Shown: in pieces, positions 1 through 64,000 of the stretch
Layout of the letters: the number at the start of each line of letters is the position of its first letter
Numbering within the stretch: the stretch's first letter is position 1
Assembly (NCBI GenBank): GCA_001791645.1
Contig: MGFA01000019.1
Location: 29,774 to 93,773, forward strand
Reading direction: 5' to 3'
Source of the DNA: Candidatus Uhrbacteria bacterium RIFOXYB12_FULL_58_10
GTDB taxonomy: Bacteria > Patescibacteriota > Patescibacteriia > UBA9934 > GWF2-40-263
Length of the DNA stretch: 64,000 nt
Position numbers and translations under genes: made by a program
Notes under the pieces: generated by a model
What the model saw: only the letters and a program-made list of their open reading frames with translations
Told to the model about the DNA's origin: nothing
The model's database searches: none

Positions 1-1045
1 TGTCGAGTCGAGCATTGCTCATCCCATCTGCGGCGGCATAGAACGACCGGCGGGGCAGGCATCCGCCGTTAAAGGAGCTCCGAAGCGGCGGAAGGCGCTC
101 GGCCCACATTTCCGCAAGGGCGCGGTCGCGGACGTTCCCGTACGATTCCATCTTCCCAACGCACCCGTGCGCCGTGCCAAGAATGGTAACGTAAAGTCCA
201 AGGTACTGCGTGCAGGCGCGACCAAAGCCGACGAAGGGCATGCGCGCCGAGTGCGGAAGACCGAACTCCGTCTCGTCGATGCGGCGGCACTCGGCGAACA
301 CGGCTTCCAGCTCCTCCCAGCTGGCCGCCGTCTCGGTTGCCTTCCGCGTCCTTCCCGATGGAATGAAGCTGGAGCAGGCAAGATAGACATTGTTGCGCCG
401 GCACCAGCGCAGGCAGTCGGGAATCCAAGGCAGCGTGGCCTGGTACACGATGTTGTCGATTCCAAGCCGGGTAGGCCTGGTGGAATTGAATCCGATCTCC
501 ATCAGAAGCGCGATAGCGCGGTCGCGACGATCGGCCGCCCCGGCCCGGCGCACGATGCGGTCATGCACCTCGGCCGGCCCGTGGTGCTTCACCACCACCG
601 TCGTGCCAAGCTCCCAGAGACGCTCAGCCACGGCGCGTCCGCGCCTGGCCGACCCAAGAACCGATCCGTTGGTGAATACGACCGGCTGCAGCCCGCACGC
701 GACGGCGTGCTCCACCTGTGGCATGCAGAGTGGATCGATCAGCGGTTCGCCCGCCCCCACGATGTCGTACGTCTTGGCGCCAAGCGCCGCGGCCGCGTCG
801 ATGAGCGCGAGGCGCTCATGAAGGACGAGTTCGCCCGGAAGGGGCTGTCCGTGAAATCCCGCGTCTTGCGCGACCGTGGCTTCGACCGTGTAACAGTACT
901 CGCAATCGAAGTCACAGCGGTTGGTCGTTTCCGCAAGCAGGTGCAACATTTCGCCTCGCGCAAGCGCGTCATTGCACGACGCGCTGTCATGATTCCACCC
1001 GCGCATCCGCGTAGATGCGTCAAGATCCTCAAGGCCCGTATACAT
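1..1045 (-). CDS. Radical SAM protein with SPASM/twitch-like C-terminus (partial, runs off window start)
   Basis: Absent from ORF track. Manual translation from ATG 1045 gives MYTGLEDL...ETTNRCDFDCEYCY (CxxxCxxC), GAGEPL, VFTNGS and C-terminal CTQYLGLYVTILGTAHGC...GNVRDRALAEMW; no stop seen before position 2. Confidence 0.85.
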   Translation of the reverse strand, partial: MYTGLEDLDASTRMRGWNHDSASCNDALARGEMLHLLAETTNRCDFDCEYCYTVEATVAQDAGFHGQPLPGELVLHERLALIDAAAALGAKTYDIVGAGEPLIDPLCMPQVEHAVACGLQPVVFTNGSVLGSARRGRAVAERLWELGTTVVVKHHGPAEVHDRIVRRAGAADRRDRAIALLMEIGFNSTRPTRLGIDNIVYQATLPWIPDCLRWCRRNNVYLACSSFIPSGRTRKATETAASWEELEAVFAECRRIDETEFGLPHSARMPFVGFGRACTQYLGLYVTILGTAHGCVGKMESYGNVRDRALAEMWAERLPPLRSSFNGGCLPRRSFYAAADGMSNARLD

Positions 1046-1182
1046 GATTGCCCCCAAAAGGCTGGTTCAGAAACCGGTCGGGCATTCCAACCGCTCCGTG
1101 ACCTTTGCACAAAATCAACCGGATGTCCACCCAAGGCGATCTAATCACTCCGTTGCGCCAGATAATTGAAACCACCTTGATA

Positions 1183-1872
1183 TTATCCAATCACCGTCCC
1201 GACGAAGCTCTTTCCGTCGAGCACGTTCGATAGGTTCTCGAGGTTGGTGCCGTTCAAGAGGACCGCCTGGATGCCGGCGTTATGGGCGAGGCGCGAGGCG
1301 ACCGGGTCGAAGGGGACGTTCATGCCCGGGTCCCATGTGTCGCCGACCATCTTGCGAAAGTCCTTCCAGCCGATCTCGCAGATGGGAGTGGCCGTTTTGT
1401 CCTTGCGCGGGTCGGCAGTGTACAGGTAATCGACGTTTGAGAGGTTAAGTACCATGCCCGCGCCAAGGCGTTTGGCAATGCGCGTGGCCACGTAATCCGT
1501 GGACCAGCCTGGCTTCCATCCGGCGGCCACGAGCACGCGTTCCTTGAACCGCTTTGGCACGCGGGTCGGATCCTTGTACATGACCGGGTGCGCGACGTCG
1601 CGGAACACGGTGCGCATGAGATGCCCGTTCAGCCTGGTGGAATGAATGCCCAGCCAGTCGAGGTCGTCGCGTGTCACCGGACCAACGTCCTTGGCCGCGC
1701 TCTGATAGCTGCGCGCGGTCCCTCCCCCGCCGACCACGATGACGAACTTCCAACCTTTCTTGGCGTGGCTGACGAGCGTCTTTTTAAATGCCTTCAAAAA
1801 GTCGGTGGCAATTTCGCCGTTCGGGACGACGATGGAGCCACCGACGGAAATGACAAGCGTTGATGATTTCAC
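1183..1872 (-). CDS. pyrH: UMP kinase (archaeal-like type)
   Basis: VISVGGS, VVGGGGTAR, DWLGIHSTRLN, PGWSTDYVA, PFDPVA motifs. Confidence 0.92.
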   Translation of the reverse strand: MKSSTLVISVGGSIVVPNGEIATDFLKAFKKTLVSHAKKGWKFVIVVGGGGTARSYQSAAKDVGPVTRDDLDWLGIHSTRLNGHLMRTVFRDVAHPVMYKDPTRVPKRFKERVLVAAGWKPGWSTDYVATRIAKRLGAGMVLNLSNVDYLYTADPRKDKTATPICEIGWKDFRKMVGDTWDPGMNVPFDPVASRLAHNAGIQAVLLNGTNLENLSNVLDGKSFVGTVIG

Positions 1873-1875
1873 AGA

Positions 1876-2226
1876 CTACGATTCCTCGGCGTGACGAATC
1901 AACCAGTTGGTGCCAAGCGATACGACCCAAAGAATCAGCGCGGCGAGGAACGCCGGGACAAACCCTTCCACCGTGAACCCATTCACGATGGTGCTGACGA
2001 ACCACACCATAAGCGCGTTCAGCACGAAGGTGAACAGACCGAGCGTCAGGATATTAATCGGCAGAGTGAGCACGAGCAGAATCGGGCGGATGAGCGCGTT
2101 GGCGAGGCCGAGCACAAGCGCGGCGATGAGCGCGGTATAAAACGTGGACACGCCGAACCCCGGCACGATGTTCGCGACCAAGAGGAGTGCGATAGCATTG
2201 ATGAGCCAGCGAAAGATGAGTTTCAT
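1876..2226 (-). CDS. YvlD / 4-TM holin-like family membrane protein
   Basis: Four hydrophobic segments; NALIRPIL..LTLPINILTLGLF signature. Confidence 0.85.
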   Translation of the reverse strand: MKLIFRWLINAIALLLVANIVPGFGVSTFYTALIAALVLGLANALIRPILLVLTLPINILTLGLFTFVLNALMVWFVSTIVNGFTVEGFVPAFLAALILWVVSLGTNWLIRHAEES

Positions 2227-2426
2227 ATGTCAGCGAATTTTTTCTTAATTTCCTTGACCTTATTTTCGAACTCGTCCATTTTCTCCTTGCACGCCGAAGC
2301 AAGTTCAAGCGCGCGCTCGAACTTTTTGAGACCCTCGTCGAGATCGACCTCGGTTCCCTCGAACCACTCGGTGATGGCCTCCAGTTCCTCGATGGCCTTT
2401 TGAAAGTTGATTTTTCCCTTCGCCAT
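2223..2426 (-). CDS. xseB: Exodeoxyribonuclease VII small subunit
   Basis: FQKAIEELEAI..LDEGLKKFERAL; directly downstream of xseA. Confidence 0.93.
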   Translation of the reverse strand: MAKGKINFQKAIEELEAITEWFEGTEVDLDEGLKKFERALELASACKEKMDEFENKVKEIKKKFADI

Positions 2427-2427
2427 A

Positions 2428-3639
2428 CTAGATCATCTTTTGTTTTCCCTTTCCGTTCGTTCGAATGACCTCGGCATCGACGGATCCGCGGGACAATTGT
2501 ACCGCGATTTCAGCCCCGATTTCAAGCAGGCTTGCGTCGGCTACCACACGGCCGCCAACAGTCACAATGGAATAGCCGCGGGCAAGCACGCGCGTTGGGT
2601 CGAGTTGCCTGAGCACGCGGTCGTACGAGAGGACGCGATCGCGCAGGCGCGATGCCCACGAGGCGAACGCGTCCTGCGAGCGCCGCGACAATACGAGCAT
2701 TCGCTGACGCTCTCGGTCGAGCGCAAACGACACCGTGCGCGTGGCGCGCTCCACCATGCGCTTATGGTGCGCCGCGATCTCAAACAGGCGCTCCTCGGCG
2801 CGGCGCGTCATCATGGCGATTTCGTAGTCCATGTCGCGGCGGTTCGGTACCACGCGCTCGGCCGCGTTGCTCGGCGTGGAGGCTCGAACGTCCGCGACGA
2901 AATCGCACAGCGACTCGTCGCGCTCGTGCCCCACCCCGCACACTACCGGAATCTTGGACCCGTACACCGCCCGCGCCACGGCCTCATCGTTGAACGCATG
3001 CAAGTCCTCGAGCGACCCGCCGCCGCGCGTAAGCACAAGCAGGTCCGGGCGCTCTTCGGGCGACATAGCGTCGAAGGCGTCAAAAGCTTCCAGAATTTCG
3101 GAAACCGCGTCCTTTCCCTGCACGCGAACCGAACAAAATGCCACCTCGACCCCTCCCCACCGGTTGTTGAGAATCCGCAAAAAATCGCCGTAGGCCGCGG
3201 CGTCCCGGCTTGTGATGAGCCCGATGCGCTCGGGAAACCTCGGCAGCGCGCGCTTGCGGCCGGCGTCAAACAATCCTTCGGCCTCCAACTTTTTCTTCAA
3301 AAGCTCGTACGCCCGCTTGAGCGCCCCTTCCCCCACCGGGTCGATCCGCTGCACGTCGATCTGGAACGTGCTCCACGGCTTCACCGTCGGATACCCGAAC
3401 ACGCGCACCTTCATCCCGTTCTCGAACGCGCCGAGAATCTTGTACGTCGTCCCGAAGCACGCCACCTTGGTCTTGGCGTCCTGCTCGTCCTTCAAATCGA
3501 AAATGATCCACTTCCCGTCCTTGACCGTGAACCCGGAAATTTCCCCCTCCACGACGATCTCGCCCGACGGGACATGCTCGCGCAGGACCGCGTTCACGAT
3601 CTGAAGATACTGGGAGACGGAGAGGACGTTTGCATCCAT
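2428..3639 (-). CDS. xseA: Exodeoxyribonuclease VII large subunit
   Basis: VEGEIS, IGLITS, RGGGSLEDL, GVGHERD, ASTPS, VLARGYS motifs. Confidence 0.96.
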   Translation of the reverse strand: MDANVLSVSQYLQIVNAVLREHVPSGEIVVEGEISGFTVKDGKWIIFDLKDEQDAKTKVACFGTTYKILGAFENGMKVRVFGYPTVKPWSTFQIDVQRIDPVGEGALKRAYELLKKKLEAEGLFDAGRKRALPRFPERIGLITSRDAAAYGDFLRILNNRWGGVEVAFCSVRVQGKDAVSEILEAFDAFDAMSPEERPDLLVLTRGGGSLEDLHAFNDEAVARAVYGSKIPVVCGVGHERDESLCDFVADVRASTPSNAAERVVPNRRDMDYEIAMMTRRAEERLFEIAAHHKRMVERATRTVSFALDRERQRMLVLSRRSQDAFASWASRLRDRVLSYDRVLRQLDPTRVLARGYSIVTVGGRVVADASLLEIGAEIAVQLSRGSVDAEVIRTNGKGKQKMI

Positions 3640-3640
3640 A

Positions 3641-5431
3641 CTATTCGAGCGCGCGCATCAACGCGGACAATTTCATGAGCATCCAGCGGTCGGGGTTTTC
3701 CTCCGGGTTCCAAAACAACTCGGGAAACGCCTGGCGCACGGCCGCGACCAAGCCGTCTGGTGTCGGATGATCCCGGTAGAGCTCGCCGAATCGTTGGAGC
3801 GGCTTTCGGGCCGATTCGGGATCCCGGCGAAGAACGTCCGCGCCGCCTGTTTTTCCCAGACGATCCGCGTGGGAACGCAGAAAAACGAGAACCGCGTCCA
3901 CGTCGAGGGGATCGATCCCAGATTCCCGGATCAGTTCGGCGTACGCGCGCACGAAAACTTCGCGCTCGCGCGCAGATTCCGCCTCATGCTCGTATGTTTC
4001 GCGCAACGCCCCCTCGTACCGCTCACGGACGGCGTCGTCAAGCGTCGCCTCGACGAGCAACCGTTCCACGGCGCGGTCAATCGGAATGTCAGGGTGCATG
4101 CCTTTTAACTTCGCGTCGATGATTCCGCGCAGCTCGCGCAAACGAGCCGAGCTGTTCAAGTCGCCCATGTTCGCGCGGACGGCATCGACCACTTCCTGCA
4201 GCTCCTCGTCATCCAATAATTGGACCCCGTCGACGGTCGCCGCTTGGCGAAACGCCTCCTTGGACGCGGTTGGATCGCCTGCCAGCCGGGAGATGTCGCC
4301 GGCAAACTGCCGCTTGATAAAGATGACCGTCGGGTGTTCTACCAAACGGCCTTCGCCCTCAAGCGAATCCTTCAATCGCAGCCGCTCCTGGCCGTGGCCC
4401 GCGCTGAGAGCCGTCCGCGCGGAAAACCGGTCAAGCGGATGCGCGACCACGTCCGTCGCCACCGCGACCTTGCCGATGCCGGCGAGGCGAAACCCGAACG
4501 CGGGATCTTCTCCGCCGGCGAGCTTCGGAACGCCGCCGACAAGCGCGGCCTCAAACGCGCGGCTCGCCATATTGGCGCCCGAAAAATGAACGCGGGGCTC
4601 CTCCGCGGGAACGTCCTTGCGGTCCAGGACGTTCTTTCGCGCCTTCAGCGCCTTCGCCACCCACTGATAACGGGAAAACAACTCCGCCGTCGACGCCGCG
4701 CCGCCGAACATTTCCTTCACCTCGTCGGACAGTTCAAATTCTATTTTTCCAGAAATTCCAACCAAAGACGGGTCGCGCCCGAATGCCCGGACGAGGGACA
4801 GGATATAATTCGGCGGGAATCGCGTGTCCGCGTCGGATTGCGCGATGATGCCGTTCTTACGATGCTGTCCGTAAAACCGCTCCACCGCCTCGGCCACCCC
4901 TCGGTTGCGCGCGCCGCCCACGTTCGCTTCCTCCGGCGGGAGCGTGCGACCTTCGCCCGACTTGTCGACGACATGTACGCGCGTCCCGCGCGATCGAATT
5001 TCTTCAAGCTGCCCGCGCTCTTCGTCCGTTGCGTGCGAGGGCATCGGACCTCCATTCAAGAAGCGGAGGATCTCGATCGTCTGCGCGTTCTGCCACGTCG
5101 CCATCAGATACAGGTCGCGCTTGCGCGCCCAATCGTTCTCCGACTCGTCCAGCGTGCGAACGGGCTCGGACGGCGGGTTGTTCACGACGAAAATAACCTC
5201 GTACTCCTCGGGCTTCACGCCTTCTTGCCGCGCCAACGACAATAGCGGACGGAATATTCCCTCTCGTTCCGCATAGGCGGGAATCACGACGGATACCTCG
5301 CACCGCGAGTCCATCGGCGTCTCAATGCGCGTTTCCCCGCGAAGCGATTCCCGAAGATATTCCGTAATCCGCTTGCCACGCTCTTCCTCGCGCGCCGCGG
5401 CCTCGCGCGGGTCCAATTCCGTTTCTGTCAT
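3641..5431 (-). CDS. Glycosyltransferase family 2 protein with long helical C-terminal extension
   Basis: SVVIPAY, VVNN, GGARNRG, SDAD (DxD), SGANM, GED motifs; ATG 5431 lies just after the upstream stop. Confidence 0.8.
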   Translation of the reverse strand: MTETELDPREAAAREEERGKRITEYLRESLRGETRIETPMDSRCEVSVVIPAYAEREGIFRPLLSLARQEGVKPEEYEVIFVVNNPPSEPVRTLDESENDWARKRDLYLMATWQNAQTIEILRFLNGGPMPSHATDEERGQLEEIRSRGTRVHVVDKSGEGRTLPPEEANVGGARNRGVAEAVERFYGQHRKNGIIAQSDADTRFPPNYILSLVRAFGRDPSLVGISGKIEFELSDEVKEMFGGAASTAELFSRYQWVAKALKARKNVLDRKDVPAEEPRVHFSGANMASRAFEAALVGGVPKLAGGEDPAFGFRLAGIGKVAVATDVVAHPLDRFSARTALSAGHGQERLRLKDSLEGEGRLVEHPTVIFIKRQFAGDISRLAGDPTASKEAFRQAATVDGVQLLDDEELQEVVDAVRANMGDLNSSARLRELRGIIDAKLKGMHPDIPIDRAVERLLVEATLDDAVRERYEGALRETYEHEAESAREREVFVRAYAELIRESGIDPLDVDAVLVFLRSHADRLGKTGGADVLRRDPESARKPLQRFGELYRDHPTPDGLVAAVRQAFPELFWNPEENPDRWMLMKLSALMRALE

Positions 5432-5432
5432 A

Positions 5433-5900
5433 TCAATCGATAAACCAGATTGGTTGATAATACTGGACGACAAGCCACATGCCGAAGCCGACGAGCAAAT
5501 GGGAGGCGAGCATTTCCAACCATACGCGATGCCCGGCGCGGCGGCCGAACGGTCCCATGCCGAGCGCGGGAAAGATCGTCAGTCCGCTCACGACCCAGCT
5601 GCCAACCGCAAAGACCACGAGTGACAGAAAGGTATATGGCGAATGCGTGACGAACAACCACCCCTTTTTTACGAACACCACGTACATGAGGCCAAACAGC
5701 GAGCCAACCACCAAATGCACGAGCAACGCGACAAGGAAAGTCTCATGACGGTCAAGCTTGCGTCCCCAGAGCGTCTTGATGTCCACGAGCAACGGGGCAT
5801 TCGGCACGCGCCAACGCTCCACCGCCTCGAGCACGATGGCCGGAATGGCAAAAAAGAGCGCGGTAAGACCTCCGATCGACGTTCCTAACAGGTAATCCAT
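5433..5900 (-). CDS. Hypothetical 4-TM membrane protein
   Basis: Hydrophobic helices with intramembrane His (LVHLVVG, SHLLVG); 1-nt spacing to neighbours. Confidence 0.7.
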   Translation of the reverse strand: MDYLLGTSIGGLTALFFAIPAIVLEAVERWRVPNAPLLVDIKTLWGRKLDRHETFLVALLVHLVVGSLFGLMYVVFVKKGWLFVTHSPYTFLSLVVFAVGSWVVSGLTIFPALGMGPFGRRAGHRVWLEMLASHLLVGFGMWLVVQYYQPIWFID

Positions 5901-5901
5901 A

Positions 5902-6771
5902 TCATTCCGGATATATCACAACAACCACCTTCGGGCCAGTTTCAATGGTATCAAAGGAGCCAGTCCAATCGTGCGTGGCGTCCATGACCGTATTGATGTC
6001 GTACACGTATCCCTCGCCTCGGCGCGTGCCGGGGTCGTTCGCGATGAACTGCGTTTCCGTATAACCGCGAATCACGATCATGTGATACGGCGGGCCGTCG
6101 CCGCTAAAGTTTGGGTTGTGAAGCAAACGACCGGCGGTAGGAACGATCACCGGATGGCCCGCGGCCACGTGGTTCTTGATATCCTCGACGGTCAGGTCGT
6201 TCTCCGTTTGCGCGTGTAGGCCGTATGCCTTCGCGACCAACTGCGCAGTCTCAACGGCGGTCGTGTCCTGGTAATATCCGAATAAATCGTTCTCGATCGC
6301 CACCAAACGCTGGAGCTCATTTTCCGCCACCTGCGAATCAATGACGCCTTGCACTCCGAGATAATACGCGGCGACCATGTACGCGGCGGCTTCCTCGCAC
6401 GTCTCCTCGTGCAACGCGTCCCAGTTGGCGAACGGGGCTTGCGAGGTAAACGGAACGGCGAGATTGTATGAAGCGGGGATGTCGGATACGGTCGGCAAAA
6501 CGACGGGCGGTTCTTCGTTTGCCGTTTTCGCGGGGACGTCCGCAACGGGCTCGGGAATTTCCGGCGCGTCCGGAATAGTCCGTTCATCCGATTCCGTCGC
6601 GGGCTTCTCAGCCTGCTGCGCGGCGTCCGCGTAGGAAACGGCCTCTGGCAACTCCGGCGCGCTCGCCTCTCGAGCCAAATCCGCGATGCGCACGCGCTGC
6701 GTATACATTGCGGTTGCGAGCGCGATCACAAAGATGATCGCGCCGACAGATCGACGAATATGGTATTTCAT
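5902..6771 (-). CDS. C39-like cysteine peptidase, membrane anchored
   Basis: N-terminal TM, Pro-rich linker, VPFTSQAP..W...CEEA, HMIVIRGY, NDPG. Confidence 0.85.
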   Translation of the reverse strand: MKYHIRRSVGAIIFVIALATAMYTQRVRIADLAREASAPELPEAVSYADAAQQAEKPATESDERTIPDAPEIPEPVADVPAKTANEEPPVVLPTVSDIPASYNLAVPFTSQAPFANWDALHEETCEEAAAYMVAAYYLGVQGVIDSQVAENELQRLVAIENDLFGYYQDTTAVETAQLVAKAYGLHAQTENDLTVEDIKNHVAAGHPVIVPTAGRLLHNPNFSGDGPPYHMIVIRGYTETQFIANDPGTRRGEGYVYDINTVMDATHDWTGSFDTIETGPKVVVVIYPE

Positions 6772-6805
6772 AAGACGGGAACGGTGTTTCAAAATCGTTC
6801 GGACA

Positions 6806-8200
6806 TCATACGGTGTGCTTTTCTAACCACTCTTTCACGATGTGCGTCGCGCGAACGTCGTCCTCGTTGTACGCCAGAATCTTGTCGAGCGTCTTCTTGT
6901 CCTTCTTTTTCAACCAGGACTCGAACCACAGCACCGAATTCGCGCCTGACGCGTCCTCGCTCCGCCAAGAAAACCCGACGTACGCGGCAATGTCCTTCAA
7001 CGAATAGAAGGTGAGCGGAAAGATGACCGAGGCCCGAATGACCTCCATGATGTCGACCATGTTGCGCTCGAATGCCTCGCGCGCGATGTCCGAGCATCCA
7101 TATTTCGCGGCAAACCGGTTGACCACCTCGCGCTCGAACCAGCCGTAGTGATAGATCGGCGCGTCAAGATGGCTTTCGACGAACGTCACAAACTCAGCCC
7201 ATGCCTTCCCTTCATCTTCCGGTTTCTTGGCGAGAAAGGCATGATATGCCTCCTTCCCGTTTTTGACCGTCATCGCGCCGAACAAATAGTCGAAGTCGCG
7301 CAGCGGGTCGGACTCGATGTCGAAGTACACCTCGATGGCCGCCTTTGGAAATCGCGCCGGGCCGCGCACGATGTGGTGGTTGTCGCGAATCGCGATGGCC
7401 TGGTCGCGGAGCATTTCCATGCGGCCGTGATTAATGTCCGGACACATGCGCAGGAGGTCGTGCACGGACCGCGCCGCGAGCGCGTCAATGGTGCGGATGC
7501 CCGCCGCGTCGAGCCTCAACACCTCTTCGTTCCACACGCGGTTGAGCACGGACAGCTCGTTGCATGCCTCGGATTCGCGACGACACTCCGAAAACCATGG
7601 CGACTGCTTGCACGCGCTGGTCACGAAATGCACGGGGCGCTTTCCGGCCACGATCGCCTCGATTTCGTCGAGCGTGAGCTTGTACTGGGCCTCGAACTCA
7701 TTGACGAGATACGCGAGCGCGTCGCCGTCCGGAGTGATGACGTATCCCTGCGTGGGTTTCGTCCCCTGAATCTTTGAAAGCAACTCAGCGTAAAAGCACC
7801 CTTGGAACTTGAACTCATCCCGCACCTCGCGCGAGCGCTTGATGTCCGCGGCAACGTAATAGTAGGAACCGAGACGCGACGAGCCCTCCACGCGCGCGAG
7901 GATGTCCGGATGTCCCACCCAATGTTTGTCGATAAGCACGCCGCGATATATGGTTTCCCGCCCCTCGCGCATGAACGCGAGCGTCTGGCGAAACGCTTCG
8001 TCCGGATCCTCGGCATCGACCTCGGCCAAATCAGGCCGATCGGAAATAGCGCGCTGTTTTACGTCGTCCATAAGCCCGTCCTGCATCAGCCGGAGAAGCA
8101 ACGGGTCGTGAGGCTTTTCCTCGATCGTATGCGCATCAAAATACACCCAATTCGGGCACTTGATGAACTGATAAAACGTGGTTTCGGTAATTTGTCGCAT
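6806..8200 (-). CDS. TM0106-family RecB/Cas4-like nuclease with C-terminal RNase H-like domain
   Basis: GHPDIL, ADIK, Q..FY nuclease motifs; YFDIES, YHYG, YSLK, YNEDDV exonuclease motifs; ATG 8200 follows a TGCTATACT box. Confidence 0.88.
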   Translation of the reverse strand: MRQITETTFYQFIKCPNWVYFDAHTIEEKPHDPLLLRLMQDGLMDDVKQRAISDRPDLAEVDAEDPDEAFRQTLAFMREGRETIYRGVLIDKHWVGHPDILARVEGSSRLGSYYYVAADIKRSREVRDEFKFQGCFYAELLSKIQGTKPTQGYVITPDGDALAYLVNEFEAQYKLTLDEIEAIVAGKRPVHFVTSACKQSPWFSECRRESEACNELSVLNRVWNEEVLRLDAAGIRTIDALAARSVHDLLRMCPDINHGRMEMLRDQAIAIRDNHHIVRGPARFPKAAIEVYFDIESDPLRDFDYLFGAMTVKNGKEAYHAFLAKKPEDEGKAWAEFVTFVESHLDAPIYHYGWFEREVVNRFAAKYGCSDIAREAFERNMVDIMEVIRASVIFPLTFYSLKDIAAYVGFSWRSEDASGANSVLWFESWLKKKDKKTLDKILAYNEDDVRATHIVKEWLEKHTV

Positions 8201-8258
8201 GTAGGGAAAGTATAGCAAAAAAACGTTCCGGGCGTTAGACGGGCGGTCCGACCAGCGG

Positions 8259-8287
8259 TTGACACTTGCGTTCGAATGTGGTATCTT
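8259..8287 (+). promoter_or_regulatory. Sigma70-type promoter
   Basis: TTGACA-17 bp-TATCTT upstream of ATG 8333. Confidence 0.65.
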
Positions 8288-8332
8288 TCCACTCCGTTCA
8301 TTGAAAGAAAATCCCCCCACCAAGGAAAACAC

Positions 8333-9196
8333 ATGGAACCGATCCCCCCCCTTACCGCTGGGGAGAATCTCACCACCAACCTTCGCCTCGCGGAGTTCGC
8401 GCAGGGAGCGAGACTGCGCCGATACGAGGCGCGAGAACACATCGCTCTCGACCTCGCCGTAAGCGCGGCCGTGTTCGCGGGCTGGTGGATCGTCGCCGCG
8501 CTCCTCGCGGTGGTGCTCCAGGGCCAGGTCGCGAACGGCCTGATCGTCGCCGGACTGGCCCAAAGTCTGGCCGGGATCATGATGGCGGCGTTCGCCATCG
8601 CGTTCCCTGGGGCCGTCTCGTCGGTGAGCGGGAAAGCAAGGTTTCCGTTCCTCCCCCAGCGCGGCGAAAACGCCAGGGACAAAACGGTGGGTGTCCTCAC
8701 CGTCGCGCTGTTCGGCCCCCTGTTCGCGGCATGCTCGGCGGCATGCGGGTTGTCGGTTGCCAATGGCAACCCGCAAACGGAATTCGGGTATGCCGAACAG
8801 ACGGTCAGGATGGAGTCCATCCTGAACGACGACCGGACCGCCACCGTTTTTTTGCCGCTCGCGCAGCAGATCAGGGACTGGGAGCGAGCGCGACTGGCGG
8901 CGAACCGGCTCATCGCCTTCGCGGAGGCCGGAACGTCCCTCTCCGAGGAAGAAGGGGCCGAAGTTGCCGCGTGCACGGTCGCGCGGGGTGGGCTCATGGT
9001 CCTCATCCGGATCGCGGAGGCACTCTCGATGGAGGGACCCCTCGGAACCACAGAGCAGGGTCTTCTTCCGGAGAGGGATCCTGTCAGTGCGGTCGATGGA
9101 CTCTCCCAAACGCGCAAGCACGTGGAGAGTCTGCGGGAAGACGCCTGGCAGCGGGCGCGCGCCGCCGCCGAGGTGAGCGACAAGCAGAAGACCTGA
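8333..9196 (+). CDS. Orphan membrane protein (about 3 TM)
   Basis: ORF with own promoter, AAGGAA RBS and terminator; hydrophobic segments. Confidence 0.65.
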   Translation: MEPIPPLTAGENLTTNLRLAEFAQGARLRRYEAREHIALDLAVSAAVFAGWWIVAALLAVVLQGQVANGLIVAGLAQSLAGIMMAAFAIAFPGAVSSVSGKARFPFLPQRGENARDKTVGVLTVALFGPLFAACSAACGLSVANGNPQTEFGYAEQTVRMESILNDDRTATVFLPLAQQIRDWERARLAANRLIAFAEAGTSLSEEEGAEVAACTVARGGLMVLIRIAEALSMEGPLGTTEQGLLPERDPVSAVDGLSQTRKHVESLREDAWQRARAAAEVSDKQKT

Positions 9197-9198
9197 CC

Positions 9199-9224
9199 TG
9201 AGACGGGCCACCGTCTCATTTTTT
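9199..9224 (+). terminator. Intrinsic terminator
   Basis: TGAGACGG-GCCA-CCGTCTCA followed by T6. Confidence 0.75.
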
Positions 9225-9949
9225 ATTCCGGCAAATAGTCTGCCGGCTCGTATACGTTGCGGGCGTTCCAGAGCATCCAGCCGCTCGCGTGCGCGTCGCG
9301 GGCCGCCTGGATTTGCGCCTCGATGAGATCGGCCGTGTACACCGCGCCAATGTCGAAGTCCTGGATCCACGGACGAAACTTCGGGGTAATCTCCGCGTCT
9401 GGAAGACCGAAGTTCGAGGCGACGATGCCAAGCCCGGTCACAAGGGAATGCGTGACAACCTCGTACGGATACAACGCCGGGTTCGCGTATCCCTGAAACC
9501 CGGAGGCATAATGCGACGGGTACACCATGGGCGAGATGAAATCCGCGTTCGGAAACACGTCGACCAGGCGTTGGCCGATTCCGAAGTCATTGCCCGTCTC
9601 AAAGGTCATGCCGAACAGGTCGAACGACACGGGAATCCCGTTTGCGCGCATGACGCCACCAACGGTTTCAAAAAATCGCGCCATCACTTCGGTCTTCGTC
9701 TCCACGCTGTCATACACCGAATATCGGATCGACGAAAGCGCGCCGTCGGACGCGAACCGCACGTAATCGAACTGCACCTCGTCGAATCCGCGCGCGTACG
9801 CCTTGCGGCCAAGCGCAATCGCCTCCTCCGCGACCACGGGCGCGACGATCGCGTCATCGACCCACCCCCCCCCGCCCATACATCCCAACGGTCGTCAGAA
9901 CCAAAAACGCAGGCACCGCAATCAGCAGGAGCCCGCGTTTCGCCCACAT
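9223..9949 (-). pseudogene. Disrupted DUF4015-like putative glycoside hydrolase
   Basis: Signal-like start MWAKRGLLLIAVPAFLV at 9949 stops shortly after a G9 tract; another frame carries GFDEVQFDYVRF, SPMVYPSHY, RPWIQDF, GWMLWN; N-terminal half of the domain appears absent. Confidence 0.7.
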
Positions 9950-9950
9950 A

Positions 9951-10550
9951 TTATTTCGTATTATCCTCAACCGTCACCTCAAGCATCTTGTCACCGACCG
10001 CAATTGCGTCAACGACGTCCATTCCTTCCAGCACCCGTCCAAAAATCGAGTAGCTCTTTGGCAGCGGATTGTCAGCCAGCATGATGAAAAACTGCGATCC
10101 GTTGGTATTTGATCCGGAATTGGCCATGGCAACGATCCCGCGGTCATACGCGTATTCGTCGTTGAGCTCGTCGGCGAACTTGTATCCCGGACCGCCGGTT
10201 CCCGTCCCGCGCGGATCACCGCCTTGAATCACGAACCCTTCCACGCGACGATGAAACGTCAGGCCGTCGTAATATCCCTCCTTGGTGAGATACACGAAAT
10301 TCGAGACCGTATTCGGCGCGGTATCGGCGAACAATTCGAACAGGATGTCACCTTTTTCCGTGTGCAGGCGCACGCGCTTGTTCTGAATTTCTTCCAAGGG
10401 CAAAACGCCCGGGAACGCGTACGATGATTCTTCGGCCATAATTCCAGTGGTTCCCTCGACGACCTTCGCTTCCGGAACGGACGACGCACAACCGCCGCCG
10501 AGCAAAACGAGCGAGAGGACGACAGGGATCAAATAAGAGATGCGCGGCAT
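9951..10550 (-). CDS. Cyclophilin-type peptidyl-prolyl isomerase, lipoprotein
   Basis: LGGGC lipobox-like; FHRRVEGFVIQGGDP, AMANSG, NGSQFF, IFGRV. Confidence 0.93.
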   Translation of the reverse strand: MPRISYLIPVVLSLVLLGGGCASSVPEAKVVEGTTGIMAEESSYAFPGVLPLEEIQNKRVRLHTEKGDILFELFADTAPNTVSNFVYLTKEGYYDGLTFHRRVEGFVIQGGDPRGTGTGGPGYKFADELNDEYAYDRGIVAMANSGSNTNGSQFFIMLADNPLPKSYSIFGRVLEGMDVVDAIAVGDKMLEVTVEDNTK

Positions 10551-10553
10551 AGA

Positions 10554-10904
10554 TTAGCGAGACGCGACGGAAGCGGTCGACCCGGAACTGCCAACGACGA
10601 CGTTTTGGCTACTCAGTGTGACCGACGCGGCCATCAGCATGGCGGACAGCGTGAAGATGATGGCGATGAGCACGGTAAGCAGCGCGTTGACGCCAAGCGG
10701 TACGTGATGACAGTTGCGGCAACCCGCAAGGTACACGACGTGACGCGACGCGGAGCCGCTCGGGCCCGGCATGGGTTCGGGTTCCGGCATGGGCATCGGC
10801 TGCGGGTCGGAGATAACCTCCATCGCTAGCGATTTTGTTTTTAATGACTTTCGACGCGTCGCGGACTTTTTCGCGAGCACCTTCTTTTTGGTCGTGGTAG
10901 GCAT
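10554..10904 (-). CDS. Hypothetical protein: basic N-terminus, CxxCHH motif, one TM
   Basis: Lys-rich start, PMPEPEPMP linker, GCRNCHH, hydrophobic helix; TGCTATACT box upstream. Confidence 0.65.
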   Translation of the reverse strand: MPTTTKKKVLAKKSATRRKSLKTKSLAMEVISDPQPMPMPEPEPMPGPSGSASRHVVYLAGCRNCHHVPLGVNALLTVLIAIIFTLSAMLMAASVTLSSQNVVVGSSGSTASVASR

Positions 10905-10944
10905 ATCCTCCAATGAACAAATGATTGACGCAGGAAGTATAGCA

Positions 10945-11403
10945 TCATCGCGCGCCGAGCGTCCACCAAATCGCGTCGATGCCGCTTGATTCCGTTGTCA
11001 CGGTCCGTTCTGCCGGATCCACGACGCTTTGCAACGCGATCCACGCGCGAGCCACCCGATCGTACGCGAACGCGGAAAGGCGGTTTGGCGCAATGCCGTC
11101 GAGTTTTTCTTCGTCGTAGGAAATCTCGACGATAAATCCGGCCGGCAATGGGTTGCCGCCAAGTTCGGAGCGATAGACCATGCCGACGCCGGAAGACAAT
11201 GCAATGCCCGGATCATCCGAAACGCCGATGGAAAGACGGCCGACCGATGGGGCCGCCTGTCCGGAAACCATTGCCAAACCGTCAGCGGAAATCGAGAACC
11301 GCGCTTCCGGCTCGCTCATACTGAGCACCACGAACGTACCGAAAAACAACGCGATGATCAGCGCGCCGATTCCAGCGACCGGTTGTGTCACCCTCCTTTT
11401 CAT
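10945..11403 (-). CDS. Hypothetical exported beta-rich protein
   Basis: N-terminal TM; EISYDE..YD....W..L.S.VD pattern typical of surface-protein domains. Confidence 0.6.
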   Translation of the reverse strand: MKRRVTQPVAGIGALIIALFFGTFVVLSMSEPEARFSISADGLAMVSGQAAPSVGRLSIGVSDDPGIALSSGVGMVYRSELGGNPLPAGFIVEISYDEEKLDGIAPNRLSAFAYDRVARAWIALQSVVDPAERTVTTESSGIDAIWWTLGAR

Positions 11404-11496
11404 ACGCCCTAAAAACGCTCGTCGTTCTCTTGGTGCGACTGAACGTAAATTTCGCGTTCTTCTTCCATCACATCCGTCCAAATGGCATAGACCGCT

Positions 11497-12540
11497 TTAT
11501 TTTACTGTTTCTTCCCAAGAGAATCCAGGGCGACCGAAATGTCCGTAGGATGCGGTCTGGCGATAGATCGGCCGAAGCAGGTCGAATCGCTCGACGATTG
11601 CGTCCGGACGAAAGTCGAATTGTGCCTTCACGAGGTTCGCATAATCCATCTTGCTCCCGCGCGATTTCTCCGAGACTCCCGACGCCTCGAGGTGCACGGG
11701 CTCGGCACGACCCGGCGCGTACGCCGCGGTCACGAGCGCGGAGGACGCAAGCCCCTGCTCCACGAGCCACCGGGCCGCGGCGCGCGCCGCGTACAACCCC
11801 GCGCGCTTGGCACATCCGGGATCCCTTCCGGAAATGGACGCGTCGCCGTGCGGAATCAGCCCGCCATACGTGTCCGAGGCGAGCTTGTTCCCACTCATGC
11901 CCGATGACGCGGCGAACCCGGCGTGCACGAACGCCCCATTCGGATTGACATGCAGCTGCACGCCGTCCTCGCCGACCATCGGGGAAACGACGCGCTCGAG
12001 AATCGCGGTACGCACGTCGTTGAGCGCGATGTTTTGCGCGTGCGCGACCTGGATCGTCACGCACGTAACGCGATCGCGCTCGGCCACCACCTGCACCTTG
12101 CCGTTTGGCAACAACCAGGAAAACGATGGGTCCGTGCGACGCAGGTCGTCGAGGCGGCGGGCCATGTTGTTCGCGAACACAAACGCGCGCGGGAGCATCT
12201 CGCGCGTTTCCTTCGTGGCATACCCGTTCACGACCGCTGCGTCCGCGGGCACGCGAGCTCCCCGCAAAGGTTCGTCGGCCACGTTCACATTGACGAACAC
12301 CTCCGCTTCGTCCGCGTATCCCGTATCCGCATACGCCTGCTTGACGAGCGCCGCCACGTCAAAGTCCGCCCTTGACCGCACCTCTCCGCCCACCACGATC
12401 ATTCCGCGCGACCCGAGCACGCCCACATTCACGCGCGCCGCCGGATCACGACGCAAATACTCGTCCACGATCGCATCCGCGATCTGATCGCACACTTTGT
12501 CCGGATGTCCCTGCGTCACGGCCTCGGCAGCTTTGCGCAT
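11497..12540 (-). CDS. metK: S-adenosylmethionine synthetase homolog with degenerate active site
   Basis: EAVTQGHPDKVCDQIADAI, VNPNG, DTYGG, YRQTASYGHFGR retained; several catalytic motifs altered. Confidence 0.8.
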   Translation of the reverse strand: MRKAAEAVTQGHPDKVCDQIADAIVDEYLRRDPAARVNVGVLGSRGMIVVGGEVRSRADFDVAALVKQAYADTGYADEAEVFVNVNVADEPLRGARVPADAAVVNGYATKETREMLPRAFVFANNMARRLDDLRRTDPSFSWLLPNGKVQVVAERDRVTCVTIQVAHAQNIALNDVRTAILERVVSPMVGEDGVQLHVNPNGAFVHAGFAASSGMSGNKLASDTYGGLIPHGDASISGRDPGCAKRAGLYAARAAARWLVEQGLASSALVTAAYAPGRAEPVHLEASGVSEKSRGSKMDYANLVKAQFDFRPDAIVERFDLLRPIYRQTASYGHFGRPGFSWEETVK

Positions 12541-12609
12541 ACCGCCGCATTTTACTCCATATAAAAAAAACTTATCCACACCAGAGAAAATTCCGCTTAA
12601 CCATTACCC

Positions 12610-12655
12610 TTGCGTTCGGTTTTTGTTCGGTGTATTATACGAACAGATACCGAAC
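12610..12655 (+). promoter_or_regulatory. lexA promoter with candidate LexA operators
   Basis: TTGCGT-17-TATTAT overlapped by GTTCGG-N5-GTTCGG and inverted ACGAAC-N5-CCGAAC. Confidence 0.75.
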
Positions 12656-12663
12656 AGAAACCT

Positions 12664-13278
12664 ATGAGCCTCACAAAGAAACAAGCTGAAATCCTTGCCT
12701 TCATCAAGGAACATATCGCGGACAAGGACTACGCGCCGAGCTATCGGGAAATCGCCGAGCACTTTGGTCTCTCTTCCCCGGCGACCGTACACCAGCACGT
12801 ACAGGCGCTCGCGGAAAAAGGAATGGTCTCGCTCGGCGAAGACGGAACCGCGCGCTCCATTGAGCTCATTGAAAAACAACCGCTCGACCCGTTCTCCATC
12901 ATGCTGCCGCTTGCCGGGCTCATCACCGCCGGCGTGCCAATCGAGGCAATCGAGGAAAATGAAACGATCGCGGTTCCGGCGCAGTTCGTCGTCGACGGCC
13001 TGAACTCGTACGTACTGCGCGTCAAAGGCCAGTCCATGATCGACGACGGCATTTTCGACGGCGATTACGTCGTCGTCGAACGAAACCCTTCCCCACGCAA
13101 CGGCGAGGTGGTCGTGGCGCTGCTCGACAATGCCTACGCGACGCTCAAGCGCTTCTACCGCGAACCGAACCGCATCCGCCTGCAACCGGCCAACTCCACC
13201 ATGTCTCCCATCTTCGTGAAGGACTGCATCATCCAAGGGACGGTGCGCGCGGTCATCCGAAAGTTTCAAACGGCATAA
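12664..13278 (+). CDS. lexA: LexA repressor
   Basis: LTKKQ..IL, PSYREIA wHTH; AG cleavage site; GQSM (Ser) and TLKRF (Lys) dyad. Confidence 0.96.
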   Translation: MSLTKKQAEILAFIKEHIADKDYAPSYREIAEHFGLSSPATVHQHVQALAEKGMVSLGEDGTARSIELIEKQPLDPFSIMLPLAGLITAGVPIEAIEENETIAVPAQFVVDGLNSYVLRVKGQSMIDDGIFDGDYVVVERNPSPRNGEVVVALLDNAYATLKRFYREPNRIRLQPANSTMSPIFVKDCIIQGTVRAVIRKFQTA

Positions 13279-13388
13279 GACAACCTGACCATTTGGAATC
13301 TGTCGACGAGGCGCGAAGGGATCACGCGCGTCGTCGCCAGGTTTCAGATTGCCAAAATTAATTCGTAACGCATGATCCCAAAACCGAT

Positions 13389-13559
13389 ATGCCGAGCACA
13401 ACCCTCCGTCACCATGCGTTCACCTTCGCGTACCTTCCGGTTCGTCGCGTCCGGCGTTTCGAATCCGCGGTACGTGCCGTCCGCCTTCGCATAAGCTCCC
13501 GTCGAATCAAGGAAGTCATCCGCTCCACGCTCGCCGCCTCCTGGCCCAACAACACCTAA
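13389..13559 (+). CDS. Possible small basic protein (56 aa)
   Basis: Manual ORF MPSTTLRHHAFTFAYLPVRRVRRFESAVRAVRLRISSRRIKEVIRSTLAASWPNNT ending 3 nt before the next ATG. Confidence 0.4.
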   Translation: MPSTTLRHHAFTFAYLPVRRVRRFESAVRAVRLRISSRRIKEVIRSTLAASWPNNT

Positions 13560-13562
13560 TCT

Positions 13563-13814
13563 ATGGCACACGAAGTTATTAACGAGCCCGTGGACATGCT
13601 CGTCGCGTTCCGCGAAAATCGCGTCATCCCCAAGCGCATGATGTGGAACGCGCGCGAGTACGAAATCAAGTCCGTAAATCTCGTCCACACGGCCCGCGAA
13701 GGAACAAAACGCGTGTTCTACTTTTCCGTCTCAGACCTCACTAACTATTTCAAACTGAAACTCGATCCGGAGTTTCTCGAATGGCGCCTCATCGAGACGT
13801 ATACTGACGGATAA
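13563..13814 (+). CDS. Small DinB-associated protein (DUF6504-like)
   Basis: P..MMWNAREY.I, YFSV, W.L pattern; between lexA and dinB. Confidence 0.7.
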   Translation: MAHEVINEPVDMLVAFRENRVIPKRMMWNAREYEIKSVNLVHTAREGTKRVFYFSVSDLTNYFKLKLDPEFLEWRLIETYTDG

Positions 13815-13839
13815 TTTCCACATGCATGATCCCGCTTCT

Positions 13840-14870
13840 ATGAGCAGGATCATTTTGCATATCGACATGAACTCGTATTTCGCCTCCGTGGAGCAGCAGG
13901 CGAATCCTTTTTTGCGCGGGAAGGCGATCGGCGTGACCGGCAAGCGCACGGAACGCTCCGTGGTCGCGGCCGCGTCGCGCGAGGCAAAGAAACTTGGGGT
14001 GCGAACGGCCATGTCCACGTGGGAGGCGAAGCGCGTTCTTCCATCCATGATTCTCGTCATGGGCGATCCGGAAAAATATAGCGACATCACGCGGCGCTTC
14101 AATGCAATTTTTTTTGAGTTCACGCACCTCGTCGAGCGATTCAGCGTTGATGAAAGTTTCCTGGATATCACCGATTCGGCCCGTGACTTTCTAGGCGCGA
14201 CGATCATCGCGCAGACAATCAAGACACGGTTGCGCGAGGAATGCGGCGGGTACGTCACCTGTTCTGTCGGCATTGCCTCAAACAAGCCCATGGCAAAACT
14301 TGCCTCGGATCGCATGAAGCCGGACGGCCTCGTCGTCGTGTTGCCCGGACGCGAAACAGAGCTGCTCGACGCGTCCAGGCTCGAGGACGTGTGCGGCATC
14401 GGCCCGCGCATGGCCGTGCGCCTGAACGCGCTTGGCATTTTTTCGTTTCCGCAACTGCGCGCGTACCCGCTTGACCGCCTTGTCGGGGAGTTCAAGTCCT
14501 ATGCCCTTCGGCTGCATGATATCGCGCACGGACGCGGCGACGCCACGGTCTCGCCGGGCGAGGTTGACCCGAAATCTGTTGGACATTCGTACACGCTTCC
14601 GACGAACGTCAAAGATCCGCCCGTCATCCGACGGTATCTGCTTACCCTGTGCGACAAGGTTGCGTGGAGACTTCGCCGAGACGGCTTTGCGACGCGCTGC
14701 GTGACGGCATATGTGCGCTATGGAGATTTCTCCGGAGAATGTCTTCCGTTCTTTCCGCGCTCGACGCCTTGCAAACGCGTTATGGCGACCGCGCCTGGAC
14801 TCGCGCCTCACTCATTCGCACAAACGTTCTCGCCCGCACGAGCGGCTTCCGATACGACCATGAGCTCTGA
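13840..14870 (+). pseudogene. dinB: DNA polymerase IV with internal deletion and frameshift near 14740
   Basis: HIDMNSYFASVEQ, SVDE, AKLASD, GIG, KSVGHS motifs; after RYGDFSGE the frame degrades, and the natural-looking tail LDALQTRYG...DHEL* is in another frame. Confidence 0.8.
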
Positions 14871-14924
14871 AATCAAAATGACGGAATTCCTACATTCTTC
14901 ATTTTGCATTCCCCATTTTGCACT

Positions 14925-15503
14925 TCACTCAAACTCCCCTTCCAGCACATGCCGCGACGGATCGGGATTTCCATCCTTCGATTCGACGGTCACGACGATC
15001 TGCGTATACGCGTCATACTTCCCCGCTCCTGAGTCTGTCGAAGCGGACCATTCGAGCACCCACTCGCCAACGTCATTCGTCACGAAATCGCCAACGGAAA
15101 AATAATCGTATGGAACCTGGCGAAGCAACCAGGCCTCATACGCGTACGTCTCTCGATCAACATCAGGAAGGCTGGCCTTGATGGACAGGAAAAACTGCCC
15201 GCCATCGGTCTCTCGTTCCGCATTTGCGAACGACGAACCGCCTTTCGGATCGTGCAACGTCGCCTCGTTGGACGTGCCTTCCGCCGCCGCGATCACCGCG
15301 GATGCGACGGGCGTCGGGGTAAGCACGTCGACGATGGTATCCGAGGTGGACGCCGACGGCTCATTCTTCGGGGCGAACCGGAACCACCAAATGCCATAGG
15401 CGAACAACCCCGCAAGGACAGCGACGATGCCGAGCGTTCCGAAAACCGTGCCATACGGAACGGAACGCGGACGCCTGGAACGAAAGGACGAGCGTTGATA
15501 CAT
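14925..15503 (-). CDS. Hypothetical membrane-anchored protein (anti-sigma-K-like C-domain possible)
   Basis: N-terminal TM; YEAWL, VVTVE..DGNPDP..HVLEG pattern. Confidence 0.6.
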   Translation of the reverse strand: MYQRSSFRSRRPRSVPYGTVFGTLGIVAVLAGLFAYGIWWFRFAPKNEPSASTSDTIVDVLTPTPVASAVIAAAEGTSNEATLHDPKGGSSFANAERETDGGQFFLSIKASLPDVDRETYAYEAWLLRQVPYDYFSVGDFVTNDVGEWVLEWSASTDSGAGKYDAYTQIVVTVESKDGNPDPSRHVLEGEFE

Positions 15504-15504
15504 A

Positions 15505-16647
15505 TCAAACCACGGCCTTGACCGCGTCGGCGACGATGCGCGCAGCCCCGCCCTCCAGCAAGGAGGGCAGAATATGCTCCGCGGTCGGTTCCTCGACCAT
15601 GGCGGCAAGCGCGCGCGCTGATGCGATTCGCATCGCGTTCGTAAAACGAGGTGTCCTCGCTTCCAATACGCCGAGAAACATGCCTGGGTATGCGAGCACG
15701 TTGTTGACCTGATTCGAGTAGTCGCTCCGTCCCGTGGCAACCACGGCTGCGCCCGCCGCCTTCGCGAGGTCGGGCATAATCTCCGGGGTCGGATTTGCCA
15801 TGGCGAACACGATTGCCCCGGGCGCCATCGCGCGTACCATCTCCTCGGTGACGATTCCCGGGGCGCTTACTCCCACGAACACGTCGGCCCCAACCATGGC
15901 CTCCGCGAGCGAACCCGTGCGCCCTTCGGCATTGATGCGCGCGGCCATCTTCGTCTTGGTATCGTTCATCCCGTCTCTCTCCACCGCGATGATGCCCTTT
16001 GAATCGACCATGGCGATATGCGTCGCCCCCGCCTCAAGCAACAGATTCGCCGTGGCGATGCCAGCCGCACCAACTCCGGAGATGACGACCGACGCGGATT
16101 CAAGCGACTTTCCGACGACTTCCAGGGCATTCAGGATTCCGGCCAGGACAACCACGGCCGTGCCATGTTGGTCGTCATGCATCACGGGAACATCGAGCTC
16201 GCGCGAAAGCCGATCCTCGATTTCAAAACACCGCGGCGCGGAAATGTCCTCCAGGTGAATCGCGCCGAATCCGGGAGCGATATTTTTTACGGTCGCGATG
16301 ATCGCCTCGGTATCTTGCGTGGCCAGGCAAATCGGAAACGCGTCGATACCAGCGAACTTCTTATACAAAATGGCCTTCCCTTCCATGACCGGCATGGCGG
16401 CCTCCGGACCAATGTTGCCAAGTCCAAGCACGGCCGACCCGTCCGTCACCACCGCGACGAACCGTCCCTTGATGGTGAGATCGTACGCCAACGACTTGTC
16501 CTTCGCGATTGCCTCACACGGCGCGGCCACGCCCGGCGTGTATGCAATTGACAGATCGTCGCGCGTCTCAAGCGACACGGTCGGCGCAAGTTCCATCTTC
16601 CCTCGCTTCTCGTGGTGCAGCTTCATCGATGCTTCTGCGTAGTTCAT
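15505..16647 (-). CDS. NAD(P)-dependent malic enzyme
   Basis: YTPGVA, TDGSAVLGLGNIG, MEGKA, LEDI, HDDQHGT, NQVNN. Confidence 0.94.
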   Translation of the reverse strand: MNYAEASMKLHHEKRGKMELAPTVSLETRDDLSIAYTPGVAAPCEAIAKDKSLAYDLTIKGRFVAVVTDGSAVLGLGNIGPEAAMPVMEGKAILYKKFAGIDAFPICLATQDTEAIIATVKNIAPGFGAIHLEDISAPRCFEIEDRLSRELDVPVMHDDQHGTAVVVLAGILNALEVVGKSLESASVVISGVGAAGIATANLLLEAGATHIAMVDSKGIIAVERDGMNDTKTKMAARINAEGRTGSLAEAMVGADVFVGVSAPGIVTEEMVRAMAPGAIVFAMANPTPEIMPDLAKAAGAAVVATGRSDYSNQVNNVLAYPGMFLGVLEARTPRFTNAMRIASARALAAMVEEPTAEHILPSLLEGGAARIVADAVKAVV

Positions 16648-18743
16648 AGGTCTTCGATATTTCTCAAGAATGATCCGCCGGAGGGCTTCGTCGGCCTGCG
16701 TTCGCCGAGGTCGTCGAGGACGATGGTCGGCTCGTCGTCGCGCCACGCGGATTGAGTGGGACGCTGGCCGTGCGATCCGCCCGACGGTTGCCCGCGCAAG
16801 CGTATCTGCTCGACCAAACTATCGGGCAGTTCCTGAATGAACTGCGATGGCTGGCTGAACATCAGGGTATCACCCCCGCTCGAGATGGGATAGGTCAAAA
16901 ACAGATGGCGGCGGGCGCGCGTGGTCGCGACGTAAAACAGGCGGCGTTCCTCCTCGAGTCCCCCATCTTCGTCAAGCGCGCGCTGGTGCGGGAACTTGCC
17001 GTCCACAAGCCCCATCACGAACACCGCGTCCCACTCAAGGCCTTTCGCCTGATGGATGGTCGAGAGCACCAACCGCTCGCGATCGTCCGTCCCGTTTTCC
17101 CGCGCGGCGCCATAATCCTCGGTCAGCGTCACTTCCTCCAAAAACGTATTCACGTCCACGTACGGCTCCGCGAACAGCGCGAATTGCTCAAGGTCCTCCA
17201 GGCGATCCATGAAATCCGGATATTCCGCCTCGAGGTAATCGCGATACCCGCCCGTGATGACCGCGCGCACCATGTCCGCGGGACGCGTTCCCGAAAGCAT
17301 CTTGCGCAGCATCGACAGGACGGCATCGAATCCGCGGCCGGACTTCCCTTCAATGACGGGAGGCGACGCAACGAGGTCGCCGGCCGATTCAAAGCCGCGC
17401 AGTTTCTCAACGATCCTTCCCGCGGTCACCGTACCGATCCCCGACTGCAGCCCGAGCACGCGCGTCCATGAGAGCACGTCGCGCACGTTTGCCACAAGCT
17501 TCAAGTGCGACACCACGTCCTTGATATGCGCGCGCTGAAAAAACTTCATCCCTCCGCGGTAGTCATACGGGACGTCGCGCTTCGCGAGTTCGAATTCGAG
17601 CGATTGAGACTGAAAGGACCCGCGAAACAGCACGGCGATGTCGCGAAGATCGGTTCCCGCGTCGCGCAGCTGAAGCACTTGCTCGGCAATGTACTGTGCC
17701 TCTTGAAACTGATTGGCGGCCGGAACGAGATTCGGCTTTTCGCACCCCGCGCAAACGGCCCGCAGCTCCTTTTTGAACTGATCGCGATTCCGCCCGATCA
17801 CCGCGTTCGCGAGCGACAAAATCTCAGGACTCGACCGATAGTTTGTGACAAGACGAAACGTTTGCGCTTCCGGATACGTCTTCGGAAAATCCAAAATGTT
17901 GCGGATCTGCGCCGCCCGGAACGAATAGATGCTCTGCGCGTCATCGCCAACCACGAGCACGTTTTGATGTACCGAAGCGAGCTGCCGCACGATGTCGGCC
18001 TGCACGGTGTTGGTGTCCTGGTACTCGTCGACAAGCACGTACTGGAACTGCGTGGCGAGTCGATCGCGCACAGCCGGATTCGTATAGAGCAACTTTCGCA
18101 AAAGCAAAAGCAGATCGTCGAAATCCACAACGTCGGCGTTTGCCTTATGTATCTCGTACAGCTCGGCCATGCGCTCGATGGTCGGGATGAGATTCCAAAA
18201 GCCTGCGTGTTTCCGTTCGACGGCCTCGCGAGTGCTGAGTCCTGAGTTCATCGCGTACGAAATGACGTTGTGCAGGTTCGCGGGCGACGGGAATCGGCGC
18301 GCCGTGGTGTCTACCGCGAGCTCCTTCACGCACGCCTTGATGAGACTGCGCGCATCCTCCTCGTCCATGATGGTGAAGTTCGAGGTGTGCCCGACCGCGC
18401 TCGCGTGCACGCGCAACAAGCGGTTGGCGATCGAGTGAAACGTCCCTCCCCAAAGCCCCTTCGGATACGCGCACAAAAGTCCTTCGACGCGTCCAAGCAT
18501 CTCGCGCGCGGCCTTGTTCGTGAACGTGACGAGCAAAATGTTCTCCGGCGACACGCCGTTTTCAATGAGATACGCCACGCGATACGTGATGGTGCGCGTT
18601 TTTCCGGAACCCGCCCCGGCAAGCACCAGGCATGGCCCATCGCCGTTCAAAACGACGTCTAGCTGTTCCTCGTTCAATTCCTTGCGATAATCGATTTTAC
18701 AACGGCTGGGATCGAACTGATTTTGGAGGACGAACTCTTTCAT
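16644..18743 (-). CDS. UvrD/PcrA superfamily 1 helicase
   Basis: AGAGSGKT, TFTNKAA, VDEYQD, VGDDAQSIY, NYRS, TIHQAKGLEW, EERRLFYVA. Confidence 0.95.
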   Translation of the reverse strand: MKEFVLQNQFDPSRCKIDYRKELNEEQLDVVLNGDGPCLVLAGAGSGKTRTITYRVAYLIENGVSPENILLVTFTNKAAREMLGRVEGLLCAYPKGLWGGTFHSIANRLLRVHASAVGHTSNFTIMDEEDARSLIKACVKELAVDTTARRFPSPANLHNVISYAMNSGLSTREAVERKHAGFWNLIPTIERMAELYEIHKANADVVDFDDLLLLLRKLLYTNPAVRDRLATQFQYVLVDEYQDTNTVQADIVRQLASVHQNVLVVGDDAQSIYSFRAAQIRNILDFPKTYPEAQTFRLVTNYRSSPEILSLANAVIGRNRDQFKKELRAVCAGCEKPNLVPAANQFQEAQYIAEQVLQLRDAGTDLRDIAVLFRGSFQSQSLEFELAKRDVPYDYRGGMKFFQRAHIKDVVSHLKLVANVRDVLSWTRVLGLQSGIGTVTAGRIVEKLRGFESAGDLVASPPVIEGKSGRGFDAVLSMLRKMLSGTRPADMVRAVITGGYRDYLEAEYPDFMDRLEDLEQFALFAEPYVDVNTFLEEVTLTEDYGAARENGTDDRERLVLSTIHQAKGLEWDAVFVMGLVDGKFPHQRALDEDGGLEEERRLFYVATTRARRHLFLTYPISSGGDTLMFSQPSQFIQELPDSLVEQIRLRGQPSGGSHGQRPTQSAWRDDEPTIVLDDLGERRPTKPSGGSFLRNIEDL

Positions 18744-18771
18744 AGCCCCGACAGATTAACACGTTTGGCAC

Positions 18772-18796
18772 AAAAAAAGAACGGTCCAAAGACCGT
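18772..18796 (-). terminator. Intrinsic terminator
   Basis: ACGGTC/GACCGT stem followed by a T-run on the minus strand. Confidence 0.55.
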
Positions 18797-19716
18797 CAGA
18801 GCGGGGCCAGGGCCACAGAGAAATCACGACATGCGCGGGAAACGTCGAGCGGTCCATCGGACATGAGAAGATCCGCGACCGCAGAGAGCTTGGGAACCAC
18901 GGTCGGAACGATGACGGCGCGGCAAAATCCGTCGTCGAGCGGCCTCCCGTTCTCAAACAGCATGCCGCGTCCGCGACAAATCGCGGCGGCGATCCGCGCG
19001 CGGCCCTCGCGATCAGGCTCGGTCTTGCGACGTCTGTGGCGTGCCATTTCGGCGAACGCGCCCTCGAGCGATCGGCGCACGAACGTCATGCGTAGCGATC
19101 GCGCGGCCATGGAGAGACGCGCGGCCGCGTCATCGCCGCGACTCACGCGGAGCGCCGCGATGGCGGCGTCGACGTCGGTCGCGGCGTTCGGCAGCGCGCG
19201 CCGGCTGAACGGGGCCAGCGACACCCCGCGCAAGAACCGCGCGGCACGTTCGAGACGTACGATGTCAGGCTCGCCGGTGACATCGCCGCGAATGACACGA
19301 TGGCATTCGCGCAACGCGTCGAAAAACGCGGCCGCGAACGATTCGAGCGCCCAGGCTTCGCGCTCCACGCCCCCACGGATCAGATCGATCTCGAACGGGC
19401 GCCCGGGCTTCTCGCGCAGCCGCGTGGGGTCCGCCCCAAGCCTCGCGAGCTCGGCCTCGTACCCGTCGCCGACGTGCCCTCCGATCGCACGCAGCGCGTC
19501 GTACAGCCCGCCGTCGAACGCGCGCGCTCTGAGCGGCCCGTCGTTTTCCGGCGCGGCCGCGCACCAGAGCACGGCACCGCTTTCCACGAAGTCAGGCTTG
19601 CCGCGCACCATCATCTCCGGCCCTTGCCGACTGCATACGTACAGACGTTCCTCGCGGATCGGCTTCACGCGAAGCGTCACCGCGTTCCCGCCACGGACAA
19701 GAAACGCTCGTTCCAC
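18796..19716 (-). CDS. Orphan helical protein (paralog A)
   Basis: GTG start with GGAGGG RBS, TTGACG-17-TAGCGT promoter; similarity to the 19838-21064 product. Confidence 0.6.
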   Translation of the reverse strand: MERAFLVRGGNAVTLRVKPIREERLYVCSRQGPEMMVRGKPDFVESGAVLWCAAAPENDGPLRARAFDGGLYDALRAIGGHVGDGYEAELARLGADPTRLREKPGRPFEIDLIRGGVEREAWALESFAAAFFDALRECHRVIRGDVTGEPDIVRLERAARFLRGVSLAPFSRRALPNAATDVDAAIAALRVSRGDDAAARLSMAARSLRMTFVRRSLEGAFAEMARHRRRKTEPDREGRARIAAAICRGRGMLFENGRPLDDGFCRAVIVPTVVPKLSAVADLLMSDGPLDVSRACRDFSVALAPL

Positions 19717-19837
19717 GGTCCCTCCGTTCGTGAATCGCGTGGATGCGGCGACGCTACCAGAAAAACCGGCTCGCGTCAACCAATACGTGTCGAAAAGAAA
19801 AAGGCCCCGGGCGAGGCTTGAAAGCCAGGCCGCGGGG

Positions 19838-21064
19838 TCAGTTGACGGACGAGCCGTCGAGATACAGGTCCGAGGCGTCGGCGAGCGCGTCGTAGGCCGC
19901 CCGCGCGTCGAACGCGTCCTCGAGCCCGATCTGCTTGGCGTCCGCGAGGGCGCGAAGCAGATCGTCCAGAAAGCCGGAACGAGAAGGTTCCGCGAGCTGC
20001 GCGAGTGCGACCTCGTTGCAGGCTCGATCTGCGGCGGCCGCGTACTCGCGGCGCTCCTTGGCCTTGATCGGCCGCTTGAACCGCCGCACCATGCCCGCGG
20101 TGACGAGCATCTGTGCGATCTGGCGGTGGATGAGCAGCTTTCCGACCGAACGCCGCGCGGCCATGAGCAACGGGAGCGCGGCACGAAATCTCTCTCTGTC
20201 GTTGAGCGCGACGACGAACGCGTCGAGCTCATCGCGAAGCTGAGCGAGGAGCGGCATTTGCGCGTAAGGCGCCGCGGTGATGAGCGTGAGCTCGTCACTC
20301 GTCCGCGCCGCGCGCTCGGCCAGGCGCTTGGCCTGCGCGAGCTGAAGCGGACGCTTGCGGCCCGGCTTCCACCACCGCGTCATGGAGGCAAGCTCCACGT
20401 CGCAGTCATGGAGACACTTCCAGATGCTCGCGAGCAGCCGGACGATGGCAACCCGCGAGCGGCTGACGCGCTCATCGGCGTTGAGTGCGATACGAAGCTG
20501 CTTGTCAAGCTGCACCGCGGCGCCCCAGTTGGCCATCGCGGCCGCCATGGGGTTGCGCTGCCCCCGCTTGTCGCGCTCGAACTTCGCGCGCGTGGCGTCC
20601 GAGACGGCCCTGCGCTTTCGTTCGCCAGTACTTCCGGTGTTGCGCTCGATCAGGCGATCGAGCCTCCGGACCCGCCTGCGGACCAGCTCCGGGTCGGTGA
20701 GATCGTCGCTGTCGTGCACCGCGTCGAGCGCCCAACGCGCGTCGTTGCGGAACACGCGCAGATCCGGGATCGCTCCGTCGTAGTAGGTGTCGGCGTACAT
20801 CTCGCCGCGGTCGGCGTGCAGCACGCTTCTGTAGATGACGCCGACCGGAAGCGTCTCATGCGACCCTTGGGTCAGCACGATTGCCGCTCCTGGTGGCACG
20901 CTCTCATGCGCGCCCACGTGAGTGTATAGCACGCCTGGCTCGTTGACATCGACGTCGAGGCGCAGCACGCCGAGCTCGGTGGAGTAGAACAGCAGCGACG
21001 CGTGAGCGCGTCCGCGAACCGGACGGCCATCCGTCGCATACGTATGAGTCAGTGGGTTTTCCAA
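19838..21064 (-). CDS. Orphan helical protein (paralog B)
   Basis: TTG start with AAGGAGG RBS, TTGACA-17-TACAGT promoter, hairpin and T-run after the stop. Confidence 0.65.
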   Translation of the reverse strand: MENPLTHTYATDGRPVRGRAHASLLFYSTELGVLRLDVDVNEPGVLYTHVGAHESVPPGAAIVLTQGSHETLPVGVIYRSVLHADRGEMYADTYYDGAIPDLRVFRNDARWALDAVHDSDDLTDPELVRRRVRRLDRLIERNTGSTGERKRRAVSDATRAKFERDKRGQRNPMAAAMANWGAAVQLDKQLRIALNADERVSRSRVAIVRLLASIWKCLHDCDVELASMTRWWKPGRKRPLQLAQAKRLAERAARTSDELTLITAAPYAQMPLLAQLRDELDAFVVALNDRERFRAALPLLMAARRSVGKLLIHRQIAQMLVTAGMVRRFKRPIKAKERREYAAAADRACNEVALAQLAEPSRSGFLDDLLRALADAKQIGLEDAFDARAAYDALADASDLYLDGSSVN

Positions 21065-21114
21065 GGAACCTCCTTGCCCTTAGGCGCCCGGAACTGTACA
21101 CTTTTTCGACCGAT

Positions 21115-21594
21115 ATGTCAACCTTCCGACCAAACGCGGCAGTCATCGTGACCGATGGGAACGGGCGCGTCTTGTTGTGCGAGCGGGAGGATTTGCCCGG
21201 CGCCATCCAAACCGTGCAAGGCGGCATCGACGAGGGAGAAACGCCGGAGATGGCCGCGCGGCGCGAGCTGCACGAGGAGATCGGCCTGAGCCCGCCGCAC
21301 TACGAGTTCGTCGCGTCGCTCCCGAACCCCATGCGCTACGAATGGCCGCAGGAGCTCCTCGACAGATGGCGCGCGCAACCGGGCGACCGTTTTTCCGCGT
21401 ACGACGGACAAGAACAGTATTTTTTCCTCGCGCGCGTTTCCCCGGACGCGACGTTCAATCTCGACGCGCATGCCCGCGAATTCTCGCGCTGCTCGTGGGG
21501 CACGCCGCAACAGATGCTGGATGGCGCGTGGGAATACAAGCGGTCCGTTTTAAAATCCGCGCTGGAGCAATTCGGGCTCATCAAAGAAAAATAA
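21115..21594 (+). CDS. Nudix hydrolase, RppH/Ap4A-hydrolase-like
   Basis: RPNAAVIV, QGGIDEGETPEMAARRELHEEIG Nudix box, GQEQYFF. Confidence 0.88.
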   Translation: MSTFRPNAAVIVTDGNGRVLLCEREDLPGAIQTVQGGIDEGETPEMAARRELHEEIGLSPPHYEFVASLPNPMRYEWPQELLDRWRAQPGDRFSAYDGQEQYFFLARVSPDATFNLDAHAREFSRCSWGTPQQMLDGAWEYKRSVLKSALEQFGLIKEK

Positions 21595-21620
21595 CCGTCG
21601 GCGACGGTCAGTCTGAGAGG

Positions 21621-21851
21621 TCAGGGCCGGACGTTCCTCTGCGTCCACTGCTTCTTGCACAGCGGACAGAGAAATGCATGGACCATGAACCTCGAATCGT
21701 CCGGCTGTACTTCTTCCCTTTGCCCCAACCATTGCGCGTCCACGTGCGGGCAGGCGCGCTGCAATTCGCGCACGACCCCGGCGAGATCCGCTTCCAGGCG
21801 ATCTCGTCGTTCCACGAGTTCCTTTACTTCCTCCACATTCCACCTCCTCAT
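21621..21851 (-). CDS. Small coiled-coil plus CPH...CxxC putative Zn-binding protein
   Basis: 76 aa; TTGACA-17-TATAAG promoter upstream. Confidence 0.6.
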   Translation of the reverse strand: MRRWNVEEVKELVERRDRLEADLAGVVRELQRACPHVDAQWLGQREEVQPDDSRFMVHAFLCPLCKKQWTQRNVRP

Positions 21852-21958
21852 GGGTAGGTCCTTATACACCTTATATGAGGATTTGTCAACAACGCAACGC
21901 GCGGAACGGATCGTTGATAACGCGATGCTCCCCAAAGAAAAATGACCGTCTGGGACGG

Positions 21959-22993
21959 TCAGCTGGGCAGGTCGAGGTCGGCAAGCCTGCCCTCCAGGCA
22001 CGCGAGGAATTCGTTGAACTTGTCTTCTCGTCGCTGGCCGACGCGCGGTCCGTCCGGAAAATCGAGCAGTGCGCCGCCGGAACACTCCTTGGCGCCGGAG
22101 TTCGGACCGAACAAATGGACGAGAATCCTGGGAAGCGGGAGCGCGGGTTCCCTGGTACGCGCGGATACGCGCACGTGATCCCCGACCACGCCGAGCGCGA
22201 GCACGAGGCGCGCGTCCTCATGCCGAACGAGGATGTCCGCGGCGAAGGCGAGATACTCGCCCTCGGTCGGCTCGAGCGCACTCGGCGGGTGTGACAGAAG
22301 AATGTTGCCACGGTACATGGATCGGTGCGTGAGCAGTCTCTGCACGATGGTACACGCGCGTTCAGACATCGGGAACCGAGAGATGCGATGCACCAATTCC
22401 TGGTCGCCCGTGTCCATGAGCCACGCGTACGCATATCGGTCGATCGGACGGGTCCCGACGTAAGTCAGCCCGTCGGTATCCGTGTGGATGCCCATGGCAA
22501 GCAGGGTTGACACGTCACGCCCGAATGTGACGCCGAGACGCGCGCCAAGGCAGGCAACGAGCGAGGAGGCGGCGCCCACCGGCACGACGCAGTGGAACCT
22601 GTCCATCCGCACCTCGCGCGCGTCGCCGTGGTGGTCGATGACGATCGCTGGGTCGAGCGAGCGCTCTCCGAATCGCGCGTCGCTCGTCTTCGACGAGTCG
22701 ACGAGCGCCACCGGGAAGCCCGGATCGATTGCTTCGACCGGACAGATGCGTCCCGCAAGCCCGAACGCCTCCCAGAGCATGATCATCTGCGGATGGCCGA
22801 ATGAGCCGGCGTAAAAGATGCTGGCCTCGACTCCGAGGTGGCAAGCAATCGCCGCAAGCCCGAGCGCTGACCCAATGCCGTCCGGATCCACCTGCGCCAC
22901 CAGAATAACAAGGCGAGGCTGCTGACGGACGAGCATGGAAAACAGCAAGATCTCCTCGTCCTTGAACAAGGACAAGAATGCGCTTTGGAACAT
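21959..22993 (-). CDS. DHH-family phosphoesterase
   Basis: DPDGIGSA, LVD, IDHH, GIHTDT, VSAR motifs; own promoter TTGACA-17-TATTCT. Confidence 0.85.
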   Translation of the reverse strand: MFQSAFLSLFKDEEILLFSMLVRQQPRLVILVAQVDPDGIGSALGLAAIACHLGVEASIFYAGSFGHPQMIMLWEAFGLAGRICPVEAIDPGFPVALVDSSKTSDARFGERSLDPAIVIDHHGDAREVRMDRFHCVVPVGAASSLVACLGARLGVTFGRDVSTLLAMGIHTDTDGLTYVGTRPIDRYAYAWLMDTGDQELVHRISRFPMSERACTIVQRLLTHRSMYRGNILLSHPPSALEPTEGEYLAFAADILVRHEDARLVLALGVVGDHVRVSARTREPALPLPRILVHLFGPNSGAKECSGGALLDFPDGPRVGQRREDKFNEFLACLEGRLADLDLPS

Positions 22994-23099
22994 GTCCCTT
23001 CCGTGTTTGAGAAAGTTGTCATCACGTCCGAGGGTCGGACGAGCATTGAGAATAGATCAAATCCGATGGCGTGTCAATCCATGAAACGAATAAAAGACC

Positions 23100-24746
23100 C
23101 TACCAGCTTCCACCGCCCCCGCCGCCAAATCCGCCGCCCGAGGAACCGCCGCCGGAATCACCGCCGCCTGACGAGCGAGGAGCCGACACCTCGCCGAACG
23201 CGGAACCTATCGACTTCATGCGATCGGCGAAGTCTGCCGTACCAAGGTTCGAACCGGCCCCGACGTAGTACCATTCCCAGTCGGAAGAAATCTGCGGGGC
23301 AAGCGCCTTCGTCCATGTTCGCGCGACGCCAAACGACATCGCGTACGGCAAAAACGCCTCGAAGATACCTTCCTTTTCCTGCCAATGAATTCGATACTTC
23401 TCGGCGCGCGACAGGTATTCCTTGAAGCCGCGCGCGTGATCGTATGCCTCCTGGCCCTTTTCCGTGCGCTTCGGCATCGCGAGCGCCATGAGCATCAATA
23501 TGATCCCGACCGGAAACGTCACCCACGCGAACCAACCGATAAACATGGACCCGATGGCAAAAACAAGACCGGCAATCAGATAGTTCCTGCGCGTCTGTTC
23601 GGGATTCCGTACGAAATATCCGTCCCATGCCATGGTCGAATACACGATGCTCGAAACCATTTTTCGTGCCGCGACGAACCGTTTTGCATCGTCCTTTGTC
23701 GACACTTCTTCCTTTTCGCCGAAAAGCGTATCCATCAATTCCGCCTCAAACGGCTTCAGTCCATCCACGCTCTCCCGAACGCGCGTAAGCGTAAACTTTT
23801 TCCCGCCGTGGTCGGTCATCTTCAAATATCCGCGGACGGCCAGGTGCACGATCGCCGCCGAAAAATCCTTGCCGTCGAGCCGCGCGTTCATGAGCGTTCC
23901 CATTTCGGTCGGAGTCATTCCGGCCGGCGGTTCGTATTGGGCAACGATTGTTCCGCGGCCCTTTGGATCCCGACCATATTTCCACCAATGTCGGATGGCC
24001 CAAAAGAGAGTAACTGGTGGAATCGCAAGCAAGAAGAGCCTCCAGTTGTCCGACAACCACCATCCAATTCTGATCCATGTGGTCGGCTCGGGAACGATCC
24101 CTTTCGGAAAGGAAACCGAAATCGTCAAAAAGTCATTGGCCGAAAACGAAACGGATCCGTCATCAATTTGCGCCGCACAATCCCGTGCGATCGAGCCACG
24201 CGATCCGGTATAACACGCGGCAGCCAGCGCATTCGCCGGAACGCCGGCCATGAGCACGATCGCTCCGACGGACGGAAGGCGTTCATCCCATTGGGTTCCG
24301 GAAACGTTCCAATACAATTCGTCCGATGTCTCGCCGTACAAGATGGCCCTCTCGACGCTATAGTTAATTTGATAGGTAAACGGGCCGGAAAACGTCAGGT
24401 CTGGATCGCCGATCTTGATGACCAAATAATCCCCGTCATGATACGTCGTATAATGCACTGGTTCTCGGTCGCGCGCGACTTCCAGGACATCAACCGAAAT
24501 TCTTTGCGTCAATCCGTAGGGCCCATGGTAACGAAGCGGGATCGAACGAAAAATGCCATGTCTTTCGGATGCGAACGATCCCGTCATCGTCTCGCTCACG
24601 ACGAACGCGCCGTCTGGGAGCAGCTCAATCGTGGAATCAAAGGAGCTATACGTGCCCGCATAGGCCGGTCCGGCCGCCAGGAAGCACAGGATGCTAGCGC
24701 AAGTAGCGACTTTTATTCGCCACGTGTTCCTCGAACGTCGAAGCAT
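23100..24746 (-). CDS. DUF2207 membrane protein
   Basis: HGIFRSIP, IKIGD, ELYWNV, YEPP, LPYAMSFG, Gly-rich GGGFGGGGGGSW end. Confidence 0.9.
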   Translation of the reverse strand: MLRRSRNTWRIKVATCASILCFLAAGPAYAGTYSSFDSTIELLPDGAFVVSETMTGSFASERHGIFRSIPLRYHGPYGLTQRISVDVLEVARDREPVHYTTYHDGDYLVIKIGDPDLTFSGPFTYQINYSVERAILYGETSDELYWNVSGTQWDERLPSVGAIVLMAGVPANALAAACYTGSRGSIARDCAAQIDDGSVSFSANDFLTISVSFPKGIVPEPTTWIRIGWWLSDNWRLFLLAIPPVTLFWAIRHWWKYGRDPKGRGTIVAQYEPPAGMTPTEMGTLMNARLDGKDFSAAIVHLAVRGYLKMTDHGGKKFTLTRVRESVDGLKPFEAELMDTLFGEKEEVSTKDDAKRFVAARKMVSSIVYSTMAWDGYFVRNPEQTRRNYLIAGLVFAIGSMFIGWFAWVTFPVGIILMLMALAMPKRTEKGQEAYDHARGFKEYLSRAEKYRIHWQEKEGIFEAFLPYAMSFGVARTWTKALAPQISSDWEWYYVGAGSNLGTADFADRMKSIGSAFGEVSAPRSSGGGDSGGGSSGGGFGGGGGGSW

Positions 24747-25719
24747 AGATGACCGTCCCGTCGGACGCGGTGAGGAAATAAAGATACGGGTTGTCGATCG
24801 GACGAAGCACGGCGTCGATGGCGTTGAGACCTGGGTTCGAAATAGGCCCCGGCGGAAGGCCGGCGCGCGTGTACGTGTTGAACGGCTCGTCCGAGCGGAG
24901 ATCATCGGTCGTCAATTCCGCGGAAGTTTTGCCAAGATAATATGAAATCGTCGAGTCGGCCTGCAGGGGCATTCCTATTTTCAGGCGCGACAAGAAAATG
25001 TCCGCCACGTACTTCATGTCCTCCGAACCGCGCACCTCGCGCTCGACGATAGACGCAAGGGTAAGCACTTCATGCGCGCCGAATTCCGACGCAAGCACGT
25101 ACCCATCGCCCGCGCCAAGTGATTCCGTTAGCCTCGACTCCATTGTCTCAACCATCCTGAGAACCACGTCCTCCGCGCTCGCGTCCGAAAAAAACCGATA
25201 AGTGTCCGGGAAGAGATATCCCTCAAGGTCCACAGTCGCCGGCTTGGACTGGGCGAGAAAGAAACTCTTCCCGATGACCGGCGACCATGCGCCGGCCGCG
25301 ACATTCCATTCGTTCTCGGTGATTCGCGGAAGCGCCTCGCGTACTCGTTCGCCAGTTTGCTTGAGCGTGAACCCCTCCGGAATCGTAATTTGAACCTCAT
25401 TGGCGTCCGATCTTGAAAGCGTCGAGACGATCGACGCGTAGCTCATGCCAGGACGCAACTCGAACGTGCCGGGCTTCAGATCCGTCCCCGTCCCGGAAAA
25501 TCGAAGATACGCGCGAAACATCCAGGTCCCATCGATGAGACCGGCCTCCTCCAGCTTCTGCGCCACGCCAAAGCCGCGGTCTCCCTCCGCGATCGTGAAC
25601 GAAACGGTCGGGGCGTCCGCATCCGGCGAGACGGCATATGAATCAAACACATACGACCCGGACAACGCGACGCCCACCAGCAACGTCACTCCAACCAGGA
25701 TGGCAAAAAATCGAATCAT
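24694..25719 (-). CDS. mltG: Endolytic transglycosylase MltG
   Basis: TIPEG, LEGYLFPDTY, LASIVERE, LQAD, GLPPGPISNPG, YLYF. Confidence 0.94.
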   Translation of the reverse strand: MIRFFAILVGVTLLVGVALSGSYVFDSYAVSPDADAPTVSFTIAEGDRGFGVAQKLEEAGLIDGTWMFRAYLRFSGTGTDLKPGTFELRPGMSYASIVSTLSRSDANEVQITIPEGFTLKQTGERVREALPRITENEWNVAAGAWSPVIGKSFFLAQSKPATVDLEGYLFPDTYRFFSDASAEDVVLRMVETMESRLTESLGAGDGYVLASEFGAHEVLTLASIVEREVRGSEDMKYVADIFLSRLKIGMPLQADSTISYYLGKTSAELTTDDLRSDEPFNTYTRAGLPPGPISNPGLNAIDAVLRPIDNPYLYFLTASDGTVIYASTFEEHVANKSRYLR

Positions 25720-25723
25720 AAGA

Positions 25724-26230
25724 CTATTTTCCGTGACATTCGACATACCTCACACCGGACCCGCAAAAACAATCGCGCGCATCGCGATCCTCCGCCGTCA
25801 ACCAGGAACTCGACTGCACCTTTCCGCCGCGCCCGACACCATAGACAATCTCTATGCCAAGCTCGGCGCACAGCCTTGCCTCTGGATTCTGGGACGAGTC
25901 TGGGTCAAGCGCATCCTTCAAATCACGATCTCCTCCCTGCGCAAAAATATCCGGGTGAATTTCTCGGAGCTCCCGACACACGCTCCGGTCCTCAAAGCCC
26001 GGCTCATGCGCGGTAAACACGACGCGCGTCACGCCCGTGATTGCCTCAATGATCTCACGACGCTGATCCTGCGGCATAAAAACATGCCCTTTTTTCCTTC
26101 GAAGCCAATGATCATTGTTGATGATCACGACAAGCTCGTCGCCAAGCGCGGCCGCCTCCTGGATCATTCGAACGTGGCCGACATGAATCGGATCAAACCC
26201 TCCCGAAACGCAGACGATCTTATTTTTCAT
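25724..26230 (-). CDS. HIGH-family cytidylyl/adenylyltransferase with C-terminal SEC-C-like motif
   Basis: SGGFDPIHVGH, GGDR, KVQSSS; ends DCFCGSGVRYVECHGK. Confidence 0.85.
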   Translation of the reverse strand: MKNKIVCVSGGFDPIHVGHVRMIQEAAALGDELVVIINNDHWLRRKKGHVFMPQDQRREIIEAITGVTRVVFTAHEPGFEDRSVCRELREIHPDIFAQGGDRDLKDALDPDSSQNPEARLCAELGIEIVYGVGRGGKVQSSSWLTAEDRDARDCFCGSGVRYVECHGK

Positions 26231-26238
26231 AAAGGACC

Positions 26239-26748
26239 CTATAAATATCGAATCACGAAAGACGTGACCGCGATGCCGACCACGGCTCCGGCAAGAACGT
26301 CGGTGAAGTAATGGACGCGCATTGCAACCCGACCGACGGACACCAGTATGGCAAGGCAAAAGGCGATCCAAAACAGCAGCGTATCTTGCAGCGCGTGCGT
26401 CGCAGTGACAAGCGCAAACGCGATCGTCGCATGGCCGGACGGAAACGATGGCGGAACCCACAGCATCTCGACCGCAAGCCGGCGCCCCTGCTCCTGAAAC
26501 GGGCGGCGGCGTCGGAATGCGTACTCAAGCACGAGCGTCACGAACCAGGAAAGAAAAATCCCGAAAATCAGACGCAAAACGAAGCTGTCCACCATGGCCT
26601 TGGAGAGATAGTAAACGACCAATCCGAATCCGCCGGCCATAAACCAGATGAGCTGGGAGGCGCACATGTCCCCGATCTTTCGCAAGACCGCGTTGCGTTG
26701 CACGACGTCGGCGATGCGCTTTGAGAAGCGCGCGTCCAGAGTGATCAT
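26239..26748 (-). CDS. PAP2 phosphatase (undecaprenyl-diphosphatase-like)
   Basis: RRRP, SFPSGH, GRVAMRVHYFTD. Confidence 0.88.
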   Translation of the reverse strand: MITLDARFSKRIADVVQRNAVLRKIGDMCASQLIWFMAGGFGLVVYYLSKAMVDSFVLRLIFGIFLSWFVTLVLEYAFRRRRPFQEQGRRLAVEMLWVPPSFPSGHATIAFALVTATHALQDTLLFWIAFCLAILVSVGRVAMRVHYFTDVLAGAVVGIAVTSFVIRYL

Positions 26749-26824
26749 ACGAACATTGGTAGTTGCTAAAATTTATACTCACGGCCTGCAATCTTCACGC
26801 GGATCGCGGCACAATTCTCTTACA

Positions 26825-27418
26825 CTAACATATCACGCCCGCATCCACGAGCGCTTGAAAATGCTCCGGCCGTTCGCGCCGGATAAACTCAACTACCTTT
26901 CCACGAATGGCGTCCGCGGACAGACCGTGCGCCATCGCGTACGCATCCACGCGCGCGGAGGCCGCGTCCGCGTCCTTTTCATCCTCGACCATGATTTCGA
27001 TTTCCGCGAGCGCGTATCCGAAATCCGCGACGTCCAGATCAATGCAAAATTCATGATCGCGATATTTGCGTCGGGTCGTGACGATGCGCGCGCACGGCAC
27101 ATATCCCGCGGTTCGCAAAACGTCTTCGAACGGCCCGTCGCCGTCAAGGCCGATCGCCATTCGAATTTTCTCTTCCGTTTCCAATTCTCGATACTGCGTT
27201 ACCCCACGCAATATGCCCGGACTTATCGCATGAAGCGCGATCTTGATTTCCCAACGACCATTCCGCCTTCGCAGCCACCAATCCTTGCGAGTCAATGAAA
27301 AATTGGTCGTATCCCAATATTCGTCATCCTGTCTGACTTCCTTTACGAATTCGGCATCGACAACCAGGCGTTCTTCATCTCCGGGTTGCAACGCGAATTT
27401 TTTTTCGATCTCAATCAT
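26825..27418 (-). CDS. CYTH-domain (triphosphate tunnel) protein
   Basis: EIEKKF, D.YWD, WLRRR, EIE motifs. Confidence 0.85.
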   Translation of the reverse strand: MIEIEKKFALQPGDEERLVVDAEFVKEVRQDDEYWDTTNFSLTRKDWWLRRRNGRWEIKIALHAISPGILRGVTQYRELETEEKIRMAIGLDGDGPFEDVLRTAGYVPCARIVTTRRKYRDHEFCIDLDVADFGYALAEIEIMVEDEKDADAASARVDAYAMAHGLSADAIRGKVVEFIRRERPEHFQALVDAGVIC

Positions 27419-29001
27419 AACAGCGATGCACCCGTCATTTCCGACGGCTGAGGGATGTTCATCACGGCCAAAATCGTTGGCGCGACATCCGCGAGCATAC
27501 CAATGGGCGAGAGCAATGAGAGGTCGCCGTCTGGAACTTCCCCGGAGGCGGACGGCTTTCCCTCAAACTCCTTCCCTACGATCACGAACGGTACCGGATT
27601 CGTCGCATGTTCCTTATCGATGTCGCCGGTGCGAAGATTCTTCAGTTCCTCGGCGTTTCCGTGGTCAGCGGTGATGAACGCAACCCCGCCGGCCGCGAGC
27701 GTGGCATCGACTACGCGCCCGACGCACGCGTCAACGGTTTCCACGGCCTCGATCGTGGCATCTAACACTCCGGTGTGCCCGACCATATCCGGATTCGCAT
27801 AGTTCAAAACGATGAAGTCATGGCCCCCTCCCTGAATCTCCCTCACGACTCGGTCGGTAATTTCGTTGGCGCTCATTGCCGGCGCCTGGTCATATGACGC
27901 GACTTGCGGAGACGGAATAATCACGCGGTCTTCGCCGGGAAACGGATTCTCATAGGTGCCATTTAGAAAAAAAGTCACGTGCGCGTACTTTTCAGTCTCG
28001 GCGATATGAAGCTGGGTGAGCCCGTTGTCAGAAATCACCTTGGCAAGGCAGTTCGCAACCTTCTCCGCCGGGTATGCGACCTCAACGGGAAGGCCCGCCT
28101 CGTACTCCGCCATGGTGACGAACAACAGGTCGTTTACCTTCTGGCGCGGAAACCTGCCGAAGTCCGGCAACACGAACGCCTTGGTGAGCTCGCGCGCCCG
28201 GTCCGGACGAAAATTGAAAAAAATCGCGGCGTCACCGTCCTTCACGGTCGCGACCGGCGCGCCATTTTCTTCGATGACCGTCGGGGGAAACTGCTCGTCG
28301 TACACCTCCTTCGCGTAACTGGCCCTCAGGGCCCCAATGGCATCGGCGGCTTTTTCTCCATCGCCCCTTGCCATCGCGTTGTATGCCTTTTCCACGCGGT
28401 CCCACCGGTTATCGCGATCCATGGCAAAATACCGTCCGCTCATGGACGCGATTTTTCCAACGCCGAGCTCCGTCATCTTCTCCTGAAGCGTCGTGATGAA
28501 ATCGATTCCCGCGTTGTAGATGGTGTCGCGCCCATCAAGAACCGCGTGCACGAATACCTTCGTAATCCCCTGGTCCTTGGCGAGCCTCAGAAGGGCGTGG
28601 CAGTGTTCGTCCATGGCATGCACGCGTCCGGCGCTCACGAGCCCGATGAGGTGAAGCGCGGAATCATTTTTCTTCACGTGCTCGACCGCCCTGAGAAAAG
28701 CCGGGTTCTTGAAGAAATCAGCCGTCGCGATGTCACGGTTGATGCGCGGGAACAACTGGTAGTAGACGCGCCCAGCGCCAATGGCAAGGTGTCCGACCTC
28801 GGAATTACCCATTTCGCCCCAGGACAAGCCGACCTCCTCGCCAGAGGCACGCAGCGTCATCGTTGGATAGGCACGGATGAGTTCCTTCCATCTGGGCGTT
28901 TCTGCGTGCGTGATGGCATTTCCCTCGGAATCCGGCGCCACGCCGAATCCGTCAATAATCAGCAGGACGGCCGGACGCGGTCGATATTTTTTTTCGTCCA
29001 T
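27415..29001 (-). CDS. gpmI: 2,3-BPG-independent phosphoglycerate mutase
   Basis: GNSEVGH, DGRD, GRYFAMDRD, NFRPDR, ETEKYAHVT, DMVGHTG, TADHGN. Confidence 0.97.
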   Translation of the reverse strand: MDEKKYRPRPAVLLIIDGFGVAPDSEGNAITHAETPRWKELIRAYPTMTLRASGEEVGLSWGEMGNSEVGHLAIGAGRVYYQLFPRINRDIATADFFKNPAFLRAVEHVKKNDSALHLIGLVSAGRVHAMDEHCHALLRLAKDQGITKVFVHAVLDGRDTIYNAGIDFITTLQEKMTELGVGKIASMSGRYFAMDRDNRWDRVEKAYNAMARGDGEKAADAIGALRASYAKEVYDEQFPPTVIEENGAPVATVKDGDAAIFFNFRPDRARELTKAFVLPDFGRFPRQKVNDLLFVTMAEYEAGLPVEVAYPAEKVANCLAKVISDNGLTQLHIAETEKYAHVTFFLNGTYENPFPGEDRVIIPSPQVASYDQAPAMSANEITDRVVREIQGGGHDFIVLNYANPDMVGHTGVLDATIEAVETVDACVGRVVDATLAAGGVAFITADHGNAEELKNLRTGDIDKEHATNPVPFVIVGKEFEGKPSASGEVPDGDLSLLSPIGMLADVAPTILAVMNIPQPSEMTGASLL

Positions 29002-29054
29002 AGTGTCGCCATTGTAAGGCATCGGGAGAAAAGAAAAAAGGCGGGAAGAACCGC

Positions 29055-29522
29055 CTACGAAGGGAGGGCCACGATGGCCTGTTCGGCTCGAACGTCGCCG
29101 GGAACGATATCGAGCACGCGATTGAGCGCGGACCGGGCCTCGTCATGGCGCCCAAGCGCGACCAGGCAGAGACCGACGTTGTAGTGCGCGCGATAGTCGC
29201 GACTGTCACGGCGCACCATGCCGTTGAACACGTCGAGGGCACCCGCGTGATCTCCACGCGCCTGGCGCACCTTGCCAAGACACATCCACGCGGCCATTTC
29301 GTGCGAGGACGTCGAGTTTCCGACCCGTTCCTCCACGATCCGTGACACCAGATCGGCATCTACGTTGAGCAGCGGCTTGGCCGTGCGCCAGCAAGGCCTG
29401 GCCGCGAGCCTGGACCAGGGATCCATGGTACGAAGGTAAACGTCTGGGTGCAGCTCACGCAACAGAAACAGGTCGACGGCGCTTACAAGCGTCACGTCGG
29501 GAATCGATGACCCACGTCGCAT
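29055..29522 (-). CDS. TPR-repeat protein
   Basis: Two TPR-like repeats (AWMCLGKV, AHYNVGLCLVALGRHDEA); GGAGGA RBS, own promoter and terminator. Confidence 0.7.
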   Translation of the reverse strand: MRRGSSIPDVTLVSAVDLFLLRELHPDVYLRTMDPWSRLAARPCWRTAKPLLNVDADLVSRIVEERVGNSTSSHEMAAWMCLGKVRQARGDHAGALDVFNGMVRRDSRDYRAHYNVGLCLVALGRHDEARSALNRVLDIVPGDVRAEQAIVALPS

Positions 29523-29590
29523 CGACAGTTCCTCCATGGCCGCGAATCAAAACGCGGCAGGGCGCAATCCTACCGCGATCATGCGGGATG

Positions 29591-30868
29591 TCAAGAGGTC
29601 GGAGCCTCTGCGAGAATTTCCTCCTCGATTTCCATCAGCCGATTGTACTTCGCCAGACGCTCGGAGCGCGAAAGCGATCCAGTCTTGATATATTCCGCGT
29701 TCACCGCGACCGCGAGGTCGGCGATGGTAGTGTCCGAAGTTTCACCGGAGCGATGCGAAACGGAAACCGCGTATCCGTTTTGCTGCGCGAGTAAAATGGC
29801 ATCCATGGTTTCGGAAAGCGTCCCGATCTGGTTGACTTTGATAAGAATCGCGTTCGCGCACCCCATCTCAATCCCCTTGCACAACCGATCCGCGTTCGTG
29901 ACGAAAAAATCGTCGCCTACCAACGCGAGTTTCTTTCCGAGACGCTCGGTCAGTTTCTTCCACCCGTCCCAGTCGTCCTCCGCCAGCCCATCCTCGAGCG
30001 ACACGATCGGATACTTCTTTGCCCACATTTCCCACATTTCAATCATCTGGTCGGACGTGAGGGTTTTCTTGTCGACGCGCAACACGTAGCGTTTTTTTTT
30101 CGCGTCGTACACCTCGGACGTCGCCGGATCCATCGCGAGCATCACGTCCTTCCCTGGCATGTAGCCCGCGTCCTGAATGGCCTGCGTGATGTGCTTGAAG
30201 GCGTCCTCGTTTCGCGCGAGCTTGACCGCGTACCCGCCTTCGTCGCCCTTGAGCGTTGAGAATCCCTTTTTCTTTAAGAGGCGCCCGAGGGCATGAAACA
30301 CCTCGGACCCACAACGCACGCGCTCCGCGAACCTACGCTGGCGCGGGACGATCATGAACTCCTGAAAGTCGAGAATCCATCCGGCATGCGCGCCGCCGTT
30401 CAGGATGTTCATCGTGGGAGTCGGCAAGCGATATACGTCGGACGGCAAGCCATAGGCACGGCGGATCCACTGATAGAGCGGCATGCGTTTGGCCCGCGCG
30501 GCCGCGTGCGCGCAGGCAAGCGACACGCCAAGGATCGCGTTCGCGCCGAGCTTCGACTTGTTCGCGGTCCCGTCGAGAATCAGCATGCGCGAGTCGACTT
30601 CGCGCTGGCGCGTGGCGTCCATGCCGACGAGTGTCTGAGCGATCGGGCCGTTTACGTTCTTCACTGCCTTCAATACGCCCAATCCCCCATACCGCTTCGC
30701 GTCTCCATCGCGCAACTCCAAGGCCTCGTGGACCCCCGTCGACGCTCCGCTTGGCACGCTCGCCGAGCCGCTCACGCCATTTTGCAACAAAACAGTCACC
30801 TCGAGCGTCGGGTTTCCGCGCGAATCAATGATCTCATGCGCGTGAACGTACTCAATGGCATTGGACAT
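29591..30868 (-). CDS. eno: Enolase
   Basis: DSRGNPT, PSGASTG, QEFM, GDEGG, KVNQIG, SHRSGET. Confidence 0.98.
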
Positions 30869-30869
30869 A

Positions 30870-31118
30870 TTACGTGTTGAGCTTTTCCTTAAGGACGTTT
30901 GACATGCGGCTGAGCTTGGTCGTGACCAAAACGACGATGACCGTAATGAGGATCGCGTACAAGAACTTTGCGATCAGCCCGCCTTGCTCCGGGAACAACA
31001 GTTTGAATAAATCCTGAATGGCCTGATTCCACGCAAGACCGGCAACCAATCCGAATCCGGCCGCCACGAGCGTGGTCATCTTTTCGACGAGTTCCAATTT
31101 GAGGGCGTTACTCATCAT
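30870..31118 (-). CDS. DUF5654-like small membrane protein
   Basis: [15 protein letters not shown] motif. Confidence 0.8.
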
Positions 31119-32299
31119 ACTTCGAGCGCTTTAATGCCAGGCATTTTTTCCCCGGCCAAAAATTCCAGCATGGCTCCTCCTCCCGTGGATAGCAGCGTAA
31201 ATCGATCCGCGACGCCCGCGGCCTCGACGACCGGAATGGTGTCGCCTCCTCCGACGACCGTGACGGCGCTGCGCGTACGCGAGGCGATCGCCCGAGCGAT
31301 TTCGAACGATCCCGCGCAAAACGGCTCGCGCTCGCAGTATCCGAACGGACCATTCCACACGACCATTTTCGCGCGCTGGATCTCCTCCTTGTACCGACGG
31401 AGCGTTTCCGGCCCAACGTCCACGACACGATCCGTCTTTCGAATGTCCTCGACGGCGACCGTCCGACGCGACGCGTCCTTGCGAAGGCTCTTTGCCACCA
31501 CCACGTCGGTTGGAAGCCAGATTTTTCCACCCCATTCTCCCAAAATCTTCCGGGCGTCCGCCACCCCGTTCTGATCGTATGCCGAACGGCCGATTTCACG
31601 TTCCTGCGCCGCAAAAAACGCATGCGCGAGCGCGCCGCCAACTATGACGCGATCCGCCTCGGGCGCGAGACTGCGAAGCACGGGAAGCTTGTCTTTCATT
31701 TTCAACCCGCCCATGACGAGTACGAACGGATGCTTTGGATGCCTCATAACCCTTTCGAGCACTTCGACCTCGGTCGCAAGCTGCGGCCCCGCGTAACTCG
31801 TCAACTCGGAGGTAATGGCATCAACCGACGCATGCGCGCGATGCGACACGGCAAAGGCATCGTTCATGTAGATATCGCCAAGCTGTGAGAGTGCGTCCGC
31901 GAGAGCCGTCGAATTCCGTTCCTCACCCGGATCGAACCGCACGTTCTCAAGCATGATGACGTCGCCGTTTTTCATCTGACGAACCAAACGACGCGCGGAC
32001 GGGCCGACGATGTCATGGGCAACGCGCACCTCGGTCACAAGCAGCCCGGACAAACGCTTGGCCACCGGGCGCACCGAGTAAGCCGGCACGCGCTTGCCGC
32101 CAGGACGCCCAAGATGGGTCATGACGATCACTTTCGCTCCACGTTGACGGAGCCACTCAATGTCCACGGCCGCGCGCGCAATTTTTCCGTGCGGACCGTC
32201 AGCGGCTTTCCCTTTCGCGATGGGAACATTCGCGTCAATTCGAAGCAAGACTCGTTTTCCGGATAAGTTCACACCATTGCGCAGGGTCCGAAGCCGCAT
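31115..32299 (-). CDS. pgk: Phosphoglycerate kinase
   Basis: RIDANVP, THLGRP, LENVRF, NDAF..SHRAHAS, WNGP, GGGDT, STGGGA. Confidence 0.97.
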   Translation of the reverse strand: MRLRTLRNGVNLSGKRVLLRIDANVPIAKGKAADGPHGKIARAAVDIEWLRQRGAKVIVMTHLGRPGGKRVPAYSVRPVAKRLSGLLVTEVRVAHDIVGPSARRLVRQMKNGDVIMLENVRFDPGEERNSTALADALSQLGDIYMNDAFAVSHRAHASVDAITSELTSYAGPQLATEVEVLERVMRHPKHPFVLVMGGLKMKDKLPVLRSLAPEADRVIVGGALAHAFFAAQEREIGRSAYDQNGVADARKILGEWGGKIWLPTDVVVAKSLRKDASRRTVAVEDIRKTDRVVDVGPETLRRYKEEIQRAKMVVWNGPFGYCEREPFCAGSFEIARAIASRTRSAVTVVGGGDTIPVVEAAGVADRFTLLSTGGGAMLEFLAGEKMPGIKALEV

Positions 32300-32341
32300 A
32301 ACGCTGGCAGTGTATCACAAAATAAATGCGAGGGCGCGGGT

Positions 32342-33616
32342 CTAATCATTTTTCGCGTAAACGGACGATCCGGTTCTCCAAAGCTTCCAGGCAGACCGGG
32401 GTGCAAGAACGGAAAGAAAGTACATGAGGTCCACGGCCTTGAGCACGAGGTACCCGATCCTTCCATACAATCGCATGACCCCAAGATCCGCAATGGCATA
32501 CTTGCCGCCTACCGGAAGGATCATCGTCCATCGTTCCGGAGGATTCCAAAGCGTCGGTGCCTTGCGTTCCAAATGCCGGACGATATTTTCCGCGACGATG
32601 CCCGCCTCACGCACCGCGGCCTGTGCCAACGCGGGAACGCGGACATTCGTCTTTGGATGTAAAAAAGAGGCGCAGTCACCAAGCGCATACACCCCCCTCA
32701 TTCCCTCGACGGCAAACGCCCGATCGATCTTTATGAATCCATGTTCATCCACGGGCAATCCCCACTCCCTCACAAATGCGTGAGACTTCATTCCGGCCGT
32801 CCACACGGTCACGTCCGCCGGTTCGTCGTACACGGATCCGTCCGTCTTACATAAAGAGACAGACTCGAATCGCACTTCCTTCAAGGAAACGCCCGCGAGC
32901 GCCTTCACGCCAAGCGAAACCAACCGTTGTTTCGCTTTCTCACGAATCCGGGACGAAAAAGACGGCAATATCTCCGGCCCTGACTCCACGATGGTCACGT
33001 GAAAATGCCCTGGACGCACCGTTCCTTTCGCCACAAGACGCTGAAAGTAATTCGCAAGCTCCGCCACGAACTCCACGCCCGTTGCACCTCCGCCGACGAC
33101 CACGAACGAAATCTGACGGCTCGTTTCCCTCGCGTACGTTTTCAAAGACGCATGGATGCGATCGCGTACGCGAAATCCGTCGCGTAGCGTTTTTAGCGGG
33201 ATTGCATGTTCCAGAACGCCTGGGATGCCATAGGTCGCCGTTTCAGCCCCAACGGCTATGACCAGATCGTCGTATGGAAGCCGTTTGCCATCCGAAAGAA
33301 GCACGGTCCGGCTTTCCTGTTCCATGCCAAGCACCGCGCCTCGCACAAACCGGACGTTCTTCTTGGCCGCGACGTTCGCGTACGCGTCGAACCGCACGGA
33401 CACGCCGCGTTCAATCTCGTCTGCGCATGCCTTCCCGGACAATTCCAATTCCCCGCTCGCTACTTCATACAGCAACGGCGTGTAGAGGTGCGCGTCGTTC
33501 TGATCAACGAGCGTAACGGAACAATCCTTGATGCGCGCGCGACGCTTCGCGAGCTCAAACGCGGTTTTGAGCCCGCCAAACCCGCCGCCCACGATGACAA
33601 TCCGATGCGGTTCCAT
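32342..33616 (-). CDS. ndh: Type II NADH dehydrogenase-like flavoprotein
   Basis: GGGFGG, YTPLLYEVA, GGGATGVEF..E, WTAG, LGDCA, AQAA. Confidence 0.85.
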   Translation of the reverse strand: MEPHRIVIVGGGFGGLKTAFELAKRRARIKDCSVTLVDQNDAHLYTPLLYEVASGELELSGKACADEIERGVSVRFDAYANVAAKKNVRFVRGAVLGMEQESRTVLLSDGKRLPYDDLVIAVGAETATYGIPGVLEHAIPLKTLRDGFRVRDRIHASLKTYARETSRQISFVVVGGGATGVEFVAELANYFQRLVAKGTVRPGHFHVTIVESGPEILPSFSSRIREKAKQRLVSLGVKALAGVSLKEVRFESVSLCKTDGSVYDEPADVTVWTAGMKSHAFVREWGLPVDEHGFIKIDRAFAVEGMRGVYALGDCASFLHPKTNVRVPALAQAAVREAGIVAENIVRHLERKAPTLWNPPERWTMILPVGGKYAIADLGVMRLYGRIGYLVLKAVDLMYFLSVLAPRSAWKLWRTGSSVYAKND

Positions 33617-33638
33617 TTTGTTTCCTGTCTCTCAAATG

Positions 33639-34646
33639 TTAAAGCCCGCCGACGTACTCGGCCATTTCCACGAGGCGATTCGAATACCCCCATTCGTTGT
33701 CGTACCATGCGAGGACTTTCACGAGATCGCCGTCAACCACACGGGTCATCTCCAGGTCAACGACCGTAGAAAATGTCGATCCAATGAAGTCGGATGATAC
33801 GAGCGGAACCTCGGAAACGCCGACGATACCCTTCCACCGAGGAGAGGAGGCCGCTTTCTTGAACGCCGCGTTGATTTCCTCGGGGGTTACTTTCTTTTTC
33901 AAAACGAACGTGAAGTCCGAAAGGGACACGTCAAGCGTCGGAACGCGAATCGCGATGCCGTCGAACTTGCCCTTGAGCTCGGGAACCGCCTCGCTCGTTG
34001 CCTTCGCGGCGCCCGTCGAGGTCGGAACGATATTGACGAGCGCGGCGCGCGCGCGGCGCAGGTCCGGATGAAGCTTTGGTGGCAGGCCGTCCACCACGTT
34101 CTGCTCCGCGGTCACCGAATGGACCGTGGTCATCATGGCCTTCTTCACGCCAAAGGCTTCCGTCATAATCTGCGCGATCGGAGCGATGGAGTTCGTGGTG
34201 CACGACGCATTGTTGACGATCGCGTCGGACGCCTTCACTGTTTTGTGATTCACTCCCATGAGCACGGTTGGAACGTTCTTTGCCGGAGCGGAAATCACGA
34301 CGCGATGCGCCCCCGCAACCAAATGCGCGGACGCCGCTTCCTTGCTCGTGAATCGCCCGGTCGACTCGATGACCACGTCGACCTTGTGCCGTTTCCATGG
34401 CAGCATGGCCGGATCGGTCTCGGCGATAATCGGAATTTGGTGGCCGTCGACGATCAGATGACCTTCGTCAAACCCGACCTCGTGGTCCCAGGTGCGGAAC
34501 ACCGAGTCGTATTTGAGCAGATGCGCGAGGATCCTCGGCTCGGTAAGATCGTTGATGGCGACGATCTTCATCCCTTTCCGTCCCCAGCCGACGCGAAACG
34601 TCTGACGGCCAATGCGGCCAAACCCGTTGATGGCAATACGTATCAT
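33639..34646 (-). CDS. gap: Glyceraldehyde-3-phosphate dehydrogenase
   Basis: INGFGRIGR, NASCTTN, STGAAKA, WYDNEWGY. Confidence 0.98.
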   Translation of the reverse strand: MIRIAINGFGRIGRQTFRVGWGRKGMKIVAINDLTEPRILAHLLKYDSVFRTWDHEVGFDEGHLIVDGHQIPIIAETDPAMLPWKRHKVDVVIESTGRFTSKEAASAHLVAGAHRVVISAPAKNVPTVLMGVNHKTVKASDAIVNNASCTTNSIAPIAQIMTEAFGVKKAMMTTVHSVTAEQNVVDGLPPKLHPDLRRARAALVNIVPTSTGAAKATSEAVPELKGKFDGIAIRVPTLDVSLSDFTFVLKKKVTPEEINAAFKKAASSPRWKGIVGVSEVPLVSSDFIGSTFSTVVDLEMTRVVDGDLVKVLAWYDNEWGYSNRLVEMAEYVGGL

Positions 34647-34726
34647 AGGCCCTTAGTATATCAGAAAATCAAAAGAACCAGGATCCAAAATGATACCTGG
34701 CTCTGGTTCTTTGCATTTTCGGCCCG

Positions 34727-35314
34727 TTATCCAATCTGGAACCGGCTAAACCGGCTGACTTGGATGTTCTCGCCAATTGTGGCGATTTTGGCTTTCACGA
34801 ACTCGTCGACAGTTGTGTCCTCGTCCTTGATAAACGGCTGCTCGAGCAGGCACACGTCGCTGAAATACTTGTTCAGTTTTCCTTCCACGATCTTTTCGAC
34901 GATCTCCGCTGGCTTGGCTTGTTCGGCCATCTCCGCAGCATAGATCTCCCTCTCCTTCGCGACGACCTCCGCCGGAACGTCCTCGCGTTTCACGTAGAGC
35001 GGGTCCGCGGCGGAAATGTGCATGGCAAGGTCATGACAAAGTTCGGTAAACGCCTCGTTGCGCGCGACGAAGTCCGTTTCGCACAGCACTTCAACCATGG
35101 CTCCGAGCTTGCCATTGCTATGGATATAGGAGAACACGCGGCCTTCCTTCGTTGCCCGATCGGACTTCGACGCCGCCTTGGCAAGTCCTTTCGCGCGCAG
35201 CGCCTCGGCCGCGGCGGTCAGGTCGCCGTTCGTTCCTTCGAGTGACTTCTTGGCATCCATCATGCCAGCGCCAGTCATTTCGCGCAGCTGCGCGACGAGT
35301 TTTGCATCGATCAT
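34727..35314 (-). CDS. tsf: Elongation factor Ts (short form)
   Basis: LREMTGAGMMDAK, CETDFVA. Confidence 0.96.
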   Translation of the reverse strand: MIDAKLVAQLREMTGAGMMDAKKSLEGTNGDLTAAAEALRAKGLAKAASKSDRATKEGRVFSYIHSNGKLGAMVEVLCETDFVARNEAFTELCHDLAMHISAADPLYVKREDVPAEVVAKEREIYAAEMAEQAKPAEIVEKIVEGKLNKYFSDVCLLEQPFIKDEDTTVDEFVKAKIATIGENIQVSRFSRFQIG

Positions 35315-35350
35315 AATGAGCTTGTTAGCTAACTCCCTCACTCCCAAAAT

Positions 35351-36088
35351 TTATACCGCCTTTGGTGTTTGCTCCACCTGCTTTTGCAGCGCGGCGCGCT
35401 TGGCTTCCACCACGCCTTCCAATACGGCCTCAGAAATAAGGCTTGTGATGAGATCAATGGACTTCACGGCATCGTCGTTGGCAGGAATCACGTAATTTAC
35501 CCCGTCCGGATTCACGTTGGTGTCACAAATTGCGACCACCTTGGTACCGATCACGTTTGCCTCGTCCACGGCGGTCTTCTCCATGCGGATGTCCACCACG
35601 AAGATCGCCTCCGGCGGCTTCTCTAGCATCTGGATACCACCGACCTTGTGCTCCATCTCTTCGATCTCGCGACCAAGGATGATCTGTTCCTTTTTCGTAT
35701 ACTTCTTGAGCTCGCCCTTCTCACGCTGATCCTTCAGGGTACGCAGGCGCTTGAGGGTATGCTTGATCTGCGCGAAGTTGGTGAGCGTCCCGCCGAGCCA
35801 GCGCTGCGTGACATACGGCATACCGCACGCCTTCGCATACTTCTCAACGATCGGCTGCGCCTGGCGCTTCGTGCCGACGAACAGCACGTTTCCGCCGCGG
35901 GCCGCGACGGACTTCACGAACGCGAGCGCGTCCGGGAGCATCTGCTGTGTCTTTTCCAGGTCCACGATGTGGATCCCGCCGCGCGAACCAAAAATGAAAT
36001 TCTTCATCTTTGGATGCCAGCGCGAGGTCTGGTGGCCGAAATGGACTCCGGCTTGGAGCATTTCGACCAGGTTTGGCAACTTGGCCAT
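35351..36088 (-). CDS. rpsB: 30S ribosomal protein S2
   Basis: AGVHFGH, RWLGGTLTN, DTN, PANDD. Confidence 0.98.
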   Translation of the reverse strand: MAKLPNLVEMLQAGVHFGHQTSRWHPKMKNFIFGSRGGIHIVDLEKTQQMLPDALAFVKSVAARGGNVLFVGTKRQAQPIVEKYAKACGMPYVTQRWLGGTLTNFAQIKHTLKRLRTLKDQREKGELKKYTKKEQIILGREIEEMEHKVGGIQMLEKPPEAIFVVDIRMEKTAVDEANVIGTKVVAICDTNVNPDGVNYVIPANDDAVKSIDLITSLISEAVLEGVVEAKRAALQKQVEQTPKAV

Positions 36089-36099
36089 ACGATATTTTC

Positions 36100-36219
36100 C
36101 TTTTAACACCGACGGGCCGCCGCGGGCCCCAGCACTTGCCAGGGAGGATCCGAGCGCGGTTAACCCCCGTCTGTTTGATTTATGCGCGGAGTATAAAGGA
36201 AGAGTTGATTTTGGTCAAC
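36100..36219 (-). promoter_or_regulatory. rpsB promoter and structured 5' leader
   Basis: TTGACC-17-TATACT; nested GACGGG/CCCGTC and CCGCG/CGCGG stems, consistent with an S2-responsive leader. Confidence 0.55.
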
Positions 36220-36227
36220 CACAACTC

Positions 36228-37253
36228 CTATCGAATAAACATGGCATCGCCGAAAGAAAAGAAACGATAGCCCAGACGAACCGCTTCCCCGTAGGCGGCA
36301 AGGACACGCTCACGGCCGGCGAAAGCGGAAACAAGCACGAGAAGCGTGGACTTCGGCAAATGGAAGTTGGTGATCAGGCCGTCGATGATCCTAAAGTCAA
36401 AACCCGGCGTGATGAACAGATTCACGTCGCCGACAAATCCCGTTTCCGGCACGCCGCTTCCCTCGAGCGAGCGTACCGTCGTCGTTCCAACCGCGATCAC
36501 GCGCCGACCTTCGCGCTTTGCCGCGTTTATCCTCGACGCGGTGCCGGCATTGATCAAAACGAACTCCCGGTGCATCTCGTGTTCCTCGAGCGTTGCGACC
36601 TTCACCGGCCGGAACGTCCCAATGCCGACGTGCAGCGTGACGAACTCGAACTGCACGCCCTTCTCTTTCAACGACGCGATCAGCTCCGGCGTAAAGTGAA
36701 ACCCGGCGGTCGGAGCCGCCACCGATCCGGTTTCCTTCGCATAGACGGTCTGGTAATCCTCGAGCTTTTCCGGAACATGATCAACGTATGGCGGAACCGG
36801 GATCCTTCCATGCACATCCGAAAACGCCAGCACCTCGTCGATGCCAACTTCAAACGCAAGCGTCGCCGTGCCATCCTCGTGCTTCCCGACGACCGTTGCG
36901 ACCAACCCGCCGAGATCAAACGCGTCGCCAATCTTCGCCTTGCGCCCGGGCCTGAGCAACGCCGACCACTCCTTCCCATCCCCACGCAACAAAAAGACCT
37001 CCGCTATTTTAGATTCTCCATTTTTCAGTTTGCACTCCCCGCTCAATCTCGCTCGAAAGACCTTCGTGTCATTCATCACCAGCACATCACCAGCGCACAG
37101 CTCGTCCTCGATGTCAAAAAATCGCCTATGCTCAACCTTGCCGGTCGCTCGACCAAGCAAAAGCAACCGCGAGTGGTCACGCGGCCGTGCCGGCTCCTGA
37201 GCGATTTGTTCCGACGGAAGATGATAAGAAAACAGATCAATCGACGTCCCCAT
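36228..37253 (-). CDS. queA: SAM:tRNA ribosyltransferase-isomerase
   Basis: IAQEP, PPY, YQTVYA, AAPTAGFHF, LHVGIGTF, TNFHLPKSTL, FSFGDAM. Confidence 0.96.
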   Translation of the reverse strand: MGTSIDLFSYHLPSEQIAQEPARPRDHSRLLLLGRATGKVEHRRFFDIEDELCAGDVLVMNDTKVFRARLSGECKLKNGESKIAEVFLLRGDGKEWSALLRPGRKAKIGDAFDLGGLVATVVGKHEDGTATLAFEVGIDEVLAFSDVHGRIPVPPYVDHVPEKLEDYQTVYAKETGSVAAPTAGFHFTPELIASLKEKGVQFEFVTLHVGIGTFRPVKVATLEEHEMHREFVLINAGTASRINAAKREGRRVIAVGTTTVRSLEGSGVPETGFVGDVNLFITPGFDFRIIDGLITNFHLPKSTLLVLVSAFAGRERVLAAYGEAVRLGYRFFSFGDAMFIR

Positions 37254-37474
37254 ATGTTGTCCAAAGCCGGCTATGGCCAATTGGCGTAAGAAAAACAGTC
37301 AATTTCGTTAATAGCGTAAATCTCATCATAATATCCTATGACTATCAAGCAGTCCGCGGCAACGAGTACGTCATTTCAGGGGGCGACCCCGACGCGCGGG
37401 AAACGCGCGGTGACTTCCGCGCAGGGGTTTGTGTTTGTTGTTCATGGTCGCACAGCCTTTTCGCGGAGGATGAA

Positions 37475-37503
37475 TTGACATCCAACGGCCCCTTTGCTAC
37501 ACT
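37475..37503 (+). promoter_or_regulatory. Sigma70 promoter of rpmE-prfA
   Basis: TTGACA-17-TACACT. Confidence 0.75.
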
Positions 37504-37527
37504 TCCGCTCGTTATTCTCCACCTATT

Positions 37528-37812
37528 ATGAAGAAGGAAATCCACCCGGAATACTTCGAAAAAGCTAAGATTGTCTGTGCCTGTGGCGCGGTCTATGAGG
37601 TCGGCTCCACGCTCGCGGAAATCTCGGTTGAACTTTGCGCTGCCTGCCATCCGTTCTATACTGGCAAGCAGAAGATCATCGACACGGCTCGCCGCGTCGA
37701 AAAGTTCGGTGAAAAACTGACCAAGAAGGATGCCGGCAAGACGGTCGCAAAGCGTGCCAAACAGGCCGCCCGTACCGCAAAGAAAAAGGACAGCGCGAAA
37801 AAGGTCTCATAG
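37528..37812 (+). CDS. rpmE: 50S ribosomal protein L31 (Zn-binding type)
   Basis: MKKEIHPEY, CACG, CAACHPFYTG. Confidence 0.97.
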   Translation: MKKEIHPEYFEKAKIVCACGAVYEVGSTLAEISVELCAACHPFYTGKQKIIDTARRVEKFGEKLTKKDAGKTVAKRAKQAARTAKKKDSAKKVS

Positions 37813-37815
37813 ATC

Positions 37816-38880
37816 ATGAATCTCCTCGACGAGCTCACGAAGATCCAAGCGCGTCAGAAAGAGCTCGAGTCACGTCTCAGTGACCCGAGCGTTCTTTCTA
37901 ATATGACTCTTTTGCGCGAGGTGAACACGGAGTTTGGGGAGACAAATGAGGTCATCGCAATCGGACAGCGGTATGCGAAGGCCGTCTCCGACCTGAAGGG
38001 CGCGGAAGCGACGCTCGCTTCCGAGTCCGACCCAGACATGCGTCAGATGGCCGCGGACGAAATCGAACTCTTGAAAAGCCAAATCCCCAAGCTCGAGGAA
38101 GACTTCACGCTTGCCCTCGTCCCTCCTGACCCGCTCGACAAAAAAAATTCCATCGTCGAAATTCGAGCTGGCGCGGGCGGCGACGAATCCGCGCTCTTCG
38201 CCTCGGAACTTTTTCGCATGTACACGCGGTACGCCGACAAACAGGGGTGGAAGGTCAACCTTATCTCCTCAAACCGCAACGACTTGGGCGGATTCAAGGA
38301 AATAATTTTCTCCATCGACGGGAGAAGCGTATACAGCCGCCTCAAGTACGAATCCGGTGTCCATCGCGTGCAACGCGTGCCAGAAACCGAAAAGGCCGGC
38401 CGCGTGCATACTTCGACTGTCACGGTCGCCATTATGCCGGAGGCAGAGGAAATCGATATCCGGATTGAGCCAAAAGACCTACGCATCGATACGATGACTT
38501 CCGGCGGCGCGGGCGGACAAAGCGTAAACACCACCTATTCGGCGATCCGCGTAACGCACATTCCAACGGGCGTGGTGGTGCAGTGCCAGGACGAACGCAG
38601 CCAAGCGCAAAACAAAGAACGGGCTATGTCGGTTCTTCGCGCGCGGCTATTCGCGTTCGAGCAAGAGAAGGTGGACAAGGCGCGAGGAGAATCGGTCCGC
38701 GGACAAATCGGCAGCGGCGACCGTTCGGAAAAAATTCGGACCTACAACTTTCCTCAGGACCGTCTGACCGACCACCGAATTGGACAAAATTTTCATAACC
38801 TTCCAGGCATCATGGAGGGAGATCTCGACGAAATCATCACGGCGCTCAAAACCGCGGAACTCAACGACACGGACCGATGA
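37816..38880 (+). CDS. prfA: Peptide chain release factor 1
   Basis: [28 protein letters not shown]. Confidence 0.97.
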
Positions 38881-38913
38881 GTTTTGTCGCCGGTATGCTA
38901 AGATGATCCCGAT

Positions 38914-39831
38914 ATGCTTGTGATGGAAGCGCTGCAATGGGCAAATGACGCCCTCAAGCGCCATATCGACAAAACCGACGACGGAGGACGCCTGGACTCT
39001 CCCATGCTCGACGCGGAGGTGTTGCTTGCGGCGGTCTTAAATGCGAACAAGCCCTGGTTGTTTACGCACCTTGACCATCGATTGACCGCCGAACAGGAAG
39101 AGCGTTTTCATGAGCACGTGAAGCGAAGAACAACGCACGAACCCGTGGCATACATCATCGGATACCGAGAATTTTTCAAACGCAGGTTCCAGGTCAACCG
39201 ATTTGTCCTGATCCCGCGTCCGGCAACGGAGGTTCTGGTTGAACGCGCCCTCGCGGCGGCCGACGGGCCGGAGCGCGACCACACGGTGTTCGCGGACGTG
39301 GGAACCGGATCGGGCGCCATCGCGGTGACTCTCGCCGCCGAGTCGCAGCTCCCCGTGTTCGCAACCGACACAAGCAAACAGGCACTCGCCGTCGCGAAAG
39401 CGAACGCGGAAGAACATCACGTCGAGGAACTCGTCGACCTGAAGCACGGAGATCTCATCGAGCCGATCGTGCGTATCTTCAAATCCGTGGCCGCGACGCA
39501 TCCGCAGACCTTCCGACACCTGGTGCTTTGCGCGAACCTGCCGTACCTGACCGACTTTCAGGTAGACACCGGCCAGCGCGACGTGCGCGACTTTGAACCA
39601 CGCGAGGCGCTCGTGGCGGGACGCGACGGGCTCGACGCGTATTGGAACTTATTCCGACAGCTCAAGCGCCATCGAGGCGTTCTTCCAAAACGCCTGACGG
39701 CGCTTATCGAAATCGATCCGTCACAACGCCAATCTATCGTAGACCTCATCCGCCATGACTTCCCCGCCGCCAAGCCACATATCGAAAACGACCTCGAAGG
39801 CTTCGCCCGCGTCGTGCTGACAGCACTATAA
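38914..39831 (+). CDS. prmC: Release factor glutamine methyltransferase
   Basis: LIPRPATE, DVGTGSG, ANLPY; follows prfA. Confidence 0.93.
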   Translation: MLVMEALQWANDALKRHIDKTDDGGRLDSPMLDAEVLLAAVLNANKPWLFTHLDHRLTAEQEERFHEHVKRRTTHEPVAYIIGYREFFKRRFQVNRFVLIPRPATEVLVERALAAADGPERDHTVFADVGTGSGAIAVTLAAESQLPVFATDTSKQALAVAKANAEEHHVEELVDLKHGDLIEPIVRIFKSVAATHPQTFRHLVLCANLPYLTDFQVDTGQRDVRDFEPREALVAGRDGLDAYWNLFRQLKRHRGVLPKRLTALIEIDPSQRQSIVDLIRHDFPAAKPHIENDLEGFARVVLTAL

Positions 39832-39874
39832 GGTCCCTTCCTGGTTTCTTAAACAAAAAAAGACGGCAGCGCCG

Positions 39875-40594
39875 TCAGGCCTCCTTTCCGTTTTCTCTTC
39901 CGCCGCCGTCGACGTTCACCACTGGCGAACCGCTCCCGCGCAGGAGCAACGCCGCGACCACCGATGGCCCGAGGTGGCCGAAGGATGCACTCCTGGCCAG
40001 TTCCCTGATCCCTTCGACCAGGATCCTGTTGCCTGTGACCTGGGCGCGGGCCAACTCGGGCTGCACCAGCACCTGGGCCGTTTCCGGCGTCGGCGCGACG
40101 TCGGCGAGCTGGAACGCGAGAATCTCGATCCCCCAGTCGGAAGTGGCACCATGAAGTGCCGTCTTCAGCTCCTCGCTGATCACCTGCAGGTCGTGCAGGT
40201 TGGACGACGACTTCGCGGAAAGACGCTCGCGCAGTATCGTCCCGCCGATGTCCTTGACGCTCTCGTACAGATTGGCCATCTCGAACAGCGCCTGATACAC
40301 GTCCGTCACACGGAACAACACCACTGCCTGAATGGTGTAGGACAGATTGTCCTTCAGGGTGATGGTCTGAGCCGCGAGGCCGAGGGTCGTCTTGCGTACG
40401 TGGACGCGTCGAAGCTCGTGCACAAACGGGATGACAAGGACGAACCCGGGCTCGACGACCCGAAGGAACCGGCCGAAACGCAGCAACCCGCCGCGCTCCC
40501 CCTCCTTCACGAACACCAGGCTCTTGAAGATGCCGAAACTGCCGGCAAGCCCACCCACGACATGTGGCATCATGTCCATCAATGTTCCGTCCAT
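39875..40594 (-). CDS. SPFH/band 7 domain protein
   Basis: FVKEGERG.LLRFGRF..VVEPG...VIPF; AAGGAG RBS, own promoter and terminator. Confidence 0.82.
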   Translation of the reverse strand: MDGTLMDMMPHVVGGLAGSFGIFKSLVFVKEGERGGLLRFGRFLRVVEPGFVLVIPFVHELRRVHVRKTTLGLAAQTITLKDNLSYTIQAVVLFRVTDVYQALFEMANLYESVKDIGGTILRERLSAKSSSNLHDLQVISEELKTALHGATSDWGIEILAFQLADVAPTPETAQVLVQPELARAQVTGNRILVEGIRELARSASFGHLGPSVVAALLLRGSGSPVVNVDGGGRENGKEA

Positions 40595-40649
40595 TCTGAC
40601 TCCTTCCCCTTCTTGGGGGAGGAAACAGTAACAAGGATGCGTGGATCCG

Positions 40650-41708
40650 TCAATTGATCGAAACGTCCTTCTCGCTTGGTATCACCTCGATCCAAGTGTT
40701 CCCGGCGCCCATTGCGACCTGATTGCCATCCGCGTCGTAAAACGCGAGACGCTCGCTCACCGACGGTTTTTTCCAGGTAATTTCAATGGTCTTTCCATCC
40801 TGGAGCAGCCACGCCTTTCCTTCCCCGGTCGTTCGGACGCTCCGACGGCCCACGGAGTCGAGCACCGCAACGTCCGTGACCATGACGACAATATTATTGG
40901 CCGTAAGCCGCGTGCCATCGGCCGTCTTTGCTTCCCGACCGCCTTGCGAACGCAGATATGCGTTCGTCTCTGCGTCGTATTCCCAATGAACCGAGTATAA
41001 CGCGGAGTTATATTGCACAGTCACGCCCTTTTTTTCACCATCTTCGCTCTTTTCGTCATCAATAAACTTCCACGTTCCATACAGCGTCTCCGGCGCGCGA
41101 CCGCGCTCCTCGGCCTTCGCGACGGCCGCAGCGAGAAGCGCTGTGGACGTGTACGTGTTATGCGGCGCGTATCGGTCGGAGGACCGCCAAAAGAAGACCC
41201 CGTTATAAAACTCGTTCAAATCAAACGTGCCCGTGGACGCAATCAAATCAAGCGCGGCATTCGAGCCGCCAACGTGCGCGTACAGCGCGTCAAATTCATT
41301 TGCCCAATCGATAAAATATGGCCGCGCAGAACGAACCGGGCCGATTTTTTCCACGTCCGTGTCCGCAGAGAAGAATGCCTCGAACCGGGGGATCGACGCC
41401 TCCACAGGCGCCTCGATGACCAAAAACGCCCTGTCCACGCCAGATGGGGGCCAGGCATCCACGGAATTGTCGATCATGACTGCGTACACGCGCGGAAGAA
41501 TCGAAAGATCCTCTGAAACCTGGAGGCCGGAAAGCGGGTGGCGGAAAACAGGCGACTCGACTTCCTCTCCACCGCCAGTCTCATCTGTTCCGCCTGTCTC
41601 CTCTGTTCCATTCGCGAATATTTTCCATCCCCCAAAACCAAACGCAAGCGCCAGAATGATGACGCCTGCGATCGCATGCTTCTTCGTAAGTTTACTTGGC
41701 AACTTCAT
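40650..41708 (-). CDS. DUF3048 family protein
   Basis: VMIDN, EAPVE, IGPVRSARPY, HVGGS, APHN, NTWIEV. Confidence 0.88.
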   Translation of the reverse strand: MKLPSKLTKKHAIAGVIILALAFGFGGWKIFANGTEETGGTDETGGGEEVESPVFRHPLSGLQVSEDLSILPRVYAVMIDNSVDAWPPSGVDRAFLVIEAPVEASIPRFEAFFSADTDVEKIGPVRSARPYFIDWANEFDALYAHVGGSNAALDLIASTGTFDLNEFYNGVFFWRSSDRYAPHNTYTSTALLAAAVAKAEERGRAPETLYGTWKFIDDEKSEDGEKKGVTVQYNSALYSVHWEYDAETNAYLRSQGGREAKTADGTRLTANNIVVMVTDVAVLDSVGRRSVRTTGEGKAWLLQDGKTIEITWKKPSVSERLAFYDADGNQVAMGAGNTWIEVIPSEKDVSIN

Positions 41709-42363
41709 CCGTGGTTTCCCCCTCTTCCTTCTTTTCCTTCTCAACCTTCTCCACGGCATTCACGTCGATTTCTACCGCCGTGTCGAGCTCGGCAAGTTCT
41801 TCTTCCGAACGCGGGGCATCAACGCCCGCGACCATCGCGTCCTCATCCTCGAGAATCTCGACCCCGGACGGAACCGGCAGATCCTTCACGAGAATCTGAT
41901 CCTCGAACGTGACGAGCTTCGAGACGTCGACGTCAATGTGCGACACGAGGTCCATCGGGAGCGCGCGCACGCGAACTTCCTCGATCGGGTGCATGAGCGT
42001 TCCACCAAGGCTCTTCACCGCCGGCGACTCGCCAACGAACGCGAGCTTAACCTCGGCCTCAATCTTCTTCGTCATGTCCACGGCGCGGAAATCCGCATGG
42101 ATAAACTCACCACGAAGCGGATCGATCTGGGTGTCTTGGATAAGGACGTGCATTGCCTTGCCGTCGCCAATCGCAAGTTCGACGATCGTGGATTCCCCAG
42201 CGCTCTTAAACGTCTTGGCGAACTCGTTATGCACGATCTCGATGTTCATCGGATCGGTTCCAACCCCGTACACGACGGCCGGAATGACGCCTTCGTTACG
42301 AAGATGATAGGTCTTGCGTCCAATCAGGTCGCGTTTTTTTGCCTGAAGCGTAAGTGTTTCCAT
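41692..42363 (-). CDS. rplY: 50S ribosomal protein L25/Ctc
   Basis: IPAVVYG, IHADF, acidic tail. Confidence 0.95.
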   Translation of the reverse strand: METLTLQAKKRDLIGRKTYHLRNEGVIPAVVYGVGTDPMNIEIVHNEFAKTFKSAGESTIVELAIGDGKAMHVLIQDTQIDPLRGEFIHADFRAVDMTKKIEAEVKLAFVGESPAVKSLGGTLMHPIEEVRVRALPMDLVSHIDVDVSKLVTFEDQILVKDLPVPSGVEILEDEDAMVAGVDAPRSEEELAELDTAVEIDVNAVEKVEKEKKEEGETTDEVAK

Positions 42364-42416
42364 ACAAACAATACCAGCGTTAATCGCCCGCATTGTGCTT
42401 GATAGGCCGGAATATG

Positions 42417-42800
42417 TCAAGCGGCGCGACGGGACGCAACCGATACCTTGGCCCGGGACCGTCTCTTGGGCGGCGAAATATGCAAAACTTCCGCAAGCGG
42501 AGCCTCTAATCCCTCATGTGCCTCAATCACGTCGTCGGTACTCACCCGCCCCCCGCGATGAAACCGCAGGACATCATCGTAGCTCAAATCCGTCACGAGC
42601 CCGACCGTGCTCCCTCCGGCCTCCCCTTCAACCACCAACGCAAGCGTGGCAGACCCGCACTTCTTGCAGGTGGCGTGAATCAGCCGCGTATCATCCTGTT
42701 CGGAAAGGACGCGCGCCTGCGCTGGCGCGTACTTGGTCTCACACAACGGACAGAAAGACATGAGACGGAGCGAGTCGTTTCCAGATGGGAGTGGCTTCAT
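42417..42800 (-). CDS. Hypothetical Zn-ribbon protein
   Basis: CPLC...CKKC, TDL..DDV. Confidence 0.7.
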   Translation of the reverse strand: MKPLPSGNDSLRLMSFCPLCETKYAPAQARVLSEQDDTRLIHATCKKCGSATLALVVEGEAGGSTVGLVTDLSYDDVLRFHRGGRVSTDDVIEAHEGLEAPLAEVLHISPPKRRSRAKVSVASRRAA

Positions 42801-42839
42801 ATAATTGCACTTTAACACAGGCGTTGGACGGTGAGTAGG

Positions 42840-43937
42840 CTACCCCCTTGATCGTACCGTGACGCTTTCCACGATCCCAAGCATCACAAGGGTAAACAAG
42901 AGCGACGATCCTCCGTAACTGACGAGGGGAAGCGCCACGCCAGTCACGGGAAGCAACCCGAGATTCATCCCCACATTAATGAAAAACTGAACGAACAGCG
43001 TTCCACCGATCCCAATGAGCAAAAAGCTCGTAAAATCATCGCGCGTCGAAGACGCGAAATGCCAGATGCGAAAGAAAACTAAGGCAAAGGCGCCAAGCAA
43101 AAGGATGACTCCGACGAATCCGAGCTCTTCGGCGATCACCGCAAAAATAAAGTCCGTTTGCGATTCCGGCAAAAATTTCAATTGGCTCTGCGAACCGAAC
43201 CCGAGCCCGCTCCCAAGCCATCCGCCCGCTCCAACGGCAATCATCGCCTGTGCCACGTTATAGCCTTGCCCGAGCGGATCCGCCGCGGGGTTCACGAATG
43301 TCCTGAGACGATCTTTCTGGTATGGGGCTAACAAAAAGGACCACGCGACAACGGATACGATGGCCATGGCCACGACGAGCGTGGCGAGATGACGCTTCTT
43401 CATTCCGGCGAACAAGACGAGAATGCCCCACATCCCAAGGAGGAGTGCCGCGGAACCAAGGTCTGGCTGCATCAGGACAAGACCGACTGGCAACGCGGTG
43501 ATGATTCCGCTCTCCAACAGTTCCCTCCAACCGAAATCCAAGCGTGCACGGCGGCTGAAGTATGCCGCGAGCGAAACCGCGAGCGCGACTTTCATCAGCT
43601 CAACCGGCTGGAAACTCACCGGGCCGATCGCGTACCAACCGGTCGTTCCACGAATCGTAACGCCAAACGCCAGCACCCCCGCAAGCGACGCCACCCCAAT
43701 GACATACGAGATGAGCGCGTAGTTGCGCAACAAATGATAATTGGAGCCAGCAACGGCGAAAAAAACACCCAAACCGACCAACGCGGACACAACCTGCTTT
43801 TGAATGTTCAAAAAGTCAGAATCTCCGTAAGAAAGTTCGATGGAGTAAATGGCTGCCAAGCCCAAAATAACGAGAGTAAAAGCCCCGGAAATAAGAAACC
43901 AGTCCGCCGTTTGAAGCTGGCGAAAAAATCGGTACAT
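42840..43937 (-). CDS. rodA: Rod shape-determining protein RodA
   Basis: FQPVE, QPDLG, GYNVAQAMIAVG, LPESQTDFIF, P.TG..LP.VSYGGSS. Confidence 0.93.
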   Translation of the reverse strand: MYRFFRQLQTADWFLISGAFTLVILGLAAIYSIELSYGDSDFLNIQKQVVSALVGLGVFFAVAGSNYHLLRNYALISYVIGVASLAGVLAFGVTIRGTTGWYAIGPVSFQPVELMKVALAVSLAAYFSRRARLDFGWRELLESGIITALPVGLVLMQPDLGSAALLLGMWGILVLFAGMKKRHLATLVVAMAIVSVVAWSFLLAPYQKDRLRTFVNPAADPLGQGYNVAQAMIAVGAGGWLGSGLGFGSQSQLKFLPESQTDFIFAVIAEELGFVGVILLLGAFALVFFRIWHFASSTRDDFTSFLLIGIGGTLFVQFFINVGMNLGLLPVTGVALPLVSYGGSSLLFTLVMLGIVESVTVRSRG

Positions 43938-43942
43938 GAGGC

Positions 43943-44872
43943 TTACCGTCGACCGCGCAACTGAACGCGCGTGCGCGTGTCCTCGGTCGTCTCTCCTTCT
44001 AACGGCTTATAGGACAAAATGTCAAATGGGTTCACGGACGCGCTGATCTCCACCTTACTGACGTTCGGGATCGTCCCGAACCAGTTGATTGTCACATTCT
44101 GTTCCTCTCCGGAAACCAAATCCGAGAGGGATGTGCCCGTCACGCCCACCACGGAGGACGCTCGCAAAAGCGTCGCGGTAAACGCCGGCTCATAGTAACT
44201 GTAGGCGGTATTATTTTTCACCGTGAAGCTGACACGGCCGATCGTTTTGCCATCAAGCTCAACGCTTTCGAACGACGCGTTTGATATGTCAAACCCAATC
44301 CGGTCATCGAACCACTGGGCGTAGTCGCCCGTCACGTGATGGTCCACCCGGTGCCACACGACCTCGGAGATGACCAGCGACACGGAGCGTGGCGCAGCCA
44401 AAGATTCCACCAAATACGCGATGATCGGTTTCTCAGCGCCTGGCAGAATATAACCGTCGGCCTGGTCAGTGGTGCCCGCGCTTGAGGTAAACGCATACGC
44501 GAACTCAGCCCACCAGTCAGGATTCGGATTCGTGAGCGTGGCGTACAAATCATACGTTCCTGTCGTGGACAAAACTGCGGTCGCCTTGCCGGCCTCTAAG
44601 TCATCCGCCGCGGTCGCGGAAGAATAGGCGCGCAAGTCGCCCTGCCCGTAAGCGGCAAGCTCCAGCACCGCGCGTTGCTCGTCGGCGTAGCTCACGACGT
44701 ATACATCGACGAACGTCCAGGCTACAAACGCGATCAGAAGCAAATCAGCACACGCGAACAAAATCAACCCAAGGCGCTTCACCCCGGCCCGGCTCTCAAT
44801 CCACCAGCTCGAAAGCCGATACTGCTTCTGATAGTCTTTTTCCGCCTCCAGCAGGACACCTCCATTTTCCAT
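43943..44872 (-). CDS. Hypothetical single-TM exported protein
   Basis: N-terminal TM; NPN, YILPG and beta-rich domains. Confidence 0.7.
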   Translation of the reverse strand: MENGGVLLEAEKDYQKQYRLSSWWIESRAGVKRLGLILFACADLLLIAFVAWTFVDVYVVSYADEQRAVLELAAYGQGDLRAYSSATAADDLEAGKATAVLSTTGTYDLYATLTNPNPDWWAEFAYAFTSSAGTTDQADGYILPGAEKPIIAYLVESLAAPRSVSLVISEVVWHRVDHHVTGDYAQWFDDRIGFDISNASFESVELDGKTIGRVSFTVKNNTAYSYYEPAFTATLLRASSVVGVTGTSLSDLVSGEEQNVTINWFGTIPNVSKVEISASVNPFDILSYKPLEGETTEDTRTRVQLRGRR

Positions 44873-44929
44873 ATTGTTTATAGTATACCTGATCCTGATT
44901 CGATTGACATCTCCCCCGTTTCACGATGA

Positions 44930-47134
<2,205 letters not shown>

Positions 47135-47139
47135 CGCAT

Positions 47140-47165
47140 AGACCCCGCCAAAGGCGGGGTCTTTT
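47140..47165 (+). terminator. Intrinsic terminator after gyrB, overlapping the secE -35 box
   Basis: AGACCCCGCC-AAA-GGCGGGGTCT then TTT, continuing into TTGACA. Confidence 0.75.
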
Positions 47166-47232
47166 GACAAGTTGCGGGCCTTGCTGTATATTTGCGGCAG
47201 AAAGGCCCGCAAGGGCTTCTTAAAGTAGCGTT

Positions 47233-47436
47233 ATGACCAACCCGATCAAACCAGTCACGTCGTACCTCCGCGAATCAAAGGAGGAACTCAAGAAGGTTAC
47301 CTGGCCATCGCGCCGCGAAACGGTGCGCTATTCGATCATCGTGATCGTGGTTTCCCTTGCGACCGGAGCCCTCTTCGCCGGGCTCGACTGGGCGCTTAAC
47401 CTCGGCCTCGAACAGCTCATCATCCTTACTTCGTAA
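47233..47436 (+). CDS. secE: Preprotein translocase SecE
   Basis: ELKKVTWP motif, one TM; precedes nusG. Confidence 0.95.
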   Translation: MTNPIKPVTSYLRESKEELKKVTWPSRRETVRYSIIVIVVSLATGALFAGLDWALNLGLEQLIILTS

Positions 47437-47485
47437 TCCATTCGCCCCTTTTCGTCCTTTCAGACACACCAAGCCCTTACGCGCT

Positions 47486-48031
47486 ATGCCAAAACAAACA
47501 GCAAATTACGGACGACGCTGGTACGCCATCCATACGTACTCCGGTTACGAAGACAACGTTTCCGAGGCGCTGCATCAGCGCATCGACACCATGGACATGC
47601 ACGAAAAGATTTTTTCGGTGCTGGTTCCGAAGGAAAAGAAGATCAAGATCAAGAACGGCAAGCGAAAGATGACCGAGGAAAAGATTTTTCCTGGGTACGT
47701 GCTCGTTGAGATGGTCGTGACGGACGACTCGTGGTACGTGGTGCGCAATACGCCGAACGTCACAGGATTCATTGGCACGGGAACCATCCCGACGCCGATC
47801 GCGCAGGAAGAAATTGACGCGCTGCTCAAGCGCACGGGCGCGACCGAACCGGAAACGACATTCGACGTCACGAAGGGCTCAGTGGTACAGATTACGGACG
47901 GACCGTTCAAGAATTTCGAAGGCAAGGTGTCCGATATCGACGAGACGCGCGGAAAGGTCAAGGTGCTCGTCAACATGTTCGGACGCGAAACCCCTGTGGA
48001 ACTCGATTTCCTCCAGGTCAAAAAAATCTGA
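47486..48031 (+). CDS. nusG: Transcription factor NusG
   Basis: WYAIHTYSGYE, FPGYV, VRNTP.VTGF, KOW domain, FGRETPVEL. Confidence 0.97.
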   Translation: MPKQTANYGRRWYAIHTYSGYEDNVSEALHQRIDTMDMHEKIFSVLVPKEKKIKIKNGKRKMTEEKIFPGYVLVEMVVTDDSWYVVRNTPNVTGFIGTGTIPTPIAQEEIDALLKRTGATEPETTFDVTKGSVVQITDGPFKNFEGKVSDIDETRGKVKVLVNMFGRETPVELDFLQVKKI

Positions 48032-48093
48032 TCTCATTAATCCACATAGCATGGTTGCCCTCGAGCGAGGGAATCCAATAATCAAAAAACGCT

Positions 48094-48516
48094 ATGGCCA
48101 AGAAACTCGTTACTCAAATCAAGTTGCAGATCGCCGGTGGCGCCGCCACCCCTGCCCCGCCGGTCGGTCCGGCACTCGGCCAGCACGGCCTCAACATCGC
48201 CGACTTCGTGAAGCGCTTCAATGACGCCACGCAGGCGCGCCGCGGCGAAACCGTCCCGGTCATCATCAACGTGTACGAGGACCGTACCTTCGACTTCGTC
48301 ATGAAGGTCGCGCCGGCATCCGGTCTCATCGCGAAGGCGGCAGGCATCGAAAAGGGCTCCGGCAAGCCGCTCACGGAAAAGGCGGGCAAAATCACGAAGG
48401 CGCAGCTGCGAGAGATCGCGGAAAAAAAGCTGCCTGACCTCAACACGTCCGACATCGAAGCCGCGATGAAGATCATCGCCGGCACCGCGCGCCAAATGGG
48501 AGTGGACATCGTTTAA
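48094..48516 (+). CDS. rplK: 50S ribosomal protein L11
   Basis: [19 protein letters not shown]. Confidence 0.98.
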
Positions 48517-48546
48517 CATCGATTCTTTCACCCTAATCAACGTCGT

Positions 48547-48909
48547 ATGACAAAGGGAGGCTCGATCATTCTCCGAATTTACTTCACGCTCGTGGCGTTT
48601 GTCACCCTGATGATTCTCATCTTCTCGGTGTCGGATCTCGTGAACATCGCTCTGAAGACCTACGTCTTTCCGAAGGCAGACCGCCCGGAGTACACCATGG
48701 TCTGCGACCTGCAATATCAGACGCGGGAGCAGTGCGACACGCAAAAGGTCAATGACGAGGAATCCGCGCGCGTCCGCAAGCAGCAGTCGGCCGTGCGCGA
48801 CATCTCGCTGCTCTTGGTCGCGGCCCCCCTGTTCTGGCTCCACTGGCGCGTCGTGTATCGCGACCTGATGGGAGAGCGCGAAGAAAAGAAAGAAGAAAAA
48901 AAGTCTTAA
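48547..48909 (+). CDS. Two-TM hypothetical (DUF5671-like)
   Basis: IYFTLVAFVTL...PLFWLHW pattern; intact ORF between rplK and rplA. Confidence 0.7.
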   Translation: MTKGGSIILRIYFTLVAFVTLMILIFSVSDLVNIALKTYVFPKADRPEYTMVCDLQYQTREQCDTQKVNDEESARVRKQQSAVRDISLLLVAAPLFWLHWRVVYRDLMGEREEKKEEKKS

Positions 48910-48921
48910 ATATCTAAATAG

Positions 48922-48952
48922 GTGGGAGGTCGGAGGAGACCGCTTGAACCAC
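48922..48952 (+). promoter_or_regulatory. Ribosomal protein L1 binding site (rplA leader)
   Basis: GTGGGAGGTC...GACCGCTTGAACCAC matches the GUGG-GAG...ACCAC L1-site pattern, just before the rplA start. Confidence 0.7.
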
Positions 48953-48960
48953 AAATCCCT

Positions 48961-49644
48961 ATGGCAGGAAAGCGCATTGAAGAGGCACGCAAGCTCGTGG
49001 ACGCGAAAAGGACCTATACCCTCACCGAGGCCATTGCCCTCGTGAAACAGTTCCCAAAGGCGGGATTCGACGAGGCGGTCGAGCTCCACGTGAAGCTCGG
49101 CATCGACCCGACCAAGGGCGACCAGCAGGTGCGTGGCACCATCGCCTTCCCGCACGGGGTCGGCAAGTCGAAGCGCGTCGCGGCGTTCGTCGAGGCGGCG
49201 AAGGAAGCGGATGCGAAGGCCGCTGGTGCGGACATCGTCGGCGGCGAGGAGCTCATCAATGAGATCGCCACGAAGGGTACCATCGACTTCGACGTCGCAG
49301 TCGCGACGCCGGCCATGATGCCAAAGATTGCCAAGCTCGCGAAGCTGCTCGGTCCGAAGGGCCTCATGCCGAACCCGAAGAACGACACGGTCGGCCCAAA
49401 CGTGACCAAGATGATCCAGGAACAGAAGGCCGGTAAACAGTCGTTTAAAAACGACACCACGGCCAATATCCACCAGATCGTCGGCCGCGTGTCGATGACC
49501 GAAGCACAGCTTAGAGAGAACATCGCGCCGTTCGCCGAGCAGCTGCGCAAGCTGAAGCCGGCATCGGCCAAGGGCATTTACTTCCGCAACGCGTCGCTCA
49601 CTACCACGATGGGTCCGGGCGTGAAGATTGACATGAACTCGTAG
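48961..49644 (+). CDS. rplA: 50S ribosomal protein L1
   Basis: FDEAVE, DQQVRG, LGPKGLMPNPK, TTMGPG. Confidence 0.97.
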   Translation: MAGKRIEEARKLVDAKRTYTLTEAIALVKQFPKAGFDEAVELHVKLGIDPTKGDQQVRGTIAFPHGVGKSKRVAAFVEAAKEADAKAAGADIVGGEELINEIATKGTIDFDVAVATPAMMPKIAKLAKLLGPKGLMPNPKNDTVGPNVTKMIQEQKAGKQSFKNDTTANIHQIVGRVSMTEAQLRENIAPFAEQLRKLKPASAKGIYFRNASLTTTMGPGVKIDMNS

Positions 49645-49715
49645 TAGACAATGGCGCCCGCCGGCGGTAAGCTGGCGGGTGTTATTGTTATCGAGTGTAT
49701 ATGACCGGAGAACGA

Positions 49716-50411
49716 ATGGATCGCGGCATGACGCGCGTGCCGGAAAAAAGACTCCAAGAAATCGTAGATGATTTTGGAGAAATGGAGAGACTTTGGAATC
49801 GACGGATCATTTTCATTACAAACAAACGCAAGGTGGTCGCGCACGCGGAGTGGCAGGGCAGCGACATCGTGGTCACCAAGCTGCGCCGCCCTGAAAAGAC
49901 GAAGCTTCAGGTTGGACAGGTGCTGTACGAGGGATATCGTCCCCCGCCGGAGCTGCCACCCCGCCCGGAAATCCGTGTGGACGGCTGGCGGCTGATCCGA
50001 AATGCCCAGTATGACTCGACGCAAGCGGCCAAACCGGATCCATTTTGGGAGGAATACGAAGGCTGGTTTTTGATCCCCGACAAAATCAACGGGGGCGATG
50101 GGCTTGAGGAATACCTCTTCGACTATCCCGAGCTCCTTGCGGGCGACACTCCCTCCTACCGGACCCTTGAACTCAAAGAATTGAACGCGGACAGCCTTCG
50201 CATGGCCGCCTTTTCCGAGGTCGACGCGTACGTGTGCGGACGGACGGAACAGGTCCCCGCCTTACTCCCGTTCGTCCCTCCGAAAACGAACGAGGTGGTT
50301 CTCTACCGTCCCAGCGTGTGCTCCTGCGGATGCGGAAATTTCGAAGGATGGCACCGATATTGGGAAAATAAATGGATTGTGTACGTTCCCCGCGCAAAAT
50401 CACCCTTATGA
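49716..50411 (+). CDS. Orphan protein with C-terminal CSCGC motif
   Basis: Open frame with GGAG RBS; stop overlaps the dcd-like start (ATGA). Confidence 0.6.
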   Translation: MDRGMTRVPEKRLQEIVDDFGEMERLWNRRIIFITNKRKVVAHAEWQGSDIVVTKLRRPEKTKLQVGQVLYEGYRPPPELPPRPEIRVDGWRLIRNAQYDSTQAAKPDPFWEEYEGWFLIPDKINGGDGLEEYLFDYPELLAGDTPSYRTLELKELNADSLRMAAFSEVDAYVCGRTEQVPALLPFVPPKTNEVVLYRPSVCSCGCGNFEGWHRYWENKWIVYVPRAKSPL

Positions 50412-51058
50412 TCCTTTCTCGACAAGACGTCCTCGCGCAATTCGCTTCCGGCGGGATCCGGTTAACTCCGGAGCTTGACCGGTTCCAACTGCAGCCGCAT
50501 GCCATTGATCTGCGCTTGGGCTACAAGTTTTTGATCCCGCGCAACTGGACGATCGACGAAAAGGGCCGGCGCGCCATCAAGGTGTCCATCGACGACGCCG
50601 CGACGCATCCCGAACAATTCGACGAGGTCATCCTAAAGCCCGGCCAGTATTTCGAACTGCTCCCAAACGAATTTGTCATCGGCACGAGCCTCGAGCGCAT
50701 CGAGATGAACGCGCCGAACCTCATGGCTATTCTTTTTCCGCGTACCTCCACTAACCGCCGTGGCATTGACCTGTCGCTTAGCGGCATCATCGATGTCGGC
50801 TACAAAGGCAACCTCATCTTTCCGATGCAAAACGAGGCGGGAAACCAAGTGATCCGCGTCTATCCGGGAGAGCGTGTGTGCCAGGTGATCTTCGAGGAAC
50901 TCAAGACTCCGCTCACGCCAGAGGAAGCCGACCTGCACGGGGTGAGCGCCGCAAAATATTCCGAGTCCGACGGCGCGTTTAAACTCGACAAGGACGAAGA
51001 ACGCCAAGCCCTCATCACCGGCACGCTCGACGAAATGAAAAGGCGGTTCGGGATTTGA
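50408..51058 (+). CDS. dCTP deaminase/dUTPase-fold protein (Dcd-like; catalytic Glu replaced by Pro)
   Basis: MILS, QPHAIDLRLG, RTST.R.G, IDVGYKG, YPGERVCQVIF. Confidence 0.85.
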   Translation: MILSRQDVLAQFASGGIRLTPELDRFQLQPHAIDLRLGYKFLIPRNWTIDEKGRRAIKVSIDDAATHPEQFDEVILKPGQYFELLPNEFVIGTSLERIEMNAPNLMAILFPRTSTNRRGIDLSLSGIIDVGYKGNLIFPMQNEAGNQVIRVYPGERVCQVIFEELKTPLTPEEADLHGVSAAKYSESDGAFKLDKDEERQALITGTLDEMKRRFGI

Positions 51059-51099
51059 CCCCGAGCCGCTTTTTGGATAAGACACTGAGCGGAGGACAC

Positions 51100-51488
51100 A
51101 TGAAACGAACCGTCCGAGCGTCGCCGGGCCATTCGCCGGCACGCTGCCACGCTCAGCGACGAGCCTGTTCTTCCGGAACGGTTCGGCGCGACGCTAAAAT
51201 GGCAGGAGGATGCCGCGCTTGCCGAAACGGGATTCGCGAACGTTCGATCGATGAAGGCAAGCGTCAATCGATACTGGAAAAAAAATGGGAAAAGGCCGAA
51301 GGTCTCGAGATGTGATACTTCGCGCGTTTCGACGCGAGGATCGGCCGCATCCCGCCCTTTCGCCCGGCGACAATGATGCACTGGCCTATTTTTACCGTCA
51401 CACGGAAAATAGGACATGGAAAGAAACGGGCCTGCTCATCTTAGGCGTAATCGCCTGTTTTTTTATAACTGTCTCAGCACGTTCTTGA
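51100..51488 (+). pseudogene. Probable frameshifted small membrane-protein gene
   Basis: GGAGGA RBS and ATG 51100; protein-like segments in successive frames joined at A-runs, ending in a TM helix. Confidence 0.35.
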
Positions 51489-52182
51489 ACTGGCGGCAGG
51501 CGGTGTCGTGGTCGTCGCAGACGATTTGATACACCGGCTTTTCCTCGGTCGGAAGATGGATGGTGATATCGCTTCCTTTGCAGATGGCGCGCACGTGCGC
51601 GTCTTCGTTTTCCGTCACCTCGCAGCCAAGATCTTCGATGGTCTGCTGAAGCTTGGCCGCGAGCACATCGTCGGCTCCCTCCACGCGCACGGTCTTTACG
51701 GACGGCTTGAGCGTTTCCGCGAACACGCGATCGCGATGAAACCGCTCGTGCGCGTCATCGGTGACATAGAGGTCGCGGATACCGGCGCGGATGAGCGAGT
51801 TCCAACACGGCTCGCACGCCCACCAGTGGCCATACATGTACGCGTCGGCCCCCTTGATATCGACTCCCTGCTCCGCGGCCACCTTCACGGCCATCTGTTC
51901 GGCGTGTCCGGGCGCATCGTGCAGCGTGCACAGGTCATACCCCGTGCCGCTCGGCACGTCGAGCACGATGCGCGGGCACACGTGCGGCGCGCCCGATCCG
52001 CGATTGAACCCGTTGCCAGCGGTCACAAGAACCCTGCCGTCGCGCACGATCGCGATTCCGACGGGATACTGCGGATCTCCGGCCTGCCGCTCACGCGCGC
52101 TCTTGGCCGGGATCATGCATTCATGATCGTGCGACACATACTTGAGATGGCGGTCCGACGGCATGTAGGGATAGTTGGGCAT
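51463..52182 (-). CDS. dCMP-deaminase-like Zn-dependent deaminase with extra C-terminal domain
   Basis: VGIAIV, GNG, CPR....PSG.GYDLC, HAE, CEPC. Confidence 0.85.
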   Translation of the reverse strand: MPNYPYMPSDRHLKYVSHDHECMIPAKSARERQAGDPQYPVGIAIVRDGRVLVTAGNGFNRGSGAPHVCPRIVLDVPSGTGYDLCTLHDAPGHAEQMAVKVAAEQGVDIKGADAYMYGHWWACEPCWNSLIRAGIRDLYVTDDAHERFHRDRVFAETLKPSVKTVRVEGADDVLAAKLQQTIEDLGCEVTENEDAHVRAICKGSDITIHLPTEEKPVYQIVCDDHDTACRQFKNVLRQL

Positions 52183-52185
52183 ACG

Positions 52186-52680
52186 TTATTTCAAGAGAAG
52201 ATAATGCAAGAGAACGGAGGAATCACCAAGCTTCGTCGTTTCTAACAACTTCAGATTAATCCGAGCCCCATTGCGGAACAACGGCACGCCGTCTCCGAAC
52301 AGCACGGGCTCCACGGTCAGGAATAACTCATCCACGAGACCGACCGACAAAAATGCGTCGTAGATCGCCGCACCGCCGCAAAGCGCCATCCGCGTCACCC
52401 CCTCGCGCTCAAGCCGCGCAACGAGATCCGCGGGCGGCTCGCTCGTCCATTCGACCCCCTCGATCCCCGTCCTTGAACTCATCACGATCGTCCGTCGATC
52501 TTTCAGCGGCTTGCCGATCGTCCCAAAGGTCTTACGTCCCATGACCACCGTCCCGATCTCCTTTGTCTTCGAAATAAAAAATCGCGTGTCTTCCCTGCTC
52601 GTCCAGTCGAGCGAGGACTGTTCCGCGCTCTGAGCAATCTTTCCGTCCGCGCTTACGGCGGCGATGAGGGACACGATCAT
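52186..52680 (-). CDS. Dihydrofolate reductase
   Basis: IAAVSADGKI, W.S.ED..FF, VMGRKTF, PLKDR, CGGA.IY. Confidence 0.88.
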   Translation of the reverse strand: MIVSLIAAVSADGKIAQSAEQSSLDWTSREDTRFFISKTKEIGTVVMGRKTFGTIGKPLKDRRTIVMSSRTGIEGVEWTSEPPADLVARLEREGVTRMALCGGAAIYDAFLSVGLVDELFLTVEPVLFGDGVPLFRNGARINLKLLETTKLGDSSVLLHYLLLK

Positions 52681-53510
52681 ATGGCGATTTGCACTTTTTT
52701 CATAGGGGTTCCGGGAACGTACTGGGATTGAAACATCTCGACGAGCTCGCTGACGAGCGTTGGGTCGGCGTCGAGCGCGCGCTGGAAGGAACGCTCCGGA
52801 AGGCGGCACTCGATCTCGGCGTGCGGCGCGACCTCCCGCGCGAGGATGTCCTCGACCGCGTCGAACTGATTCTCGTAGATATGCGCGTGCGAGATGGACA
52901 CCGTAAGCTTGCCCACTGCGGTCCCGAGTTCCTGTGCGAGCATGGCCTGCAGGAGCGCGAAGTCAGCGACGTCGTTCGGGTTGCCGAGCACCATGTCGTT
53001 TGAACGCACGACGAGATGGAGGTTGAACTTCCCGCCGATGATGTTCGCCGTCCAGGTGAACGGACATGGGACGTTTTTCTTTTTTGGCGCGCGCAGCCCG
53101 TCGGTCGCTGGGTCCCACATCACCACCACGCCCTGCCGGCTCGACGGCTCCTCGCGCAGATGCTCGACGAGATCGACCAGCTGATCCCGGCCGAAGTGGT
53201 GGCGCCAACGATAGCCATACGCGGTTTCGACCGTCCCGTCCTCTTCCAAAAAGCCGTCCCAGCCCTTGGTGAACTGCTGAAGGAAGCCTGCATGCTTGTG
53301 TCCGGCCACGAACCAAACCGTTTCCGCGCAAAAAAACTTTGGGAACATCTTTCGGACGGTAAGAAGAGGAAACCCCTGCGCCGGATGAATCTCATAGGTC
53401 ATTCCCGGAATCGCTTTGGTCGAAAACCCCGTCCGTTCGCTCCGAACAGTCTCCCCTTCCCGGTAGATCCGGCCAAGAGCGTCCAGATAGAGACGGTCAA
53501 ACATAGTCAT
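52677..53510 (-). CDS. Thymidylate synthase homolog, predicted dCMP-specific (Asn177-equivalent is Asp)
   Basis: RTG, FPLLT.RK, E..WF, YGYRW, SRQ, PC, RSND, HIYENQ motifs; LGNPND instead of LGxPFN. Confidence 0.9.
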   Translation of the reverse strand: MTMFDRLYLDALGRIYREGETVRSERTGFSTKAIPGMTYEIHPAQGFPLLTVRKMFPKFFCAETVWFVAGHKHAGFLQQFTKGWDGFLEEDGTVETAYGYRWRHHFGRDQLVDLVEHLREEPSSRQGVVVMWDPATDGLRAPKKKNVPCPFTWTANIIGGKFNLHLVVRSNDMVLGNPNDVADFALLQAMLAQELGTAVGKLTVSISHAHIYENQFDAVEDILAREVAPHAEIECRLPERSFQRALDADPTLVSELVEMFQSQYVPGTPMKKVQIAI

Positions 53511-53579
53511 AACTCCCTCATCCTATCAGACAACTACCCTGTTTCCAAACGTTCAATTATGGGCTAAGATGCGTTCATT

Positions 53580-54014
53580 ATGAACATCCCTGTGGATATT
53601 ACCAAGGTTCATCCGGACGCGAAAATACCCGAATACAAAACGTCCGGAGCGTGCGCGTTCGATTTGGCTCCAGTCGAGGACGCGGTCATTCAACCAGGTG
53701 AAATCAAAGGGCTGCGAAGCGGCCTGGTCATCAAGGTTCCGGAGGGATTCGTGCTTCTCATTGTCTCCCGCTCATCAACGCCTAAAAAATACAAACTGAC
53801 TATCCCCCAGGCGGTCGGGATCGTTGACAATGACTTTTGTGGGCCGACGGACGAACTGCTTCTCGTTCTCCATAACTTTGGGACGGAACCTGTCGAAATA
53901 AAAAAAGGCCGGCGTTTGTGCCAGGGACTCTTCGTTCCGGTTGCGATCGCTCAGTTTCAGGAGACAGCTGGCCATGACGCTCCGAACCGAGGCGGATGGG
54001 GATCCACCGGCTAA
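53580..54014 (+). CDS. dut: dUTPase
   Basis: AFDL, SRSS, GIVDNDFCG, CQG, RGGWGSTG. Confidence 0.92.
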   Translation: MNIPVDITKVHPDAKIPEYKTSGACAFDLAPVEDAVIQPGEIKGLRSGLVIKVPEGFVLLIVSRSSTPKKYKLTIPQAVGIVDNDFCGPTDELLLVLHNFGTEPVEIKKGRRLCQGLFVPVAIAQFQETAGHDAPNRGGWGSTG

Positions 54015-54033
54015 ATCGTGTTATAATCGGGCT

Positions 54034-54756
54034 ATGGAACGGCCTGGACGGTTTATCATGATCGACGGGATCGCCGGCAGTGGAAAGTCCACTTTGCTTC
54101 GGGCCGCCCAGGAATGGGCGCGTTTGTGCGAACACCGCGTGTTTGACCTCGGCGCATGGTCCAAGGAACACGCCGAGCCGCCGCGCTTCGAGGAGATCGC
54201 GGACTATGACGCGTACTTTACCTTCGAGCCGACGCGACAATGGGTCGGCTCCGCGATCCGGTTCGAGATGTCACGCACGGACGCGCCGTATTCCGGAACG
54301 TCGCTCGCGCACGCCTTCGCGCTCGACCGAGAGATCATGTACAAACGTCTGATTCTGCCCGCGCTCGACGCAGGAAAAACCGTCATCCAGGATCGTGGCG
54401 TGAGCACGTCCATCGCGTACCAGCCGATCATGCAGAACGGACTCGCGCTCGAGGACCTGGTCGCGCTTCCAGGAAATGCGCTGGCGCTCAAGCATGCCCC
54501 AGGACATCTCATTCTCACCAGACTCGATCCGGCCGTAGCAATCGAGCGCGTCAAGATGCGCGACGAGGAATCCAAGGGGGTATTCGCGGATCTCGACTTT
54601 CTCCGAAGGGTGGACGAGCGCTTCCGGTCCGACTGGTTCCAGGAAATGTTCCGCACTCAAAACACGATCTTCCACGAGCTTCCGACCGACGCGCCGCTCG
54701 ATGCGACCGTGGAACGCGCCCAACGATTGATTTCAACCATTTTGACCTCTTGCTAA
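54034..54756 (+). CDS. tmk: Thymidylate kinase
   Basis: IDGIAGSGKST P-loop, FEPT, DRG..TSIAYQ. Confidence 0.88.
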   Translation: MERPGRFIMIDGIAGSGKSTLLRAAQEWARLCEHRVFDLGAWSKEHAEPPRFEEIADYDAYFTFEPTRQWVGSAIRFEMSRTDAPYSGTSLAHAFALDREIMYKRLILPALDAGKTVIQDRGVSTSIAYQPIMQNGLALEDLVALPGNALALKHAPGHLILTRLDPAVAIERVKMRDEESKGVFADLDFLRRVDERFRSDWFQEMFRTQNTIFHELPTDAPLDATVERAQRLISTILTSC

Positions 54757-54758
54757 AT

Positions 54759-55625
54759 ATGCCCATCCTTACCATCGGCGAACTCATCGACCGCTCCTGG
54801 GAGCATTATCGCCGTGAGTTCGTTGATCTCATGAGCGTCTCCGGTTGGATCCTAGTCGTGGCGATCGTAAACATCATCGCGCTCGCGGCCTATCCGTCCG
54901 CGTCAACCCTGCTCGGCGACACCGCGTTAACTTCCATGGAAGCGTTCGGCGTTGGTCTCTACGCGTTCGCGAACTGGATCTTGGCGCCGCTCATCGGCCT
55001 GTGGGTTTTCATCGTGCTCGTTCGCCTGGTACGCAGCCAGCTTTCCGGACGGCGAGGAGCCGTACGCGAGGCCATGGCGGACGGCACACATCTCTTTTTT
55101 CCAACCATGCTCGTTTCCGCGCTCGTTCTCCTGATCATGGCCGGAACGGTCGTCATCGCGTTCGGACCATCGGCATTACTCTCACTTGCCGGCACGGTGA
55201 TGGGAACTGAGATACTCTTTGTGCTCGCAAGCGTCGCACTCATTATCGGCGTGATCACTGCCATCCTGCTCGGATTCCGATGGTCCGTGCGCTACTACTT
55301 CGCGCCATTTGCCCTTCTCATTGACGATATACGCGGACGATCGACGCTTCCAGCGAGCCGAGCGATTACCGAGGGACGCTTCCTCGAAGTTCTTCTGCGT
55401 CTGGTTGTCCCGAAGCTTGTCTTTATCCTGCTTGGCATCATGGCCACGGCAGTCGTAATTTTTATCTTCTCGCTTGCCACCGGCATCGTTTCCGGACTGA
55501 ACTTTGACGTCCAACTGCGGCTTTCGACCATCTCGACCACGGTCCTATCGACGATCGTCGCGACCCTGCTTAACCCCATAATCATCATCGCCGACGTCAT
55601 GCTGTACCAATCGCTCAAACGCTAG
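54759..55625 (+). CDS. Multi-TM membrane protein (paralog of next gene)
   Basis: I..SW..YR start; about 6 TM; L..SR....GRF. Confidence 0.7.
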   Translation: MPILTIGELIDRSWEHYRREFVDLMSVSGWILVVAIVNIIALAAYPSASTLLGDTALTSMEAFGVGLYAFANWILAPLIGLWVFIVLVRLVRSQLSGRRGAVREAMADGTHLFFPTMLVSALVLLIMAGTVVIAFGPSALLSLAGTVMGTEILFVLASVALIIGVITAILLGFRWSVRYYFAPFALLIDDIRGRSTLPASRAITEGRFLEVLLRLVVPKLVFILLGIMATAVVIFIFSLATGIVSGLNFDVQLRLSTISTTVLSTIVATLLNPIIIIADVMLYQSLKR

Positions 55626-55629
55626 AACT

Positions 55630-56334
55630 ATGGTACGCGCCCTAGACATCCTGCGAAATTCTTGGAGATTGTATCGTGCGAACGGGCCGTTGATCGTTGG
55701 ATACGCGGCATGGCTTCTGTTGACCGCGGCCGCGTTCGTTCTCACGAGTTTCGTCCAGCATGAGGGTGCACGACAGCTGCTCCTGCTTGCCGTCCAAATC
55801 GTCGACGTCATGCTTTGGATGTGGGTCGGGATCATGGTGACCCTGATCACGATCGACGCGAACGCGGGCAAACAACCTGGTTCCGCGCGTCTTCCAAACG
55901 ACGCGTGGACGCTCATTGTCCCATTCGCGTGGGCGACCGTCTTGCAAGGACTCGTGGTGCTCGGCGGCCTGCTGCTATTTTTGGTTCCGGGATGCATTTT
56001 CATGGTGTGGTTCGCATTCGCCCAACAGGCGGTCGTCATCGACAAAAAACGCGGTCTCGATGCCCTGACGCAAAGCCGCGCGCTCTGCCGAGGTCGGTTT
56101 TTTGCCGTAACATGGTATCTGTTCGTCGGCCCGTTCCTCGTCATGCTCGTCTACTTGCTCGTGCTCGCCATGGTCTTCGCGGCCGTGGCCGCGCTAACGG
56201 GGACGCATATCGACGTGCTGTTCGGGGACCAGCCGCCTCTCTGGATGGACATCACGGCATCCGTCGGAGAAATTTTCCTCATGCCGCTCATTTACGTGTA
56301 TTGGACCCTGACCTATCTGGAACTGAAAAAATAA
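55630..56334 (+). CDS. Multi-TM membrane protein
   Basis: LRNSWRLYR, LFLVPG..F.VWF.FA, ALTQSRALCRGRF, Y.EL end. Confidence 0.72.
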   Translation: MVRALDILRNSWRLYRANGPLIVGYAAWLLLTAAAFVLTSFVQHEGARQLLLLAVQIVDVMLWMWVGIMVTLITIDANAGKQPGSARLPNDAWTLIVPFAWATVLQGLVVLGGLLLFLVPGCIFMVWFAFAQQAVVIDKKRGLDALTQSRALCRGRFFAVTWYLFVGPFLVMLVYLLVLAMVFAAVAALTGTHIDVLFGDQPPLWMDITASVGEIFLMPLIYVYWTLTYLELKK

Positions 56335-56341
56335 GGATCAT

Positions 56342-57838
56342 ATGCTCGAATCCGTCATCGGACTTGAAATCCACCTGCAGTTGAAGACGAAAACAAAAAT
56401 GTTTTGCGGATGTGCCACGCATGACAGCGCGGTCACGCCAAACCAGAACGTGTGTCCCGTTTGCACGGGACAGCCGGGTTCCCTGCCCGTTCCCAACGAA
56501 CAGGCAATTCGGTTCGGCATTCGCATGGGGCTTGCCCTTCACTGCCGCATCGCGGAGGCGTCCAAGTTCGACCGAAAGAATTATTTCTATCCTGACCTCC
56601 CGAAAGGATACCAGATCTCGCAATATGACCAGCCGATCGCCTCGGACGGTTTTCTGACGCTTGGGGAAAAGCGCATCGGGATTACGCGGGCGCACCTTGA
56701 GGAGGACGCCGCGAAAAATCTGCACGGAGCCGACGGAAAAACGTACGTGGACTTCAATCGCGCCGGCACGCCCCTTCTTGAAATCGTGACGGAGCCGGAC
56801 TTTGCCTCGCCGCAAGACGCCAAGGCGTTCATGCAAGAATTGCGTCTGATCGCCCGTTACCTCGGCGTGTCTGACGCGGACATGGAAAAAGGCCATATGC
56901 GCTGTGACGCGAATATCAGCTTGCGTGAGCGCGACGCACAGGGCGGCATTGTCGGCATGGAGTTGCACCCGAAAACCGAAGTGAAAAACATTAATTCCTT
57001 CCGAAACGTCGAACGCGCCCTTCAACATGAGATCAAACGTCAAACGGAACTCTGGAACGCGGGATCTCCCCCTTCGGTCTCGACGACGCGCGGATGGGAC
57101 GACGCGACCCAAACGACCAAGGAGCAGCGCGACAAGGAAGGCGAAGGCGACTATCGGTATTTCCCGGAGCCGGACATTCCCGTCCTCGCGCTTACCGACA
57201 TGGCAGAGCGAGAACGCTCGCGCATGCCCGAACTCCCCGCCGCGAAGCGCGCACGGTTCGCGGACGAATACGGCCTTCGAGCCGAGGACGCGCGTCAAAT
57301 CTGCGACGACCCGGCACTTGCGGACTTCACGGAGAACGTCTTCTCGGAACTCCAGGCATGGCTCGAGTCACAAACCGACCTCGACGCGGAGGGCGCGATC
57401 GCGGAACGACGGCGTCTCGCCAACTTGGTGTCCGGCTGGCTGCTCTCGAAGCTTGGCGGTCTCATGGCCGAACGGACCATCGACATCCGAACCTGCAAGA
57501 TCAATCCGGAAAACTTCGCGGAATTCATTACGCTGATCGCGTCGCGCAAGTTGAATTCCTCGGCGGGACTGGTCGTACTCGGAACAATGCTCGACGACGG
57601 ATCCGATCCGTCGCATATCATGGAAGACAAGCGCCTCGGGGCCATTGAGGACGAAGGCGCGATCGCGGAAATCATCGAACGCGTGATCGAAAATAACGCC
57701 GACATGGTTGAGCGTTATCGCGGGGGAAAAACGGAATTGCTCCAGGTGCTCATCGGCCAGGCCATGAAGGAATCCGAGGGCACGGTGGACGCGAAGATCG
57801 CACGCAACATGCTGCTCGTCAGGCTCGAAAACGCGTAA
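56342..57838 (+). CDS. gatB: Asp/Glu-tRNA amidotransferase subunit B
   Basis: IGLEIH, RKNYFYPDLPKGYQISQ, EED, CDAN, YRYFPEPD. Confidence 0.97.
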   Translation: MLESVIGLEIHLQLKTKTKMFCGCATHDSAVTPNQNVCPVCTGQPGSLPVPNEQAIRFGIRMGLALHCRIAEASKFDRKNYFYPDLPKGYQISQYDQPIASDGFLTLGEKRIGITRAHLEEDAAKNLHGADGKTYVDFNRAGTPLLEIVTEPDFASPQDAKAFMQELRLIARYLGVSDADMEKGHMRCDANISLRERDAQGGIVGMELHPKTEVKNINSFRNVERALQHEIKRQTELWNAGSPPSVSTTRGWDDATQTTKEQRDKEGEGDYRYFPEPDIPVLALTDMAERERSRMPELPAAKRARFADEYGLRAEDARQICDDPALADFTENVFSELQAWLESQTDLDAEGAIAERRRLANLVSGWLLSKLGGLMAERTIDIRTCKINPENFAEFITLIASRKLNSSAGLVVLGTMLDDGSDPSHIMEDKRLGAIEDEGAIAEIIERVIENNADMVERYRGGKTELLQVLIGQAMKESEGTVDAKIARNMLLVRLENA

Positions 57839-58808
57839 CCAAATCGAAAGCCTCTTCCGACGACCGGATCCAACGGATCCGGTCGTCGCGTTTGAACCAG
57901 GTCATCTGGCGCTTCGCGTAGGTCCGGGTGGCCTTTTTGATTTCCTCGATGGCGTCGGCGAGCGAAATAAGCTGCATGGGGCCCTGATCCTCCGCACCCA
58001 TGCGGCTCTTAGACGCTAGCCACCGGCAAATCTGTCGGTACCCGATGCCAGTCATGGCCTCGCTCGCGCAGCCGTAGCGGTCGCGCAGCCCACGTACTTC
58101 GTTGACGAGCCCCATGGCGACCATTTCGTCGACGCGCAGATTGATCCGTTCGTTCAACGTGTCCCGCTCGACGGCGATTCCGAGTTCGAGCACGTCATAC
58201 CTTCCGTTCCCACGTTGAACCTGTTGAGAAAACGGCTTGTTCGTCGAAAGCGTCACTTCGAGGGCGCGCACCACGCGGCGCTTATTTTGCCGGTCAATGA
58301 GTTCCGCGCCGTCCGGATCGAGCCGCTTGTATTCGGCGAACAGGTCATCAGGCGAACGGGTCTCCAGTTTTGCGCGCAACTCCCTGTTTGGTGGCGTCTC
58401 GGTCAGGCTCAGGTTATCGACAACCGCGCGCACCCACAAGCCCGTGCCACCTACCAAAATGGGCAGACTGCCACGCCGCTCAATTTCCTTTATTTTCTCG
58501 TCCGCGTATTTCTTAAAATCCGCCACGTTGTACTCCATGTCCGGCTCGACAAGATCGATTCCCCAATGCGGCACGCCGTCCACCATAAGCGCCATTGGCA
58601 ATCCGTGGCCAAGCTGCCATTTTTCACCTTGCATTTTCCATTCCCCATTGGGCTTCGCCGTCCCAATGTCCATCCCCTTGTACACGAGCCGCGAGTCAAC
58701 CGAAATCACCTCGCCGTCGAACCGTTTGGCGAGATCAATGCCGAGCTGTGTCTTGCCGCTCGCCGTAGAGCCTACGACAACGACGATTTTTGTCCGTCGA
58801 GAATCCAT
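57819..58808 (-). CDS. miaA: tRNA dimethylallyltransferase
   Basis: GSTASGKT, DSR.VY..MDIGTAKP, VGGTGL, IGY, YAKRQMTWF. Confidence 0.95.
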   Translation of the reverse strand: MDSRRTKIVVVVGSTASGKTQLGIDLAKRFDGEVISVDSRLVYKGMDIGTAKPNGEWKMQGEKWQLGHGLPMALMVDGVPHWGIDLVEPDMEYNVADFKKYADEKIKEIERRGSLPILVGGTGLWVRAVVDNLSLTETPPNRELRAKLETRSPDDLFAEYKRLDPDGAELIDRQNKRRVVRALEVTLSTNKPFSQQVQRGNGRYDVLELGIAVERDTLNERINLRVDEMVAMGLVNEVRGLRDRYGCASEAMTGIGYRQICRWLASKSRMGAEDQGPMQLISLADAIEEIKKATRTYAKRQMTWFKRDDRIRWIRSSEEAFDLVTRFRA

Positions 58809-60169
58809 TTTTCTGCTTTCTCAATCTTAACATCCACGACCTGTCCCACCAACTCCTTGCCGCCCGGAAAGCGTACGAGTTTCATTTCGCGCGAATTGCC
58901 AAGACAGGTTCCCGGAAGCCTGGCCAAATTCTCGATGATATTTCCCGGCATGGCAAGCATCTCGTCCGTTGGCGCGGGCGACTCATGGCGTTCCACAAGC
59001 ACGCTGACCGTCTTTCCGACGTACGCCTGGTTCTTTTCGTACACGATGCGCTCCTGGATCTCCTGCAAATGTCGCCAACGCCATTTCTTCTCGTCGCGAT
59101 CGACGTCGTCCTTGAACGCGCGCGCGGCTGCCGTCCCGGAACGGGTCGAGTATCGCGCCGTATACGAGATATCGAACCGCGCGCGCTCGTAAAGCTCGGC
59201 GGTTTTCAAATACTGCCCGCGCGTTTCCCCGCAAAATCCGACGATGATATCCGTGCCAATCGCGATATCCGGAATCCGCGCGCGCAGGCGATCAACAACG
59301 TCAAGAAATTGCGCGGCCGTGTGTCGACGATTCATGCGCCGCAGTACCTCATCGTCGCCGGCTTGGACCGGAAGGTGAATGTAATTGAGATGCGCCGGAA
59401 GCGTCATGGCGTCAATCACCTCGTCGGTCATGTGCAACGGATGCGGCGCCGTGAAATGAAGACGCGTGATTCCCTTGACCTGGTTCACCTCCCATAGGAG
59501 CGCGGCAAAGTGGTCCGCGTATGGATTGCCGGACGAAAACTGCGACGGGTCCGTTGCGCGGAACGAATTGACGGTCTGGCCGAGCAGCGTCACTTCCGCG
59601 CATCCGTGCGCCGCGAGATCGCGCACTTCTCCCATGATGTCCGCCACCGGCCGGTTCTTCTCAAGCCCGCGCGCGAACGGCACCACGCAGTAGGTGCAGA
59701 ACTTGTTGCAGCCCGTCTGAATGGTCACGAATCCCTGGCGGAACGTTCGCCGTTCCGGGATGACCTTAAGGTAGTCCTCGCCGATATCGGAACCGTTCAC
59801 GAGCTCCGGCCGAATCTCCGCGATCCACCGTGGAAGCTGTACCACGTCCGCTGTCGGAAAATACAAATCCGCCGTTTGCATCTTCTTGCGAATCGCGCCG
59901 TCGCGGTCGCGCCCTGGCAGGCACCCGGTCACGCCGACGATGAGCTCCGGACGCGTTTCCTTGAGCGCGGCAAACTCCTTGAGGAATCCGAACACGCGGT
60001 CCTCAGCGCTTTGCCGGACCGAACAGGTATTGATGAGAATCAGGTCCGCTTCCTCTCGCACGTCGGTCGATACGAAACCGACGCCCGCCAAAATGGCGTC
60101 CATGCGCTCGGAATCATTCTTATTCATCTGGCAGCCGAGCGTGATCAGGTGATATTTCGGTGTCGCCAT
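58772..60169 (-). CDS. miaB: tRNA methylthiotransferase
   Basis: TLGCQMN, NTCSVR, GCNKFCTYC, HLPVQAG, DIIVGF, TRAM domain. Confidence 0.93.
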   Translation of the reverse strand: MATPKYHLITLGCQMNKNDSERMDAILAGVGFVSTDVREEADLILINTCSVRQSAEDRVFGFLKEFAALKETRPELIVGVTGCLPGRDRDGAIRKKMQTADLYFPTADVVQLPRWIAEIRPELVNGSDIGEDYLKVIPERRTFRQGFVTIQTGCNKFCTYCVVPFARGLEKNRPVADIMGEVRDLAAHGCAEVTLLGQTVNSFRATDPSQFSSGNPYADHFAALLWEVNQVKGITRLHFTAPHPLHMTDEVIDAMTLPAHLNYIHLPVQAGDDEVLRRMNRRHTAAQFLDVVDRLRARIPDIAIGTDIIVGFCGETRGQYLKTAELYERARFDISYTARYSTRSGTAAARAFKDDVDRDEKKWRWRHLQEIQERIVYEKNQAYVGKTVSVLVERHESPAPTDEMLAMPGNIIENLARLPGTCLGNSREMKLVRFPGGKELVGQVVDVKIEKAEKWILDGQKSSLS

Positions 60170-60223
60170 AGCGCCGCCACCCTACCAAACCAACGGCTTC
60201 ATGGCAATAAAAAATCCGGCTCG

Positions 60224-60811
60224 CTACTTGCGAAACCGGTCGAAGAGCCTGGGTGATCTGGGAGGAGGAACGGGCGGCGCTGAAACGGGCGGCTGTTTGC
60301 GTCCGGCGACGAGGACGTTCCCCTCCACGAGACAGGTGGCAAACACCGCGCACAGGTAGGAGCAACGCGCGTCATGCAGAAACGCGCTGCGATTGGCGTA
60401 TGCCGTATGGAGCGCGCGCTCGAACTCGGCCAGCGGACCGTCCGTCCAGGCCTCGCTGGCTCGCCGGCCGGCACGAAGCGCGAGATTGCGCGTCGGCTTG
60501 AGTTTGCGGCAAACGTAGGCGTCGTTTTCGTCCTCCGACCGCGTCATGCGCACCAGGACTTCCGCGCGAATGCGCCGGCAGGCGCTCGCGTCCCAGAAGG
60601 CCGCGCTGCGAGCCGCGAGCAGATGCCGGAGCATCAGCTCCGCGTCCGCGCGCTGAAGCGGCATGCGCTCGCCGACATGGGTTGGCGTTGACAGCTCGGA
60701 AAAGAGCGAGCCGATATTCGTCTTCCACGAATCCGACGCCGGCTCTTCGCCCAGCCGCGTTCCATCGTCGAGCACATGGCCCGACCCGAACTCGATAACT
60801 TGACCTCCCAT
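60224..60811 (-). CDS. Orphan protein
   Basis: GGAGGAG RBS before ATG 60811; Pro-rich tail. Confidence 0.5.
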   Translation of the reverse strand: MGGQVIEFGSGHVLDDGTRLGEEPASDSWKTNIGSLFSELSTPTHVGERMPLQRADAELMLRHLLAARSAAFWDASACRRIRAEVLVRMTRSEDENDAYVCRKLKPTRNLALRAGRRASEAWTDGPLAEFERALHTAYANRSAFLHDARCSYLCAVFATCLVEGNVLVAGRKQPPVSAPPVPPPRSPRLFDRFRK

Positions 60812-60949
60812 CGACTCCTCCATCCCCGCCCACCGGTTCATTGGGATAACCACCCTAACCGATCCGTGCCGTTTCGTCAAGGTTCGATAGCGCTCCATTG
60901 GGTTCAAAAACATTTTGTGATATAATTTATCGTGATTAATCGCAATCCT

Positions 60950-62755
60950 ATGCCACGACGCGCCGAACAACCCTTTTCATCACACGCGGAAGCGGAACCG
61001 CCAAAATCTCGCAAACATGTTGACGCGACTAAAAAACTCCTTGGCATCAGGGAGATCAGGGGCAGAGACGCGGGCGCGGAACGCGTGTCCGTCGTCGATA
61101 ATTCCGGAAATGAACGGTTCGTGTCCATGTCGCGCGAAGAATTAAACAGGGCCGAGGCGCGCGCGGACAGGGACTTTGAGCGTACCGTTGCCGCGGTCAC
61201 GGCCGGCGCGAACGTTGACAGCGCCATGGCCACGGAGCTTTTTGGCGCGAACAAGGAAAACATCCTTGCCCTCGCCCGAAAGGAGGGTGACATCAAGGGA
61301 GCCATGTACAGGGTCATGGAAGACGCGATCGACGCGATGTCGGAATACGACCGACTCGTCGAGAAGGCCGTGACGGACTCCGGATACACCGGCATCGTCG
61401 CGGAAGGATTGCGCAACTCCTTGTTGGGCGAGCGCTCGCGCGTGTTCGGCGACGCATTCAGCCAATCTGCCGGACCGCGTGCCAAACGCAACTTGGAGAA
61501 TGCCGTTCGCGGAAAGGTTCTTGCGGAGGCATCAAGGCAGGTAAGCGCGCTTGCGGAAACGGTCGGCAAGCCAAAACGGGCGGACAACGTTTCTGACATT
61601 CTTTCGGATGTCCAAGTGCTGAAGAAAACCGAAAAGAGAATGAGAGAGAATCCGGCCGACGCATCGCTCCCGGGCCGAGTGAACGCAATCGACCGCATGA
61701 TCCAGCAAAACGTCGCGGAGTGGGCCGTCCAATACCTGACCGAAAATCCAAAGGCGTCTGCCGCCGCCGTCCTCAAGGAAGCAGAAGCGAATGGTCTTGA
61801 CGAATTTATCACTAGGCAAGACGTCACAAAGCTGAAACGCGGCGTCGCGGTCGACGAACTCCACGCGCCGGTGACCAAGGAGGAGCAAATGGCGGCGCTG
61901 GAAGCCCTGAAGCCAGAACTGATCGTCGAGCGCGTGCGTGCCGGAGCCGTCAAGGAAGGGCCGGGCGCGCCGCTCGAGCAGGCGATCGTGGACGATGGCA
62001 TCACATACGACCGACACTTGGACAAGCCAGGCGAGATCACCGAACGTCATGCGGCAGAACAGCGGGCAGAAGCAATCATCGCGCGAAACGAACGACGTCA
62101 ACGCAAGAAAAATCCGACGGCCATGGAGGATTATGACATGCCTGTCTTTACCGGCGAATCAAAGGTTCCTGACGTGTCCGACCTTCTCGAGGAGGAAGTA
62201 GCGCCCGCCAACAAGGGATTTCTGCAAGGCTTGGCAAAAACCGGACGCAAGGCACTGCTCGGCATGGCCCTTCTGTTTGGTCTGAAGGCCGGCTCTCCCG
62301 ACCAGCGACTTCCCCACCAGGACGACCAAGGTCCAGAGCGCGAAACCGCGTCGCTTCAGGAAGCCGTGGACGTTATGGCCGCGCCAACCGGCAGCGTGAT
62401 CGCCGACACGAAGGGAATGACCGGAGAACGAAATGATTCCCTGCTTGCGCCGGAGGCAAAGCCTTCTCGTGTCGATACGATCTTTGCGAAAGGCGACCCA
62501 CGCAATCTCGAACGTGCCCTCAAAAATCTTGACGAGGCCATGAATGAAGCGGGGCTCCCATCGAAGGCAGAATTTCTCAGGCTGAAGGCCGCGGAACGAA
62601 AGGCTAAAATCACGGAAATGAGAGAGCGCATGGAAGTCATGAAAGAGCTCTCACGAACGGATTCTCCGGCGATTTCGGCAATGAAGCGCGCCGAGCTGGG
62701 ACAAAAACTCGAAGATCATCAGCGATTTCTTGATCTCATGAAGAGTATTCGGTAA
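60950..62755 (+). CDS. Large helical orphan protein with one internal hydrophobic segment
   Basis: 601-aa charged ORF; TGATATAAT box upstream; terminator downstream. Confidence 0.7.
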   Translation: MPRRAEQPFSSHAEAEPPKSRKHVDATKKLLGIREIRGRDAGAERVSVVDNSGNERFVSMSREELNRAEARADRDFERTVAAVTAGANVDSAMATELFGANKENILALARKEGDIKGAMYRVMEDAIDAMSEYDRLVEKAVTDSGYTGIVAEGLRNSLLGERSRVFGDAFSQSAGPRAKRNLENAVRGKVLAEASRQVSALAETVGKPKRADNVSDILSDVQVLKKTEKRMRENPADASLPGRVNAIDRMIQQNVAEWAVQYLTENPKASAAAVLKEAEANGLDEFITRQDVTKLKRGVAVDELHAPVTKEEQMAALEALKPELIVERVRAGAVKEGPGAPLEQAIVDDGITYDRHLDKPGEITERHAAEQRAEAIIARNERRQRKKNPTAMEDYDMPVFTGESKVPDVSDLLEEEVAPANKGFLQGLAKTGRKALLGMALLFGLKAGSPDQRLPHQDDQGPERETASLQEAVDVMAAPTGSVIADTKGMTGERNDSLLAPEAKPSRVDTIFAKGDPRNLERALKNLDEAMNEAGLPSKAEFLRLKAAERKAKITEMRERMEVMKELSRTDSPAISAMKRAELGQKLEDHQRFLDLMKSIR

Positions 62756-62765
62756 CCAAGGCAAG

Positions 62766-62799
62766 GAAAAAGACGCCCCGCTACGAGCGGGGCGTCTTT
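62766..62799. terminator. Bidirectional intrinsic terminator
   Basis: AAAGACGCCCCGCT-ACG-AGCGGGGCGTCTTT between convergent genes. Confidence 0.8.
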
Positions 62800-64000
62800 G
62801 ATTCCTCGAGCGCGCGGGCAACCAACTCGCCCGCCGGAATGAGAATGTCTTCTTCCTGTCCGAATACGTTTATCTTGAAGTCCCCTCCCTCGGCCTCCTT
62901 CGCGCCGATGACCACGGTCCAAGGAATCTTCATCATCGCCGCGGCGCGAATCTTCTTCCCCACCTTCTCGTCGGACGCGTCGAGCTCCACGCGCAGCCCG
63001 GCCTCCGCGAGACTCTCCCTCAGCTCCTTCGCGAACGGAACGAACGCGTCGCTCACGGTCGCGAGCCGAACCTGCGTCGGCGCCAGCCACATGGGGAATG
63101 CCCCGGCCGTGTGCTCGATCAGAATGGAGAGGAACCGCTCGATCGCGCCCATGATGGCCGCGTGGATCATGACGATGCGCTCATGCTCCCCGGCTTCATT
63201 GATACACGTGAGATCAAACCGGTCCGGCATGTTCACGTCGAGCTGAATCGTGGCGACCTGCCATTCGCGGCCAATCGAATCCTTGGCAAGAAAATCGAGC
63301 TTCGGCGCGTAAAACGCGGCCTCCCCCGGAGCCTCGACGAACTCAATCTTGTTTTCCTGCGCGACCTCCTTAAGGATTCGTTCTGCCTGATCCCAATGTG
63401 ACTGATCCCCAAGATATTTTTCAGGATGCGCCGGATCGCGCAAGGACAAGCGCAACCGAAGCGGAAGATTGAACGCGCCGTAGAACGCATGAACGATTTC
63501 CCAGATCTTTTGAATTTCTTCCTTGGCCTGGGAAATGCGACAGAACACGTGCGCGTCATCCTGCGTGAATCCGCGAAGTCGCGACAATCCGGCAAGTTCG
63601 CCTGTTTGTTCGTCGCGATAACACATGGTGGTGTTCGCGTACCGCTGGGGCAGTTCCCGATAGCTCCATTGCCGACGGGCGTAAATCTGTGTGTGATGCG
63701 GGCAATTCATCGGCTTCATCGCGAACTCATGGCCTTCGCGCGTCGTGATGCGAAACAGGTCGTTCTGATACTTTTCCCAATGCCCGCTCTTTATATACAA
63801 GTCTTTTTTCGTGATGTGCGGAATCTCGACGCGCTCGTACTCGCGCGCGTGGCGAAGTTTCCACACGAATGCGTCGAGGACGTTCCGCAAAACGGTCCCG
63901 CGCGGAGTCCAGAGCGGAAGTCCGGCCCCGACAAGCTCGGAGAACGTAAACAAATCGAGCGCCGGACCAAGCACCTTGTGATCGCGTTTCTTTGCCTCCT
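62781..64000 (-). CDS. thrS: Threonyl-tRNA synthetase (partial, start beyond window)
   Basis: SGHW, KPMNCPHH, YRDE, RGFTQDDAH, TIQLD, IHAA..G..ER. Confidence 0.96.
   Translation of the reverse strand, partial: EAKKRDHKVLGPALDLFTFSELVGAGLPLWTPRGTVLRNVLDAFVWKLRHAREYERVEIPHITKKDLYIKSGHWEKYQNDLFRITTREGHEFAMKPMNCPHHTQIYARRQWSYRELPQRYANTTMCYRDEQTGELAGLSRLRGFTQDDAHVFCRISQAKEEIQKIWEIVHAFYGAFNLPLRLRLSLRDPAHPEKYLGDQSHWDQAERILKEVAQENKIEFVEAPGEAAFYAPKLDFLAKDSIGREWQVATIQLDVNMPDRFDLTCINEAGEHERIVMIHAAIMGAIERFLSILIEHTAGAFPMWLAPTQVRLATVSDAFVPFAKELRESLAEAGLRVELDASDEKVGKKIRAAAMMKIPWTVVIGAKEAEGGDFKINVFGQEEDILIPAGELVARALEESKTPRS

Follow-up and report, generated by a model that had tools for sequence, protein, structure and literature searches.

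Candidatus Uhrbacteria bacterium RIFOXYB12_FULL_58_10 probably makes thymidylate by methylating first and deaminating second, with a pyrimidine gene cluster in the window (the whole 64,000-nucleotide stretch of DNA analysed) predicted to encode the pathway from dCTP through dCMP and 5-methyl-dCMP to dTMP as a housekeeping route. Class II ribonucleotide reductase (RNR) and Ndk would supply dCTP; a Dcd-like protein without the deaminase glutamate would, on balance, hydrolyze dCTP to dCMP; a ThyA homolog would very probably use CH2-THF to convert dCMP to 5-methyl-dCMP, with DHFR and SHMT regenerating the folate; and a zinc deaminase is expected, with equally high confidence, to yield a thymine nucleotide, most likely at the monophosphate level, so that Tmk and Ndk could take dTMP to dTTP. 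Dut, aided in relatives by a DNPH1-like domain fused to the deaminase, would dispose of dUTP, dUMP and hydroxymethyl by-products, which this ThyA could not use. These steps are read from features that are directly observed: the gene content, the active-site residues, the co-occurrence of the genes across genomes, and a search of this genome that found no ThyX, second ThyA or thymidine kinase. The features of the cluster are:

50408..51058, plus strand: Dcd/dUTPase-fold protein of 216 aa (PF22769), in which Pro139 replaces the deaminase Glu138
51442..51457, plus strand: terminator-like hairpin and T run (consensus match only) in the gap where the dcd-like and deaminase genes converge
51463..52182, minus strand: zinc deaminase of the dCMP deaminase family (PF00383; HAE...C..C; HWWxCxxCW clade)
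51466..51690, minus strand: C-terminal ~75 aa of the deaminase, left as a remnant of a DNPH1/NDT-like dNMP N-hydrolase domain; many relatives have this domain at full length
52186..52680, minus strand: DHFR-fold reductase (PF00186, 63 bits; RibD_C, PF01872, 60 bits)
52677..53510, minus strand: ThyA-like, Xp12-type thymidylate synthase (TS) homolog, predicted dCMP methylase (PF00303; Cys149, KNVPCP, Asp180)
53580..54014, plus strand: dut, trimeric dUTPase, divergently transcribed (PF00692)
54034..54756, plus strand: tmk, thymidylate kinase (PF02223; E. coli Arg78, DR and AYQ motifs kept)

All six ORFs of the cluster (50408-54756) lie where the original prediction had placed them, and its tight minus-strand unit is borne out: the ThyA-like and DHFR genes overlap by 4 nt (ATGA, 52677-52680), and 3 nt (52183-52185) separate the DHFR and deaminase genes. 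The order of the genes varies from lineage to lineage, and shuffled sequences contain terminator-like sites such as 51442..51457 at least as often. An upstream ORF (49695-50411) was set aside as a member of the system because it has no Pfam or NCBIfam match, no counterpart in the loci of relatives and no useful Atlas match. The codons of ThyA Asp180 and Dcd-like Pro139 are both covered, with identical letters, by a contig (X7) from runs not flagged as a possible source; a second such contig (X8) also covers the Asp180 codon and has no other letters there.

The host is a tiny groundwater bacterium. Its genome, which is 100% complete, encodes one ThyA, one PF00383 deaminase, RNR, SHMT, Ndk, PyrG, Cmk, and a NotI-family nuclease together with a C5 DNA methyltransferase that is intact; no ThyX, no second ThyA of canonical or other type, no thymidine kinase and no Glu-bearing Dcd were found in it. 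The cluster is likely to be the sole de novo thymidylate route of the cell.

The ThyA homolog is predicted to be a dCMP methylase because its active site resembles that of the phage Xp12 enzyme and because it groups with Xp12/PaMx74. The catalytic Cys149 (53064-53066; E. coli Cys146) is retained, and Asp180 (52971-52973) stands where E. coli has Asn177. Compared with canonical ThyA, the fold, Cys146, Trp80, Tyr94, Asp169, the phosphate arginines and the DHFR and Tmk partners are the same, but Asn177, His147 and Gln165 are replaced by Asp, Pro and Val, Leu143 by Asn and Trp83 by Phe, and methylation is predicted to come before deamination instead of after it. At the 12 active-site positions listed in PMC13326640, the window enzyme is identical to Xp12 at 10, to T4 gp42 at 8 and to E. 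coli ThyA at 6. Its highest-scoring phage matches (157-162 bits) come from PaMx74, DoCa10, Donnerlittchen and Xp12 relatives, and Xp12/PaMx74 is its sister group in a tree made by a quick method (SH-aLRT 92). Methylate-first chemistry has been published for Xp12 and related phages, and the product of the Xp12 TS is 5mdCMP (bioRxiv 10.1101/2024.12.05.627091). The window system has in common with Xp12/PaMx74 the KNVPCP motif, Asp177, the linkage of TS, deaminase and DHFR and, as predicted here, the methylate-then-deaminate logic; it differs in being chromosomal and conserved in cells, in a TS identity of only ~37-40%, and in a deaminase and pyrophosphatase that give no match to those of Xp12. 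Retention of Ser167 and Arg126 favours a deoxy substrate; MilA, like T4 gp42, has Asp177 and the RSND..G..ND motif in common with the window enzyme, but its ribose residues Ala176 and Lys133 are absent here. The hallmark Asp169Asn of 5-hydroxy-dCMP synthase (RB69 gp48 type) is also absent, Asp172 being retained.

A search of GTDB species genomes gives 396 stretches with a relative of the window ThyA; 80 of these were read. As the original prediction had it for this locus, Asp stands at the Asn177 position of the ThyA homolog and the Dcd homolog has lost its deaminase Glu; judged from the alignments, this pattern is not due to chance, because Asp177 occurs in 33 of 33 relatives of the ThyA clade and all 31 of the Dcd-like proteins aligned from relatives have Pro138. 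Enzymes of the deaminase clade occur in 32 of 34 Asp177 relatives (the loci of the other two are at contig ends) and in 0 of 26 others; most Asp-type relatives belong to one family and are not independent of one another. In a sample of 200 genomes of the phylum, six have the window-type ThyA (at least 395 bits; next 160), and the same six have the deaminase (at least 90 bits; best elsewhere 47.5) and the Dcd-like clade, which one further genome carries by itself. A search for ThyX gave 0 of 40 Asp-type genomes and 10 of 16 others, and thymidine kinase is below the cut-off or not found in 26 of 41 Asp-type genomes; one that has it (G019) has an internal stop in its deaminase gene. The co-occurrence, the Xp12-type site and the lack of another de novo dTMP enzyme in this genome lend support to the originally inferred order of methylation, deamination and phosphorylation by Tmk, and many relatives are likely to use the same route.

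Asp177 alone does not imply this route, because 177 of 240 canonical-scaffold Asp177 enzymes, mostly viral, retain His147, and most of them have no deaminase match nearby; loss of His147 as an obligatory partner of Asp177 is likewise ruled out. In one genome (G011), a ThyA of canonical scaffold, 61-65% identical to its Asn-type neighbours in the tree, has Asp177 and Tyr147, and this unrelated scaffold occupies the same slot beside the same deaminase. A separate origin is claimed, on phylogenetic grounds, for the Asp-type ThyA of G011; a de novo change from Asn to Asp is not, with Asp-type viral sequences branching just outside its clade.

The deaminase (PF00383 score 42.9, cut-off 25) has the HxE and CxxC zinc motif, with His93, Glu95, Cys123 and Cys126 invariant in 19 of 19 sequences, and belongs to a distinct clade marked by HWWxCxxCW; it is predicted to convert 5-methyl-dCMP to dTMP. 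Selectivity of deaminases for 5mC is polyphyletic and cannot be read from the sequence. Fold matches include monophosphate (dCMP) enzymes as well as bifunctional dCMP/dCTP enzymes, and genomic context favours a monophosphate. The P-loop, Arg78, DR and AYQ are functional motifs of Tmk, and all are present in the window Tmk, which scores just below the TIGR00041 cut-off (79.7 versus 83.25). The monophosphate level is preferred because Tmk keeps Arg78, because the same Tmk is present in Asn-type genomes (G038, G039), because two unrelated Tmk types alternate over 33 loci (23 and 7, never both), and because the C-terminal domain fused to the deaminase in relatives resembles a dNMP hydrolase, its best PDB match being human DNPH1 (Rcl; E 3e-5), with the motif D...PSLG.G.E. 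Unlike the N-hydrolases DNPH1 and MilB, the domain is fused to a deaminase and variably degenerate; the motif PSLG..GE is absent from the C-terminus of the window deaminase, and PF05014 (the DNPH1/NDT catalytic-Glu domain), present in relatives, has no match in the window's own genome. The characterised 5mC-selective phage deaminase mSCD-B5 (PF00383), in contrast, acts on triphosphates only and not on 5mdCMP (bioRxiv 10.1101/2024.12.05.627091). The DHFR-fold reductase is predicted to recycle dihydrofolate, and its homologs adjoin Asn-type ThyA too. The dut gene of the cluster likely just removes dUTP. Because dut remains, the label 'uracil-free' given to the pathway in the original prediction was an overstatement; loss of uracil-DNA glycosylase as a sign of such a metabolism is also rejected, as the enzyme (10 of 40 Asp-type genomes and 8 of 26 others have a match that passes) follows lineage rather than Asp type.

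The weakest step of the route is the supply of dCMP by the Dcd-like protein, which may be a dUTPase or have a dual role. Glu138 is the catalytic residue of dCTP deaminase (Dcd). In an alignment checked on E. coli Dcd, this residue corresponds to Pro139 (codon 50822-50824) of the Dcd-like protein, which scores 88.6 against TIGR02274 (cut-off 92.8). Dcd, Dcd:Dut and Dcd-like dUTPases have in common with it the sequence family, Arg115, Asp128 and the KY tail, but His121 is lost, Ser111 is Thr and a near-invariant Asn is at 114. The pyrophosphatase motifs of the trimeric dUTPase superfamily (motif-3 Asp129, motif-2 Thr113, Arg117) are present; an AlphaFold model (mean pLDDT 45) was set aside. The protein is likely to be a dCTP pyrophosphatase supplying dCMP, perhaps acting also on dUTP, because the Glu-less Dcd adjoins an ordinary dCMP deaminase in three genomes (G039, G058, G202) and because human DCTPP1, a functional analogue with a different fold, is described as supplying dCMP to thymidylate synthesis. 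Archaeal Dcd-like dUTPases are known, and the Glu-less Dcd may be likened to them. A role as dUTPase only, with dCMP coming from reversed Cmk flux or degraded DNA, concerns this step alone, is compatible with the methylate-first route, and is a possible though less probable reading: the dUTPase-type Asp and Arg are kept, the protein is the sole candidate in a search for trimeric dUTPase folds in 15 genomes without true dut, and the gene was not found in the search of two relatives (G017, G026). However, most relatives retain the gene alongside dut, which is lost much more often; the gene occurs in 6 of 6 Asp-type versus 1 of 194 other genomes of the phylum, and it always adjoins a PF00383 deaminase where both were seen, Asn-ThyA genomes included, or accompanies a dCMP-level deaminase.

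In an Xp12-like alternative, which is rather unlikely, 5-methyl-dCMP would be converted to 5-methyl-dCTP to replace much or all of the chromosomal cytosine, with part of it deaminated to dTTP and the Glu-less Dcd removing dCTP. The module of pyrophosphohydrolase, TS, deaminase and DHFR follows the same logic as in Xp12/PaMx74, and in phages such a TS accompanies full replacement of C by 5mC (bioRxiv 10.1101/2024.12.05.627091); Cmk and Ndk are encoded in the genome, and McrBC was not found in five of five Asp-type genomes tested. Against it, no dedicated kinase accompanies the module, Asn-type genomes having the same Tmk; the Glu-less Dcd is also found with Asn-type ThyA; and C5 methyltransferases, such as the one that this genome encodes beside its NotI-family nuclease, would be idle on fully methylated DNA, an objection that is weaker because the low-GC island of this genome (0.45 versus 0.58) may be recent. 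Among Asp-type genomes, 8 of 42 have a C5 methyltransferase match, as do 7 of 20 genomes of other types; neither k-mer avoidance nor a search for Vsr (2 of 5 genomes) was informative on genomic 5mC. The indirect signs lean against genome-wide replacement, of which, unlike in Xp12, there is no sign in this host, known from contigs alone. That these Patescibacteria build 5mC from the nucleotide pool into the chromosome for most C, one pool feeding both 5mC and T while the Glu-less Dcd drains dCTP, is doubtful.

It is also improbable that the ordinary order holds, with the deaminase (or dut) forming dUMP and ThyA methylating it despite Asp177, or using both substrates. The cluster does contain dut and an enzyme of the dCMP deaminase family, the ThyA homolog passes TIGR03284 (117, cut-off 108), and in one genome (G479) the partner of an Asp177/Pro147 ThyA is a deaminase of ordinary type. 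However, Asn177Asp moves the preference of TS to dCMP according to second-hand accounts in PMC8670742 (section 11) and PMC13326640, the replacements of His147 and Gln165 are those seen in Xp12, true dut is missing from 14 of 41 Asp-type genomes, and the special deaminase goes with Asp177 even where the ThyA scaffold is unrelated (G011). Very improbable is a dCMP hydroxymethylase producing hm-dCMP and, upon deamination, hm-dUMP: position 143 is polar (Asn146 of the window enzyme) rather than Leu, T4 gp42 (23% identity) has the same RSND motif and the domain fused in relatives is DNPH1/MilB-like, but hydroxymethylases carry Asp or Glu at 143 (PMC13326640), the Asn is shared with Xp12, 39 of 41 long loci have an adjacent DHFR gene (10 of 43 distant loci have SHMT), and the genome would be left without a source of dTMP.

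On the accepted view, cells make thymidylate from dUMP with ThyA or ThyX. PMC5519681 describes dUMP as an obligate precursor in de novo synthesis of dTTP, and our literature search, which found the methylate-first route published for phages, found no case of it in cells. The chemistry itself is not new; what is likely to be new is its use as the housekeeping route of a cell. If true, cells would have, in a housekeeping route via 5-methyl-dCMP, a third means of making thymidylate, and it would hide under ordinary thyA and dcd labels. The route also predicts a new activity, dCTP pyrophosphatase, for the dUTPase fold, and the cluster offers new candidate 5mC-selective deaminases and suggests that phages and CPR bacteria have exchanged nucleotide-modifying genes.

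The six clustered pyrimidine genes of the original prediction are all present in the window sequence, with the 4-nt overlap and 3-nt gap claimed for them, and were assigned to the following families (Pfam and NCBIfam):

50408-51058 (+), Dcd-like
51463-52182 (-), dCMP deaminase
52186-52680 (-), DHFR/RibD_C
52677-53510 (-), thymidylate synthase (the ThyA homolog)
53580-54014 (+), dUTPase (dut)
54034-54756 (+), thymidylate kinase (tmk)

Matching contigs of sequencing run X7 span the codons of ThyA Asp180 and Dcd Pro139 and those of run X8 span the ThyA Asp codon, without differences; the sole shared difference between the runs and the stretch is at position 54434, in tmk. A 238-aa ORF (49695-50411, +), which has rplA on one side and on the other overlaps the start of the Dcd-like gene by 4 nt, has no family match and no counterpart in the relatives' loci. 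The question of a thyX or second thyA elsewhere is answered by the organism's own genome (G000; 1.12 Mb, 100% complete), in which there is a single ThyA match and a single PF00383 deaminase and neither ThyX nor thymidine kinase was found, so that no de novo source of dTMP is visible outside the cluster. Besides dut, the Glu-less gene is the sole Dcd-family match in G000, which also encodes a class II ribonucleotide reductase, SHMT, Ndk, PyrG, a cytidylate kinase and a protein of the uridine kinase family. The UDG superfamily has no match in G000, and is over the cut-off in 2 of 36 relatives of family f1, regardless of thymidylate synthase type.

The ThyA homolog has the predicted Asp at the Asn177 position (Asp180, within RSND..GNPND); Cys149 aligns with E. 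coli Cys146, and Pro replaces His147. Residues 177 and 147 are the top ones tied to cytosine modification in section 11 of PMC8670742. Of 12 positions near C5 taken from PMC13326640, the window ThyA agrees with phage Xp12 at 10, with T4 gp42 at 8 and with E. coli ThyA at 6. It shares Asn143 with Xp12, whereas hydroxymethylases have Asp or Glu there; it retains Asp169, unlike 5-hydroxy-dCMP synthases, and Ser167 and Arg126, unlike the CMP enzyme MilA. Its nearest named records are Uhrbacteria, other Patescibacteria or MAGs with an automatic Gammaproteobacteria label, and Uhrbacteria predominate in its Atlas cluster. Among the 60 listed of 4254 matches in a search of 50,697 phage records, the top bit scores were those of PaMx74, DoCa10, Donnerlittchen, Xp12 and their kin (157-162 bits, 35-40% identity). 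In a quick tree of 91 rows, Xp12/PaMx74 group with the CPR clade plus 8 viral relatives (SH-aLRT 92), canonical ThyA being separate (SH-aLRT 96), and on sequence grounds the window enzyme is placed in the Xp12/PaMx74 clade. According to bioRxiv 10.1101/2024.12.05.627091, 5mdCMP is the product of the Xp12 synthase and of 5 of 7 deaminase-linked phage homologs.

ThyA matches were found in 47 of 60 relatives, and 44 relatives were aligned, omitting 3 weak matches in ~500-aa proteins and two second copies: 33 belong to the window clade (all Asp177), 10 have Asn177, and G011 has Asp177 on a canonical scaffold. The co-occurrence expected of the proposed route holds: the special deaminase clade is in 32 of 34 Asp-type genomes (both misses at contig ends) versus 0 of 26 other relatives, although these and the following counts include kin and hence non-independent genomes. 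Of these Asp-type genomes, 31 have a full-length Glu-less Dcd and one has a copy cut by a contig end; in the other two, G017 and G026, none was found. Among 200 genomes sampled across the phylum, each at least 90% complete, six from five families have window-type ThyA, and the identical six have the deaminase and Dcd clades; the Dcd clade of G202, also sampled, adjoins an ordinary dCMP deaminase. ThyX was found in 0/40 Asp-type versus 10/16 other genomes, and thymidine kinase is over the cut-off in 15/41 Asp-type genomes. The best 80 of 396 GTDB loci, which overlap in part with the relatives' genomes and have Asp partly by selection because one search pattern included it, have nearby DHFR (65), deaminase (58) and Dcd clade (44); in the 41 of them that span 12 kb or more, these numbers are 39, 36 and 30, with varied gene order. 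SHMT is nearby in 10 of 43 more distant loci. The cluster is a real, conserved module. On one viral contig (L199), an Asp-type synthase, a related deaminase and a Glu-less Dcd are all together. ThyA-less relatives (L305-L307, G009, G021 and others) have a protein of 600-800 aa in which the ThyX domain occurs twice, and a tandem two-domain ORF of the Dcd family frequently lies close by; weak thymidylate synthase matches in ~500-aa ORFs (G041:C5, G050:C34, G060:C30, G058:C22:45024) are in genomes with ordinary Dcd.

G011 has window-like synteny, the deaminase and the Dcd-like gene, but its ThyA is instead 61-65% identical to Asn-type CPR enzymes; several adjacent residues differ, and therefore a lone base error is unlikely. 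An ordinary dCMP deaminase takes the place of the special clade in G039, an Asn-type relative of G011, and in G058, which is Asn-type but more distant. A motif scan of 301 genomes of the class found one further such ThyA, in G479:

L068:5998-6867, G011, canonical-scaffold ThyA with Asp177 and Tyr147 (motif GLPFDIVAHG)
L314:8081-8995, G479, canonical-scaffold ThyA with Asp177 and Pro147, with dut, DHFR and an ordinary-type deaminase

Both have origins separate from the Xp12-type clade; the tree does not show that the Asp of G011 originated inside the cell. Many viral and metagenome contigs have the canonical Asp177 motif; His147 is retained in 177 of 240, and few have a deaminase match nearby. 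L330-L569 are a large, mostly low-GC viral/metagenome group of synthases with GLPYDIA (Asp177) and His147, mostly without a nearby deaminase match.

The loss of the deaminase Glu from the Dcd homolog was correctly predicted (Pro139 at Glu138, with Arg115 and Asp128 retained). Pro is also at this position in nearly all distant homologs and one viral locus; ordinary Dcds keep Glu. In Asp and Asn routes alike, the Glu-less Dcd adjoins a deaminase acting at the dCMP level, and its position is where a dCMP supplier is needed; in Xp12 and PaMx74, an unrelated pyrophosphohydrolase adjoins the synthase instead. True dut is absent from 16 of 44 genomes tested, and because 15 of these 16 have the Glu-less Dcd, it may be a dUTPase or have a dual role.

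Genomic context favours deamination at the monophosphate level, because of features of Tmk and a DNPH1-like domain in relatives. The cluster's Tmk retains E. coli Arg78, DR and AYQ, functional motifs of that enzyme; it is also present in Asn-type G038 and G039, and two unrelated Tmk types alternate across 33 loci (23 versus 7, both in 0, none in 3). Many relatives' deaminases carry a C-terminal PF05014 domain (best PDB match human DNPH1) with a widely retained Glu motif and a variable Asp; that of the window's deaminase is a remnant. This fused DNPH1/NDT-like N-hydrolase is intact, partly degenerate or deleted depending on the relative (L033:7166-8077, L040, L043, L063, L064), and a similar domain is a separate adjacent gene in some distant lineages (L158, L178, L181). 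The best PDB match of the deaminase profile is S. mutans dCMP deaminase, and the deaminase model (pLDDT 81) resembles the T4, S-TIM5, PBCV-1 and human enzymes, fold matches compatible with deamination at either level. The phage deaminase mSCD-B5, in contrast, is a triphosphate enzyme, active on 5mdCTP only and proposed to supply dTTP in phages with fully 5mC DNA (bioRxiv 10.1101/2024.12.05.627091, sections 20-21). In G252 (L321:6245-7791), the deaminase clade is in two tandem copies, of which one carries a fused P-loop kinase-like domain; in G019 (L047:4261-5214), which has thymidine kinase, an internal stop interrupts the deaminase gene past the zinc motif.

Incorporation of 5mC into chromosomal DNA would fit the finding of McrBC in 0 of 5 Asp-type genomes searched, but indirect signs lean against it, as the module is without a special kinase, the Dcd clade also occurs in Asn genomes, and C5 methyltransferases are matched in 8 of 42 Asp-type genomes, among them G000 with an intact one:

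G000:C7:11334-13392 (L584), type II restriction-modification pair of C5 methyltransferase and NotI-family nuclease, low GC (0.45), inserted among mur genes

A literature search, with most subscription journals outside its scope, found a methylate-first route reported for phages and none for cells; thyA is treated as ordinary in two CPR papers. The predicted cellular route would work like the pathway of Xp12, whose synthase, by sequence of the same clade as the window enzyme, has its place in a 5mC-DNA system. Most likely the module provides the cell with dTMP by a methylate-first route, in which the Glu-less Dcd would supply dCMP, the ThyA homolog would methylate it, and the special deaminase would then give dTMP.
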